Shown: positions 1-64,000, counted from the first letter of the stretch. The stretch is DNA of 64,000 nucleotides from Paecilomyces variotii (GCA_004022145.1 RCNU01000001.1), one strand, 5' to 3'. The notes: a model not told the origin generated them from the letters alone. Made by a program: numbers and translations.

Positions 1-867
1 CTCCTTCTGCGGACGTTCTCGTATCAGCATTCGAGAACGTCACTGCATTCGTTTTCTCGCTTTCCCTCTGCGCCATTCTCGCGATGTTTCTCCAACACCT
101 CACGACGGGCTGCAACGTCCATCCCTTCGGCCCCAAAGCCTGCCACACGCCCTAATATTGCAGCGTCTACAGAAGAAACTCTGAAATTTGCTGGAAGACG
201 ACCGGCTGGGTTCGGAAAGCTGGAGAGAAAGGTCGCAAAAGAGGGTCAAGTTGTACTCTACAAGGCGCCGTCGCAACGGACATATATTCTGGGAGCGTAT
301 GGAATGGCGGCTTTCTGCTTCGCTTATGCTGTGTATAACTCGAATATCACGTTTCGAGATCCCAAGGTTCCATTGCCCGTATGGCAGAAGTCGCTCTTTG
401 GTGGTGTATGCATTATCATGAGCATCATGGGAACGGTCTTCCTTTTCAAGACGAACCGACTGGTCAAGACGATCACCGCCGTTAACTCAAACGGAAAGAC
501 TATGGTTCGGTTTACCGTCCGCAACTTCATCCCTTTCCGGAAACCCGTCGAGTTCGACGCAGTGCCTCGCCAGATTGTGTTTTCACGTCGAGTGGTGGTC
601 AGTCCTGAGTCCATTGGCCCCGATGCGGCGGACAGATCAGCACGGAATGAGGCTGTCTCGAAAGTGAGCTTCTTCAGAGCTCCATTCAAGAAGATCAGCT
701 TCGTCCTCTGGAGGGCATTTTGCTCTGTACGACGGCTTTTCACGCAGGAGGGGTTCGTTCTTATTGAAGTAGAGGGCCGAAAAGGTGACTTGAGAATGGA
801 TCTAGAGGGCTTTATCTCTAATGACCTGTTCCTGGTGGGAAATCCTGTCCATGTGAAGTTTTCATAA
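1..867 (+). CDS. Putative mitochondrial membrane protein, 5' end outside the window
   Basis: Frame is open from base 1 (LLLRTFSYQHSRTSLHSFSRF...), a Ser/Arg-rich presequence-like stretch, followed by two hydrophobic segments; stop at 867. Confidence 0.6.
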   Translation, partial: LLLRTFSYQHSRTSLHSFSRFPSAPFSRCFSNTSRRAATSIPSAPKPATRPNIAASTEETLKFAGRRPAGFGKLERKVAKEGQVVLYKAPSQRTYILGAYGMAAFCFAYAVYNSNITFRDPKVPLPVWQKSLFGGVCIIMSIMGTVFLFKTNRLVKTITAVNSNGKTMVRFTVRNFIPFRKPVEFDAVPRQIVFSRRVVVSPESIGPDAADRSARNEAVSKVSFFRAPFKKISFVLWRAFCSVRRLFTQEGFVLIEVEGRKGDLRMDLEGFISNDLFLVGNPVHVKFS

Positions 868-1525
868 TCTGGTTCGCTGGGCGTACCCCTCGGGGTTAAG
901 CATCATGGCATTGAACAGTCTTGTTTGTTTACTCTTACTCCCGCTGTTTAAATACTATTCTTTCTTCTCTGGCTCTTGTTTTCCTTCTCTTCGTAATTGC
1001 CGTTGTAGATGCGCGCCCTTTTCCCCAGGACTTTCCGCTCTCTCCGCTAAGCAGGACTATTCGTTGTGAGGTCACCGGTGCTATCTGAGTTCTTGTCAGG
1101 TGGTTCTGCTCTCGTGATATGTTGTGATCTCTCATCATATGTTAACGGTTGATCTGCTTTTGTCGAATATATTTGACTGGATGGTGAAGTCTAAATACAA
1201 AGTTAGATCCTTCACGATTCGATATACTAGGACATGACCTGGCGGTATTAAATTGTTAACTGGTAGATGTAGTTGCTGCAGTCAAGATATTGAGATGACT
1301 CATCAGATCGCGGATCTGATTATCTAAGCTGGATCACGGCCGCAGCGCGTACTTTCTTTCGAGACGCGCGATCCCCTCCTCCACAGCACGTTCATCGGGT
1401 CGACTTTAAAGTCGGGTTGGGGTTTTCCGTTCAATCCGCCACAATCCAACGCGCTCGTCGCGAATACAAGATACTCATTTATTTATCTGGCCCGTTTCCC
1501 TCATCCCAGGAGGAAGTCGCGCAAC

Positions 1526-4500
1526 ATGGGGAAGCTCATCCGCTTAGAGCTCTATAGTACGATACGATGCTTATCCACGCCTAAGCTAAGATACAGTCGC
1601 TGACCGCGCGCAGATTTCAAGTCTTACAAGGGCCATCATACTCTTCTTTTCGGAGATGCTTACTTTACTTCCATCATCGGGCCTAATGGCTCTGGCAAAT
1701 CAAACTCGTATGTTTGGGCTGCACGTGGATTTTATCTAGTGATATGAGCTGACGTATCGCAGGATGGACGCGATCTCCTTTGTTTTAGGTATCAAGTCAT
1801 CCCATCTACGGTCGACAAATCTACGCGATCTCGTGTATCGTGGTCGTGTTCTGCGAACTTCCAAGATCAACGGCGATGGCTCAGCTACAGTAGACGGCGA
1901 GGAAAACCAAGCCCAGGGATCGGATGCTGAAGATGGAGATGGACAGGAAGCGGGAGATCGCAACGACCCCAAGACCGCATGGGTCATGGCAGTGTATGAA
2001 GACGACGCGGGCGAGGAGCAGCAATGGCGACGATCGATCACGAGTTCCGGTGTGAGCGAGTACCGCATCAATAACAAGGTCGTGACTGCGCAGCAATACA
2101 ACGAGGCCCTGGAGGCGGAGAATATCCTGATTAAAGCGCGCAACTTCCTTGTCTTCCAGGGAGATGTTGAAGCGATTGCGTCCCAGTCGCCCAAAGATCT
2201 TACCCGGCTCATTGAACAGATATCTGGCAGCCTCGAATATAAAGCAGAATATGAGCGCTTGAAAGCGGAGCAGGAAGAGGCCGCGGAGCAGCAGACATTT
2301 CAGCTGAACCGTCGACGAGGTATCAACTCCGAGATCAAGCAATACCAAGAACAGAAGAGAGAGGCGGATAACTATGCTAGGAAGGCTGAGGAACGGGACC
2401 AGGCTATCATCACGCACATCCTGTGGAAGTTGTTCCATTTCCAACGCCTCATTGACGAATCTAGCGCCGAAATCCAACGCCACCAGGACGAGCTGAAGGA
2501 ATATCGCCGTGGCGTTGAGAAGTATGAGAAGAACCTCGAAGGGGCCAAGAAGGAACATGCGCGGGTTGGCAGGGACGTTGTTAAAATCGAGAAAGACATC
2601 GCGAAGAAGGAGAAAGACATCGAGGATATGACAAACTCTCTAGTGCCCGTAAACGAGAAGATCGAGATCACGTCAAGGAACCTGGAGAGATATACTTCCC
2701 GCATCTCCGATATTGCGAAGGAGCGCGACTCCCAGGCTAGCAACGTGAAACACCTAGAGAAAGACCTGAAAATTGTCGAGAAAGCGCAGGCACAGTGGGA
2801 GGCTGAGTGGCAGAAGAGTATGAGCAAGGAAGCTGGCCAGCTCAGCGAGGCAGATCTCCAGGAATACAGCAAGTTGAAGGAAGAGGTCAACAAGCAGTCT
2901 TCTGCTGAGCAGCTCAAACTCGACAATCTACGCCGTCAGAAGAAAACGGAGGCGGAGACTGTCAACAGTCTGAAAAGCAAGTTCGAAAATACAGAATGGC
3001 AGCTTAAGAGTTTGGAGTCCGATATGCAGACCCTAGTCGAGCGCAAGTCGGCTATTGCGGAGACCATCAAAGCCACATCCAAGGACATTGACCAGAAAAA
3101 GAAGGATCTGAATGCGCTTACTTCGGAACGGCTTCGTGTGTCCCAAATGAGGACTGAGCTAGAGGAGAAACTCCAGGTCGTCCTGAAGAAGCTACTCGAA
3201 GCGGACGATGGCAAAAAGCAGAGCGAGAAAGAGCTACGAGCCAAAGAGCTGATCTCCACTCTGAGACGCATCTTTCCTGGAGTCAAGGGTCGTGTCAGCG
3301 ATCTGTGCAAGCCAAAACAGAAGAAGTATGCTGAAGCCGTCAGCACTGTTCTTGGACGCCACTTTGATGCTATTGTCGTCGATAACGAGAAGACAGCTAA
3401 GGAGTGCATCCAGCACCTTCGTGACCAGAGGGCCGGACAGGCCACCTTCATTCCATTGGAGACCATCCAGGTCAAAGCATTCAACTCCAACTTGAAGGGA
3501 ATGCATCGTGGAATGCGTCCTGCAATCGAGACGGTTGACTACGACAACTCCGTCTCGAGAGCCATCAGCTACGCCTGTGGAAATGCTATCGTCTGTGACG
3601 ATCTCGCGACCGCAAAGTACCTATGCTATGATAAGGGTCTGGATGCCAAAGCTGTTACCCTCGATGGGACAGTTATCCACAAGGGTGGTCTGATGACTGG
3701 TGGTCGTGGCCCTGGTCAGCAAAACTCCAAGCGCTGGGAAGATGCCGAAGTTGAAGGCCTCTTCAAGTTGAAAGACAAGCTGCTCGCTGATCTGGCAAGT
3801 CTTCCTAAGGGCCACCGCAAGGGCACGGAAGAAGAGTCTCTCCAAGGTGACCTTGTTGGACTAGAGCAGCGTATTTCCTACGCCCAGGAGGAGCTCAAGG
3901 CCCTCGAAAGGAACCTTGAGAGCAAGCGTAGCGAAGTTGACTTTGCCAAGCGTCAGCTCGCTGAAGTGAAGCCGAAATTCCTCCAGAAGCAGCAAGCCCT
4001 TGAAGAGCTTGACGAAACCATCCGGGAATCTCAAGAGCTTGTCAGCAGAGTTGAAGATGAGGTGTATGGTAATTTCTGCCGACGCCTCGGATACGACAAC
4101 ATCAGAGAATATGAAGCTCAGCAAGGATCTTTACAGGAAGAAGCTGCCCAAAAGAAGCTGGAGTTTACCACTCAAAAGAGCAGGATAGAGAACCAGCTAA
4201 GCTTCGAGAAGCAACGTCTCCAAGCTACTGACGACCGAGTCAATGCGGTGAAAGCTAAATACGAGCGTGATATGGCTCTGATTGAGGAGCTGAAGGAGGA
4301 GCAAGACAAGATTCGCAATCAAATTGACGTCTTCAGCGCAGAGATTGACCTCCTCCGCGAACGTCTTGAAGAGCAAAAGGAGTTGTACGCTCAAAGTGCA
4401 GAGGTTCTGGCACAACAACGGCGAGAGCTTCAGAAGCGTAGTAAAAATGTGGAAACAACACTGAGAGCAGTTGGGGCTTTAGAGGGCGAAATCCAGCGCA

Positions 4501-5591
4501 ACTCTGCGAGCCGATATGCCTTACTTCGCCGCTGTAAGCTGGAGGACATCGACATTCCGCTGACGGAAAGCTCTGCTCCTTTGGATCAGCTTCCTATCGA
4601 CGATTTAGTCCAAAATGCCGATCCAGACGCAATGGACGTCGATGAAGACGGTAATGGCGCTGGAGGCCAAGGTCCCACAGTCCAAGACTATGGTATTGAG
4701 GTCGACTTCGACTCTCTAGGTGAAACCTTAAAAGAGGTATGTCTTACGTGAATGCATCTCGAATTCCCGGCCCTAACATTTGAATAGGAGGCGGACGAAA
4801 AGCTCGAGGAAGAACTGCAAGAGAGGATAAGGTCCCTCAACGCTGAACTCGACAAGATGGCACCCAACACCCGTGCCGTGGAGCGCCTCGAGAGTGTTGA
4901 AAACAAGCTACGCAGCACTGAAAAAGATTTTGAAGATGCGAGGAAGCGTGCCAGAAAGGCCAAGGAAGACTTCGAGGCTGTAATGCGCAAGCGCTCGGAG
5001 CTGTTCAACAAGGCTTTCTCTCACATCTCAGAGCAGATTGGACCAATCTATCGCGAGCTGACGCGGAGTGCGAATTACCCGTTGGGAGGCCAAGCGTGCG
5101 TACCCTGACAAGAAATCTATGAGACATGTTATACTGACCTTGTGGACAGATACCTCGACATTGAGGACTCTGACGAGCCGTACCTTGATGGCATCAAATA
5201 TCATGCCATGCCCCCTCTCAAACGTTTCCGGGATATGGAGCATCTCTCTGGTGGAGAGAAGACCATGGCGGCCCTAGCTCTGCTTTTTGCCGTGCACTCC
5301 TACCAGCCTTCGCCATTCTTCGTCTTGGACGAAGTCGACGCGGCTCTCGACAACACCAACGTTTCCAGAATTGCGAATTACATCCGCGACCATGCTGCAC
5401 CGGGTATGCAGTTTATCGTGATTAGTTTGAAGACGGGTCTGTTCCAGAACAGTGAAGCGCTTGTGGGTATTTACAGAGATCAGAGCGAGAACAGCAGCAA
5501 CGGCTTGACTCTTGACGTGAGTTCCCCATTATCTGTCGCGTCTTTAACGTATCATGACTAATGATTCTTCCAGCTACGAAAATATCATTGA
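1526..5591 (+). CDS. smc1: Cohesin ATPase subunit SMC1 (multi-exon)
   Basis: Spliced N-terminus MGKLIRLELYNFKSYKG...IIGPNGSGKSN (Walker A), long coiled coils, hinge region, LSGGEKT signature and FFVLDEVDAALD (Walker B). GT-AG introns at about 1557-1613, 1708-1762, 4737-4787, 5096-5149 and 5517-5573. Confidence 0.97.
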
Positions 5592-6187
5592 AATCGATGG
5601 CCTTCACTTGAAGTATCTGTTATTCCTTTTTATCTCTCCTCTGTATATTAAAGTCTTCTTGCGCTTTGCTGTTGAGATGTCTGGTCTCTGGCTCTGGGAA
5701 AGGTGTTTCAGCGGAGGGAGAGTGTTTTGCTAGTTACGCTCGCTAGCTACGCTTCATGATAGCTAGGACAGCTGTATGTGTGGATTTGCAACGAATTCAA
5801 ATTTACCTATCTACCTGGTTTCACGCCGGCTTTGCTTTCATATTTCCAGACTCCCCATGGACTTCCGTAGTATTTAATCTCTTGGCAACGACCCGACGCA
5901 ATCCGCCGGAGTGCAACAACAAAACTCGACATGGACCCTGGATCTTTCGAGCGAGCTCGCATGATCATCGAGACGCGTCTTGCAGCTGACGACTCGACTA
6001 ACTTTGTCCTGCCCGGTTACTTACGCGAAGACATCGGCACGTGGGCAAACCACTCGAGGAAAAGCCCTTGCTGACTGCGAGCGAGGGTAGCAATGACTTC
6101 GCGGATCTGCGCTCATAATTACTGTTCGCAGAGGGTCACTATGCATCGTCAGAATAAATAATGCATGTTCGATTTCATCTTGAAATC

Positions 6188-6195
6188 TATATAAA
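6188..6195 (+). promoter_or_regulatory. Probable TATA box of the SurE-family gene
   Basis: TATATAAA about 70 bp upstream of the ATG at 6264. Confidence 0.45.
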
Positions 6196-6263
6196 CCAGC
6201 TAGATGCTCCCTAGATCTAGATCAGCATACAGCAGGGGATCCTTCGCTATAGAAACGCTACGC

Positions 6264-7306
6264 ATGATGCACGTTCTGCCCTCGGTTCTTCTTTCCCTGT
6301 TGGCTTTGAGGGCCCAGGCCGCAAACATCGTCTCTACCAACGATGATGGATGGGCGGAAATCAACATCAGGACTCTCTACAATGCTCTCACGAAGGCAGG
6401 ACACTCTGTTGTACTTTCTGCCCCAGCAGAGAACGAATCTGGCACTGGTATGAAGGTCACCTTGATAGTTCATCTGCTGAAATAGAAATAGAAATAATCG
6501 TCTGACTCGTGAATATCAGGTTCCGCGGAGGCGACTCCCTCAACTGTGACTAACGGCTGTGAGTTCAGCAGCTGTCCAGCCGGTAGCCCTGCAACTGGCT
6601 CGAACAGCTCGGACACCAGACTCAACTATGTAAACTCTTATCCGGTTACGAGCGTGAAGTATGGAGTGCAGAAATTTGCGCCCAACTTTTTCAGTGGTAA
6701 CCCGGACATTGTTGTCTCGGGACCTAACGTTGGAGGTATGCGCCATGTCGCAACTCTTCTAGTTGTGCTTTGGGATCAAATAAAGTCGAATACTCACCTC
6801 TTACTCTAGCGAACCTCGGGTCTACCGTTCAGATTTCTGGAACGGTCGGCGCTGCTTCTGCTGCCTCTAACCAACTGGGCATTCCTGCAATTGCTTTCTC
6901 CGGTACCACTGGCTCTCAGACTGCCTGGGACGTCGCAACCCCCGATTACAGCACTCTCTACGCCGATCTGTCGGTAAACTTGACCAACACCCTACTAGCT
7001 TCTGGAACGCCGTATCTTCCTAACGGCACCTACCTGAATGTTAACTTCCCTTCTGCTGGCAGCGGTACGAGCTGCACTGCCGCAGCGGACTTCAAATTCG
7101 TTCTCAGCCGGATCCTGAGCACCAGTGGAACCACCGTCTCTACTTGCGGCAGTGACACGTTGCCGACTGAAACCTCTGTCGTGGACACTGATGGATGCTA
7201 TGTGTCTGTCAGCGTGGGAGATGCGAGCACTAAGAACGACGCAACTGCGGATCAGCAGTCTGTTGTCCTTCAAAAGTTGGAGAGCATCTTGAGCTGCCTG
7301 CCGTGA
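6264..7306 (+). CDS. Secreted SurE-family 5'/3'-nucleotidase / acid phosphatase
   Basis: Signal peptide, then NIVSTNDDG, SAPAENESGTG, VVSGPNVG.N and SGTVGAA SurE motifs; two introns. Confidence 0.88.
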
Positions 7307-7998
7307 CATGAAGAAAGAAATGGCGCCTACGGTAGGCGAAGTTCGGCCTCTTGGGGAGGTAACTGGGGACTATTAGACGAGATTATAAATGTACTTATTG
7401 GCTATTGCACATATAGTTTGGCTCAATGATCCAATGGTAGATACGCATAGTTAGTTGTTTAGAACAATGACAGTATCAAACACAATCTACTTAAAATACT
7501 CCGTAGAAGTACAATCTCGTAGAGTCACCGGCAACGCCGCCATTGCGGCATGAGCCGCCTTAGTCGGGTTCCTGGTGGATCATTTGGATTTAGTAGACAG
7601 ATAGATCATTTGGCATTCTTATCTATTGTCTTCTGAGGTCATGGTTTCTGAACAACCCTCATGTCACTGCCATTTCTAACCAGGCTTCAGATCAACAATG
7701 TCCCCAAGACACGATGCGGAGAACATTCTACGACTGTTCTACCGATACGATAGTTGCAGGAAAGCCACTGCTTTGGCCGAGAGTCCAAGTGGAGATACTT
7801 AACACAGGCCCGTGCATTGGGATTTGCCGAGTCCCGACAAACCTGTAAATCCATAGGATCTTTCGAGTTCTGACATCTGACAACTTAACGACGATGACGA
7901 CGAGAAACAACATCAGGGTCCTGCAAGTGGCTCGTAGACTCCGTCAGCATGCCGTTCGTGAAGAGATTGTCTGTCACAAAACTCAATCGCGTTCAGAC

Positions 7999-8027
7999 GA
8001 ATGAATGAATGAATGAATAATGAATGA
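7999..8027. repeat. (GAAT)n microsatellite
   Basis: gaatgaatgaatgaatgaataatgaatga. Confidence 0.7.
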
Positions 8028-8201
8028 TCTAGGACATCAACGCCTTTTGCACTAAGGATTTATGGTCCACGACGCCAAGCCCCACCAAGAGACAACGATC
8101 GTTTGATATTTTGAGGCCAACTACGCGGCTCCAGCAAAGGCAAATAGTTCCTATGAAAACCGGGGATATGACATTTACATTCGATTATTCTGTGTCTCGC
8201 T

Positions 8202-10066
8202 ATGCTGGGTCATCTTGCCCTTAGTATCGTTATCTTTTGCCTGGCTGATTTGATATCTCCCGTCCTGGCTGACGTGGAAGCCTATTACCAATCCGATAAC
8301 TACGAGAACGGAGAATTTGGAGAATGGCCGCAACAGACGTACCACTCGTCGCATATTATCGGCCCCGTGGTAGATTTTCTGCAGCGCAGCAATCGATGCG
8401 ATGATGGCCAGTATACTATGCTCTCCCTCCGGGGTGGTCAGGTTCCATCTCCGGGACCCATGATTCTCGATGCCAAAGGAAATCTCGTCTGGAGGGCCGA
8501 AGACTATGTTCAACCTTATGGGTTGAGTAAATACACGTACAAGGGAGAGGATTACCTAACGTTTTGGGCCGGCAATGATGCAATAGGACATGGCGAGGGG
8601 ATGTATTATATGGTAAGATTCACTTGAAGACATTGAATTTGTTCGTAACTGGGTCTGATGCATCGAAGCTGGACTCCTCGTATGAGGAAGCGTTCACGAT
8701 CGGTGCAGCGAATGGACTACGCGGCGATCTCCATGAATTTCACATTACACATGATGAAACGGCCCTTGTGACCATCTACGAAGTCGTCCAGGCAAATCTC
8801 ACATCGATGTACGGACCTGTAAAAGGATGGATTTGGGATGGCGTATTCCAGGAACTTAATATCGAGACAGGCGAAGCGCTCTTCCAGTGGCGCGCCTCCG
8901 AGCATTTCGATTTCACCGAAGGATATGTCGCCCGGGTAGGCTCTGGAAGCAAGGATCGACCCTGGGACTTCTTCCATATCAACAGTGTCGACAAAGACTC
9001 CAAGGGAAACTACTTGATATCGTCGCGATATATGAGCTGTATAGCGTACATCGATGGGAAGACGGGAGATGTCATCTGGAAGCTAGGAGGGAAGAAAAAC
9101 ATGTTCAAGGACCTTTCTGGAGGTGCTGCAACGAACATTCGCTGGCAGCACCATGCGCGCTTTGCTGATAACGGAACGGCTATCACATTATTTGACAACG
9201 CCTCCCGTGGTCCGGCGGACCCTGAACATATCAGTCGCGGACTCTATTTGGACGTCGACCAGGAAAAGATGACAGTCAACGTCCGACACGAGTACTGGAA
9301 TCCGCACAATCTCAGCAGTCAGTCTCAGGGCTCCTTACAACTGCTCGATTCGGGCAATATTCTCATCGGCTACGGGTCGAATCCTGCTTGGACTGAATTC
9401 TCCGTGGACGGGGAGGTGCTGTGCGACGTTCACTTTGGTCCTCAGCTCGGTTTCGGCACTTCGGAAGTCACGTCATATCGAGTCCTCAAGCATTCATGGG
9501 TTGGATTTCCAAAGACCGATCCGGACATTACTCTCCAGGGCAATACTACCTACGTGAGCTGGAACGGGGCAACAGAAGTTGTGACTTGGGTTCTCGAAGG
9601 TGCAGATTCGAAGGCTGCTGACGAAGACGAGTACCTGACTATCGACTCCCGGCCCAAGGAAGGATTCGAGACTGAAATACCCATTCCGCCTGACAATGTG
9701 CATCGGTTCATCCGCATTTCCGCTCTGGATGCCAAGGGAATTGCCTTAGGTTCGACTTTATCAGTGGAATGGGACCCATCGCAGAATATCACCACTAACG
9801 GTTTGGACATACAAGTCACCAACACCAAATGGCTTGTGTTCTTTTCAACGGCGTTTTCTACTACGATCTTCTTGGTCATTGCATGGTGGGCATCAATGCG
9901 GTTGTTAGATCGCTTCCAACGTGCAAAGAAGCAGAAAAAGAAGGTTTCGCGCGGGGGCATTGAAGACTTCATCGCTAACGAGGAGTTTATCGACGAGGTG
10001 GAATTTTCACTCCTGCAAAATGCGGATTTTCACTACAATATAGACACTCTCAACGAGCCACAGTGA
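8202..10066 (+). CDS. Arylsulfotransferase (ASST-domain) protein, secreted with a C-terminal membrane anchor
   Basis: Signal peptide; DLHEF, WDFFHINSVDKD, WQHHARF and SQSQGSLQ motifs; C-terminal hydrophobic helix; one intron starting near 8612. Confidence 0.85.
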
Positions 10067-10469
10067 TCTCACACATCTTTATTTGTTTCTCCTGTTGATA
10101 ATTGTCGCTTTTGTTGGCGCAGATAAGGTATCGAAATTGTTAACATATAGCATGAGCGAATTTGCATTGCATGGCGTTTCTTTTTTGGCATTGGAGACTG
10201 CCATAGTTCCGCTTGTGTTAATAACATTAATCGATAGAACAGTATAGACATCAAACTAGTGATAATGATAACTGATCAGTTATATATCCGCTCCATTTTT
10301 TATATACATATGTTGTATGTACCGGATAATCGAGCTGTATTACGGCAGTTCTAAGAATTTGAGTTCACTTTTTCATTGGATGATGTAGTTAGTGGTCTGT
10401 TAAACAACAGATAATGTTGAGCAGTTAAGTATTATTATTATCTTTCAGCGGCTTTTGTTTCAACCTTTA

Positions 10470-10994
10470 CTACGGCATAGTAATCCTCTTAATAAGAAAC
10501 TCGAACTTATCATCGAGAGCCTTCGCTGCCTTCTTCAGCTCTTCATTCCCTTTATTAACACTCGCAATCAAACTACTCGGCAAGATATAAATCACCTCCG
10601 TACTCTTCTTATCCTCCGTCTCCAACAGGAGTAATTCAACAGGAACATAAAGACCCGCGCCCAACTCATGTTTCAGCATCGTTTTCGCAACCAGCGGATT
10701 CCCCAACAGCACTCTTCTGCATCTCCGCCCGTTACCGATGTCGAAGAGCTTCAGCCACTTATTGTGCTCCATACTGTAAAACTGAACGAAGCCGGAAGGA
10801 CCGGCATTTATTTGAAAGTAGCGCTCAAAATCCGCCTTGGATGTGGATTCTAGGATGTGGTCGAGAGAGGACTTTGTTGCGGGCCAGTTTCGTTGCACTT
10901 CGACATTTAGTCGGTCGAGGACAGCGTCATATGGAGTGGTTGTTTTGACGGTGACGCGTATGCTGGTGATGATATCAACTTGCGTATCTGACAT
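10470..10994 (-). CDS. DUF302 / TT1751-like protein
   Basis: Single-exon 174 aa ORF with GNPLVAKTMLKHELGAGLYVPVELLL...ILPS pattern typical of DUF302. Confidence 0.75.
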   Translation of the reverse strand: MSDTQVDIITSIRVTVKTTTPYDAVLDRLNVEVQRNWPATKSSLDHILESTSKADFERYFQINAGPSGFVQFYSMEHNKWLKLFDIGNGRRCRRVLLGNPLVAKTMLKHELGAGLYVPVELLLLETEDKKSTEVIYILPSSLIASVNKGNEELKKAAKALDDKFEFLIKRITMP

Positions 10995-11610
10995 TGTTGT
11001 TTGTTTGATGGTTTATACTTCCAATTGTAACGGAGGGAGTTAGGATGGGAATGGAATTTTTTATCTTGGAAGAATTAAAACTATTTCAGACTAGCACACT
11101 TGATGTCCGTTTGTTTTTCTTTGCTATCTCTATCAATTTGCTATTTGGGATCATGATGACGTTAAGGCAGTCGTGAAATTCACAACTTCGCACTTCGAAT
11201 TCGCAACCTTAAAGTTGCCTTCCGTTTTGTCCAGCATGTTCTCCTGTTCATAACTGCCTGCATCACTCCGTCGTTGGTAATCTGATGATGGACCATGATC
11301 GACCCAATTTCGGCTTATTATTGATAGAAATCAGAGTCTTTTACACGATTAATTAACATATCTATTTACTGTCATTAGCAGTAATGTATAGATAACCGGG
11401 GTAAATTCATTCAATTCTCGGTAAATTTCGATACGAGGACGATAGTAATTGCCCCGCATTGTTGAATAGAAAAGACTTCTACACTCCATTATATATTAAG
11501 CTTTTGACGACGAGGACGTTTTCGTTAGGAGAAAAGGGGATGTCTGCTACGGAATCGCCTACTGTATGATACCTCATCTATGTATTCTGCCACTAGCTGT
11601 CTGATGACAT

Positions 11611-11870
11611 ATAGCTGCCTGGGTATCTGGCTACGATCCATCCTTCTTAACTGTCGAAATCTTTGATTTGGCTTCGGAGCATGGCTTGCCCTTGCTTCTG
11701 TCTGCGCTGGACACGCTTTGCCGCACAGGGGAATACGGCCGGTTGGATGGTACCATTTTCTGTGTTGCTGCTTTGGGAGTTTTGCTCATGGCGGTTGGTG
11801 GAGAGCTGCTTCAAGCAACTACATCGAGGGTTCTTGTTGGGTTTTACTCCGCCCCGCTACTTATTGACTG
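11611..11870 (+). pseudogene. Possible highly deleted sugar-porter (MFS) relic
   Basis: One frame reads SGYDPS...GR..GTIFC...LLMAVGGELLQA..SRVLVGF.SAPLLI, the order of sugar-porter TM1-TM5 motifs with large gaps. Confidence 0.35.
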
Positions 11871-12046
11871 GTCTCGTTTTTTTCTGACCATGTCAAGATG
11901 GGCGCCCTAAAAATTGGGACTGGAGATGGAAAGTTAAAGTATAGGGAAAAAGAAAAGCACAAACATTTTCAATACATGTAACATACATAGCGAATATAAC
12001 GCTCAAAAGCCATACATAAGTGTTCACGAAGCTCATTTACGCCTAA

Positions 12047-13715
12047 TCACTTCGTCGCAACAGGCTCCTGAACGTGCTCCGTATGAATGACCTCATTCTT
12101 ATGTAGAGTACTCTCAACATCAGCGCGTCTCTGCTCTTCGTCGATAGCACCAAAGATAAGATCCATCTCTTCCAAGGTCCGGCCTTTTGTTTCTTTGAAG
12201 AATATGATCACAAAGACACCCATGGCCAGACAGAAGATGCCGAACATGAGGAACGTCCTCCAGCCAATCTTATTGACGGCATGGGGAGTTATTTCGGTGA
12301 TAACGAAGTTAAAAAGCCATTGAGTAGCTGCTCCAAGGCCGACACCATACGAGCGGAGACGGGTTGGGAAGATCTAGATACACGGAGTATGTTAGCCCGA
12401 ATTCTTGAGATATAAGACAGCAGATACTAGATCTTTGGACATACTTCGCCAAGGTAAACCCAAGGTGTCGGACCCCAGGATGCTGAATATCCAATGACAT
12501 AAAGGTAGATCATTACCACCATTGCAATTGACGCATGAGAAACATTCGTGGCGTCCACATTTGGAGGATGTGTAGCCAGGACCGCACCGATAATAAACAT
12601 CATAGCGGCCATCCAGGCAGCTCCACCAATCAGACTGGGTTTTCGTCCCCATTTATCAATACCAATCAAGAGAAAAATGCCCGTGGCCACGATCTTGACA
12701 GTCCCATAGATACCGGTAGCGAACAACGAAGAATCAGTCTTACTCAATCCCACGGTCTGGAATATCTGCGGCGCGTAATAACCGATCGAATTGGTACCTG
12801 AGAACTGCTGCCAGAACATTAGGACGAAGGCCAGGAAAAGCCTGTAGCGGTTTCCCTTGCGTAGGCACTCCCTCCAGGTGACACCCTCTGTGGCTGCGAC
12901 CTCTTCATCGATCGCTGTCTTTATTTCGGCCAGTTCCTGTCGCACTATTTCACTGTCCTCAGACTCGTTTCGGATGTAGGAAAGTGATTTGAGAGCCTCT
13001 TCGCTGCGGCCCTGCTTCATAAGCCAGCGCGGTGATTCCTTGAGGAAAAATAGCCCAACGAACATCAAGCCACCTGGAATAAGCTGAATCCCTACTGGGA
13101 TGCGCCATTGCTTGGTGCCTTCAGGGATATGGATGGAAACGCCGTAGTCTAGCCAGTAGGCAAAAGTACTACCAATAACCAGCATAAACTGGAACGCACC
13201 AGCGACTCTACCCCTAATCTGAGGCGGTGCATTCTCACTGACAAACACAGGAGTGATACTGGACATGCCTCCAATTCCCAGTCCTGCAACTACACGCCCT
13301 CCGTAGATCATGCCGATCTCATGATGAGAGCCAACCTGGACCGCTGCACCAACCAGGAAGACAGCACAGAAGATCATAAGCGAGTACCGACGGCCCACTC
13401 GATCATTGATGTAAGCAGCGAGAATGGCGCCGAAGAAGCAGCCAGCTGTCAACAATGATACGACATTGGATGATACTTGGGCATTCTTGTCGGACGCGAA
13501 ACCGTCTGACCCAGTTGGAAGGCCAAAGTCCTTTTTAAAGCTCGAAAGAGCAAGGACACTGCCCATCACACCTGTGTCATAGCCTAGAAACAGGAATCAG
13601 TATGGTTTTAATCAAGACCTACTCAGAAGCAGCATGTACCGAAAAGCAAGGAGCCCAGATAGGCTACCAAGGTCAGGATGTACACCCGGTAGTTCTTGAA
13701 CACGAAGAACGCCAT
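12047..13715 (-). CDS. MFS sugar/quinate-type transporter
   Basis: Spliced start MAFFVFKNYRVYILTLVAYLGSLLFGYDTG; DRVGRR, ESPRWL, QQFSGTNSIGYY and ETKGRTLEEM sugar-porter motifs; introns near 13584-13639 and 12376-12445. Confidence 0.92.
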
Positions 13716-14637
13716 GATGGAGGACTATGACTCGAAAAGCCACTCCAAGGAGTACAAAAGTGAAAGACAGCCCCTGCAACTTGAGAGGCGCCATCTCTAA
13801 TATATAGGCCCGAGCAAGAATCACGATTTTCTGAAACGGGTCAGTCCATCAGAATGCAGTGGACTGATTCTGGGCTTTTACAACGATACTAAGGACCTGA
13901 GCTCCACTCGAGAAGCTTCGAGTCTTTGACTAACCTGTTACCTGTTGAGTGGCTTGTCTGGGGTCTGGGGAAGCGTGGAGAAGCATTCGCAGATTTGGCG
14001 GGGGAATGCCGCTCGTGACAGAGATACGAACCGTCCGTGGTCAATCGCCCTCGCTGGGAGTTTTTCCGCCAATTCAATGAGCGGGATCGATGTCCGTGCC
14101 TTAAGACGACGCCTTCGTCGGTTGAATCCGATTGTAGCGTTGACCAACCCGGTTAATATCGATTTGGTGGAGACAGGAAAACAACAGAATCTCTAGCGAT
14201 TCGTGGAAGGATACTACCCCAGATTCCGCCTATCCACCGTCAATCAAGAGATCCCAGTCCTAAGAACTTATATGGTATAAAGGACTGACATCAGTATGAA
14301 AGATGCGCTTCTTGTGAAAAATTCTGTTACTGAAATGGTCGTTGGAAGTACATTATCTCTCCAGATACTGAACACCGGAACATTTGGCTTAGGAACATGG
14401 ATTCTCTAGAAACCTCTTTGTGTTTATGGGGTAGTTCTCCTTTGCAGAGTAATGCAGAACAAGAGTAGAGTCGTAAATGCATAAGGAGTGAATATGATTT
14501 CAAATCTAACTCAATTCTATCAAGTAAGCTTTTATAATAGTAACTGTAGTCAAGGAAACAAAAGTATCCCAGGAGGGGACAAGAGCACCCTCAGCCGAGA
14601 CAAATGTCCGTAGGCATGTAAAACCAGCCACCTCACG

Positions 14638-15428
14638 TTAACCTTTGACGGTGTGCCCCTGGTCTTTTCAAGCCTTTTTATACAGACATCCCTCAATATG
14701 AAAAGGCGTTAACAATACCAATGGCGAAACGAAGCATACCCCGGCAATGAACATCTTGGTTATCACACTGCCTTATGCTGCAATAATAACCTCTCGTGTG
14801 GAACCTGTAATGGAATACGCCCTCTGGTTAACGATCTATGTGTAGATAGTAGATGCGAGGTGCTTGCTGCTTTCAGGAAGATCCTCATAAAGCTGCTTGG
14901 GTTATGCCTTCGTCAACAATGCACTGGCGATGGTCTCGCTTATGGCGGCACGAACAGATCCCAATAAACCCCAGACAACCAGCACAGAACAACAAGGGTT
15001 ATTATAGCAGGAGACATACTGATTAGAAACGAACTTGAAGCCATAAACTAGGCATCCAGCGATAATATTCCTCTCCTTCAGAAACTTCCACGAAAGGTAC
15101 CGGATAGGGCGAGGTATTTCTCCCATACAGCGAAGCCGTCAAGACACACCGCTCCTATAACTAGCATAGCAATGATGTATCCGCTGCGCTATTCATGTGG
15201 CGCAGATGTCGCGAGACTGCATGGAAGGAAGATCAGAGAAAGCCCGACGGGGGTCAGAATAAGTCCAACAACTGGAGACTTATTAGCAGTGCCCCTCGGT
15301 TAAGACAAGTCCAAGTGATATATCGTCAAACTCGATCACGTAATGTTTGCATGACTGTCAGCAATTGCGGTCCTTCGGCTTCTCAGTGTAGAGACCGAAC
15401 TTCTTAGCTTTCTTCTCGTGGTTGGTAA
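14638..15428 (-). pseudogene. Siderophore-iron transporter (MirB/Str1, SIT family) pseudogene, C-terminal half
   Basis: Pieces in order: KKAKKFGL..*QSCKHYVIEFD/VVGLIL..GLSLIFLPCSLATSAPHE*RSGYIIAML..VWEKYLA; WKFLKERNIIAGC; GLLGSVRAAISETIASA; PKQLYEDLPESSKHLASTIY; REVIIAA*GSVITKMFIAG. Contains stops, frameshifts and deletions. Confidence 0.78.
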
Positions 15429-18400
15429 GGAATTACTAACTGACACCTTTAGAATGGCATAGTGGTTCATGACGCAACTATTAACCGAAGGTCTTAACAT
15501 ATGATAGGAAGATATTGTGTCACAAGCCCGTCGCTTGCGTCAAGCCATCTATGCAGGTTCCCAAAGCGACCAGAAACATTGTGGAAAACATCCACGAAAT
15601 ACATATTACTGCCGCAGATTAATAATATGTGTATCACGAATAATAATGAAAAGAGATAAGATTATCATTGGCCAGGATCTCTATATTTGTAGGATTAGTC
15701 CATTATATAAAGTTCTGATATAGGAAAACAGCTGTATTTGGCAGTGCGTACATAGTGTCGGCGCACAAAACGTACGTCCAGGTAGTCTGTCATATCATCC
15801 GTTTGCAGCAGGTTCTTTAATATCCTAAGTATAGGATGAAACCCACTAGGTCACTAGGTTCTCGATGATCTGTATGCTATAGAGTTGAATATGGAGTTAA
15901 TATCCCCCCGATCTAGAATCAAGTAAGCAAGTCAAACAGCCTAGATATATAAACTAGGTGGTTCAAATCATACCATGCTTCCGTGCTTTGGATTCGACAA
16001 CATACATACACGTTGGTGCCGAGGCTCAAATAAGCTCCATTGGCGTCAAAGCTTAGAGTATTTGAGTCAATATGTTTATCTCGTGTCCTCAGCACAGGCT
16101 GATAATTGCCGGCATTAGTGGAAAAGGATGACAGATTCTTCAGTATTAGCCCTGAGATTAATGGGAGCATATCGAAATATAGATAGCGAGACAAGGGGAG
16201 TGAAGTCAGAAATTGTAGATGAGGTCAATAACATTATTGGTACAATGGTTACCTCCTATCAAAGCAAAATGGTTGACCAACTTTCGCGATTGGCTTGGAA
16301 TCGGTGGGTCTTCACGAGAAGTAGCTTTGAATACAACGACTTTGCCATTATACGTTGTGTTTGTTTACTCAAATATGAACAATTCTATATTTCTCACCTC
16401 AGTTCCGTGCTCGCTCAATACATTATCCTGCCCCTTTCGAGTAACGTAGACTATTTAGATATTCGCAGCCTAGAACAAGCGGTAGAATCAGTACAACTCA
16501 GTTTCCCCGCTGATAATGACGGTTTATCTCATAAGACGCATCTCAATTACTCAAAGAAATATCTTATTGTTCTCAGATCTCGTGTATGTATGGATCGACA
16601 CTGTCACAGGAAGCCTCTTCCGTAGCAAATAAGAGTCGTAATTCCATGTCTTGGGCGATCATTTCGTTCCTTAAAGGCCTTGATTGTCTTTTGCTGCCCA
16701 AATGTATTATCTTAAACCGACCTTGACATTAGTAAAACAACTGTTAGAGATCCAGACAGACCAACAAGGAGTTTTCCTTTTTGGTCGACTGGCAGAAAGC
16801 CATCAACAATCAATCCCAGCCGCCCCCTGCCATTGGAAGCTATCCTTGCACGTTGATCTATATTGGCACCGAATCTATCCGTGTAAGCATGGGTGCCCAC
16901 CACGATGCGAGGTGAGATGAGGATTCCCATCTGTTTGATCGCGAGGGGGCTGCAGGGATCATGATTGTCGGCGAGGAGGGTTATATACAAGGCGAAATGA
17001 AGCACACTTACGCACGTAATATCACTGTAGCTCCATAAAATTCTAACATAGGTCGCCTTGCGATGGATGGCAACACGGGACAGGGATAGAGACCAAGATG
17101 CATCTACGGAGGGGGCCCATTTTTCGATCCTATGTGCATATGCCATCAGGATTGGAAGTCGGCGTATCTCTTGGCATAACCCAGATCGAAGGTGCTGCAG
17201 AACGAATCTGTCTGTCTGTAGATTAGGTATGCCACTGACTTTCCAGTTCATGTGCAGGGAATGTAAATTGCCACTATATTGCTTTTTTTCCGCCGACGCA
17301 ACCGCAACTGCTAGTCAGATAAATGGCCCGCCAATAACCACATTTCAACCACTTACATCGCTTTAGAGCCCCGGATAATACTTCCTGGTCCTTCGTGTTT
17401 ATCATTATTGGTTGAGGCTATTCCCAGCTCACCACGGCATGGGGCGGAGAATGGCCATATCTACAAGTGCACAGTATCATAGAGTTGAGCTGAAGAAGTC
17501 TCTTATCATCTCAATACTTGTCTTCATTGTTTTCCGTCAAACGAAGAAGTGGCGATGGGCACCGATGTCCCTTGTCAATCCGAAGGCTACAGAGATAGCA
17601 AAAGATCGACATCCCGGGATGATTAACTGTCCTCATATAGCTTTTCCGAGGAAGTCCGTCAACACTTAATAGGGGGTGCTTCCAGACGCTGGCGGTGACC
17701 ATCAGAACTCGGATATAATATCCAGCAGGCATCTCTTGCCAAACCCCGCGGGGTGATGTGGCTTCTAGGCCTATGCACTGCAGGAAACGTTCAAGAACCC
17801 TGTCCTTAGCATACGTGGCTTGCCTTGTGATTGAAGGCATCGGCAACACTTTGGATTACGGAGTATTGAATCATAATCAGGGATTTCCTCACCGCTGAAA
17901 AAAGCGAGATGACGTTTTTCTGCTGAAAATAAAGGCTATCAACGAAAGGTTGTACAAGCCCTACGCAGGGTTCACCAGCTCGTATACCTGCAAACTATGC
18001 CTGTGAGATTCTAGCCTCTCTCGATATTATACCTGGGAGCACAACACCGGAGGAGAATACCGGCTGGGTGCTGTGATTGCCTTGCATAAGGAGGACTCAA
18101 GATTTACAAAAGCCAGCCGACTGGTTGACCTCGAAGCGAGCCACTAGCGGGACAGAGTCAACATACGCGTGTGCTTTTCATGCCTTGCTTTGGGGGAGCT
18201 GTGAAGGAGGGCGGATCTTTGGCAAGGGGCGCCTCGCACTTCCAAAGGCAGGACACGAAGGCGATGGCCCAATGTGGCGGTACTAGATACGGTCAGAATA
18301 GGGTTCTAGATTAACATATCATTGAGTGCGTCCATCTCTGAGTCGCCAAGTGCACGGAAGAGGGCTAGAACCAAGCAATGAAGAGTTTAGAGTAGGTGCC

Positions 18401-19428
18401 TGGAAATATGAACCCTCCTGTGGCGACGCCACAAGGATCATCCTGTATAATAATAACAATCATACCATAATCGCCATTTTAAGGGAGCACAGGACACGGC
18501 TGTCAGGATCCGTCCCAGGTTGTGGGATCGTTTAGTGAAGGAGATCGTGTGCCGGAAATGGGTTGTACAGTAGTAAGCGGGTTCGTGGGTAGGTACTTTG
18601 AAGCAGACTATTTTTATTTCCAACTCCGAACGCTAGATTCTTGGAAGTTGGAACAAACATGATGGATTTAATCCTGTTCGACCGGAACGAGACTTGGTGC
18701 TTCCGTCAGCGACTATTAAGGATGTCCCCGCCAGCGCAGGTCTGTGCACAATCCAATGGAAGGATCTGAGCGTCAATTCTCAGTCCTAGTTCAGGCGGAG
18801 ATAATAATAATATCAGTGCATATGTCTTTGCGGTGGATCGAGGAGTCCTGTCAATTTGTCCAGGCTCTGCGAGGCGTCATTATTGTCACCACTTGGCGGA
18901 TGGGCTTGCAGCGATCTATCCTGCTCGATCTCTACTTACTTAGTGGAGATCCTCTAGCTAGACATGATACCAAACTTTATACTCACAACTAGGGCGTCAC
19001 GGTCTCTTGCGTGGACGCATGAGCAATCGACGAACTGCGGGAAAGGGCCGATCCAATGCAGCTCGATCGCACCGTGTATGGTTGTGTTGATCTGCTGGGG
19101 TGTACTCATGGGTATGTGTGCGATCATCTGTGATGTCTTCAGCCTCCGCTGCCAGGGCCCGCTGATTCGAACGGACACGATCTCTTCAACCAGGGCACCA
19201 GTTTGAGGCCCTTGATTCTTTTTAAAAACAAAGCATTTTGTTGGTCTGAAGGCATTCCTAGGTTATCCACATTCAATCGTGCTCAGACACTCCACGAAGA
19301 AACCCGCCCCATGGGCCAAGCAGAGATGGCCAAATGCATAGGCCATGCGATGGCCTCCAGGACCGGATGTTCATGCCATCTTGCCCTATTATTATGACGG
19401 ATCCGGTACCAAGACTGTCTCGATGATA

Positions 19429-19774
19429 CAGTAAAACCTTTTTATAACGATACCGCATATAACGAATTCCTCTACACAACGAATTTGACACCGTGTCAAA
19501 TTCAAATTCCCATACAAAATTCGTTATTCCTTCCTACTACGAAATTCGTTAATTTTTTCAGACCTTTCCCATACAATTCGTTATAGAAAAGTACAGATTT
19601 ACCTTATTAGTCAGTGATTACCTAATCATTAATTACCAATTAAGGGAATTTATTCGAAAATTTCACTAAAAATCCGTATATTACTAATACAGACCCACTT
19701 TTCATACAACGAATCCTCTATACTACGAATTAGACTGCCTGGAAAAAATGATTCGTTATAGGCAGGTTTTACTG
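19429..19774. mobile_element. Tc1/mariner-pogo-type MITE, 346 bp
   Basis: Left end CAGTAAAACCTttttATAACGA and right end (reverse complement) CAGTAAAACCTgcctATAACGA; TA on both flanks (19427-28, 19775-76); AT-rich, no transposase. Confidence 0.85.
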
Positions 19775-20393
19775 TACTCTGGTTCGGACAGCGGTCTAGA
19801 GTCCTTGCACGGCCCGAAGCGCCTCCTGGTTCGAGAACAGCACCACGCGACAAGCGCCTGTACTGTCCATGGACCGTAAAACGCCGCGTCCCAGCTCTTG
19901 ATAACTTCCCCGGGGCGCCAAAGCTGAAAATCTGCCTATCAGATCCCAGCTCGAGTCAGAAGCTCGCATGTCTTGTGTCTTTGACCCTTCCCGCTTGACA
20001 TATGTCTCCATATTCAGATCTTGAGTGGAACAATCCGTCGCAGATCGGCGGGGAGGGTAGTCGTACTGCCTGATCTCATAGTCTGATTAGAGCCGAGGCT
20101 GGTTCTCTTCTCGGAAATTCCCTTTATTTACTCTGCCCTATCCGCCTGGCATTATTATGTCTGGATGAGATTTCACTTTTCATATATCGTTGGTTGTTCC
20201 ACACTATAGACATATCACCGCGCACATCTGTTGCTTCCCCCTAGTATGAGACTTGGATGAACCAGAATCAATCCAAAGGCAATAAAACACCGTTGACTGG
20301 CTTTCCTGGAGACCCTTCCTGTCCCTGTCTAATTCACGAACAAAGGTGTCATCCGAGTGGGACGGACTAGTAACTGCTCTGTTAACGGGCTCG

Positions 20394-22064
20394 ATGATGG
20401 AATCTGCCAGCAAGCCCCTGGGGGGTGAGGAACACCACCAGATGCTCCCTTATGATGGAATTGGCCTACAGTCAAACACCCAGGTATTTATAGATGTGCT
20501 AAGAAACCAATGTGAAGCGACTGACCAACTCTATCAAAGCGGATCTTGCCTGTCCGGTCTAAAGCATTCAATATTCCCTACCGGCACTTTGCTTTGATGT
20601 ATATCAATGGAAATGGCGAGCTCGAGGTAGAAGCTTCACCTTCAGTTGCAGGATGCGGAAAGTCTATCTTCACGTCTGAGGTCAAAGAGCGCTTTCTGAA
20701 ATGTGCTGCCCTGGACAGTCAAGGCACATCTCCATCCTTTACGGGTCAGTATTCTGGACGTAGGTAGCATTATTATCGAGAAACAATTGAACTGACAGAT
20801 GGTTACGAGTAGGGTTAGGCATACAAGAGCGACGCCTCGGCGGTTCGTTGTCACTAGAAGACAATCACAATTGGTACCAGATCAGCGCCGACAAATCACA
20901 AGAACTCATTCCTTGCGATTGGCAGTTTCAACAGAACAAACGCCAAAAACGAAGCCCAAAGCGCCGTGATCAGAAAGGAGATCGTCGGGGATCGACTGAC
21001 TCGACTCCTTCTAGTCCCAGTTTCAGACGGACAGCGTTGCAGGTTGGCGATGAGAGTCGTATACTGAAATACTACGAGAGGGCATTTGATGCTTTTCAAC
21101 AATTGAACTGCCGGGTGATCGCTAAGGCGTTCATTAAACTGGTGGAGCCACGCAAGCAAGTGAACCATCCTTATAATGGACGGAAAATAGCCTCTGGTTC
21201 CTCACCTGAACAGCGACTGGACCCGGAGATGACAAAGCCAAGATGGTGGCCCCAAGGTGTCACTCACAAGGAGCCAGACCATCTTCTGAAAGCAGGCAAG
21301 GAAGAATATCCATGGCAAGGTCCTTTCAGTCCAGGCTAACTTGATTGTCAGAGCGGATTCGCCTCCTTATCCATATACTCCGTGAGCTCGGGGATAGCCA
21401 CGGGATCACGGCTGAGAAGCTAAGAGATGCCGGGCAAGATGTCAGGCGGCAGATTCAACCGACAGAACGCCTAAAGGTGTTGGATGAAATTTACAACGTT
21501 CGAAGTGCGGAAGAACGGTATCTTCGAGGAGAGATCGGTCAGTACCTGACGCCTGAGTGCGCCATCAAACGTGAAATGCTAATGCGTATACCTATAGACG
21601 GCGATTCTATCATCTACGTCACTCAAGTCCACCTGGCCGACGCAAATATTGAGTTTGAATATGAGCAGGATACCGACGGTGATTCTCAGAGCTCCTCGGC
21701 TGCTGCATCGACCGTGGGGACTAAGAGACCCAGCGTGACGGCTGAACAAATCTCGAGACCGGTGCTCCCACACGATGGCTTTCCATCCCTAAGCAGCTTG
21801 AGGAACGGCATGCCGCACTCGACGCCAGAAAGCCACTGCTCACCCTATGTCCCCGACAGCGGTCAGCTGAAACAAGCGACTCACGAGTTTGCTCTCGGTA
21901 TTGCTCCTTCTTGTAGTATACCAGCTTCGCCGCATGAAGTCGGTCCATCGTGCATGCCAAACTATTTCACCCAACCGTTAATGATCGCCCCAGGGCGGCC
22001 GCCACAGCCTGCCTTGTGGGATCCGTCGGGCCACACATCACCGATATTTCCCCATGGATACTGA
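20394..22064 (+). CDS. DUF2841 (YDR124W-like) fungal protein, multi-exon
   Basis: YYERAFDAFQQLNCRVIAKAFIKLVEPRKQVNHPYNG...TKPRWWP.GVTHKEPDHLLK..RIRLLIHIL; four introns; start codon uncertain. Confidence 0.8.
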
Positions 22065-22974
22065 TTGTTACTCTCGATTGATTCTTATATCGTCTGCTGA
22101 ATAACGGAGCTGGACATGAGGCTCGCACAGGTGGCCATGGATTGCTAGCCTCCCTTGAGGGTTTCTGGTGTTTATATTACGGTTTTTGGGTCAGACGATA
22201 AGGATCCCGTGGAGCCTCGGGTTCTAATATCCAGGGAACCCCGGTTTGAACGATCTATAATGGAAACAGGCCTATTGTGAAAAGACAGTACATGAAACTC
22301 TATTTAGCCCAGGTTGTATAGATGCTATAGATCTAATATATTCTAATAGGGCCTCCAGCCCGATTTTAGTTCTCACTGTCACTTGAACCAGCATCTAGTT
22401 AAACACGGGAACGGCGGAGGTCAGATTACCTGTTCTGTGCATTGTTTCTTTATCCATTTAGTATCGTATTATTATTGATAGGCTCCTAAATACCATTTCC
22501 CGAGAGTACGTTCTTTTTCCATTCGTTGTGTGAAAACTAATAACATGTAGGCGTTACTACTACTAGTATAGGTAGTCCCCACCATCTAACTGACTGCTCT
22601 CGAGTAAACCAGGCCCACCGCACAATATCACCTACCAGCAGGAACTTCAAAATGGACACCAGTATCGTCTGAGCAGAGAGGGCGTAACTTAGGCGGCGGT
22701 GACGGACTCCGCTGACCAACTGAAGCGCGGCAAGCACACAATCCCTATTAGTTAACTTATCTAGCACCTACTTGGGTAGTGATCGACTAATGATAGACAC
22801 AGTTCTGTATGGTAGAGTATTGGTATCTACTCCGATCGCCCGAAGAAGATTTCCATACCGGGTGCTTGATGTGCCACACTTCATCCACAGCGTTGACAGG
22901 AAATTTTCCGTTATCGGTTACACCATGAAGCCCAGACTGAGATCGAGTAATGTTTAGCGGCAGATGCACGGACG

Positions 22975-23012
22975 AGAGATGGACAAGATTGACAAGATGG
23001 ACAAGATGGACC
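22975..23012. repeat. Short tandem repeat, 9-bp unit (AGATGGACA) about 4 copies
   Basis: gagatggacaagattgacaagatggacaagatggac. Confidence 0.6.
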
Positions 23013-23587
23013 ATGTTCAATGTTGGCGCGAGCTTTGACGCCAGGTGCTAACGCGTGAGTGCCTCAGGCGCAGCACCCGCATGGCAGCTCTCGTCCACCA
23101 ACCATGATGACGCTGCTGAGCACCTGCAACAACGACTCCCTCTGAGTCTCTCTCGCCATCGCATTCACCATCCTGGCCTCCCCGCACGTTCCGATTGTCA
23201 TCCTCACAGGCTTATCGCCATCCAGGTCATGCGTGTTAGATACTGAAGACGACTGGACGGTGTTTCCACGGTTCATCTGGAGTCTCCTGCCGCTCTGAAG
23301 AAACTAAACTGTGAGTAAGTGCCTATATCTATCTCTCATGGCTCCTCGTCCCGCAGGGTCCTTTCCCTTCGTTTCTCGGGCGAGTATTGTCTGCAGTTGC
23401 GCGTTGTTTTTATAGACTTCACGTTCTTGGATGCCTTCTCGTCCCGTGTACCCGTGTATCGAACCCCGGACGGTGGCCTCGCTGCATAAACATGGCGATA
23501 CTGACGTTCTCCCGTTTCATCAGTCGGTCATACTCCCTTCACAGTCGCGACGGACCGACAATATTTTCTTTCCAGCAGAAGCTCCTC

Positions 23588-25228
23588 ATGGACGACTCCG
23601 GTGTCCCCCAACGCAGAAGGTCCGAGCCAGCAGTCGAGGGATCCTTGACTTCTGAGGATCCCTTCGACAGCCCGACCCCGGGGGCTCTCGAGCAGGAACC
23701 GCTCTCAGTTCCAAGTGATGCACTCTCTTCAGTTCCCCCCAGTCCTGGGGCGTTGTCGCGCAATCCTTCGTTCTCAAACAGCAGCTCGTACCAGGAAGAC
23801 TGGGATACCTTCCCGCCGCTTGACAAGCTTACGGTTTTCGACATCTTAGACAACCTTGCATTGCATCAGAAGCTGGAGAGATGGCAGCAGACGTTGACAG
23901 CTCAGAGAGAACGCGTCAGAAAACAACGCGAGAGATTGAAGTCGACGTCACTACAGGCCAGGGATCGCGTTGTGGGAGAGTGGAAGAGACGCGTTCCGAC
24001 CGCCGATGAACAGCTAGACAAATACCGTCGACGGATGAGAGAATCTGTCGACCGCCTGGGAGCTCAGTGGAATAAGACGTCGACGGTCACTCTGCGAGAG
24101 AAGTTGTTTTTCATCGCCGGTATATTGAATATCTTTATCAGCGGTTACTTAATTGGCGCATACCCGGAATACTTGTACTTGTGGTATAGCGGTCAGCTGG
24201 CCTATTTTATGCCAATCCGGTTCTACACCTACCGGAAGCGTGGTTACCACTATTTCCTTGCTGACCTCTGTTACTTTGTCAACATGATGTGTATGCTCAG
24301 CTTCTTCGTCTTCCCGAACTCGAAGAGACTGTTCATCAGCACATATTGCTTGGCGTACGGAAATAACGCTGTTGCGATTGCTATGTGGCGGAACTCCATG
24401 GTCTTCCACAGTATGGATAAAGTCGTCAGGTAAGTGTGTCAAAACAGTTTTCTGTGTCCGCAGAGTTGCTGACGTCTTGTACACAGTGTCTTTATCCATA
24501 TCATGCCTCCAGCAGCCCTGCATTGTCTCACGCATCTGACAGCCCCGGAAATCCTCAAGGAGAGGTTCCCGGCGATTTACGCCATCAAGTACAGCGACCC
24601 TGCGTCGCCAGAGCACTATTCCCTCGGTGATATGGTGATATGGGCCACGGTTCCGTACCTTGTCTGGCAGCTGTCGTATCACTTCCTCATCACCGTCCGA
24701 CATCGTGAGCAAATCGCTGCGGGACGGCCCACTAGCTTCACCTGGCTGCGCAAATCCTATGCAAAGACATGGATTGGAAAGATCGTCTTGAGTCTGCCTG
24801 AGGTGCTGCAGGAACCGGCATTCATGTTGATTCAGTATTTTTATGCCATCCTGACCATGATTCCGTGTCCTATCTGGTTCTGGTATAAGTGGGCTAGTTC
24901 AGCCTTCCTCAGTGTTGTCTTTATCTGGAGTATCTACAATGGCGCGACCTACTATATCGATGTCTTTGGCAAGCGGTTCCAGAAAGAGCTCGAACAGCTA
25001 CGAAGGGACGTCGCCAAGTGGCAAGCCTCCCCAGAAGGAACTACCAGTCCCATACTTACCCCGGACGGGGTGCAGACGACAGGGGCGCAGCTGCTGGATG
25101 ATACGAACAAACATTCCGAGAGGGGGACATCCGGCTCAAGCATTGACTCCATTCCTCTCCTCGACGCGAAACCAATCGTGAGCGGCGTTGAGGACAGTCC
25201 TCCAAACGCTGTGCGACCGAGGAACTAA
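23588..25228 (+). CDS. gpc1: Glycerophosphocholine acyltransferase Gpc1 (DUF2838)
   Basis: YFMPIRFYTYRKRGYHYFLADLCYFVN, WRNSMVFHSMDK..S.FIHIMPP and WSIYNGATYYIDVFG; multiple TM helices; intron about 24430-24487; start codon uncertain. Confidence 0.85.
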
Positions 25229-25639
25229 ATCTTGACCAGTTTCAAGTTTTCTATGTTTCAGCTTTCGTCGAATCGCTAGAATCCGGTTTGCGTTATTCCA
25301 ACATGTTTATGCATAACGTCATATCTAGAATGTGGGTTTTTGGTTTAGATATCGGGATATATACCTTTTGGGGGAGTCATTGATATTGAGGACGGTTTTC
25401 GGGAGTCGTACAGGTCCCTTGTCCTTTAGCAAAGGCTGTCTGCATTTTCCTTGTCTTTCTGCGAACCATGACTATATCATATTATCTTGAGTTAGTGTCT
25501 TCTATGACCGTAATGAATTTAACCTTCAATGTGAACAAAGCTTGTTCCTCGTTACTTTTATGGTACCATTAATATTAATAATTGCAGTTATGGGGCATAG
25601 CCTACCATAGACTTTCCGAATGTCCCGCTATGATGTTTA

Positions 25640-27537
25640 ATCGGCCCTTAGTCAGGACCGCGCGTAGTGCGGTCCCGCCACCTCAACGCGAACACCCAGC
25701 TCAACGAAAAATCGTCTAGATTTATTAAATTTCAACTTCCAATATTATTTCTAATCCACCACAATGCCTGAATTATATAGCGATATTGAAAAGAGGATCT
25801 AATATGCCCTCGCTATGTTATCTGACTAGTCAAAACCCAATATCGCGCAAGCTGCACGTTAGTTTGAGGTGCCTTATTTGTATCTTCATTCTTGCTATAA
25901 CGGTCGCGTTTTACGGTCTAATAGACTTCCAACAAATCGATGATTCTCTCCAGCTCAGGAGCTTGCTATTTGTGAGTATATTAAACGCCTAGATATAATT
26001 GGATTATCTATAATGCGAAAAATGGTGACTGGTTGCGCAAATGCAATCTTAGCTTAAGCTCATCAAGACCCCTTAATATCTTTGCCAAAAGTCGGCGAAT
26101 ACTAGCTTAAATGGTTCCTCTTGTGACATCCTGAGATGTATATATGAAGGCAATAAGCTCTTGATGCAGAAAGGAAAAAGGCTCATCGCCCGGATAATAT
26201 ACGAGACTGGTATTGTTGCTATGAATAAATGCTAGTCGGTCTTGATGTATAACCCGCGGATCTCTATAACATGGACGAGTCAGGCTTTTAAGTAGGAGAA
26301 GGGAAGGATAATCAAGTTATTACCTTAGAGCGTTAAAAAAAGCTATATATGGGTAATTGTACTGATTCCCAGAGAGTCACTATAGTTGAGGTAATAAGTG
26401 CTAATAGATTGGTGCTTTCTCCTTTTATTATCCTAGTCGGCAAGCAACTCTAAGCAGGATGGTTTGAGTTCCTAGATATTAATGCCGTAATTGGAGTATC
26501 TGATACTGGATATATAAATGACCATTTGGCCTACCAGTGGATACAATACTTTGATCGCCAGTTAGCTCGTCGTTAACAAAGAGTTTACTGTCTCCTCCTA
26601 TGCGACGGATATGGCTCTTATTTGATATATGAAGTCCTCAACTACTGTGAAAAGAAGAAGATTCTCCTATTTGTACTGGTGCCTCATATCAGCTATTTAA
26701 TCCAACCACTAGATGTTGGTGTTTTTCAGGCATTTAAGCACTACTATAACGAAGCCGTTGATTTTAATATGAGGATGGGCAACCCTAGGTTCGGCAAGCA
26801 CGAGTTCCTCCAAGCGCTTGGATTTATGCGAAGAAAGACCTTTAAATTATCTACTATTAAACACGCGTTTGAAAAGACTGGACTTTACCCATATAACCCA
26901 GATGTTATATTGGATAAGCTTCAAGAAACGGATAATAGACCTGCTACCCCTCGATCTATTAGTAGGTCATCTATCCTAGACAATATGCTAAAGACTGCCG
27001 AGCGATTTGAACAGTTTGAACAGCGCCTACTTCAGCTTGAAACTAATTCAGATCGCTTTACTAGCGGGCTTCAGAAACTGCTTAAAGGCAGTATTGCTTA
27101 GTCCTATATTGTGGACTAAATGTGACGGGAGCTTGAGGCTTCAGCTGGGGCATAACTAGCCCGTTAGGTCTGTGCTAGAGCATCTAAAAGGGTTTTACAA
27201 CGCGGAGGTGTTATGATGAAATGAGATGCAGATTATATTCAATTACGAACTTTTGAGGATAGTAATAAGGAGATATTACGGAAGTTGAAGCCCAAATGGA
27301 AGTGAGTAATGATTGAGCTCAGGCGGGTGACTAAGCCGCGGAAGGTGGCTTTAAAGACGTGGACTGACTGAAGGGGATCCTATTCTATATAGTACTGTAT
27401 TTAACTAGGCGATTAGTTGAATTTAATGTGGTTAAAAGCTTCAGAAAGTAATAGATTTTATATAGATTTATGTTGAGCTGGGTGTTCGTGTTGAGGTGGC
27501 GGGACCGCGCTATGCGCGGTCCTGACTAAGGGCCGAT
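25640..27537 (+). mobile_element. Fot1/pogo-family DNA transposon, full length (1898 bp), RIP-inactivated
   Basis: 66-bp TIRs (25640-25705 and 27472-27537, three transition mismatches), TA target duplications (25638-39, 27538-39) and an internal transposase relic. Confidence 0.95.
25764..27391 (+). pseudogene. DDE_1 (pogo/Fot1) transposase pseudogene
   Basis: Single frame from ATG 25764 with HTH region, YNMDESGF, LLLCDGYGSY and QPLDVGVF motifs, interrupted by more than a dozen TAA/TAG/TGA stops; 3' end approximate. Confidence 0.92.
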
Positions 27538-27658
27538 TAGTGATAATTGCTGTTGATCCCAAGAAAAGGGCTGGAATAGTATCACCCAATCCGGACTAAT
27601 TAGTATTGCGTGTCCGCCCCGTAACTCCGGCGCGGAGCAAGTAACGCCGAGCCCGTCG

Positions 27659-27668
27659 GTCACGTGAC
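27659..27668. promoter_or_regulatory. Palindromic E-box (GTCACGTGAC) upstream of the LETM1 gene
   Basis: Perfect 10-bp bHLH (Cbf1/SREBP-type) consensus about 220 bp upstream of the ATG; function inferred. Confidence 0.4.
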
Positions 27669-27887
27669 GACTGCCAGGTCTTCCTCAAGCGTCACCAGCT
27701 GGATGGCCATCAAGCAAGACACTCCCGAGTAATCTGAATCTGATACAGGGAACCTGTGCATAGTTTCTCCTCCTCCTGCCGCCTGAGGCCACTTGAGAAA
27801 GTGGATTAGTCGACGTTGTTGTGTCAGATTATTTTCCTCGCTGTCTCCAGGCCGCCATTACTTTGAACTTCCGCAACGTCCGTCACA

Positions 27888-29657
27888 ATGAGGTCTGCCA
27901 GACTGGTTCGCGGCGCATCCGTGCAGCGGCCCAATTTGAGCGGTAAGTTTACTCGATATATTCCTACTCATATACAAAAGACTAATGTATGTGCTTTCTC
28001 TTAGTCCGTGGTCGTGTACCCAGCGCCTTGGCCGCCGCTTCCGCAGCAAATCTCCGATTCAACGGCGGGCGACTCCCCTCGCACATCCAGGCTCTGGCCA
28101 TTCTTGTCCCTCACCAGCGCTTCTATTCCACCGAGACCTCGCACTCGGCCAATTCCTCGTCATCTTTTCCTCCTCCGGGCTTCAATGCAGAAGAGGCCAA
28201 GAAGCCGCTCTCGCAGCAGAGCGAAAAGAACCCGTCTCCCAAGAATGAGGGCCAGTCCGTGGGTTCGCAGTCGGAATCATCGAATTCACAGCGGGTAGAT
28301 GAAAAGAAAGCGGCGGAAGCAGAGGCCGCCAAAACTGGTGCTGATTTGGACAAGAAAGACAAAGTCGTCGAGGACAAGAAGGAGAAGAAGTTGACTATCG
28401 GCCAGAAGATCAAGAAGGAGGCCCAACACTACTGGGATGGTACCAAGCTTCTTGCGACAGAAGTCAAGATCAGTACAAAACTGGCTATGAAGATGGCGGC
28501 CGGGTATGAGCTGAGTCGTCGTGAGAACAGACAGGTTAGCCGGAGTGTTCTTCTACATTGCTGACAGGAGACCCGCTGACGCGATTATATTCTAGCTTCA
28601 AAGAACTGTCAAGGACCTCGGACGGCTGGTCCCGTTCGCGATGTTCGTTATTGTTCCATTTGCTGAACTCCTGCTTCCCGTCGCTTTGAAGCTCTTCCCC
28701 AACATGCTTCCTAGCACATACGAAGGACAGAAGTCGCGTGAACAGAAGGCCATGAACCTGCGATCAACTCGAAAGGAAGTCGCCTCGTTCCTCCAGAACA
28801 CTCTCCGTGAGACTGGTCTCCCTGTGAGCGCTGCCAATGCGAAGAAAGAGGAGTTCACCGAGTTCTTCAGAAAGATTCGCACGACGGGCGAGTCCCCCTC
28901 CCCCGAGGATGTCGTCAAGGTCTGCAAGATCTTCAAGGATGATCTGACTCTCGACAACCTGTCCCGTCCTCAACTGGTCGCCATGTGCAAATACATGAAC
29001 CTGAACTCTTTCGGCACTGATGCGATGCTCCGTTACAGTATCCGTCACCGCATGCGCCAGATTAAGCGCGATGACCGTGCTATCTTCTACGAGGGTGTTG
29101 ACTCACTGTCGGTGCCTGAGCTTCAGATGGCTTGTGCTTCGCGTGGTCTTCGCACCCATGGGGTGTCTCCCGCCCGACTCCGGGAGGATCTGTCCATGTG
29201 GCTCGATTTGCGGTTGAAACAGGGTGTCCCCTCGACGCTCCTGGTTCTCAGCAATGCCTACATGTATGCCCAGCACGGCAAGGAATCAGAGATGGCTTCC
29301 CAGATCGACGCTCTGCAGGCTGTCCTGTCTAGTATCCCCGAAGAACTGTTCCATGAGATCGAGCTCGAGGTGCACAACGCTGAAGGCGCCGCTACTAACA
29401 AGCAGCGTCTGGAGGTCATTAAGGAGCAGCAGGAGCTTATTGAGGAGGAGAACCAGCAAAACACCCATAACGAAGAGAAGGGAGTGCCTGCACCCAAGGA
29501 TATCGAAGATATCGATGAGGATGCCAAGGTAGCCACGGCTGATGCGAAGCAAGCCGCTGAAGCGAATGAAGCCGTGGAGGACGGCAAGGAAGCCGAGAAG
29601 AATGACAAACAGACCGAGAAGGCGGAGCAGGAGAAAGAGCAGAAGGAGACCAAATAG
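27888..29657 (+). CDS. mdm38: Mitochondrial LETM1/Mdm38 protein
   Basis: Arg-rich presequence; HYWDGTKLL, LVPFAMFVIVPFAELLLPVALKLFPNMLPSTY and ELQMACASRG; two introns. Confidence 0.95.
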
Positions 29658-30429
29658 ATTCTGACGTGCCCCGTGGATCGACCAGAAGCGGTAAGATGTC
29701 GCAGTGGTTTAAGTCGAGTCCGTACGGAATATTTCCGTTTTTAATCTCCTATCTTATAGATTATGGTTACTGGGATGGCACGTCTACGATCCCCTCTCGT
29801 CGAGGAATCTGCTATGTCGCATTTCATGTATTTTTAACACATACTAGAATTTGGATTTTTTTTTTGCCCCTAAAGATATATTGCCTTTCCCGATTTCCTA
29901 TACTACGTTCTGTGGGTTGGCTGTGTTAAATGAGCGGTATGCGCCGAATGTATGATAACTCTAGTAATTCGACCAAGAATCCCAGTTCGATCTTCGCAGT
30001 AAATGATAAGAGAAGAGATCGCAGCGAAACTAGTATCCATAATCCAGTCAATTTACCTATAAATAGAAATATAAAATAAGCCGTCGAGAACCACATTGAC
30101 CTAGACAATGCCATTATAGCGAGGAACATTGTACTGTACTTGCAACCTTTTCCTTTCGGCCTTCCTGATCATCAAGCAATCCCGCTAACCTCGGCAAGTG
30201 CCTGCTAATCCAAGGTTAAGCGCTGACACCCCCGGACAGACCTCTTAGCATTCCAGTAAGCAAGCCTACTCTACTAGTTACCTAAACTACCCAACTAACC
30301 ATCTAAGTAAAGCCTCCGGTTCCCTAATCTTCTTACAAGCGATCATCAACAGTCCGCCTGACTGATGAGCAACGGGACCGTTAGACGCATTCCGTGTCTG
30401 TGCCGCCCCAGACTCCATATCACATTAGT

Positions 30430-32025
30430 ATGAACCGATCTACTTTCCGGTTATTCAGCACGCGCAAGCCGTTAGTACTGTTATCTAGGTCTTGTTGGAT
30501 TTCGCAGTTACGTTCTATATCGTCTTCGGTGTCAGCATCGGGTGGTGAGAGGAAGAGGAATATGGCCCCGCTATCGCCTGCTTCGGAGGTGAGTTACTAC
30601 TGGATATTTCCTCTTTGCTTGATACGGGGAGGATGAAGCGAATCTTTTTCAATGTTCCGATGTGCTTCTTTTTCCTTCTGGAATTCCTTGTCGTGGGAAA
30701 GCATGTGAGAGTATGCGAGAGGTATCCAATGATGACTGATTCGAGGCGAGGCGCCTACTATCCAGGCGGCAATTGCGCGATTGAGGTCATATGTAGCGCC
30801 AAAGACGAATTATTACGATGTCCCACTGTCGAGGAGGGCTGCGGTGTTGGTGCTGCTTTATGCGGATCAGAATGGGGATTTGAGAGTTGTGCTTACGATC
30901 CGTGCGAAGACGTTGAGTTCATGTAAGTTCTTATCTCTCCTTTGTTTGGCGTCATCTTACTATGTGGGAATTCGTTACAATGATGCCATGTCTATCATAG
31001 CATTGTCTATATGGATTGCTGGGGCGATTCGAGAGGTCATATCAAGCCATCGACGCTAGGCGGTTCCAGAAGATGGCTACGTTTCTCCACTAAATTGGGA
31101 ACTGGTACTGATAATTTAAGCAGATGCTGGTCAAGCTGCGCTTCCAGGAGGTATGTAATGAGATGTTCATCCAGATCTGCGGCAAATAACTAGCATGTGC
31201 GACTATGATAATACTAACCTGATCTAGGGAGGGCCGATTCGTTAGAAGAAACTCCCTGGCAGACGGCCCGGCGGGAGGCACATGAAGAGATCGGTCTGCC
31301 CGATATCGATCAACGGCTTCCTGCTCCCTTCCGGGTGGAACACCTGTGTGAGCTGCCAGCTAACCTGGCCAGGACAGAGCTTGTCGTCCGCCCTTGCGTA
31401 GCACTCTTACACTCTTATGACGAGACGACAGGGAAGAATGCTGACCCAGAGGTTTCGCTTATCCCGAGACTTGACGCCAGGGAAGTAGCCGCCGTCTTCA
31501 CGGCCCCCTTCCATAATTTCCTCATGCTACGGGATGAACATCGCGTGGCAGACGGCAGTCAAGCCCCTCCCGGTAAGCCCGAAGACTGGTACAAGGGGGC
31601 CTGGGTGGACTGGCATGAATCCGAATGGCGGAGTGAGTTCGACTGTTGACAGATCCCATCATTGATGACATGCCGTTAGCCTAACGCAGGAAATAGTGCA
31701 CCACTTCTTTGTTCCCATTTCGGAGAAATCGGTCACTAAGCCAAGGGCCCGGAGCAGGGACCAGAACCTGGCCGTTAGCAAGCTCGAGGAGCAGGAAAAG
31801 TCGGGGCAACTCAATCGCTACAGGGTCTGGGGTATGACGGCCCGGATCCTAGTTGATGTTGCTAGGCTTGCATACGATCAGGAACCAGAGTTTGAACATA
31901 ATAGCCACTTTGGTGATGAAGAAATGATTGCCAAGCTGCGTAAGATGGGTCGCTTGAGTTCTGACAGGAAGCCGGGTGACGAACTCACGCGAGAGACCAT
32001 GCAGAAAGCTTCCAAACTAACATAG
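30430..32025 (+). CDS. Nudix CoA diphosphatase (PCD1/NUDT7-like), multi-exon
   Basis: RRAAVLVLL, LTIRAKTLSSYAGQAALPGG and ETPWQTARREAHEEIGL (Nudix box), RVWGMTARIL; alternative ATGs at 30430 and 30562. Confidence 0.9.
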
Positions 32026-32630
32026 AGCAAACATTCCCGATAATTTATTTTTGTTTCATGCTGTTTGTCGTTCTCGATGGCGATAGCTGCGGGTTCAGCG
32101 CTTGTGGCGTGCTGCGTGGTATTATAGGCCATTTCCACCCCTTGCATAGGTGTCACCACATTCCAACCACCGACAATGGTCAGTCATATCCAGCCGTTTA
32201 ATCCAGCGATTCTACCGCTGCCCACACAATAATAGTGCAAATCTCTGATTATCCCATGCAGCATCCCCTCCGGACTCTGGGCTTCTTTTGTTCTAGTGTA
32301 AAAAAGAAAAAAGCGGGCAGGGTTAGGCCTCGTTCCTAGACGTTTTATTTGTAGGCCTCGCGCCATGCTGAAGAGATGAAACCCAGACACATGGAGGATT
32401 CCTCTTTGTTCCATACTCCATGCGAGATCTGGCTTGAGATAGTGGCTGCTGACGAGCAGAAAACTAGGACGCTCCTTTCCGATCTCGAACTTTCTTTTTT
32501 GTGGTTTCTTAAAAGGATTCGCTCATCTTATGTAGTCGGTACTCCCCCGCAACTCGACTGCAGCACATCGGCCGTTATTCAGCAGTCGCTTACCGTCGTT
32601 ACAATTGTTCTTGCATAATTGGTAGTGTCC

Positions 32631-33977
32631 ATGCGTTCACCGCCAAAACCCTACTACAGACAGCCGCCTCCGGTGAAACCGTCAAAGTCGCTGGAAGGGT
32701 TGGAGGTGGTGGTGCCGCCGGGAACTTTCTTCATTTCACAGTCTGATATCTCGGTGGATATCTTGAACAAACCATTGCCCGCGAAGCCACTGCCCGAGAC
32801 GCCAGAGAGAAGCTCGAGCTTATCTAGCCAGGACAGCTTACTTGAAACTTTCATATACCGGACTTCGACTGAGACGACGGATGATTCTCACATACCAGTT
32901 GCGTCAGATCCATACGACTACTCCACGGTTCTTACACGTCCCGCAACGGCAGGGGCTCTCTCAACCAGACCTTCACTGGGTCAACTGAGCCGAGACAAGG
33001 TCTCTTCGCTGTCACTGAAAGCATTCATGACCCAGGAACGATTTGGAGGCGACATACATGCTCGCATTAAAGCTGGGCCTTACTTCCGCGAAAAGAAATT
33101 CGATTTCTTCCCCGAATTAGCGACCCCCTCTGGATTGCAGGCAGCGACCTACTCTGGGCGCTCTCATGGATTGAAGAGACGTCTTCGGGGACGTAAGTCC
33201 CCAGTATCACTTCCGGCTTCTCTCGAATTCGGTAGGAGCGGCAGTCGTTGGCTCTCTTCGGAGAACAAAGCTCTTCTTCTCGGCCATGGAATTCGTGATT
33301 CAATCCGGTCCTGCATGCAGAAGACAGCGTCTCGCAAGAAGAGTCATGATCAGAAAACGCCAAGGCCAAATGTGAAGTCAAACCACCCTTATGCTCAACG
33401 GGGTGCGTATCATGCGATGGACTCCAAGTCACTCTATGACGACTCCGAATCAGGATTGCAGCAGAACTTTGCCGATGTATATCATCGGATGCGGACACTG
33501 CCCATTTCTCCTGGCACCAGCTCCGGTTCTAGTTTCAGTTCCTCACGGAGCCGGACGTTGGTTACTCAATCATCCCGCCAACAGCTATATCCAACCGAAT
33601 CATATGAGGACTATGGATTCAAGGCTGGTGGGGATCTACTTCTCTATCGCCGGGCCAGCTACAGCAAAGGCTCAAATGATACTGTCCCCAGACATCCTAG
33701 GCGCACATCGTCCATGATAGAGATGCGCCAGTGCACCTGTATCAACCCAACACCGCCTCTCACCCAGCCGCGTTCTACACAGCTGCAACAACAAACGCAG
33801 CAGTACGTGAAGGCCTTGCACAGCGGGACCAGTCAGATGATTTCCGCTCTGGATGGGGCAAAGAAGAAACTCATGGAGACCAGAGCAGACCGAAGGCGAG
33901 CGGAGCTCAAGAAACAGATCAAGATGGTCGGTCCTGTGGACCCTTGGCGACACGCAGGGGTTAATTATCTCCTGTAG
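32631..33977 (+). CDS. Hypothetical Ser/Pro-rich fungal protein
   Basis: About 448-codon uninterrupted ORF, low complexity, basic C-terminal helix RRRAELKKQIKMVGP. Confidence 0.65.
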   Translation: MRSPPKPYYRQPPPVKPSKSLEGLEVVVPPGTFFISQSDISVDILNKPLPAKPLPETPERSSSLSSQDSLLETFIYRTSTETTDDSHIPVASDPYDYSTVLTRPATAGALSTRPSLGQLSRDKVSSLSLKAFMTQERFGGDIHARIKAGPYFREKKFDFFPELATPSGLQAATYSGRSHGLKRRLRGRKSPVSLPASLEFGRSGSRWLSSENKALLLGHGIRDSIRSCMQKTASRKKSHDQKTPRPNVKSNHPYAQRGAYHAMDSKSLYDDSESGLQQNFADVYHRMRTLPISPGTSSGSSFSSSRSRTLVTQSSRQQLYPTESYEDYGFKAGGDLLLYRRASYSKGSNDTVPRHPRRTSSMIEMRQCTCINPTPPLTQPRSTQLQQQTQQYVKALHSGTSQMISALDGAKKKLMETRADRRRAELKKQIKMVGPVDPWRHAGVNYLL

Positions 33978-34991
33978 GAGGAGTTTTTGGGGATATCTTG
34001 CAATGTATTTTCACTTTACGGCTTTGATGGTATAATGGATGTACGACGCTACGGACTTTGCATGGAATCAGCGGGAGTTGGTTATGGGATCGGGGGGTGG
34101 AGGAAGCCTTTACTCGAGAATTCTACAGTATTTTGATTATCTTTTTTTCTTTTACATTTCCTTCTTTTCTTTCTTACTTGATAATATCGATCAATTGCGA
34201 ATTTCCATTTCTTTTTTTTCTCGTATTCACGGTTCGGTGGCACATTGTAGTTATGTTTGATAGTTAATGTCCGACTGCAATGCATACATAGTCTTCTCGT
34301 GAACTCGTATTTATCCCTGCGTAGGGCAGTGTTCGTATCTGGCGTCTCCCTTGCAGGAACCATCGGAGATATTCCCAGACACAGTTAAGCACCAACTTGC
34401 TTGACGCCAAGCCAGGGCTCATTGTCGAGCTGCTTCCGCGCACCCCTCGCAGCATCCCTCGCATCTTCAAGGAGAGACAGTGCTTAAACCCAATAAGATG
34501 GCACTAGTTAACGGGCGATTATGGTTTGTTGCTTATCGGGAACGATCGAACGTGGTTGAGATCATGAGTGGTCGTTCCGTTAGACAGTGAGAACTGGTAG
34601 ATTCTCCAGTCTCCGTCATGGCGGTCTGGCTGTGGATGCTGACAGAAGAGACATCATTCTCTTCTGCCTCATTCCTGACGGAGGCTGTATGATACTTAGT
34701 GAGTTGGATAGCTAAAGATAGACGGAGATCATCGGGTAACTCGCTCTCCCCGCCATGGGCCCAGCCTCCCGGCATGACGGCGTCTCTCCACACGCGGCCT
34801 CCGCTGCTTCAGACATCATCGGCGCCATCAACGCCAGTCGACACAACTACTCTTCCACGCTGCCTGATGCCACTGATCCGCAGTCTTACTCTCTCGTGGC
34901 CCCATCAATCCCATCAGCTCCCTCGCTCAATAGCGTCGCCCTGAACGATCCAGGCCAGCTTCTACAGCTATCGAGTTCCAGACCCGTCGCC

Positions 34992-37900
34992 ATGGGTGGA
35001 GAAGCTGTCTCCCGAGCTCCCAGCTCCTTGCCCAAGCTGGCGGAGCGCCCTGTCGGTCAGCACATCACCAACATCTATCGCGATCGTCTCCGTCAATTCA
35101 CCTCAGGTGGACAGTATCAGGGACAGAACCTCGTTTCGTAAGTTAACTCGTTCCTTCGTTTGGAGATGCTGTTGGATGGGGAACCCCATAGCTTGGCGAT
35201 AAGATGTAGATAGCAAGCTCGATAAGACACTACGGAACGATAAGCTGACCGATTATCTGTCCAACACAGCAAGTACTTCGAAGCTGTCAATTCTGATGAA
35301 GACCATGTTAAGCTCTCCGTGTACTCCGTACCGGACCTGCAGCGTCCGCCGTTCGAGGAGGCCGTCAAGCATGAGTTCAAGCCTACTCATATCGGTGCCT
35401 CCTTCGGCCCCAGCTGGTCGACACATTGGTTCCGTATCCGATTGACCATTCCAGAGGACATGCGTGATAAAGAGCGTCTTGAATTTCACTGGGATGCCAA
35501 TAATGAAGGTCTGATCTGGACGGAAAACGGACATCCGCTGCAAGGTCTGACTGGTGGCGGTGAACGAGTCGAATGGATCATTCCCGACGCCTGGCGCGAT
35601 GGGAAAGAACATGTGTTTTATATCGAAATGGCGTGCAATGGCATGTTTGGTAACTCAGCTTCGGACAGTATCCAGCCTCCTAGTCCGGATAGGTACTTTA
35701 CCCTGCACAAGGCACAGATCACGGCAGTCAATCTTGAAGCGCGGGCGCTATATTATGATTTCTGGATTATCGGAGGTAAGTTGATTGATAGTGTGAGACT
35801 GGAAGTAGAACAGCCAGCTGACGAGGTTGCAGATGCCGCTAGGGAATTTCCCGGCGACTCATGGGAGTCCCACGAAGCGCTGATGGTTTGTAACGCAATC
35901 ATGGATACGTTCATTGCGGGCAATGGGAGTCAGGAATCCATCAAGAAAGGCAGACAGATCGCCCAGAAATACTTGGGTGATAAAGTCGACTCATCTGAGG
36001 TCTATGAGACCGACAAGGAACCTATTGTCTACGCAATCGGACACTGCCACATCGATACTTGCTGGCTATGGCCCTGGGCAGAGACAAAGCGTAAGGTTGC
36101 TCGTTCCTGGTCGAATCAGTGCGATTTGTTGGATCGCTATCCGGAGCACCGTTTTACCTGTTCCCAGGCACAGCAGTATAAATGGCTGGAGCAGTACTAC
36201 CCCTCTGTATTCGATCGGGTGAAGAGCTACGTGAAGAAGGGACGTTTCCAGCCAATTGGTGGCAGTTGGGTCGAGCATGATACCAACATGCCCAGTGGAG
36301 AGTCTCTGGTGAGGCAGTTCCTGTACGGTCAACGTTTCTTCGAGAGCCATTTCGGAGAAAGATGTACCACCTTCTGGCTACCAGACACCTTCGGTTATTC
36401 TAGCCAGCTGCCACAGCTGTGCCGTCTCGCTGGCATGAGCCGGTTCTTTACGCAGAAGCTCAGCTGGAACAACATCAACAACTTCCCTCACACGACGTTC
36501 AACTGGGTTTCTCTCGATGGTAGCCAGGTTCTGTGCCACATGGCTCCGTCCGAGACATACACTGCTAGTGCTCACTTTGGTGATGTCAAGCGCAGTGTTA
36601 CTCAGCACAAGTCTATGGACCAAGATAACACATCGCTGCTCGTCTTCGGAAAGGGAGACGGTGGTGGTGGCCCTACCTTTGAGCATATCGAGAAGTTGCG
36701 TCGATGCCGCGGCCTAAGTGACAAGATTGGTTTGCTGCCGCGAGTTAAGTTGGGAGACTCGGTCGACGACTTCTTCGCCAGGCTGGAAAAGAAAGCTGCG
36801 GCAGGTACAGACTTTGTGACCTGGTACGGGGAGCTCTATTTCGAACTTCACCGTGGTACATACACGACTCAGGCAAACAACAAGAGAAACAACCGCAAAT
36901 CAGAGTTCCTGCTGCGCGAGTTGGAACTTCTGGCCACGCTAGCATCCCTCGCCAATACGGAGAGTGACTACAAATATCCGAAGGAGAAGTTTGATGACAT
37001 GTGGGAGGGTGTCCTCCTCTGTCAGTTCCACGACTGCTTGCCAGGAAGCTCGATTGAGATGTGCTACGATGACTCGAACGAACTATATGAGAAGATTTTC
37101 AAGACAGGGGCGCAGGTCAAGCAGGAAGCCCTCAAGGCTCTTGGGTTTGATGGCCAGAAGGGCAAACAACAGCTGGCCGCGATAAACACGCTTCCTTGGC
37201 CTCGTTCCGAGATTTGCAAGGTCCCGGGAGTCTCCTCAACGCGGCAGGAACAGCAATACGTCGTTGTCAGCGGTGATACCGGTGTGATCCACGCACAGCC
37301 CCCGCGGATCTCGAAGTCAGAATCTGTGTCCGTATCGGAGATCAAGCCCGGTGTCTTCCGTATGGCCAACAGTAAGCTCAAGGTTGACATCCAAGATGGT
37401 GTGATCACCTCCCTCTTTGATATTCAAGAGCAGCGTGAAGTCATTGCCAAGGGTGGTAAGGCTGGACAGTTTGTCATCTTTGATGACAAGCCTCTCTACT
37501 GGCAAGCCTGGGACGTTGAAGTCTTCCACCTTGAGTCTCGAAAGGAATTGTCTTCGACCCAAACCGAGATCCTCGAGGAAGGGCCCCTCCGTGCCAGCAT
37601 CGTCACCAAGACCAAGATTAGTGATGCGAGCTGGATGAAGACAACTATCAGTCTTTCAGCCAGCCTCGACGACACGCCAGCTTACGTCGAGTTTGAGAGT
37701 GAAGTTGAGTGGCATGAAACGATGAAGTTCCTCAAGGTCGAATTCCCGGTAGATATCAAGAACACGGAAGCGTCGTATGAGACTCAGTACGGTATAGTGA
37801 GACGTCCCACGCACTACAACACTAGGTATGTTTACTGTCCTCACAAGAACGGCAAATGATATGTACTAACATCAATACCAGCTGGGATATGGCCAAGTTT

Positions 37901-38500
37901 GAAGTCTGCTGCCATAAATGGGCAGATCTCTCCGAATACGGCTACGGTGTTTCTGTTTTGAACGACTCCAAGTATGGCTTCGCAACCTGTGGAAACCTGA
38001 TGCGTCTGTCTCTTCTACGAGCACCCAAGGCCCCCGATGCTCATGCCGACATGGGCCATCATGTTATCCGCTTCGCCATCCTGCCACATTCCGGCCCTCT
38101 AGACCACCGCACCGTCCGTGCGGGATACAACTTCAACCACCCCCTTGCCGTCGAGTCTACATACGGTCAGGACATTGGTATCTTCAAGTCCGTCTCCCTC
38201 ACGGGATCGAAGGCACTTATTCTCGACACCATCAAGCGTGGTGAAGACGACGATGACGTCTCCCGCGGCGAATTCCCCAGACGCACCGGCAAGAGCATCA
38301 TCCTTCGCATCTACGAGTCTCTTGGTGGAAAGGCGCGTGGCACCATCCAGACTAAATACCCCGTCAAGAAGATCCACAAGTGCAACCTTCTAGAAGACGA
38401 TCAAGAAGAGTTGGAGATCTATGAGTCGGAGAAGGGAACCCTCAGTGCTGATATCGAGCTGAGGGCTTTCGAGGTCGCCACCTATAGGCTTCAGCTGTAG
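34992..38500 (+). CDS. ams1: Alpha-mannosidase, GH38 (Ams1-like)
   Basis: GHCHIDTCWLWP, FWLPDTFGYSSQLPQ, ELYFELHRGTYT, QFHDCLPGSSI and LRLSLLRAPK-type motifs; three introns. Confidence 0.96.
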
Positions 38501-39144
38501 AGCACTCTTCCCATGAAAGTGGACCACCATCGACGCTGTCAGGACTTGAAATGCAGACCGTTGTCAAGGATCCGTCAGTTATCTGATCCGACATGGTCTG
38601 AATCTGTACAGGATTCAATGAAGACACAACCGGAGTTTTGGTACTACAGTACATGAAGGAATATCGGTTCCTATCGCTATAAATAACAGCAAAGTATCTC
38701 TGTTTTGAGGAGTTAATAGTAAAATGTAGTCTAGCTGAAATAAAATGGAATAAAATATATATAAAAAGGCAAATTTTGTCTGATGACCGGATTCTACATG
38801 CTTGACAAATTCAAAGCTATAGTATTCTACATTTGGTAGTGATGGCTCAAGGAATGACTGGTAACTTCTTAATACGATTCTATAAATGCATGAGGTTAAA
38901 AATGTATGGCGATACAAGTAGATAGAAAGATATGCAGAATGAGAAAAAAGCCAAGCAGACATGGTATATGGTACATGTAACCAACAGAAGAAGAATAAAT
39001 AAGCGAACATCCATAACGCCCCTAACCTACCCTCGTCTGCGCCTATTCCAGTTTTGCCGCGACCCCGTCCCAGAATTTTGGTCTTCGAAAACCAAGCCTT
39101 CAAGCAATGAAACAGCCTATCCACAACATCAGAAACCCGACGGA

Positions 39145-40121
39145 TCAATCCCGGCCATAACTGATCTTCAACCTCTTCGCCGGCGGCTTCGACCCATCCT
39201 CACCACCTCCGTCACCATCGTCGTCGTTATTCTTATCTTTGTCCTTGTTGCCATTCTCCCGCGCCGCAGAACCTCCACCGCTGGATTTCTTCTTGTTCTT
39301 CGACGCCGTAGATCCGCTCTTGACACTAGCATTGGCGGATCCAGTACCATCGTTTCCAGATTTATTATTCCCAGAACCACTAGTCGGCCCATTATGTGAA
39401 GACGTAGGAGTTGGAGCGTGGGAGGGCGTTGTTTGTGCGGAAGATGGGGCGGGAGAGTCCTATACAGTGAAAAACATATTAACTTCAGCTTTTATGATAG
39501 TCAGTGCGTCCGTGGGAATTGAGCTGGAAACCCACTCTCATGAAACTCGCTGAACTGCGCGAAAATACTCGATCTTGATCAGACACTTGCGATTTTCGTC
39601 GTGCTGCTACGCCAGCTGCCCCGCCGCCAGTGAGGGCGAGACCACCTGCGCTGAGGCTTGAGCCGCCGGAGGAGCCCTTGATGTAGTTATCGAAACCTTT
39701 GATGATGTTTCCGGCAGTGGTTTCTTCGAGGTAGGATTGCTCGAAACGGTAGATTTGGTCTTCTAGTTGGGCCTTTGAGGGGAGGAAATTGTTAATCTTG
39801 TGTCTGGTATAGCAGTAGGATAGTAGAGCAAGCATGGTGTTGGGATTTCTTTTCTGTTATAGCAAGCCGTGGATCTTGATGGTGATTTTGCTAGGATTGA
39901 GGACGTGATAACAGTCAGAGCTATCGCTAAGTGAGACTCACCATGCTCTTATCCATCAACCTCTTCTTCTGCAGCGTATCTCGTAGCTCCCTTCTCAACT
40001 TCTCGTAATATGGCAACCCACGATTTGTCGCATTCTGCTCCGCACCGCCGCCAGGTCCTGTAGTGACTGTTGCACTGGCGCCGCCAGGCGTAGACGTCGT
40101 GGGGGGGATGTTCTCCGTCAT
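39145..40121 (-). CDS. eaf6: NuA4 histone acetyltransferase subunit Eaf6
   Basis: LRRELRDTLQKKRLMDKSM / AQLEDQIYRFEQSYLEETTAGNIIKGFDNYIK...DRVFSRSS; final exon ends KRLKISYGRD*. Confidence 0.92.
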
Positions 40122-40556
40122 TGTGCTGCTCCAGAGACTAGACAATGACTGTCCAACTGAGTCTCAAAAAGATTGACTGGAGAAAGAAAGAAATACCGGG
40201 CAGAAACCACCAGAGAATCCGGGGGAGGACTGGCCAGCAACTGGCGGAGCTGTCGCGCAAGGCCGCAAGGTGAAAGCAAGTCGAGACCGGCGTTTGCGCG
40301 GTTTGCATTGCCGTGTTAGTATTAGCTGTCTGGGGATCACGGAGGGGTGTTTCATGGCCTCGTCATCCAGCTTGGGGAGAACGCAGAGGAACAAGTTGTC
40401 GTTCTGTTGATGGTCTACTGCAATTCTACTGTTCTCATTGATTCTTGATCGTTCATCTATCAATCAACTCACGGGATTGAGTTGATCGTTCCATAAACCA
40501 CTCTAACATAAACCACCCTAACATCGGACAACTACCCGTCTCCTGATAACAACAAC

Positions 40557-41479
40557 ATGGACCACTCGATGCATCACGCGGGAATGGACATGGACCATGG
40601 CCATATGGGCCATGGGGACATGGATATGGGTGGCAAGTGCAATATGAATGTAAGAAACACCATTAACATGGAAATATCTTCCTTCTATATCCAATCCCTA
40701 GCTAATGTCCATCGCTCTCTAGATGCTGTTTACCTGGTCCACTAAAGACCTCTGTATCATTTTCCCCCAATGGCACATCACCGGTGCATTTTCTCTCCTC
40801 GTTTCCCTCGTTGCTATCGTCCTCTTGACTGCCGGATACGAAGGCCTTCGTGAAGCTACCCGCCGATACGAAGCATCTCATGCGCAGCGCCTGAAAGCGT
40901 TCTCCGCTCCCATCAACCCTGCAGGTACGTAATACTGTTTCATTTCTTCTGGATATCGACTCTCAAACCCAGAGTTCTCTCTATAAACACATCGTTCATG
41001 GGACATATATATGTCTATGTGTTTTCTGCATATCTTTTGGAACCTGCCGTTCCTCGCTCGCTGAAGCTCTGACGTCCCCTCAAAAGACGATGAGATCGCC
41101 GACGAGTCGGGCACAATCCCCCCACCTGTTCCTGTTGCAGGTGCCAATCTCAACGGCCGCAGAAACGAGACGCGCTCACTACTTGTAGGCTGGGATAGTA
41201 AGAGAGCGGCGGAGCAGAGAGGGAAGCTCACCATGGCGGCGCTGTATGCCGTGCAAGTGTTTTATAGCTTTTTCATCATGTGAGTTCATCTGCTAGTCCT
41301 TTTTTTTTGTCTTAGAGATGTCTATGGGAGGGGAAGATGACTAATGGTGTTTAATAAAAAGGCTTCTCTTCATGACTTATAATGGATTTGTTATGCTTGC
41401 GGTTGCGGTTGGTGCTTTCGTTGGTTACCTTACGTTTGGGGGTGCTGCGCCCGCTGCGAAGTCTGTTGCGTGTCATTAA
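40557..41479 (+). CDS. Ctr-family copper transporter (Ctr2-like)
   Basis: His/Met-rich N-terminus (MDHSMHHAGMDMDHGHMGHGDMDM), CNMNMLFTW, MLLFMTYN (MxxxM) and C-terminal ACH; three introns. Confidence 0.92.
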
Positions 41480-41806
41480 TCTGGCTGCGAAGTCGTAAGG
41501 ATACCTAGGAAAGCACTGAAGTATGCTGGGCGACATCATCGTTGGATTACGTTCACCATCGACCTGGTCTTCGATATCTCAGAGATTAAGATCGTGCTCA
41601 AGCATTAGGTATCGTCCCGTATATCGCGTTTTTGCCGCCTCGTCCCTTTGGGGCATCGTACTTGGAAAGCACAGGAGTTGAAGGGGAATTTCGGTTTCAT
41701 TTTCATTTCCTTCATAAATTGCTCTGATGTTGTCCTATTTGGACCTCTGTTATACATTTTCGATAATCATCATCGAGAAATTCGCTCTAGTCTACTTTTT
41801 TATAAA

Positions 41807-43567
41807 TCAAGGAACTTCTACGTCACTTCCATCATCTCCAAATCCAAAGCTGAATCCACCGGCTTCTCCCTCTTCAGCTTCATCGACCTTTCCGTGGACG
41901 ATCTCATCCCATTTCCTCTTCTTGCCCTCTTTCCCCTTCTCTAGGTCCTGCATCGCTCGCTCCAATAGCTCCGGATGCGCTTCCTTCATCCTTGCCACGA
42001 AACGGCCGTAGGGGTCATCCACGTCTTTTCTAAACCCAGACACCTGGTCTGCTTTGTTACTGAGGAAGTCCAGAGCAGCGCTCAGGTGTGAGCGCGGGAT
42101 GAAGTTCTGTGTGATGGCGATAGAAGGTTCGATGTTGACAACCAGATGCCACCAGCCTGAAGGGACGTGGAGGATTTCTCCTTCGCCACATATTCCCTCG
42201 ATGCAGCCTGCAGTTCGACGGGCTTCAGCGTGGAAACCGAGGAGCCACTCCGCGATACTCAGTGGCGATGTCACCTCGCTCTGGTCTGCGGAGACATAGA
42301 CTCCTGGCGGAGGCGGCAAAGTCGACGAAGAGGGGAACATAATCCAATATTTGGAACCGCGGATCACGGCGTTCCATGCACTGGTGGCGTTGGGGTCCTT
42401 GTGGAACGTGCTCCCTGATCGTTCAGGTCCGACGATTAGCCATGCACTGTCCGGACGGTCACGTCCCAGGACTGAAAAGAAATCCTCTCCAAAGCACGGT
42501 GGCGGCCAGTATGCTGCGTCTGGCTCTACATCAGGCTGGCCGACCTTCAGACCCATCTTGGAGATGAAGCTGCGGTCGAAGAGATATAGTGGACTTTCAT
42601 CCTCGTTGTTCTTCATATAGTCAACGTAAGTTTTGAATGGCCAGTCAACGGCCTCTGCTCGAAACTCCGTGTCTCCATATTTGGACAGTAGAGCCTCGGT
42701 AGACCAGTCTTTGAAAACGGGCCACTGTTTCACTGGATCAGTTAGAATGAAAGGTCGATTCGTCCATGATTGCTGGAATTCTTCAGGAGATAAGTCTGGG
42801 AGTCGAGTGATCTGGTTCCGTGCTGGAATATTATTCACATACGGATCCAGCGAGATATGTGCACAATAAAACGGGCGATGTAGGGTATCAGAAAAGAGCT
42901 GGGAGCAGTCTATTGTTGGGACTTGGGACGGAGTGAGGTTTAGATAAGTGGCACGCCATGTCCCTTGCCAAGAAAACGTCTTTGGAGAAGCCCTGGATGT
43001 CCTTCAGTATGTATTACTACTTTTGTAGATGGGAAGTTCCAACGCATGAAATATATCAAATATCCTAAACAAAAAACAAATATCCAAGAAATCGATACTG
43101 TAGTCAGATGGCATGGCAAGAAGGACATGCTATCTCAACCAAATGTGGGTAGTATATTGTTGTTGTTGCATGAAAGTAGAAACTCGTAGATCGAAGGCGA
43201 ACAGTGCACTAACCACTAGGAAAACTTACCGAACAAAAAGCGTCTTCCACAGGTCTTCAGACCGGGTGAAAGCATACAGGGCTTTACAAGTACGACCTAT
43301 GTTCAATAAACTGGCGCTGTCGAGATATTCCAGCAGCATGAGGAGTATCTCATCCGGCAATATGTTGAATGTCCCGATGGCTGTCCGCAAATCCCATGTG
43401 GCCGTGAGACCATTGCCACTCGGCTTCACTCCGAGCGGATGACAGGGAATTGCATCACGGCTGGTCAAAGATGCGCCGACGAGCTGACTGCCATTAGTGA
43501 TATAGGAGGAAGAGAGCTCGAGCTCGTCCTGGCCTGCGTGGCCGGGGAGAGACACACAGACTGTCAT
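41807..43567 (-). CDS. F-box and JmjC domain protein (JMJD6-like)
   Basis: HPLGVKPSGN, F-box LPDEILLMLLEYL, JmjC GSTFHKDPN...VPSGWWHLVVN..AITQNF; one long intron. Confidence 0.9.
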
Positions 43568-44270
43568 GGCCTTTTTTGTTTTCCTTTCCCCGCTTACCCC
43601 CTCTGGGGAGAGTTGGAGTTTGGAAGGTTGACGGTCTGGAGCCCGATTCAAGCCCTAAACATCAACGAACAATATCTGGACCTTGCGCCGGGCTGATTGG
43701 CTGTTGAGTGTCCAGCGGGCATGCAAAACCTACACACAGCAAGTCAGGTTTTGCACGGAGCCAGAGAGATGAGGCACAGCTGTAGACTCTGGAAACCAAT
43801 GGACATCAGCTTACCAGAGGGCCAGATAGACCAGATTAAAAAGTTTTCTCGAGAAGAACGGATTCTGATGGCGAGAGGCGCAGGAGGCGAAAAGGCAACG
43901 AGGGGCTTGGCTTGGCTTGTGGCATGAGCAGCGTTGGCAGATGCGGCGGTTCGGCAGACGGCGCTAAGCATAGAAAATTTCATGGCTTCAGTAAAAAACC
44001 ACTTCCTCCTCCCTCTTCTTCTCCCTCCATCCATCTTCAACTGAAACCCCCGTTTGAACAACAACGCTCTTACTAGATTCCCTTTGTGCTCTCATTCTGT
44101 GAGGGCCGTGGTTCTAGTTTTCACAGACTTCTTCTTCGACGCACAGAAGCCGCTGCGAAATCCTGAGGGATCGTTTGTGGCTCGCAACTTTTTTTCACTT
44201 TCCAAACCAACCCCGCCGTAACACGATCACAGCGCATCGCCTGTGATCCCCTCTTTGCAACACCGCAATC

Positions 44271-45267
44271 ATGGCTTCCAACGACAAGGGTCTCGAGGAA
44301 ATCCCCGAAGGTATGTGCCCAATATTCCCTTTTCTCGTTCTTGTTTTTTTCCTGGTCGCATTTCGCACTTTGCGCCTGTGGCGATAGAGCGCACTCTGTC
44401 ATGTTATCGCACCGCCATGGAAGAAAATGTGAAAACAGGAGACTGACTGCAATGCGTGATCACAGGTCAGATCGAGTCCAACTACGATGAGGTCACCGAC
44501 TCCTTCGACGCCATGAACCTGAAGCCTGAGCTTCTCCGTGGTGTCTACGCCTACGGTTTCGAGCGTCCCTCTGCTATCCAGCAGCGTGCTATCATGCCCG
44601 TCATCAAGGGTAGGTTCCCCCGACAAAAATTCTTTTGACAAGAGAGGGGTAGGAACATGTTCTAACGACTGCCTCAGGATCCGACGTTATCGCCCAGGCC
44701 CAGTCCGGTACCGGAAAGACTGCTACCTTCTCGATCTCCGCTCTCCAGAAGATCGACCAGAACCTCAAGGCTTGCCAGGCTCTCATTCTGGCCCCTACTC
44801 GTGAGCTTGCTCAGCAGATCCAGAAGGTCGTTGTCGCCATCGGTGACTTCATGAGCATTGAGTGCCACGCCTGTATCGGTGGTACCAACGTCCGTGAGGA
44901 CATGAAGGCTCTCCAGGAGGGTCCCCAGGTCGTTGTCGGTACCCCTGGTCGTGTCCACGACATGATCCAGCGCCGTGTCCTCAAGACCGACCACATGAAG
45001 ATGTTCGTCCTCGACGAGGCCGATGAGATGCTTTCTCGTGGTTTCACCGAGCAGATCTACGACATCTTCCAGCTGCTGCCTCAGTCGACCCAGGTCGTCC
45101 TGCTGTCCGCCACCATGCCCCAGGACGTCCTCGAGGTCACCACCAAGTTCATGCGCGACCCCGTCCGTATCCTGGTCAAGAAGGCTGAGCTTACCCTCGA
45201 GGGTATCAAGCAGTTCTACATTGCCGTCGAGAAAGAGGAGTGGAAGCTCGACACCCTCTCCGACTTG

Positions 45268-45306
<39 letters not shown>

Positions 45307-45463
45307 AACACCCGCCGGAAGGTCGACTGGCTCACCGACAAGCTCACTGCCCGTGACTTCACTGTCTCCGCCATGCACGGTGATATGGAGCAGGCCCAGC
45401 GTGATGTCATCATGAAGGAGTTCCGCTCTGGATCTTCTCGTGTCCTGATCGCTACCGACCTTC

Positions 45464-45495
<32 letters not shown>

Positions 45496-45749
45496 CTGGT
45501 CATCAACTACGACCTCCCCGCCAACCGTGAGAACTACATCCACCGTATCGGTCGTGGTGGTCGTTTCGGTCGTAAGGGTGTTGCCATCAACTTCGTCACC
45601 GCTGACGATGTCCGCATGATGCGTGAGATCGAGCAGTTCTACAGCACCCAGATCGAGGAGATGCCCATGAACGTTGCTGGTAAGTTCAACCGACCTTTAC
45701 TCTGCCATTCCCCGTCAGATACTAACTATCGCGTGCAGATCTCATCTAA
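44271..45749 (+). CDS. tif1: Translation initiation factor eIF4A (DEAD-box RNA helicase)
   Basis: [38 protein letters not shown] and [13 protein letters not shown]; strong C/G-ending codon bias; three introns. Confidence 0.97.
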
Positions 45750-46747
45750 ACACCTTTCCTATTTCAAACATCTTGCTTTCCCTTCCGAGGCTGTCGCAGT
45801 ACACTCATGAGTTCGGCCCTCGTGGGGGGAGCTCGACGGGGAGTCAGTGACCTTCGTGGCTGCTGGCTGTGGCAGAAATTCAAAAGTGGCTTTCCTATGT
45901 CCGGCATGTAATTTTTCTGCTGAGGATGGGCTGCGCGGTGCGTTATGTTGTCTGCCAGCGCCATCTGTTTCCTTTGTACTGCATGTGTGGATCTTCCTAC
46001 TTCGCTTGTGTTTATTCGCTCTATTTCACGGTTTTTAGCTGCATGTCTTTTCCTTCGCTTTCTCTGGGCTCTGCTTCTTTGGTTAAGCATTTCCGTCGTA
46101 CTTAATCGAGGAGCCGGAGCAAAAGAGGCGATTAGTTCATTCGGGCGCTTTTTCATGTCTTCTCCCATGAACAGACGAGGCAGTTTGGCGAACGAATGAA
46201 TGATGACGACACGGGTGGTTGCTACCTGCTTTCATTGCAATAGATAGAGGTAAATGCCCATTCAGAACCACTCAATTTCACGTATTTATCCTTTCAATTG
46301 TTCCATGTGTAACATAATCGGGTTGTAGCTGGTGAAGTCTCTGGGCTGGCAGCCCTGGAGCAGGGTCGCTCCTTCTTTCGCGGGACTGGCTCCTGCCGTT
46401 TTCGAAGCGGGATGTCGCCTGTGTTGATTTACTCCATCTTGTCCCCCTCAAGACTGGTAGGATTGCGACTGTTCTTTACTTTTTCTTTTCACGGTATAGA
46501 TTTCCTCTCACTTTATAATTAATCAATTAACCAAGGTTGCATTCTCAAGCTGCGGTCCGTTGCTGAAGTATAGTCTTCCACCATGGTTCACCACTGCTGC
46601 CTCGCACAACAGTCCTGAATTATTACGTATTGAGCATGTTCCAGACAGACCTCTGAGACTACAGCCAGAAACACGCTCCCTTTGGATACAACTCATCTTC
46701 TCAATTCGCCCCTTCAGATCCCAATCCTCCAAAGCCACGCCGCCATC

Positions 46748-48003
46748 ATGGCATCACGGGACTCCCAGGATACAGCCGTCGATAGGGACAACAGCCCCCC
46801 TTCCATCTTGTGGGCCCATCAAATACGTCGTGAAAATACTCATCTAGCGGACAAGATGGATGACCTAGCCACCCTTGTATCCTCCACAGTTGAGGCGGCA
46901 GTTGCAGGAAGGAACAGCGTGGAACAACTTCATACAACCGCAAAAGGCCTGTTGGACGATAATAGATCGTTACGAGAGCGGCTTGCAACCCTGGAACGAG
47001 CGAACACTGAGATCAAATTACGAATGGAGAACTTGGAACGTGATAACGAACGGCTCCACGACGTACTTGATGTGATGGACCGAAAGTGGACCAATAGGCT
47101 CAAGGAAGAGATCACGGTGCTGCGGGATATGAAGAAAGATATTTTGACAGAGGCTGAGGAAATGCTGGAGCTGCAACACACGACAATAGATTTGCGGTTT
47201 GAGGCAGTCGATTTGCGCATTGGGGCAATTCTGGATATTGTCAAGGCTGGTATGTAGGTCAGATCGATGGTTTATTGTTATTCGTTCTCTTGCATAGTTT
47301 GACGGGAAGAATGTAACTATGTCTCTCGTGTATGGATCGGTGGTAGCAGTTATCACTCTTTTTCGTTTTGGCAATGATGAATGAACTTCGTTAATTGGAA
47401 CATATAGGCCGCGAGAAACGATGCCAGGCATTCCAGAACTCTCCCATCAGCTCCCCCACTTCATGTGTCACGCGGGAAAGGCCGCCACAACAGCTTGATG
47501 AAGATAATACCACTCTAGTTCCTGACTCCATGCCTTCGGCTCATTCTATTCTTACGGCAGCAGAGCAGGCCCCTGAGTATCCCGCGGAACCGTTCAAACA
47601 TCTACACGAAGATACCAAGCAAACATTATCGACCTTCCAGCAGAACAAGAGAAGCCTGGTAGACTACCTTTCTTCTGCAGAGGAAGCTCGCATGCAGCTT
47701 CCTCGACGCGAACAAGAGAGTATTGCAGTTGAAAAGTTCCTCGATGGCCTTGTGGATAAGAACCTGAAGGCGATTCTCGAGAAAAGAATAGACGATAAAG
47801 GATGGACATGGGAGATTCTCAGGGAATCCTGCTTGCAGATATCGGTTCAGCAGGAGCCCGAAAAGCGAAATGACATAGTGGTTGCCTTTGATAATAGACC
47901 GGCGGAGGCTAAACAAAAGATGAGAGACGGTAAAGGAGTCAAAGTCAAAAGGAGAAAACGAAGATGTATATCTCTTGTGCCAACGGACGAGAGTGGTCTG
48001 TAA
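46748..48003 (+). CDS. Hypothetical protein with N-terminal coiled coil and a C-terminal Gag-MHR-like segment
   Basis: Exon 1 PSILWAHQIRREN followed by heptad repeats; intron from about 47250; exon 2 ends in a basic NLS-like KVKRRKRR. Confidence 0.65.
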
Positions 48004-48149
48004 AGGAGATGATCGTAAAACACATGCTTTGAGGTTCTAGCCTGACCAATTAATTCAACGTGTGAAGGTTTTCATACTTACACTAGTAGCAACTCCTGCT
48101 TCTGGTATATACATAAGATCAACTTAGCATCTCATCTATTTCGGATAAT

Positions 48150-49115
48150 TCAAGTCTCCTTAAATTCATAGCGTCCTTCCCGCTCTTTCACCTCGACCTC
48201 GATTCTGCCCTCGGGAATCTCTTTCCCGTTGACCTCAATGGCGGCCCTCATGATGTCGCCAGGCTTCACTTGTCCAACCCCCTTGGGCGTTCCCGTCAGG
48301 ACCAAGTCTCCAGGCTCCAGGGTCATGACCCGCGAGATATCTGCCAATTGACGAGGAATACGGAACAGCATCAATCCAGTTGAATCCGACTGTCGCACCT
48401 CGTCGCCAACGCTCAAACGCAGCAACGCGTCATGTGGATCGGGAATCGCAGATTTAGGAATGCGCTCCGAGATAGGCAAGAAGGTATCGAAGCCCTTGGC
48501 GATCGACCAGGGGAGACCCTTCTTCTTAGCCTCATCCTGAACATTACGAGCCGTCATATCAATGGCAAGGACATAGCCTATAGCACACAAAAACAATCAG
48601 TCTCCTTGCAAAACAATATAGGGAACCAAAAAGAGCCCTCGCAATATGTTTAAAACCTAGGGAGGGGGGAATCGCACTATCGATAGCATCCAATGCGCCC
48701 TGATGATCCTCAGGATCCAGATCCCGAACTGTCTTTCCGATCACGAGACCCAGCTCGACTTCATAGTGTAGGCTGACGCCCTTGGGGCGCAGCACTGGTC
48801 CTTGACCCGGGATGAGAATTGACGATGGCGGCTTCAGGAAGAAGAAAGGTTGCTTGGGACGTGTGTTGTTCAGCTCGGTGACGTGGTCTCTGGTGGGTGG
48901 GTTCGGTGTTAGTGACTGGTTGCGACGGATAACAAGGAGAGGGAGAGAAGGTTCAATTGAGACTCTCGATCTGCGATCTAGAAGTATTGCCAACGGTTCC
49001 AGAGCTCCAATTGAGAGCAAAGGGTAAAGACAAAAAGAAAAAAGGATCGAACATACGCATAATTCCTCCCAATGCACATCACCTTCCTGCAATTGGCCCT
49101 GATAGAAGCTGCCAT
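48150..49115 (-). CDS. Fumarylacetoacetate-hydrolase family protein (FAHD1/Fmp41-like)
   Basis: CIGRNYADH, FFLKPPSS, LHYEVELG, IDMTARNVQ, AKGFDTF and GDLVLTGTPKGVG; two introns. Confidence 0.93.
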
Positions 49116-50145
49116 TTTGGCTATTATATCCTTCTCTGGACCTTCGCGCTCCTGTCGCGATTGCAGAAATATAAAATAAATGATATCAAGACTGCAGGAA
49201 GGATATGGTACAATATGAAGCAAGAGTGGGAAAGATAAGTTATAATACCAATGCTCCGTCGCAGAGTGACTTTCCCCTCCGCAGCTACGGAGATCGGCCG
49301 AGTAGCCGCAGCGGAGTCGCGACTTGACTCCCCGAATTATCCGTGCCGGGAGACCTCCCGAGTAGATAGGCCGGATAAATGTAAACTTACCAAGAGATGT
49401 GATTCTGTTGATGATTTTTCGTGGGGAATATTGCGGATTTGATTGGGCTATGTGGATATTCCAGCTTGCTTTTCTTTCGCTTTAAGTTATGGATGGGATT
49501 TCTCGTCTTATTGGTGTCTTGTGGAACAGATTTGTATATATTCTTTTCCGATACAGCAGCAACTGCTTTTCAGAGCCACCAAATTGATAACCCATAGATT
49601 AGCCCAGAATTTGATCACCTAACTGATCAGCTGGGACGATCCGAAATAGCAGGGAAGCCATCCTATAGATTGAACCTCCTGGTGGAGGTTGTTTGCTCGA
49701 CCCTAGATCCGGGGGGAGGTGGATCTCATATTTATATCCTAAGCGTACAAGGAATAGATCCATAACAATTCAGTAAGATCTGTCTTATGATCTAGGTGAT
49801 CAGGATGGTAAAAACAGTCAAGAAACTTGATGCAAACAGTTGATATGAGATGAGAGATCACATGCACGAATCTTTGTGCGCCGACATATCCCTCGGTAGT
49901 AAGTGCTATCGAAGGAATGCCTGCATTATCATTAACTGCTGTGAATCAATTGTGGAACGAAGGCCTTTGTACACTAGTCGCAGTCAAAATGATAGTCTTT
50001 CTTTGTGATACATTGTTTCCGTTTGATGGCCTAATTTATTTATTTCCATTTCAGCTGAATGGCATTGTTATTGAGCACATCATGTATATCGTTCCACAAG
50101 ACATCCCACGGCATCTAGATCTTAGCAAAAATATCCCTGAATTTT

Positions 50146-51321
50146 TCATGCCATCTGGCTCTTAAGGTTCATCTTCTCGTTCCTTCCCCAGAGCGCTAAC
50201 CAATCCTGGATTGAAGAAGCGACAGTTTTCAACTCGGTAAGACAAGCATCGCGTACATTATCGCTCTGGATAACCTGCAGAGCCATTCGGATATTCCGTG
50301 CAGAACCACATTCCAATGCCTTAGCCACCCACTCCCCTTTGGGTGCACTTAATGACAGTATAATCGGATATGAAAGCTCTTGGTTACGCAAATCTTCAGC
50401 AATGGCACCCTTGGCTTTTGCGTAATCTGAAGAGTAGACATTCTTGCAGTCATTTTGTAGCTGGGAATACCATCTGCGGAAATGCTAAGTCAGAAATATT
50501 CCCACATGTCATCGTCAAACGAGAGAAGACACATTCAACTCACGCGATGGCAGTCATTGTCTTATCGGCGGAATGGTCTTCAAGAACGAGCTGGCCAAGC
50601 AATCGAAACAAGCTACCCGTCTTCAAGGATGCCATTTCTCGATACACCTGTAGCCGTTCCTCCTTCTGCGACGGAAGACTGGAAAGACCGTCCCTCCGCC
50701 AAATCAGAGACATGTCTTGTCCGTGGAGAATGTCTTCTAGATTCTGCATGAGAAATGGCGCAAGGGTTGGGAACTGCTGAACTGTCATGTTGAGGATTTC
50801 AGTCACTCTGTAGTATGCCCGATTGGCGGTTTCGGAACGACCGTAGATTCGGTGGGCGGCTGGTTTGCCTTTTCGGTAGCTGCTATTGTCGGATATCTAT
50901 AGCATAATGATAGATGAAACGTTAGTTCATCGAGAATCTTGGGTATCAATGAGATCATAGAAGTTTTGTAGGATGAAAGGCCTCTCACATCGTCGACCAA
51001 CATTAGACACAGGTGAATTGCATCCATAATCTCCAGAACCCCGACATATTTATCCGGATCCTCTTTTTCCAAGTTTGGAGAAAGCTTCTTTACGAATGGT
51101 GCCCAGTGATGCTTTCCATATGCCTGGCGAATATAAGCGTAGGGACATTCTTCAGAAGTTATCCGTTGCGGTTTTCTTGGACCGATGATTAAAGATCTCT
51201 TGGAATTCAACCACATAGGTGGCATGCGATCCAGGACTGTGTGAATGCCGAAGATAATAATGGTACCAAACACAATACCCCAGGGTAACAGAGTACAGTT
51301 GGCATCACGAAGTTTATCCAT
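50146..51321 (-). CDS. paxC: Indole geranylgeranyltransferase, PaxC/AtmC-like (idtC)
   Basis: Three exons read [83 protein letters not shown] and [22 protein letters not shown], matching PaxC-family motifs; no stops or frameshifts seen. Confidence 0.92.
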
Positions 51322-51853
51322 CGTTGACTCATAATATGGTTAAGATGAATGTTTATGTTGAAGCATAGAATACTGTCAGTTCTCGAAGGCGTGTTCTTAT
51401 AGTACTTGCAGTATCTGAAACTTCGTCTATTTCATCTTACACAAAGACCATGCGATTAATTTTATTCTGTACGACGTGCAATATAGCCTTGAACAACGAA
51501 CGCTTCGATCCTAGGATTATGCAAGTTGCCGTTGGAAATTTCTTTTCATTAGTGAACAACAGCTTGTATCCCAAAAACTTCACTTTTCGTGATTGACTGT
51601 GCCTGTCATACCTTGGATCTGCATGGTGTAACACACAGCATATTACTCGAAACCTGGGTCTGTATTCGACCCTCGAGGCAAGCACACATAGGGACTGAAA
51701 TATCGTTAGAGCTATATTGTCGGAAGCTCCTCATTTTTGATAACCAAGCAGACTCCTCCCGTCTCGCTAATCAAACATCTACATTTTATTTTTGTTGGCA
51801 CCAATATATCCGCTAAAGAGCTTCAATAGCTCCATCGCCCATTTGACTCAATC

Positions 51854-52643
51854 ATGAACCGATTCGATGTCTCTCAAGCACCTCCTGAATACCGCGAAGT
51901 GGAATGGATCTCCAACATCTTCGTTGCAGGAATGGGCATAGGCTGGATCATCAATTACGTCGGCATGGTCTATCAATCTTTCCACGACAGAACATACTCA
52001 ATGGCAATTTTCCCTCTCTGTTGTAACATCGCCTGGGAGATAGTATACGGCTTAATCTACCCTTCTAACGATCTCATTGAGAAAGGTGCATGCGTCACAG
52101 GCCTGGCCATCAATTTCGCCATAATATATGCCGCGGTGCGGTTCGCACCTAACGAATGGACTCACTCCCCCTTGCTGATGCGCAATATGCCCTTGATCTT
52201 CTTCGTCGGGATTCTAGTATGCATTACTGGCCATCTTGCGTTGGCTGCTGAGATCGGGTATCCACTTGCCATCTCATGGGGTGCAGCATTATGCCAAATG
52301 ATGCTGAGCATCGGGGGCCTTTGTCAGTTACTCTGTCGGAATAGTTCGCGCGGCGCATCGTATACTCTTTGGTGAGTCTAGTCTAGGATATGGCTCCAGC
52401 CATGAACGGTAGCTAACTACCTAATTTATCGCTAGGCTCTCTCGCTTCATAGGTTCAGCATGCGTTGTTGTTTTCGGTTGGCTTCGATACTTTTACTGGT
52501 ACGAGGCGTTCTCTTGGCTTAATAGCCCACTGGTATGGTGGTGTTTGGCGGTTTTCTTTGCCGTTGACGGTTCTTATGGAGTATGTTTGTACTATATTAA
52601 GCGCGAGGAGTCGGTGCAGAAGATGAAGCAGAAACACATCTAG
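51854..52643 (+). CDS. paxB: Integral-membrane indole-diterpene cyclase, PaxB/AtmB-like (idtB)
   Basis: MNRFDVSQAPPEY, GMGIGWIINY, PLCCNIAWEIVY (conserved Glu), RGASYTLW/LSRFIGS, WLNSPL and VDGSYG (conserved Asp); single intron about 52372-52435. Confidence 0.95.
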
Positions 52644-53370
52644 TGTTATGTACCTTGCGGGATCTTATGTCCATATTTGGAGCAGTTTATTGCAATGTCT
52701 TACATTTATAATCTCATTGTCATAACGTTGGACTCCAACCATATACGTCCTCACCATTCATGCTTTCCCACCTTCGGTAAGCTCATCTAGCAGCGTTTAT
52801 CCACATAGATTAGGAATTTCCACATCAAGCAAGAACTTTGAGAAATGCCTGCACAGGTCTTATGATTCTGCAAGGTATACTTAGTTTCTGACAGGAGTTT
52901 GTACTATCGACCCCAACGACATTGTTAACCTTCTGCAGGACCTGGTTACACTGACCACCGAGAACTTGAAAGAAATAAGAACTGCTGAATGCTTCCACGT
53001 GCTCTATGCATATTCCATCTTATTTGTACCCTGTTAAATATACGTTGACGCCTATTCTTCAATACAACGGATCCTCTTGCAGCCCCTCTGCGGGCCGAAC
53101 CCTTGTAGTATAAGTTACATCTCACGAGCAATCAAAACTTGTATGGAGTACATTGCACTACGTCCAGGTACTAAAGGGTAGACCAGTGTCACCAACAAAA
53201 AGGATACCCTTGTGTGCATTTCACAGAAGACCCTGTCGTGACACCATATCACCAATGTGTAACTCCCGTAGCCCCATTAGATATAGGCAGTCCATACTAA
53301 AGACGACAAGACATATCAAGGTTACCTCTAGTGATATCCTCGAACCTCGCAGAACAAATTTATTTCAGCT

Positions 53371-54975
53371 ATGACAGAGTCCAACTTCCGCGTCATTATC
53401 GTGGGTTCCTCAATCGCCGGTCTAACACTAGCTCATTGTCTCCAACGAGCAAATATCAACCATGTCGTTCTTGAACAGCGAGACGAAATTGCTCCTCAGA
53501 TCGGTGCCTCAATAGGCATTCTGCCAAATGGCGCGCGGATCCTTGATCAATTGGGTCTATACAGACATGTTGAGGAACTGGTCGAGCCCCTGGAGGTAGC
53601 TCATATCATTTACCCGGATGGATTCAGTTTCAGTAGTAGATATCCCAAGATTCTTGCTGGAAGGTCTGTATCGTATTTCTCGTTTCTGAGCCTGAATGCT
53701 GATAAGGCTCATTGTGTAATGAAGGTTCGGATATCCAATTGCTTTTCTCGAACGGCAGAAGTTCCTTGAGATACTGTATCGTACGTATCCGGATAAATCT
53801 AACATTCTTCTGAACAAGAAAGTTGTCGATGTGCGCTTTCTTGATCAAGAAGCTTGTGTTGTTACGAACGATGGCTCTACATATACAGGCAACCTTGTGG
53901 TCGGGGCCGATGGAGTGCATAGTCGTATCCGTGCAGAGATGTGGCGTCGAGCAGACAAGAATCATCCTGGGTTGATTACGCATCGTGAGAAAACAGGTTT
54001 GTGTTCGAAACCTCCCTATCTTCTCATAGCTAAGACCAATAGCTGAGAATAATTTCTTGCTAGGTATGAAGACAGAATACGCATGTATATTCGGGATATC
54101 ATCACCTATCGACGGCTTAAAAGCTGGCGAGCAGGTCAACGCGTTCTATGACGGACTGACAATCATCACAATTCACGGGAAAGGCGGTCGTATCTTCTGG
54201 TTTATGATCAAGAAGATGGAGAAGAAATTCACATATCCGGATAGACCACGCTTCCCTCCTGAGGACGTTGAACGCGTTATTGCTACCATAGGTCAATATC
54301 GCATATGGGGAAACATCTACGTCAAGGATCTCTGGGACCGAAAGGAAGTCGTGTCAATGACTCCGTTGGAGGAGAATGTTTTCGAGACCTGGTACTTCGA
54401 TCGTATGGTATTACTCGGTGATAGCGTTCATAAGGTCTGTGTAATATATTCATTCTATACTTGCATTGTTGCTAAGTTTAATGAAACAGATGACTCCAAA
54501 TTTCGGCCAAGGTGCAAACTGCGCAATAGAAGACGCTGCATTACTTGCATCACTGCTAGAGAGCGTCATTCATAACAATGACCATGGGGCTAGTACTCCA
54601 AGAAAGTCATCAGATCTGGAGGATATTGATTCGTTGCTTCGATTATACCAGCAGCGACGATACAGTCGAGTAAAGTCTATCTACCGACAATCCAGGATGG
54701 TTACACGACTGCATGCACGGGATGGCCTTTTCAATATCATAGTAGGCCGGTATTACGCTCCCTACGCGGCCGACTTACCAGCGGATATAGCATCGAGAGC
54801 CATCGCGGACGCGGAAATGCTTCGTTACCTTCCAGTATGCCAACGCTCGGGGCCGGGATGGGCTGAATATTGCAGTGGGCAGCGCACGAATATCCGGTCT
54901 TGGTGGGCCATATTGATCATCATCGCGCTTATCATACTTTGGTCGCGAGGGCTGATCTTCCCTATCATCGTTTGA
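53371..54975 (+). CDS. paxM: FAD-dependent monooxygenase/epoxidase, PaxM/AtmM-like (idtM)
   Basis: [73 protein letters not shown] and [15 protein letters not shown]-terminal TM helix; three introns. Confidence 0.92.
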
Positions 54976-55364
54976 TCGGTTTCAGTCATGGATAGGGAAT
55001 GGCGGTTGATCCATTTCCCAAGTTAATGTTCAATTGGAGCTGCGTTTGTCAATGTTGTACTTTCTGCTATGCATTTTTCAAAGAGTCCAAGGGCTACTAG
55101 AAATATAAATCCAAGAAGACATGGCAATACCGCCTGAGTCTCATTGCTATCGAGATACCCGTCTACATTTCTCAGCAGACAGGAATATAAGTGCTCTAAG
55201 TAAATAGTCTTCCACTTTTCGTTGAATGCCATTTGTCGCCACGAACGCCAGCCATGATATTCGAAACCCAATCAAAATGTGCACTGAAAAACGATAGAAA
55301 CGTAGGTTCTTTCGGTGAGTTGGTATCAAAGGGGAAAAGTCGTCGGTGAGGACACGGTGATCGT

Positions 55365-56476
55365 TTAGACCAAAAGGACTGCGTTCACGGTACCGCTACG
55401 TAATGTTAGTTACTGAAAGGAAAGGAAAGCCATGGAATGGCCAAAACTTACTCCATATCGGGGTTGTTGGAAATCTGGGCCAGCTTTCCCCAAACGACCT
55501 TTCCACCTGCCGTCACGAGTCCCAGTTCGGAGACGTTGACCTCGATGATGGTACCCTTCGTCAAGACTCCGAGCTGGGTGTACATAGGGCTCTGCGGGTT
55601 CTTCTTGACGGAGATGATCGGCAGCTGAACCGTAACTCCCAGTTCCGGGTCTATCGTTTGTCATGCGTCAGCACAGGCTACTCGACTGATGGACTCTGGC
55701 GGGAAAACACTTACGGGTCACATTGGCCTTCTTGTATCGCAGACCCATAGGTCGGATGAAGCGCTCGTACTTGACGGGGCGACGAGTGAAGTCGTTACCA
55801 ACGAAAGTCGGCTTCGTGATCATACGCTTCCAGGACTTCTTGTGCGTCTTCTTTCCGGTAGTGACGACCTTGAACATCTCCTCCTCACTGATACCCTTGA
55901 CCTTAGGCAGGGGCACCGCAAACTTGGCAGCCTTCTCATTTCGCTTCTCCTTAATCGCACTCGACAAAGCCTTGGCATTGGTAGCCTGAGAACGGTCGAG
56001 CAGGTAGTTGGGCAGTGGCGTAGACGAAGGTTCCTCCGGAGCAGACGATTTGACGTTCTTCTCCTCCTGCGCACGGATGCGCTTCTTCATCTGGATCTTC
56101 TCTGCATGGCGCTTCTGCTGGTAGAGCTTAGCTCTCAATCCGCGGAGATTCTGGGCATCCTGAGATTGCTTGTGGGATTCACGGGCGATGCGCTTTCGGG
56201 TGCGTTCCTCGTGGTCGAGGCTTTTTGTTTAGTCAGACTTCGATTGCCATCTCTACATAATAACGCAAACCCTAGAATCATGAAAATATGGAACGTACCG
56301 CTTCCCGTGCTGCTTCTGCCAGCGTTCGATATACCTGTACCAATATCAGTCCTTTGCCCCATGTTTCAGGCGGAGAATATTGGGTTGACGAACTCGTTCT
56401 GAGGCTGTAATTTTCACGAAGAGATTCATTAGCACTACTATCCAGACTCATATAACAAGGCATTAAGACTTACCAT
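55365..56476 (-). CDS. nsa2: Ribosome biogenesis protein Nsa2
   Basis: Spliced [57 protein letters not shown]-terminal VNAVLLV*; five introns. Confidence 0.95.
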
Positions 56477-56968
56477 GCTGAACGAAATGTACCGTCAGCT
56501 GGAATGGGTTGATGATCTCTCTCTGCTGAGATGGCGTTGATGATTAGAAAAATCGTCTTTGCGGGCGAAATCTTGGCATCGATAAAGTCACGTGGTTCAG
56601 ATCTACTGTGCCGCATTGGCGACTGCTATGAGTTTCTTCGACGGCTGGACAGTGCTGCACTATTCAATTCGAACAAGCTTCTCTTAAAAGCTACTGTCAG
56701 CCACTAATTGAGATTTCAAGCACTCATATTTTACGATATACAGTTGATAGCTGTCAAAATCCCCAGCGCTGATAGACACCACGTGATCTCTTCGGCCGGC
56801 GGGGCGGCCACTCGCGCAGTCCGGTCGATTTTCTCGACATCCGGAAATCCAGACAAGCAGATCGATCGAGAGCATTGAAGTTGATTCTACGGCTGGGGAG
56901 CATCGCCGCTTCTACCACTTCCTCCGCCTCTTTCAATCTGGTCTCGACAGGGAGGAATTCACATCGTC

Positions 56969-57760
56969 ATGTTCTCCAGAACCGCTCTTCGGAGCGCATT
57001 CGAAGTGCGATGGACGCCCAGCGTTCTCCCATCCTTAAGTTTTGCTCCGATTCTACCACAACGAGCAGGCCTCCATCAAGCTGCGTCTTCGACGGTCTCA
57101 TCTGAGATCCATCCACACAAGTCTCCAGTGAACCCCTCGAGCCCATTGAGCGCCACGCCGCGAGCGCAGACCTCTCAACCAGAGCATCTACCGGAGCACC
57201 GAGTACCATCCGAGAGCGGCGCGCGTTTTGTCCCAGTGACACGCAACCACATCCCTCCAGAGAAGCTGCCCATTCAGCCGACGTTCACTGCTCCTCTCAA
57301 AATGACCAAGTCCCTCGTCAGCACTCTCCCCCATCTCACTACGCAATCCCCACACTACATCGTCGCACACCTCCATGCGCGACCTTACCTCCTCACGGCT
57401 GGTGACCACCTCCGTCTGCCCTTCCACATGCCGAAAGTCAAGCCTGGTGACATTCTGCGTTTCAACCGTGCTTCTGTTATTGGTTCCCGAGATTTCACGC
57501 TCAAGGGAGCCCCCTATATCGATGAGCGCATGTTCGAATGTCGGGTGCGGGTGCTAGGTGTTGATGCGGAGCCGATGCGAATCAAGGAGAAGACGAAGAG
57601 ACGACAGAGACACACTCAGCACATCCGGAGCAAGCACAAGTATACTCTCATGCGTGTGATGGATGTGAAGGTCAAGAGCGTGGAGGAGCTGCTGGAGGAA
57701 GGCGCCGAAGTGGTTGAGGAAGGTGATCTCGCTTCTGCAACCATGGAGTCTAAGGCATAA
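56969..57760 (+). CDS. Mitochondrial ribosomal protein bL21m (yeast Mrpl49-like)
   Basis: Presequence, then HYIVAHLHARPYLLTAGD.LRLPF...GSRDFTLKG.P.I...EKTKRRQRH...HKYT; divergent from NSA2. Confidence 0.85.
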   Translation: MFSRTALRSAFEVRWTPSVLPSLSFAPILPQRAGLHQAASSTVSSEIHPHKSPVNPSSPLSATPRAQTSQPEHLPEHRVPSESGARFVPVTRNHIPPEKLPIQPTFTAPLKMTKSLVSTLPHLTTQSPHYIVAHLHARPYLLTAGDHLRLPFHMPKVKPGDILRFNRASVIGSRDFTLKGAPYIDERMFECRVRVLGVDAEPMRIKEKTKRRQRHTQHIRSKHKYTLMRVMDVKVKSVEELLEEGAEVVEEGDLASATMESKA

Positions 57761-58207
57761 ATTGAAAACGAAAAGAGAACTATCGGTCAAAATTACCATC
57801 AGTGCATGGAGAAACGATCTGCTTCGACTTCTGTCTACTTTCCCATTTATTCGCGTCATGTCGGAAGACTCGGGGGTCTACCATCCAGGCATGGGCTTGT
57901 GTACTGTACAAATAGATATCGTCCTTATCAGGGTGTATTTTAAACTATTATGATCCATCCACCGCAATCATATCCATATGCAGACATTATCCATCGTGCC
58001 TTTCGAGAATAATTTTTCTCGTCTTTAAAGATCTGTAACCTATATGTCGAGCAAATGAGTACACGACTATACGAGATCGGTTGATAAGTGGAAAGTTAGA
58101 TATTCCTATATACAGAGCGTAGCATAACATCGTCAAAACATAGCAGATGCATCTACACCTATACATGCATAATATATGCAATACCAGAGACATATTTACT
58201 ATTTACT

Positions 58208-60097
58208 CTACCCACTCAGAATATCCTCAGCAATCTTCTCTGCAAGTCCGTAGATCAATGACTGGGGATGTCCCGGAGGCAAGAACGGAAAACTACTCGC
58301 ATCAACAACGCGCAAGTTCTGCACGCCATAAACACGAGCAGAGCTATCTAGCACTGCATTCGTGTCGTTCTTCGAACCCATTTTGCACGTGCACGATGCG
58401 TGGTAGACGGTCGTCATGCTTTGGCCGATGATGTCCTTGATCTGCGCATCGGTGGTGTAGTTCGAGCCAGGGAAGGCCTCTTCAGGATCAGCAATGCCGA
58501 GCTTGGCCAGCTCATCCCAGACTTGGCGCTGGCGCTTGAAGGACTGGACTGCGAGGTCGAGGTCTGCGGGATGAGAGAGCCATTTCGGGTCGATTATTGG
58601 GGGTGTGTTCATATCAGGACCGGCGAGTGTGACTGTTCCACGAGATAAAGGTGCAACAAGGGCAGTATTGACGGTGGCGTAGTTATGGCCGTCGTGAGGG
58701 TCAGCTGTTTGTTTATTGAGGTTGTATCCATTATACGCAGCTACCGGGAGCCATTCGATCTCTGGCCAGTCTGCAGGAAAGGTCGAGAGAGCTTTGATAG
58801 AGCCGTTGGACATGTATGAGCGGTAGGGCTGGGGAAGTTTCTCCCATCCGTAGTAACCCGGCCCAAAGATGGACAGCGGCCCAGTCGCATTATTGAGGTA
58901 GAGCTGGACACTTTGTGCAGCCAGGGTTTTATTGTTGATGCTCGCAGATGCCGTGTTCACACCAACACGGTGGGCAATTCCAAAGATTGGATGATCTTGC
59001 ATATTCTGGCCAACGCCCGGGAGGTCACTGATACAGGAGATACCGAATTCAGAAAGATTGTTGCAGGGTCCAATACCAGAAACCATCAGCAATTGAGGAG
59101 ACTGGAAAGCTCCTGCTGAAACGATGACTTCCTTGCGCGCACTGAGCGTGAAGTTCACAGACGGAGTACCGAAAGTACCGGCAGTCATGACATGCACACC
59201 TGTGGCCGTTTTGTTAGAGTCGAATAAGATCTTTTGCGCCATGGTATTCTTATACACATTGATGTTGGCTCCGGCATTGAGCGCTTCTTGTAAGAAGCTG
59301 GACTCTGAAGTTGACCGGTGTGCATTCTCTGGCTTGATAGTCAGCGTTGCATAGGCGGACCCGAGTAGCTTCCCACTGTTGAAGCCATCGATTTGCTTCA
59401 TGCCGACGTTGATGAATGCCTTTCGTGCCCATGTGCCAAACGGATCCACAAAGTTACTAAATGAAACCTCGAGTGGACCACCAGACGAGCTGAAGGCATC
59501 CGGATCTTGAGTGTTTGAGGAATTATAATACAGGGCCTTGTTTGGACCCGTGTAATGGCAGGATTTCTTATAATATGGAAGCAGGTTATCGAAGGTGTAG
59601 CTCTGGTCGTCCACCTCATCCGCCCATCTCTGCAAGCTATCCACCGTAGCACGCTGATAGAGCATATAGTTTCTGGCGGATGAACCACCCAGTGTCTTTC
59701 CGCGCGCATAATGAACAACTCTATTTGCAGAGTACTTCTGCGGTACAGTGTTGAATCCCCAGTCAATGAGCGGTTGGAAATTGTTAGGATCCGATCCAGT
59801 AAAATAAGTTGCCGAGCCCGGGATAACAGTCAAATTGCTATTATCAAGCTCATAGAAACCGCCTGCCTCGACAACAGCGACACTGGCTGAGCCATTCATG
59901 GCCAACCGCGAGGCTATGGTCAACCCAGCATTACCTCCTCCAACGACGACATAGTCAAAGGTTGCGTTCGTGCCGGGGAGCCCAAAGGAGCTGCCCAGAA
60001 GGGGTCCTAGTTGGCCATAGTCGAGTAGATTGAGGTTCAACTGCGCTGATACCACCGTCGCCGCAGACAGTAGACATAATTGTGAGATTCCCCTCAT
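58208..60097 (-). CDS. Secreted GMC (AA3) oxidoreductase
   Basis: Signal peptide; DYVVVGGGNAG, GKTLGGSSARN, SAGAFQSPQLLMVSGIG, VYHASCTCKMG and LRVVDAS..PGHPQ; single exon, 629 aa. Confidence 0.95.
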   Translation of the reverse strand: MRGISQLCLLSAATVVSAQLNLNLLDYGQLGPLLGSSFGLPGTNATFDYVVVGGGNAGLTIASRLAMNGSASVAVVEAGGFYELDNSNLTVIPGSATYFTGSDPNNFQPLIDWGFNTVPQKYSANRVVHYARGKTLGGSSARNYMLYQRATVDSLQRWADEVDDQSYTFDNLLPYYKKSCHYTGPNKALYYNSSNTQDPDAFSSSGGPLEVSFSNFVDPFGTWARKAFINVGMKQIDGFNSGKLLGSAYATLTIKPENAHRSTSESSFLQEALNAGANINVYKNTMAQKILFDSNKTATGVHVMTAGTFGTPSVNFTLSARKEVIVSAGAFQSPQLLMVSGIGPCNNLSEFGISCISDLPGVGQNMQDHPIFGIAHRVGVNTASASINNKTLAAQSVQLYLNNATGPLSIFGPGYYGWEKLPQPYRSYMSNGSIKALSTFPADWPEIEWLPVAAYNGYNLNKQTADPHDGHNYATVNTALVAPLSRGTVTLAGPDMNTPPIIDPKWLSHPADLDLAVQSFKRQRQVWDELAKLGIADPEEAFPGSNYTTDAQIKDIIGQSMTTVYHASCTCKMGSKNDTNAVLDSSARVYGVQNLRVVDASSFPFLPPGHPQSLIYGLAEKIAEDILSG

Positions 60098-61739
60098 AGT
60101 GTTCGCTGCACCGCGTCTAGGACCCAGACCACGGCTTCGACGAAATCACCACAATGCTTGGGCGTTTCGAAATTGTTCCCACGCAAGAGTCACCGCGGGG
60201 AAGACGCCAGGGATCACAAGCTTGAAAAAACATCGTGCCCAGACGTGGGGAGCTGCAACCTGGAATATATAAAAGAGACTTTGGAATGGACCTCGAGCTG
60301 CGGAGAGATCTGCTATGCCAAATTCCACTTCCGGCTCAAGAGAGCACCGCCCCTCGCGGGAGATATTGTGCCGACGACGCGACGAACCATATCAATCAAC
60401 CAGTCAACTTTCCTCTCATAGGAAGTTTATCTGAACTCCTTCCAGCCCGGTAAAAAGTTCCTTAGAACTGAACACAACAAGGGCGGGTGCGGTACTTGCA
60501 GTCTGTGCAGCATATCCACATGGTCGAAGGTTTAGCCTATGTATGTACCATCCTTGAACCACGCGGTCTGGCGGAAAGATCCGACGGGGACCGTGTCACA
60601 GGCATGGATTTAATATCCCGTCAAAGATCTAATCAATTGGCCCCAAGTGGGCGGTTCACTCTCGATAGGGGTCCAGGAACACTCTGGAACGATTCCATTT
60701 TGTCGCCGATCGATCCGCACTCCCTAGATGGGTAAGTACTAAGGAAAGATTGCTTGCCTTAGAGAGTTTCCCTACAGACCTCTTGGCAAGAATATCAATG
60801 ACGAGGTTCTTTTTTCCACCTCGTCATTGATATTGTTGCCAAGATCAGCCAGCCCCAATTACTCCATCTGCATGGGTATGTCTATCGATGGCGCCGCGCC
60901 GAGTTTCAGTCCGAGGCTGAGAACAAGTTCAGTATCACATATCCAATCAGGGAGGAATGGGACGGAAACCCCCATGTCGAAGCTCCAAGGAAAAGCAAAA
61001 CACTGGGCCAGTGGCAGACTTGGATCGTTGGAACTAGAAAGATTTATCAGAAACGGTGGGTCGATCGGGATGATGCCGATCCTCGATCTTTCGGTGGAGA
61101 AAAGAAACCCAGCCATCGGCGCTTCCGAACGACCAGGGGTGGGAAAGGGCAGAAGAATATAGAAAATAAAGATTTATGCGGGAACTCCTATACGTACTTA
61201 GAAAGGTGGGCAATATGAGTATGTGGTAAGCGGGTTAAGGCTTCAGCATTACGTATTCAATCAGAAATCCAGCAATAGTTCATAACTAGTAAGTACTATG
61301 TAGATGTTATCTACAAGCGAGCAAGTTATTCACATCTGGCCGTATTCAGCAAATTCGTTATCTCTATAGTGTGGCAGGTACTTTCTTATTTGTTGTCAGG
61401 GCAAGCTGATCATATCCAAAGACATACTCCGTACTACATAGTTATTATTATGGTTATACTACGGCGATCGTCCAGGTAGGTCGAGGTGGGTTTTGAGAGG
61501 CCTAGGGACCCCTGGAACTATTATTATTTCTGAAACTTCTATCTTTACAAAATTTGGATTCGTGTACACCCAGCGATTCACTGAAACTATACAAAACCAT
61601 GTCCTATAATTCCTGCGCCAAAACCCCATCCAGTGTACCAGCTCCCTAGTCCCAAGCTATGTTGCCATGCAGATAGCCGATAAAGTCCGTACTGTACATC
61701 ATTTCACGTATATACATCGTTATTATTGTAAGTAGTTAT

Positions 61740-63035
61740 TCATATAGAACTCGTTGTTTGATGGATCTCCCTTTCCAGTCGGATTCCTGAGGGGACAGGC
61801 TCGACCGGTCGTCCAGTGCCATCCTGTCCCACACTAACCTTTGATTTCATACGGCCCTTGGGCCCCGAGTAGATACCGCTGTGCTCGTCCAGGGAGTCAT
61901 CGTCTCCAAGTCCAATAAATCCGGCGGAACTAGTAGTTTGGGTCGATCCCAGGTTAGATAGGTGGATGTTAGTTGACCGTATCCGAGATTGAGAGCCAGT
62001 AGAACTTTCTGTCGCGGTAGTTTTGGAGGTTTCATAGATTCGTCGCACCAGAGGTCTTAACGTTGGAAGACAAGTACAGACGATTCCAACGGACTGTTCG
62101 ATAGAGGACCACATTGCTGTATTAATTGTGGTGTAAGTAGGATCTTTTGGATTGGATTTATTGAATGCAATGATGCGTAGGATAGAGACGACACAGACAC
62201 TGTTGGTTTTTGTTAACGATCATCATGGAATTGAAGCCAGAAAAATAGATCCACTTACAATCCACCGAGAAGAAAGATACCACTAATGACGAACTTTTGC
62301 CTCCAGCTCGCTCTGATCTGCCATGTCATTGAAAGGGGCAGGCAGAGGACCAAAAAGTCCAGCAGCATATTGGTGAACCCATTCCAACGGAAGAAGTTGA
62401 CTTCGTCTATACATTTGCCAGGCTGATGTTTGTTCCAGAAATATGATACCGGCTGGCAGCCCGCAATACAGACGATCATGCAGGCTATGAAATAGCTGAC
62501 AATAATCCCCCCTGATACCCAGAGAGCGTAGCAGAATCCCCTGATAATCCCAAAAATTCGATAATATAGAAGCAACAGAGAGGCTTTCGTAGTGACCGCA
62601 TTGGTGAAATAGGTGACTTGAACTGCAAGAAAGCTCTGCATAGCTACATCAGTTACGTGGAAAAGCGGCTATTTCACGTCACTCATGAAAGAGATGCTTT
62701 ACCTTCTGGAATGACTGAACTTTGTCGGCGGCAAGGAATGCGGCATGGCGACCATAACCATAATGCAACACCTGAACCCATCGTATCGCTGCCATCGCCC
62801 AGTTGACAGCCTGCCAACGGTGTCAGGGATTGATATTGAGGCCTGTCTACTTGAAGGGTCACCATACCAGGGAGGCTAAAATCGTCCAGTCGTCCCACCA
62901 GAGTCCAGCGCTCGCAACGTAACGTGCAGTGAACCGCAAAACCACCGCAAACGTGGCCGGCACCACTGTGGTAATTGTTCCGACCCAGATGCGCCAACTG
63001 ATATCGACATCTTGCTGCAGACCATTTGCAGACAT
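61740..63035 (-). CDS. PTH11-like (SAT4/rhodopsin-domain) integral membrane protein
   Basis: VVLRFTAR..GLWWDDW, TKASLLLLYYRIF, CQPVSYFWNK..GKC, DFLVLCLPL and WSSIEQSVGIVCTCLPTLRP; three introns. Confidence 0.88.
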
Positions 63036-64000
63036 GCTCGGGCAGACTGCTACTGCCTCATCGTTGTCGCAAGGGGTGTCCTTTTTCTTTTTCAAGGAGC
63101 GGCATCGCGCGGGGGTACCTTTACATACATATACAACGAACCCTTTGGCTGGGCCATAACTCTACTTCGGCGGATGAGACCAGCCCTGTGATCCGGCTGG
63201 CCCATCCTCCATAATTCTATGTTTGTCCACCGGCTGAAGTTTCCTCTGGCGATCCTGGCCGGAAACGGCGATTATGGGTGGTCCTTGTCTGGAGACGCGG
63301 GATACCAATGCCTGACAGGCTGAGAGTAAGCTCTGCGATCCCTCGAGGAGTTCACGCCTTAAATGTGGGTCATCGCTTTGCGATCTTTGACTGCTCGAAC
63401 CCAATTGTGTGGGAACTTCATCCAGTGGAACCGAGATCTGCTTTTGTCTGGGGGCCGGAATCGACTCGATGCAACGAAACGCCACAATGTCATGAGCTTT
63501 CGAACCTTTCATTTGGGCAAAAGCAAATGATTAGTGACGGCCTATAGAGACGATGAGGTTAGACTGTCAGGCCAATTTTCCAATTGATTGAAACAAAGCG
63601 AGCTGGAAGTTACCTAAACATGAATTCGCTTCTTTTGGAATATTCCACAACGACCCTACCCTGATTGCGAATGTAGGTCAAGAGGATTATACGGTAAAAT
63701 CGGCATTCCCAAGTGGCAAAACATCTGCGAAGACTTAAGGAAAATCGTATATAGTATACGAGAGAAGGTGATGTTGCAGCCCTCAGCCTCGTGCTGGTAG
63801 CATGCATTAGAAGCCGTTGCTAGGTAATCGGGTCCAAATTCCACATTAAATAGGAGACATGTGCCGATGGTATGGATGAAAATCAAGATAATCCTGTCTA
63901 ACAAATTCACGGCTGTGGCACCACTTGAGCACTCGAGCACGTGCAGAGACAGAGAATAATTTATTCTCCGGGCGAAAGCCGCCATCTGCACTGCTATATG

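Follow-up and report, generated by a model that had tools for sequence, protein, structure and literature searches.

What would Paecilomyces variotii make with an indole-diterpene prenyltransferase, epoxidase, and cyclase whose genes stand by themselves? The question is raised by idtC, idtB, and idtM, which lie side by side in the stretch of DNA analyzed here (the window: 64,000 nucleotides, one strand, from GCA_004022145.1 RCNU01000001.1). The description we favor, with a confidence that is about even, is that of a transcribed cassette encoding the core steps toward an indole-diterpene-type metabolite, with no GGPP synthase, adjacent IdtA, or tailoring genes of its own.

Gene models and transcripts

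The three genes are adjacent, intact, and interrupted by introns (Table 1). A sequence-only reading of the window had placed them at 50146 to 54975, and these coordinates are exact: the first is the final base of the idtC stop codon, on the minus strand, and the second that of the idtM stop codon. Each model contains a single stop, at its end, and the six introns of the cassette all run GT..AG and measure 55 to 92 nt. The divergence of idtC and idtB across about 530 bp was also correctly seen, the distance from start codon to start codon being 532 bp; this spacer would act as the promoter for both genes.

Table 1. Coordinates of the cassette, its transcripts, and its neighbors in the window
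Feature	Position	Strand	Details
Left boundary, fumarylacetoacetate-hydrolase-family gene	48153..49185	-	PF01557, 4.1e-34 and 3.6e-11 on two ORFs; outside cassette
idtC-idtB-idtM cassette	50146-54975		Span 4.83 kb; three genes
idtC	50146..51321	-	Exons 51321-50989, 50896-50544, 50473-50146; introns 92 and 70 nt; 337 aa; PaxC-type
idtC transcript contig	50035..51713	-	X1 record 1; 1524 nt; no mismatch; both introns spliced out
Divergent spacer idtC/idtB	51322..51853		Presumed shared promoter
idtB	51854..52643	+	Exons 51854-52371, 52436-52643; one 64-nt intron; 241 aa; PaxB-type integral-membrane terpene cyclase
idtB transcript contig	51691..52790	+	X1 record 2; 1036 nt; 0 mismatches; intron skipped
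idtM	53371..54975	+	Exons 53371-53663, 53725-53996, 54064-54434, 54490-54975; introns 61, 67, and 55 nt; 473 aa; PaxM-type
idtM transcript contig	53319..55100 and on	+	X1 record 3; 2704 nt; 0 mismatches; three introns skipped
Right boundary, S8e-family ribosome-biogenesis gene	55451..56228	-	PF01201, 2.5e-21 and 1.5e-06; outside cassette
Fung_rhodopsin seven-helix membrane-protein gene	61743-63161		6.8 kb from cassette

Are the genes used? Spliced RNA comes from one culture run and one food-fermentation metatranscriptome. In X1, which represents one condition, idtC, idtB, and idtM are all transcribed, and all six introns are removed at the predicted borders without a mismatch. A silent locus, which the earlier reading had said would speak against it, is not what the RNA shows. 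The X4 contigs also lack idtC intron 2 and idtM introns 1 and 2, and one of them stops at 50016 with a T run after it, which hints at a poly(A) site. The contigs of idtC (to 51713) and idtB (from 51691) meet within the divergent spacer. The idtM contig continues for a further 1105 nt past 55100 and probably merges with the convergent S8e-like gene, so its depth is uninformative on the level of idtM.

Family membership of the three proteins

Family matches, identities, and trees agree in assigning the proteins to the PaxC, PaxB, and PaxM types, as first proposed from the sequence. Kinship with Pyr4-type polyketide-meroterpenoid systems would have pointed elsewhere; the proteins sit with the indole-diterpene enzymes instead. 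The Pfam matches of single exons all lie far above chance: 2.7e-11 for PF00348 (polyprenyl_synt) on idtC exon 2, 1.8e-07 for PF01494 (FAD_binding_3) on idtM exon 1, and 7.8e-74 and 4e-17 for PF25129 (Pyr4-TMTC) on the idtB exons, which together cover profile positions 1-170 and 171-226 of 227. Compared with annotated P. variotii proteins, the spliced IdtC model is identical to P0069 (337/337), while IdtB matches P0001 at 233 of 241 residues and IdtM matches P0093 at 450 of 473. Orthologs in "P. variotii No. 5" and P. lecythidis are 74-77% identical, and the cassette has therefore been kept within the genus.

How does IdtC differ from a GGPP synthase? Its best solved relatives are GGPP synthases (3e-20), and its first Asp-rich motif is DDISD, at residue 110. 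The second, at residue 236, reads NDCKN where a solved GGPP synthase has DDYAN. All 17 of 17 IdtC sequences carry NDCKN or NDSKN, so that NDxKN may be a mark of the family, on our own observation of these 17 sequences rather than by any cited rule. IdtC retains 108 of the 109 columns invariant among 16 homologues and has an N-terminal hydrophobic anchor (residues 11-29). It is 74% identical to an A. tanneri protein and 60% identical (204/338) to AceC of A. alliaceus, which presumably stems from a paspalinine-ester cluster, of which several are listed in that species, as opposed to roughly 30-38% for GGPP-synthase-like representatives. In a tree whose comparison set is without a named PaxG or PaxC sequence, and whose outgroup consists of second polyprenyl-synthase-like halves (set apart by a branch of 5 on either side of the root), it falls among 19 other IdtC rows with 100/100 support. 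IdtC thus groups with IdtC proteins, apart from the chain-elongating GGPP synthases. Its nearest relatives, like those of IdtM, come from Aspergillus section Nigri, A. steynii, and A. rambellii.

IdtM carries the class A flavoprotein monooxygenase motifs GSSIAG (12), GADG (158), GDS (307), and GQGAN (318), retains all 13 of the 13 columns invariant among 38 homologues, and ends in a hydrophobic anchor (residues 445-463). Its tree unites the four Paecilomyces sequences in one clade with 100% support, and the clade in which IdtM sits also contains NodM, an IdtM of A. striatus, and cluster-linked IdtM homologues of Aspergillus. We know of no sequence marker that separates IdtMs performing one epoxidation from those performing two. 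NodM and EstM1 perform one; PaxM, EstM2, and DesM perform two (PMC9913125).

Over its full length, IdtB shares 158 of 243 aligned columns with PtmB and 139 of 243 with PaxB (57-65%); for exon 1, the identities are 69% to PtmB, 66% to AtmB, 63% to NodB, and 60% to PaxB. The most distant match is 37% identical, in a comparison set without a true Pyr4 outgroup. All 28 columns invariant among 30 homologues are retained, and 7 of 74 columns in the Paecilomyces IdtB depart from the 90% consensus. In the tree, it stands alone on a branch of 0.43, with an unresolved backbone. Exon 1 is also 68% and 65% identical to two cyclases of A. striatus, either of which may be EstB1. Cyclase phylogeny is, in any case, no predictor of the product, as EstB1 and DesB do not cluster apart from PaxB-like enzymes (PMC9913125).

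Neighboring genes and the favored product

What else lies nearby? The flanking genes look like housekeeping genes, the one on the right being what we take to be NSA2-like from its S8e family. The gaps to them, 960 bp and 475 bp, are too small for an IdtA/IdtS gene of about 350 aa. The domain scan covered 61 of the 105 window ORFs of at least 110 aa, along with all 134 ORFs of 60-109 aa starting at or beyond 38000; the 44 long ORFs outside it mostly overlap larger frames. Among the scanned ORFs, PF00348 marks a single locus in the search for a GGPP synthase (idtG), and none carries a P450, aromatic prenyltransferase, or transcription-factor domain. When 136 proteins, including the second polyprenyl-synthase-like halves of P0076, P0091, and P0092, were compared with the window by tblastn, none of the 346 matches fell outside 50000-55100. 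PaxA gave no domain match in 2013 (PMC3760044, available in part).

As the sequence-only reading had noticed, PKS, NRPS, and class I terpene synthase domains are also lacking in the scanned ORFs, including the shorter ones at 38-64 kb. A PKS and a UbiA-type prenyltransferase beside the cyclase would mark a Pyr4-type polyketide meroterpenoid cluster; their absence from the scanned ORFs and the PaxC-type prenyltransferase rule against such a cluster. The canonical core cluster consists of G, C, M, and B plus A/S. Here, C, M, and B are present and adjacent, and idtG was not found in the window scan, so the same reading's word "self-contained" has to be given up.

How might the pathway run? IdtC, with its polyprenyl-synthase fold and N-terminal anchor, is predicted to transfer a geranylgeranyl group onto indole-3-glycerol phosphate, yielding 3-geranylgeranylindole. 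The GGPP would be supplied by a synthase encoded elsewhere in the genome. This supply is an assumption and a point against the scheme, since the scan of the window yielded no such gene and P. paxilli cannot do without its cluster GGPP synthase gene, paxG, whose deletion abolishes all indole-diterpene synthesis (PMC3760044, available in part). IdtM, an FAD enzyme anchored at its C terminus, would then epoxidize the C10-C11 double bond, and IdtB, a multi-pass membrane cyclase, would protonate the epoxide and release a cyclization cascade, with all three enzymes probably located together at the membrane.

Emindole SB is the most likely product, or else another simple scaffold without a tetrahydropyran ring. 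The enzyme now credited with closing the ring of paspaline is IdtA/IdtS and not IdtB (PMC12038925). With no idtA or idtS beside the cassette, a simple, apolar product without this ring is to be expected; with no gene for a PaxA-type tetrahydropyran cyclase adjoining it, a paspaline-type product is not. The scaffold first suggested, of emindole SB or paspaline type, thus keeps its first half and loses its second. Against this, in the literature searched, we found no report of an indole diterpene from P. variotii, for which Samson 2009 gives only viriditoxin and unidentified compounds (PMC2789542).

Could the cassette nevertheless lead to paspaline or its epoxide precursor? IdtM would then epoxidize twice, like PaxM, and the ring would close spontaneously or by way of an unlinked PaxA-like cyclase. 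Most characterized IdtMs do perform both epoxidations (PMC9913125), and 3',4'-epoxyemindole SB turns slowly into paspaline without PaxA (PMC12038925). The seven-helix Fung_rhodopsin gene, 6.8 kb away, would be a candidate for such a cyclase, as would the ORFs of the window that match no family. However, idtA, which adjoins no part of the cassette, is present in every known cluster with a ring-bearing product (PMC12038925), and the core-only relative EST1 carries a mono-epoxidase, EstM1 (PMC9913125). A group of apolar indole-terpenes, "OLK," has the UV spectrum of paspaline and is made by related Byssochlamys species, but it is not given for P. variotii (PMC2789542). Nor, by our reasoning, would such a spectrum separate scaffolds, because it is that of the indole chromophore. 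On balance, we find paspaline unlikely, and are similarly doubtful of another indole-diterpene skeleton, whether emindole SA/DA-type (Markovnikov), aflavinine/anominine-type, or new, a choice that the carbocation steering of IdtB would decide. In the published comparison, the emindole SA cluster comes out on top, though its score of 44.1 owes as much to gene content as to the cyclase. Trees mix cyclases of alternative outcome with PaxB-like ones (PMC9913125), and the separate branch and consensus departures of the Paecilomyces IdtB would fit such a case. So would the section Nigri kinship of IdtC and IdtM, since species of that section form aflavinine-type sclerotial indoloterpenes (see also the listing of PMC3988082). 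Against this, IdtB shows no more than 49-52% identity to its section Nigri counterparts, and its top identities are to the emindole SB makers PtmB, AtmB, NodB, and PaxB.

Does the pathway need GGPP at all? If IdtC used FPP from primary metabolism, that would explain why no GGPP synthase is needed, and IdtM and IdtB would yield a prelecanindole-like indole sesquiterpene. This possibility was absent from the sequence-only reading. In the known case, sesE[PT1], sesM, and sesB suffice for prelecanindole, and the cluster is without a prenyl-diphosphate synthase gene (PMC10595974). SesB, SesM, and SesE[PT1] have 241, 473, and 341 aa (PMC10595974, SI Table S8) versus 241, 473, and 337 aa here, a likeness that is weak evidence because many IdtBs have 241-243 aa. 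The known prenyltransferases of these pathways are, however, two-domain PT1-PT2 proteins of about 760 aa (PMC10595974), whereas IdtC is a single 337-aa domain with its stop codon at 50146-50148 and a transcript contig of 1524 nt. The published comparison ranked an indole-diterpene cluster first with sespendole in its reference set, and at least 10 other clusters have a PaxC-type transferase and no GGPP synthase, so the missing synthase is no specific signal. To our knowledge, an indole-sesquiterpene pathway here would be the first in the Eurotiomycetes; Cordana, Tolypocladium, and Epichloe are Sordariomycetes. It is from these three genera that the clusters of the only three reported fungal biosynthesis cases come (PMC10595974). 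The use of FPP therefore strikes us as quite improbable. We give very little credence to a transcribed relic without a product, disabled by a substitution that inactivates an enzyme or by the want of a GGPP supply of its own. The GGPP synthase not found in the window, the essential role of paxG in P. paxilli (PMC3760044, available in part), and the lack of a reported product from P. variotii in the literature searched would fit a relic. The three intact frames argue against it, as do the invariant columns kept (28/28, 108/109, and 13/13), the orthologs retained in at least two Paecilomyces lineages, and the correct splicing in both the culture run and the food-fermentation metatranscriptome.

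The core cassette for a simple indole diterpene, then, is the reading we prefer. There is a smaller chance, one we hold tentatively, that its scaffold is one for which no gene has yet been named, be it an FPP-derived indole sesquiterpene or a new indole-diterpene skeleton. In either case, the cassette, which these fungi express in food fermentations, could be the genetic source of the "OLK"-type indole-terpenes recorded in Byssochlamys/Paecilomyces, apolar compounds of unsolved structure.

Comparison with known clusters

Genome mining has already put the locus on record. Row 746 on the Pyr4 sheet of Supplementary file 11 of Tang and Matsuda 2024 (PMC11109268) is a Paecilomyces variotii BGC1 with TC (Pyr4) and PT (PaxC), given as similar to the emindole SA BGC, with antiSMASH detection "Y." This is almost certainly the very locus described here, since the table has no other Pyr4-type cluster from this species, the core given is TC (Pyr4) and PT (PaxC), and IdtC is identical to the NCBI P. 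variotii protein. The concern that automated callers could miss the cassette was therefore misplaced. BGC1 was called as 10.7 kb and 6 genes, compared to our three, and would thus also include the two housekeeping genes and a GMC oxidoreductase (coordinates estimated); it is a table entry, without checked gene models, expression, or product. In a comparison with about 700 known clusters, EST1 (emindole SA) was its top match, at a score of 44.1, and the sespendole cluster, in the same reference set, was not the best match (PMC11109268).

The cassette is a new, uncharacterized case of a common cluster make-up. Among the 30 emindole-SA-like rows listed, 12 have PT (PaxC), and 11 of the 12, including P. 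variotii, are without "PPPS" (GGPP synthase). A. burnettii BGC4, A. novofumigatus BGC6, A. turcosus BGC4, A. ibericus BGC3, and others share the core of TC (Pyr4) and PT (PaxC). The other PaxC-type clusters without a GGPP synthase differ in genus, some have 8-22 genes and may carry tailoring enzymes, and no characterized member was seen among the rows listed (PMC11109268). With the locus already tabulated and its make-up common, its interest is confined to its product.

How does the cassette compare to characterized systems? SES/SPD (Tolypocladium album, Cordana terrestris) likewise combines a prenyltransferase, an FAD epoxidase, and a PaxB-type cyclase with no prenyl-diphosphate synthase gene, a likeness of gene content and size only, but its prenyltransferase has two domains, PT1-PT2, and two P450s follow (PMC10595974). 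The PAX core of Penicillium paxilli shares the three enzyme families and, presumably, the order C, M, B, with PaxB, PaxM, and PaxC at 243, 477, and 317 aa (PMC3760044, available in part) versus 241, 473, and 337 aa here. It adds paxG (essential), paxA (ring closure), the P450 genes paxP and paxQ, paxD, and paxO (PMC12038925; PMC3760044, available in part), which have no detectable counterpart in the scanned parts of the window. EST1 of Aspergillus striatus is made up of four genes, one of which, estG1, encodes a GGPP synthase, whereas no such gene was found in the window. It is otherwise core-only like the cassette, with no P450s and no idtA, and, with EstM1 as a mono-epoxidase, it makes a simple scaffold without a tetrahydropyran ring (PMC9913125).

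Gene structure, surroundings, and transcription

The window holds fungal DNA whose spliceosomal introns are short. Gene models were drawn from the stop-to-stop frames at 50.1-55.0 kb together with inspection of the sequence, and the exons were spliced by coordinates. The models for idtC, idtB, and idtM each have one stop codon, which is terminal, and all six of their introns are of the GT...AG type and 55 to 92 nt long. The sequence-only reading had described three apparently intact genes reaching from 50146 to 54975, with about 530 bp between the divergent C and B genes. Both outer stop codons fall exactly on those two positions, and the spacer measures 532 bp. Pfam searches with single exons returned PF00348 in idtC and PF01494 in idtM, and the two idtB exons matched PF25129, the Pyr4-like transmembrane terpene cyclase family, at 7.8e-74 and 4e-17.

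Features of the cassette and its surroundings
Feature	Position	Strand	Remarks
DDE_1 transposase fragment	26577-27098	+	7.2e-09
Retrotransposon-gag-like ORF	47395-48000	+	8.4e-05, under the Pfam cut-off; 2 kb left of the cassette
Fumarylacetoacetate-hydrolase-family gene	48153-49185		left neighbor
idtC	51321 to 50146	minus	3 exons, 337 aa
idtB	51854 to 52643	plus	2 exons, 241 aa
idtM	53371 to 54975	plus	4 exons, 473 aa
S8e-family gene	55451-56228		right neighbor
Mitochondrial L21 gene	56885-57757		right side
GMC-family FAD oxidoreductase	58211-60145	-	3.2 kb past idtM, behind two housekeeping genes
Fung_rhodopsin (PF20684) seven-helix membrane-protein gene	61743-63161	-	6.8 kb from idtM; look-up of one exon yielded just a general family name

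The cassette consists of three genes amid housekeeping-like genes. The Pfam scan covered 61 of the 105 window ORFs of at least 110 aa (the remaining 44 mostly overlap larger frames) and all 134 short ORFs of 60 to 109 aa starting at or beyond 38000. None of the scanned ORFs matched a Pfam domain of a second polyprenyl synthase, a P450, an aromatic prenyltransferase, or a fungal transcription factor, nor, as had been proposed, of a PKS, NRPS, or terpene synthase. When 136 retrieved proteins were compared with the window by tblastn, none of the 346 matches lay outside 50000-55100. GC content is 0.42 to 0.47 in the cassette and its spacers (49000-55500) versus 0.49 to 0.58 in the flanking housekeeping genes, a difference too mild to argue for transfer. 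As for flanking repeats that might signal insertion, there are no direct repeat families and merely two weak, short inverted pairs. The gag-like ORF and the DDE_1 fragment look like degraded mobile-element remains.

Are these genes transcribed? Four sequencing runs, X1 to X4, were aligned to the locus; the DNA-like runs X9 to X14 were not used. X1 is labeled with the species given for the genome-like runs and has no mismatches to the locus. Its idtC contig (50035-51713) lacks both introns, its idtB contig (51691-52790) lacks the intron, and its idtM contig, starting at 53319, lacks all three, with every splice joint at the predicted border. Because the predicted introns have been removed, X1 must really be RNA. 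Lack of transcription, which the sequence-only reading had named as grounds for giving it up, is therefore not what was found; spliced transcripts of all three genes are present in X1. The idtM contig also extends 1,105 nt past the aligned stretch, probably through merging with the convergent neighbor gene, and this extension makes contig depths unfit for ranking the genes. The cassette is transcribed, as seen in one condition, and co-regulation lies beyond that data. Intact, spliced, and family-matched, the three-gene cassette is confirmed as an observation.

X2 to X8, labeled as food or food-fermentation metatranscriptomes, cover the locus in part, with 90-99% identity, and food fermentations seem to contain active strains of related Paecilomyces. 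Among these runs, splicing is seen in X4 only, a food-fermentation metatranscriptome (90-99% identity) whose contigs skip intron 2 of idtC and the first two introns of idtM. X4 also has a loose end of 12 letters that equals the last bases of exon 1 in idtC, and Ts in a row beside 50016 suggest a poly(A) site. X2 and X3 were rejected as evidence of transcription, since their contigs, about 90-99% identical, still contain the introns and could be related-strain DNA or pre-mRNA.

Two further details come from the contigs. The idtC and idtB RNA contigs of X1 overlap by 23 nt (51691-51713) inside the 532-bp spacer, so that read cover is unbroken across the presumed divergent promoter. This would give idtC a 5' leader of about 390 nt; as the contigs are unstranded, they do not show direction. 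In addition, the stop codon of idtC is altered at its second base (50147) in the X2 and X4 contigs of related strains, a change that would turn TGA into a serine codon. With the stop lost, the frame would run for about 8 further codons in the window's own sequence context.

The three predicted proteins

The IdtC model is identical over 337/337 residues to an NCBI protein of P. variotii (P0069), and IdtB and IdtM match P. variotii proteins from other strains at 233/241 (P0001) and 450/473 (P0093) residues. "P. variotii No. 5" and P. lecythidis carry M and B orthologues at 74-77% identity, and the four Paecilomyces sequences in the IdtM tree form a single clade with 100% support.

IdtC falls inside the IdtC family in its tree, far from the second polyprenyl-synthase-like halves that served as the outgroup. 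Its identity is 74% with a protein of A. tanneri and 60% with AceC of A. alliaceus. The DDISD motif is kept, and the second motif, NDCKN, is of a type common to all 17 aligned IdtC sequences, where a solved GGPP synthase has DDYAN. An N-terminal hydrophobic segment at residues 11-29 (51235-51291) recurs in 21 of 23 homologues (P0070-P0092), and in IdtC-type transferases it is mostly followed by a conserved DR-x-PP-x-WP-x-SKK stretch. A search of representative proteins with IdtC gave 906 matches at E <= 0.001 and 19 at E <= 1e-30; these are unnamed, and indole-sesquiterpene and indole-diterpene transferases are indistinguishable among them. None of the best 150 of the 906 is about 760 aa long and matches at its N terminus. 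In Aspergillus section Flavi, P0076, P0080, P0081, P0085, P0091, and P0092 are annotated with an IdtC-like domain fused to a second half. These proteins are 552-588 aa long, and the second, polyprenyl-synthase-like half is 25-32% identical to IdtC. They could be atmC-atmG gene-model fusions or true two-domain proteins like LtmE, SpdE, and SesE.

For IdtB exon 1, identity is 69% with PtmB, 66% with AtmB, 63% with NodB, and 60% with PaxB; at full length, 158/243 aligned columns are identical with PtmB and 139/243 with PaxB. All 28 columns invariant among 30 homologues are kept. In the cyclase tree (n=33), IdtB and its P. variotii allele sit on a 0.43 branch of an unresolved backbone, adjoining no particular characterized enzyme.

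In IdtM, the usual FAD motifs are present and none of the 13 invariant columns is changed. Its dinucleotide-binding motif (residues 12-17; 53404-53421) reads GSSIAG here and GSS(I/V)AG in the other three Paecilomyces, versus GGS at the same place in 34 of 35 non-Paecilomyces homologues. From the alignment, this G-to-S change looks genus-specific and at the variable position of the motif; as 4/4 Paecilomyces orthologues share it, the idea that it is a defect of IdtM was dismissed. In a hydropathy scan, IdtB showed three stretches that are strongly hydrophobic, and IdtM showed one near its C terminus. Together with the segment in IdtC, these suggest that the three enzymes may be located together on a membrane.

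The catalog record and the product literature

Has this cluster been described before? An extract of the cluster table of Tang and Matsuda 2024 (PMC11109268) lists a "Paecilomyces variotii BGC1" at NW_021167140:974271-984975, with 6 genes and a core of TC (Pyr4) and PT (PaxC). It gives the emindole SA cluster FBGC00648 as the similar BGC (score, 44.1) and "Y" for antiSMASH detection. Since BGC1 is the sole Pyr4-type cluster listed there for P. variotii, it is taken to be the cassette locus, which would thus be known as a catalog entry; by estimated coordinates, the GMC oxidoreductase probably lies within that 6-gene call. The worry that automated cluster callers could miss the cassette does not apply to the reference genome, in which antiSMASH detected BGC1. 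In the same extract (PMC11109268), 133 cells of the Pyr4 sheet name PaxC and 99 name PPPS, the table's label for GGPP synthase. Among 30 of its 43 emindole-SA-like rows, 12 have PT (PaxC), and 11 of those 12 are without a GGPP synthase. The gene make-up of the cassette is ordinary. It is an uncharacterized addition to a numerous, known cluster family, and for the wider field, it is one further member among well over a hundred cataloged clusters.

P. variotii and related molds resist heat and spoil food, and many of the indole diterpenes have tremorgenic or other biological activity. The titles and abstract openings searched, mostly those of reviews and reports of compounds, held no functional study of Paecilomyces idt genes, and the literature searched assigned no indole terpenoid to P. 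variotii. The excerpted part of Samson et al. 2009 (PMC2789542) reports "OLK" from B. fulva, B. nivea, and B. lagunculariae; the name stands for "apolar indole-terpene compounds" of unsolved structure that show a paspaline UV spectrum. In the same excerpt, B. spectabilis (P. variotii) is credited with viriditoxin and unidentified compounds only. It is speculation to tie OLK to orthologues of the cassette genes. As these genes are intact, conserved in the genus, and spliced in culture RNA and one fermentation metatranscriptome, identifying their product would add a small missing piece to what is known of a food fungus's extrolites.

Scaffold, prenyl donor, and known clusters

How might the three enzymes act together? 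IdtC would join a prenyl diphosphate to indole-3-glycerol phosphate, IdtM would epoxidize the prenyl chain, and IdtB would cyclize the epoxidized chain. This order, C to M to B, is that of the established indole-diterpene pathway (PMC9913125, PMC12038925, and an extract of PMC3760044). The tetrahydropyran ring of paspaline is closed not by IdtB but by IdtA in Eurotiomycetes or IdtS in Sordariomycetes, and a gene for IdtA or IdtS is present in all clusters known for ring-bearing products (PMC12038925). Neither gene adjoins the cassette, and the expectation of a paspaline-type product is not upheld. The EST1 cluster of A. striatus, comprising G, C, M, and B, yields emindole SA by means of a single-acting epoxidase (PMC9913125). 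By analogy with EST1, and with no adjoining IdtA or IdtS gene, a simple scaffold without the tetrahydropyran ring would be the favored product. Emindole SB is a first guess, because the nearest characterized cyclases make it, but a soft one, as cyclase phylogeny does not predict the skeleton according to the authors of PMC9913125.

What about the prenyl donor? Deletion of paxG in P. paxilli abolishes all indole-diterpene synthesis, according to an extract of PMC3760044, and scans of the window found no GGPP synthase gene, so the cassette is not self-contained. The donor may come from a GGPP synthase encoded elsewhere, or FPP may be used instead. Of the sequence-only interpretation, the PaxC-, PaxB-, and PaxM-type enzymes stand; the self-contained, paspaline-type, and caller-evading parts do not. 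Identifying the product would provide a clean natural test of whether a PaxC/PaxM/PaxB trio that includes no GGPP synthase draws on primary GGPP or FPP, as well as of what such a trio makes without the IdtA cyclase.

Use of FPP by IdtC would make the cassette an indole-sesquiterpene pathway, a rival to be taken seriously: sesE[PT1] or spdE[PT1] plus M and B suffice for the indole sesquiterpene prelecanindole in Tolypocladium album and Cordana terrestris (PMC10595974). However, the published cluster comparison matched an indole-diterpene cluster better, and many PaxC-type clusters lack a GGPP synthase, both in the extract of PMC11109268. A Pyr4-type polyketide meroterpenoid cluster was rejected, there being no PKS or UbiA domain among the scanned ORFs and the transferase being PaxC-type.

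The indole-sesquiterpene clusters SES and SPD thus resemble the cassette in gene set, a PT, M, and B core being sufficient, but their transferases are two-domain proteins, whereas IdtC has a single domain, which counts against the rival. For the favored indole-diterpene scaffold, the nearest parallel is EST1, which includes G where the cassette is without a GGPP synthase, but which is, like the cassette, a core-only cluster.
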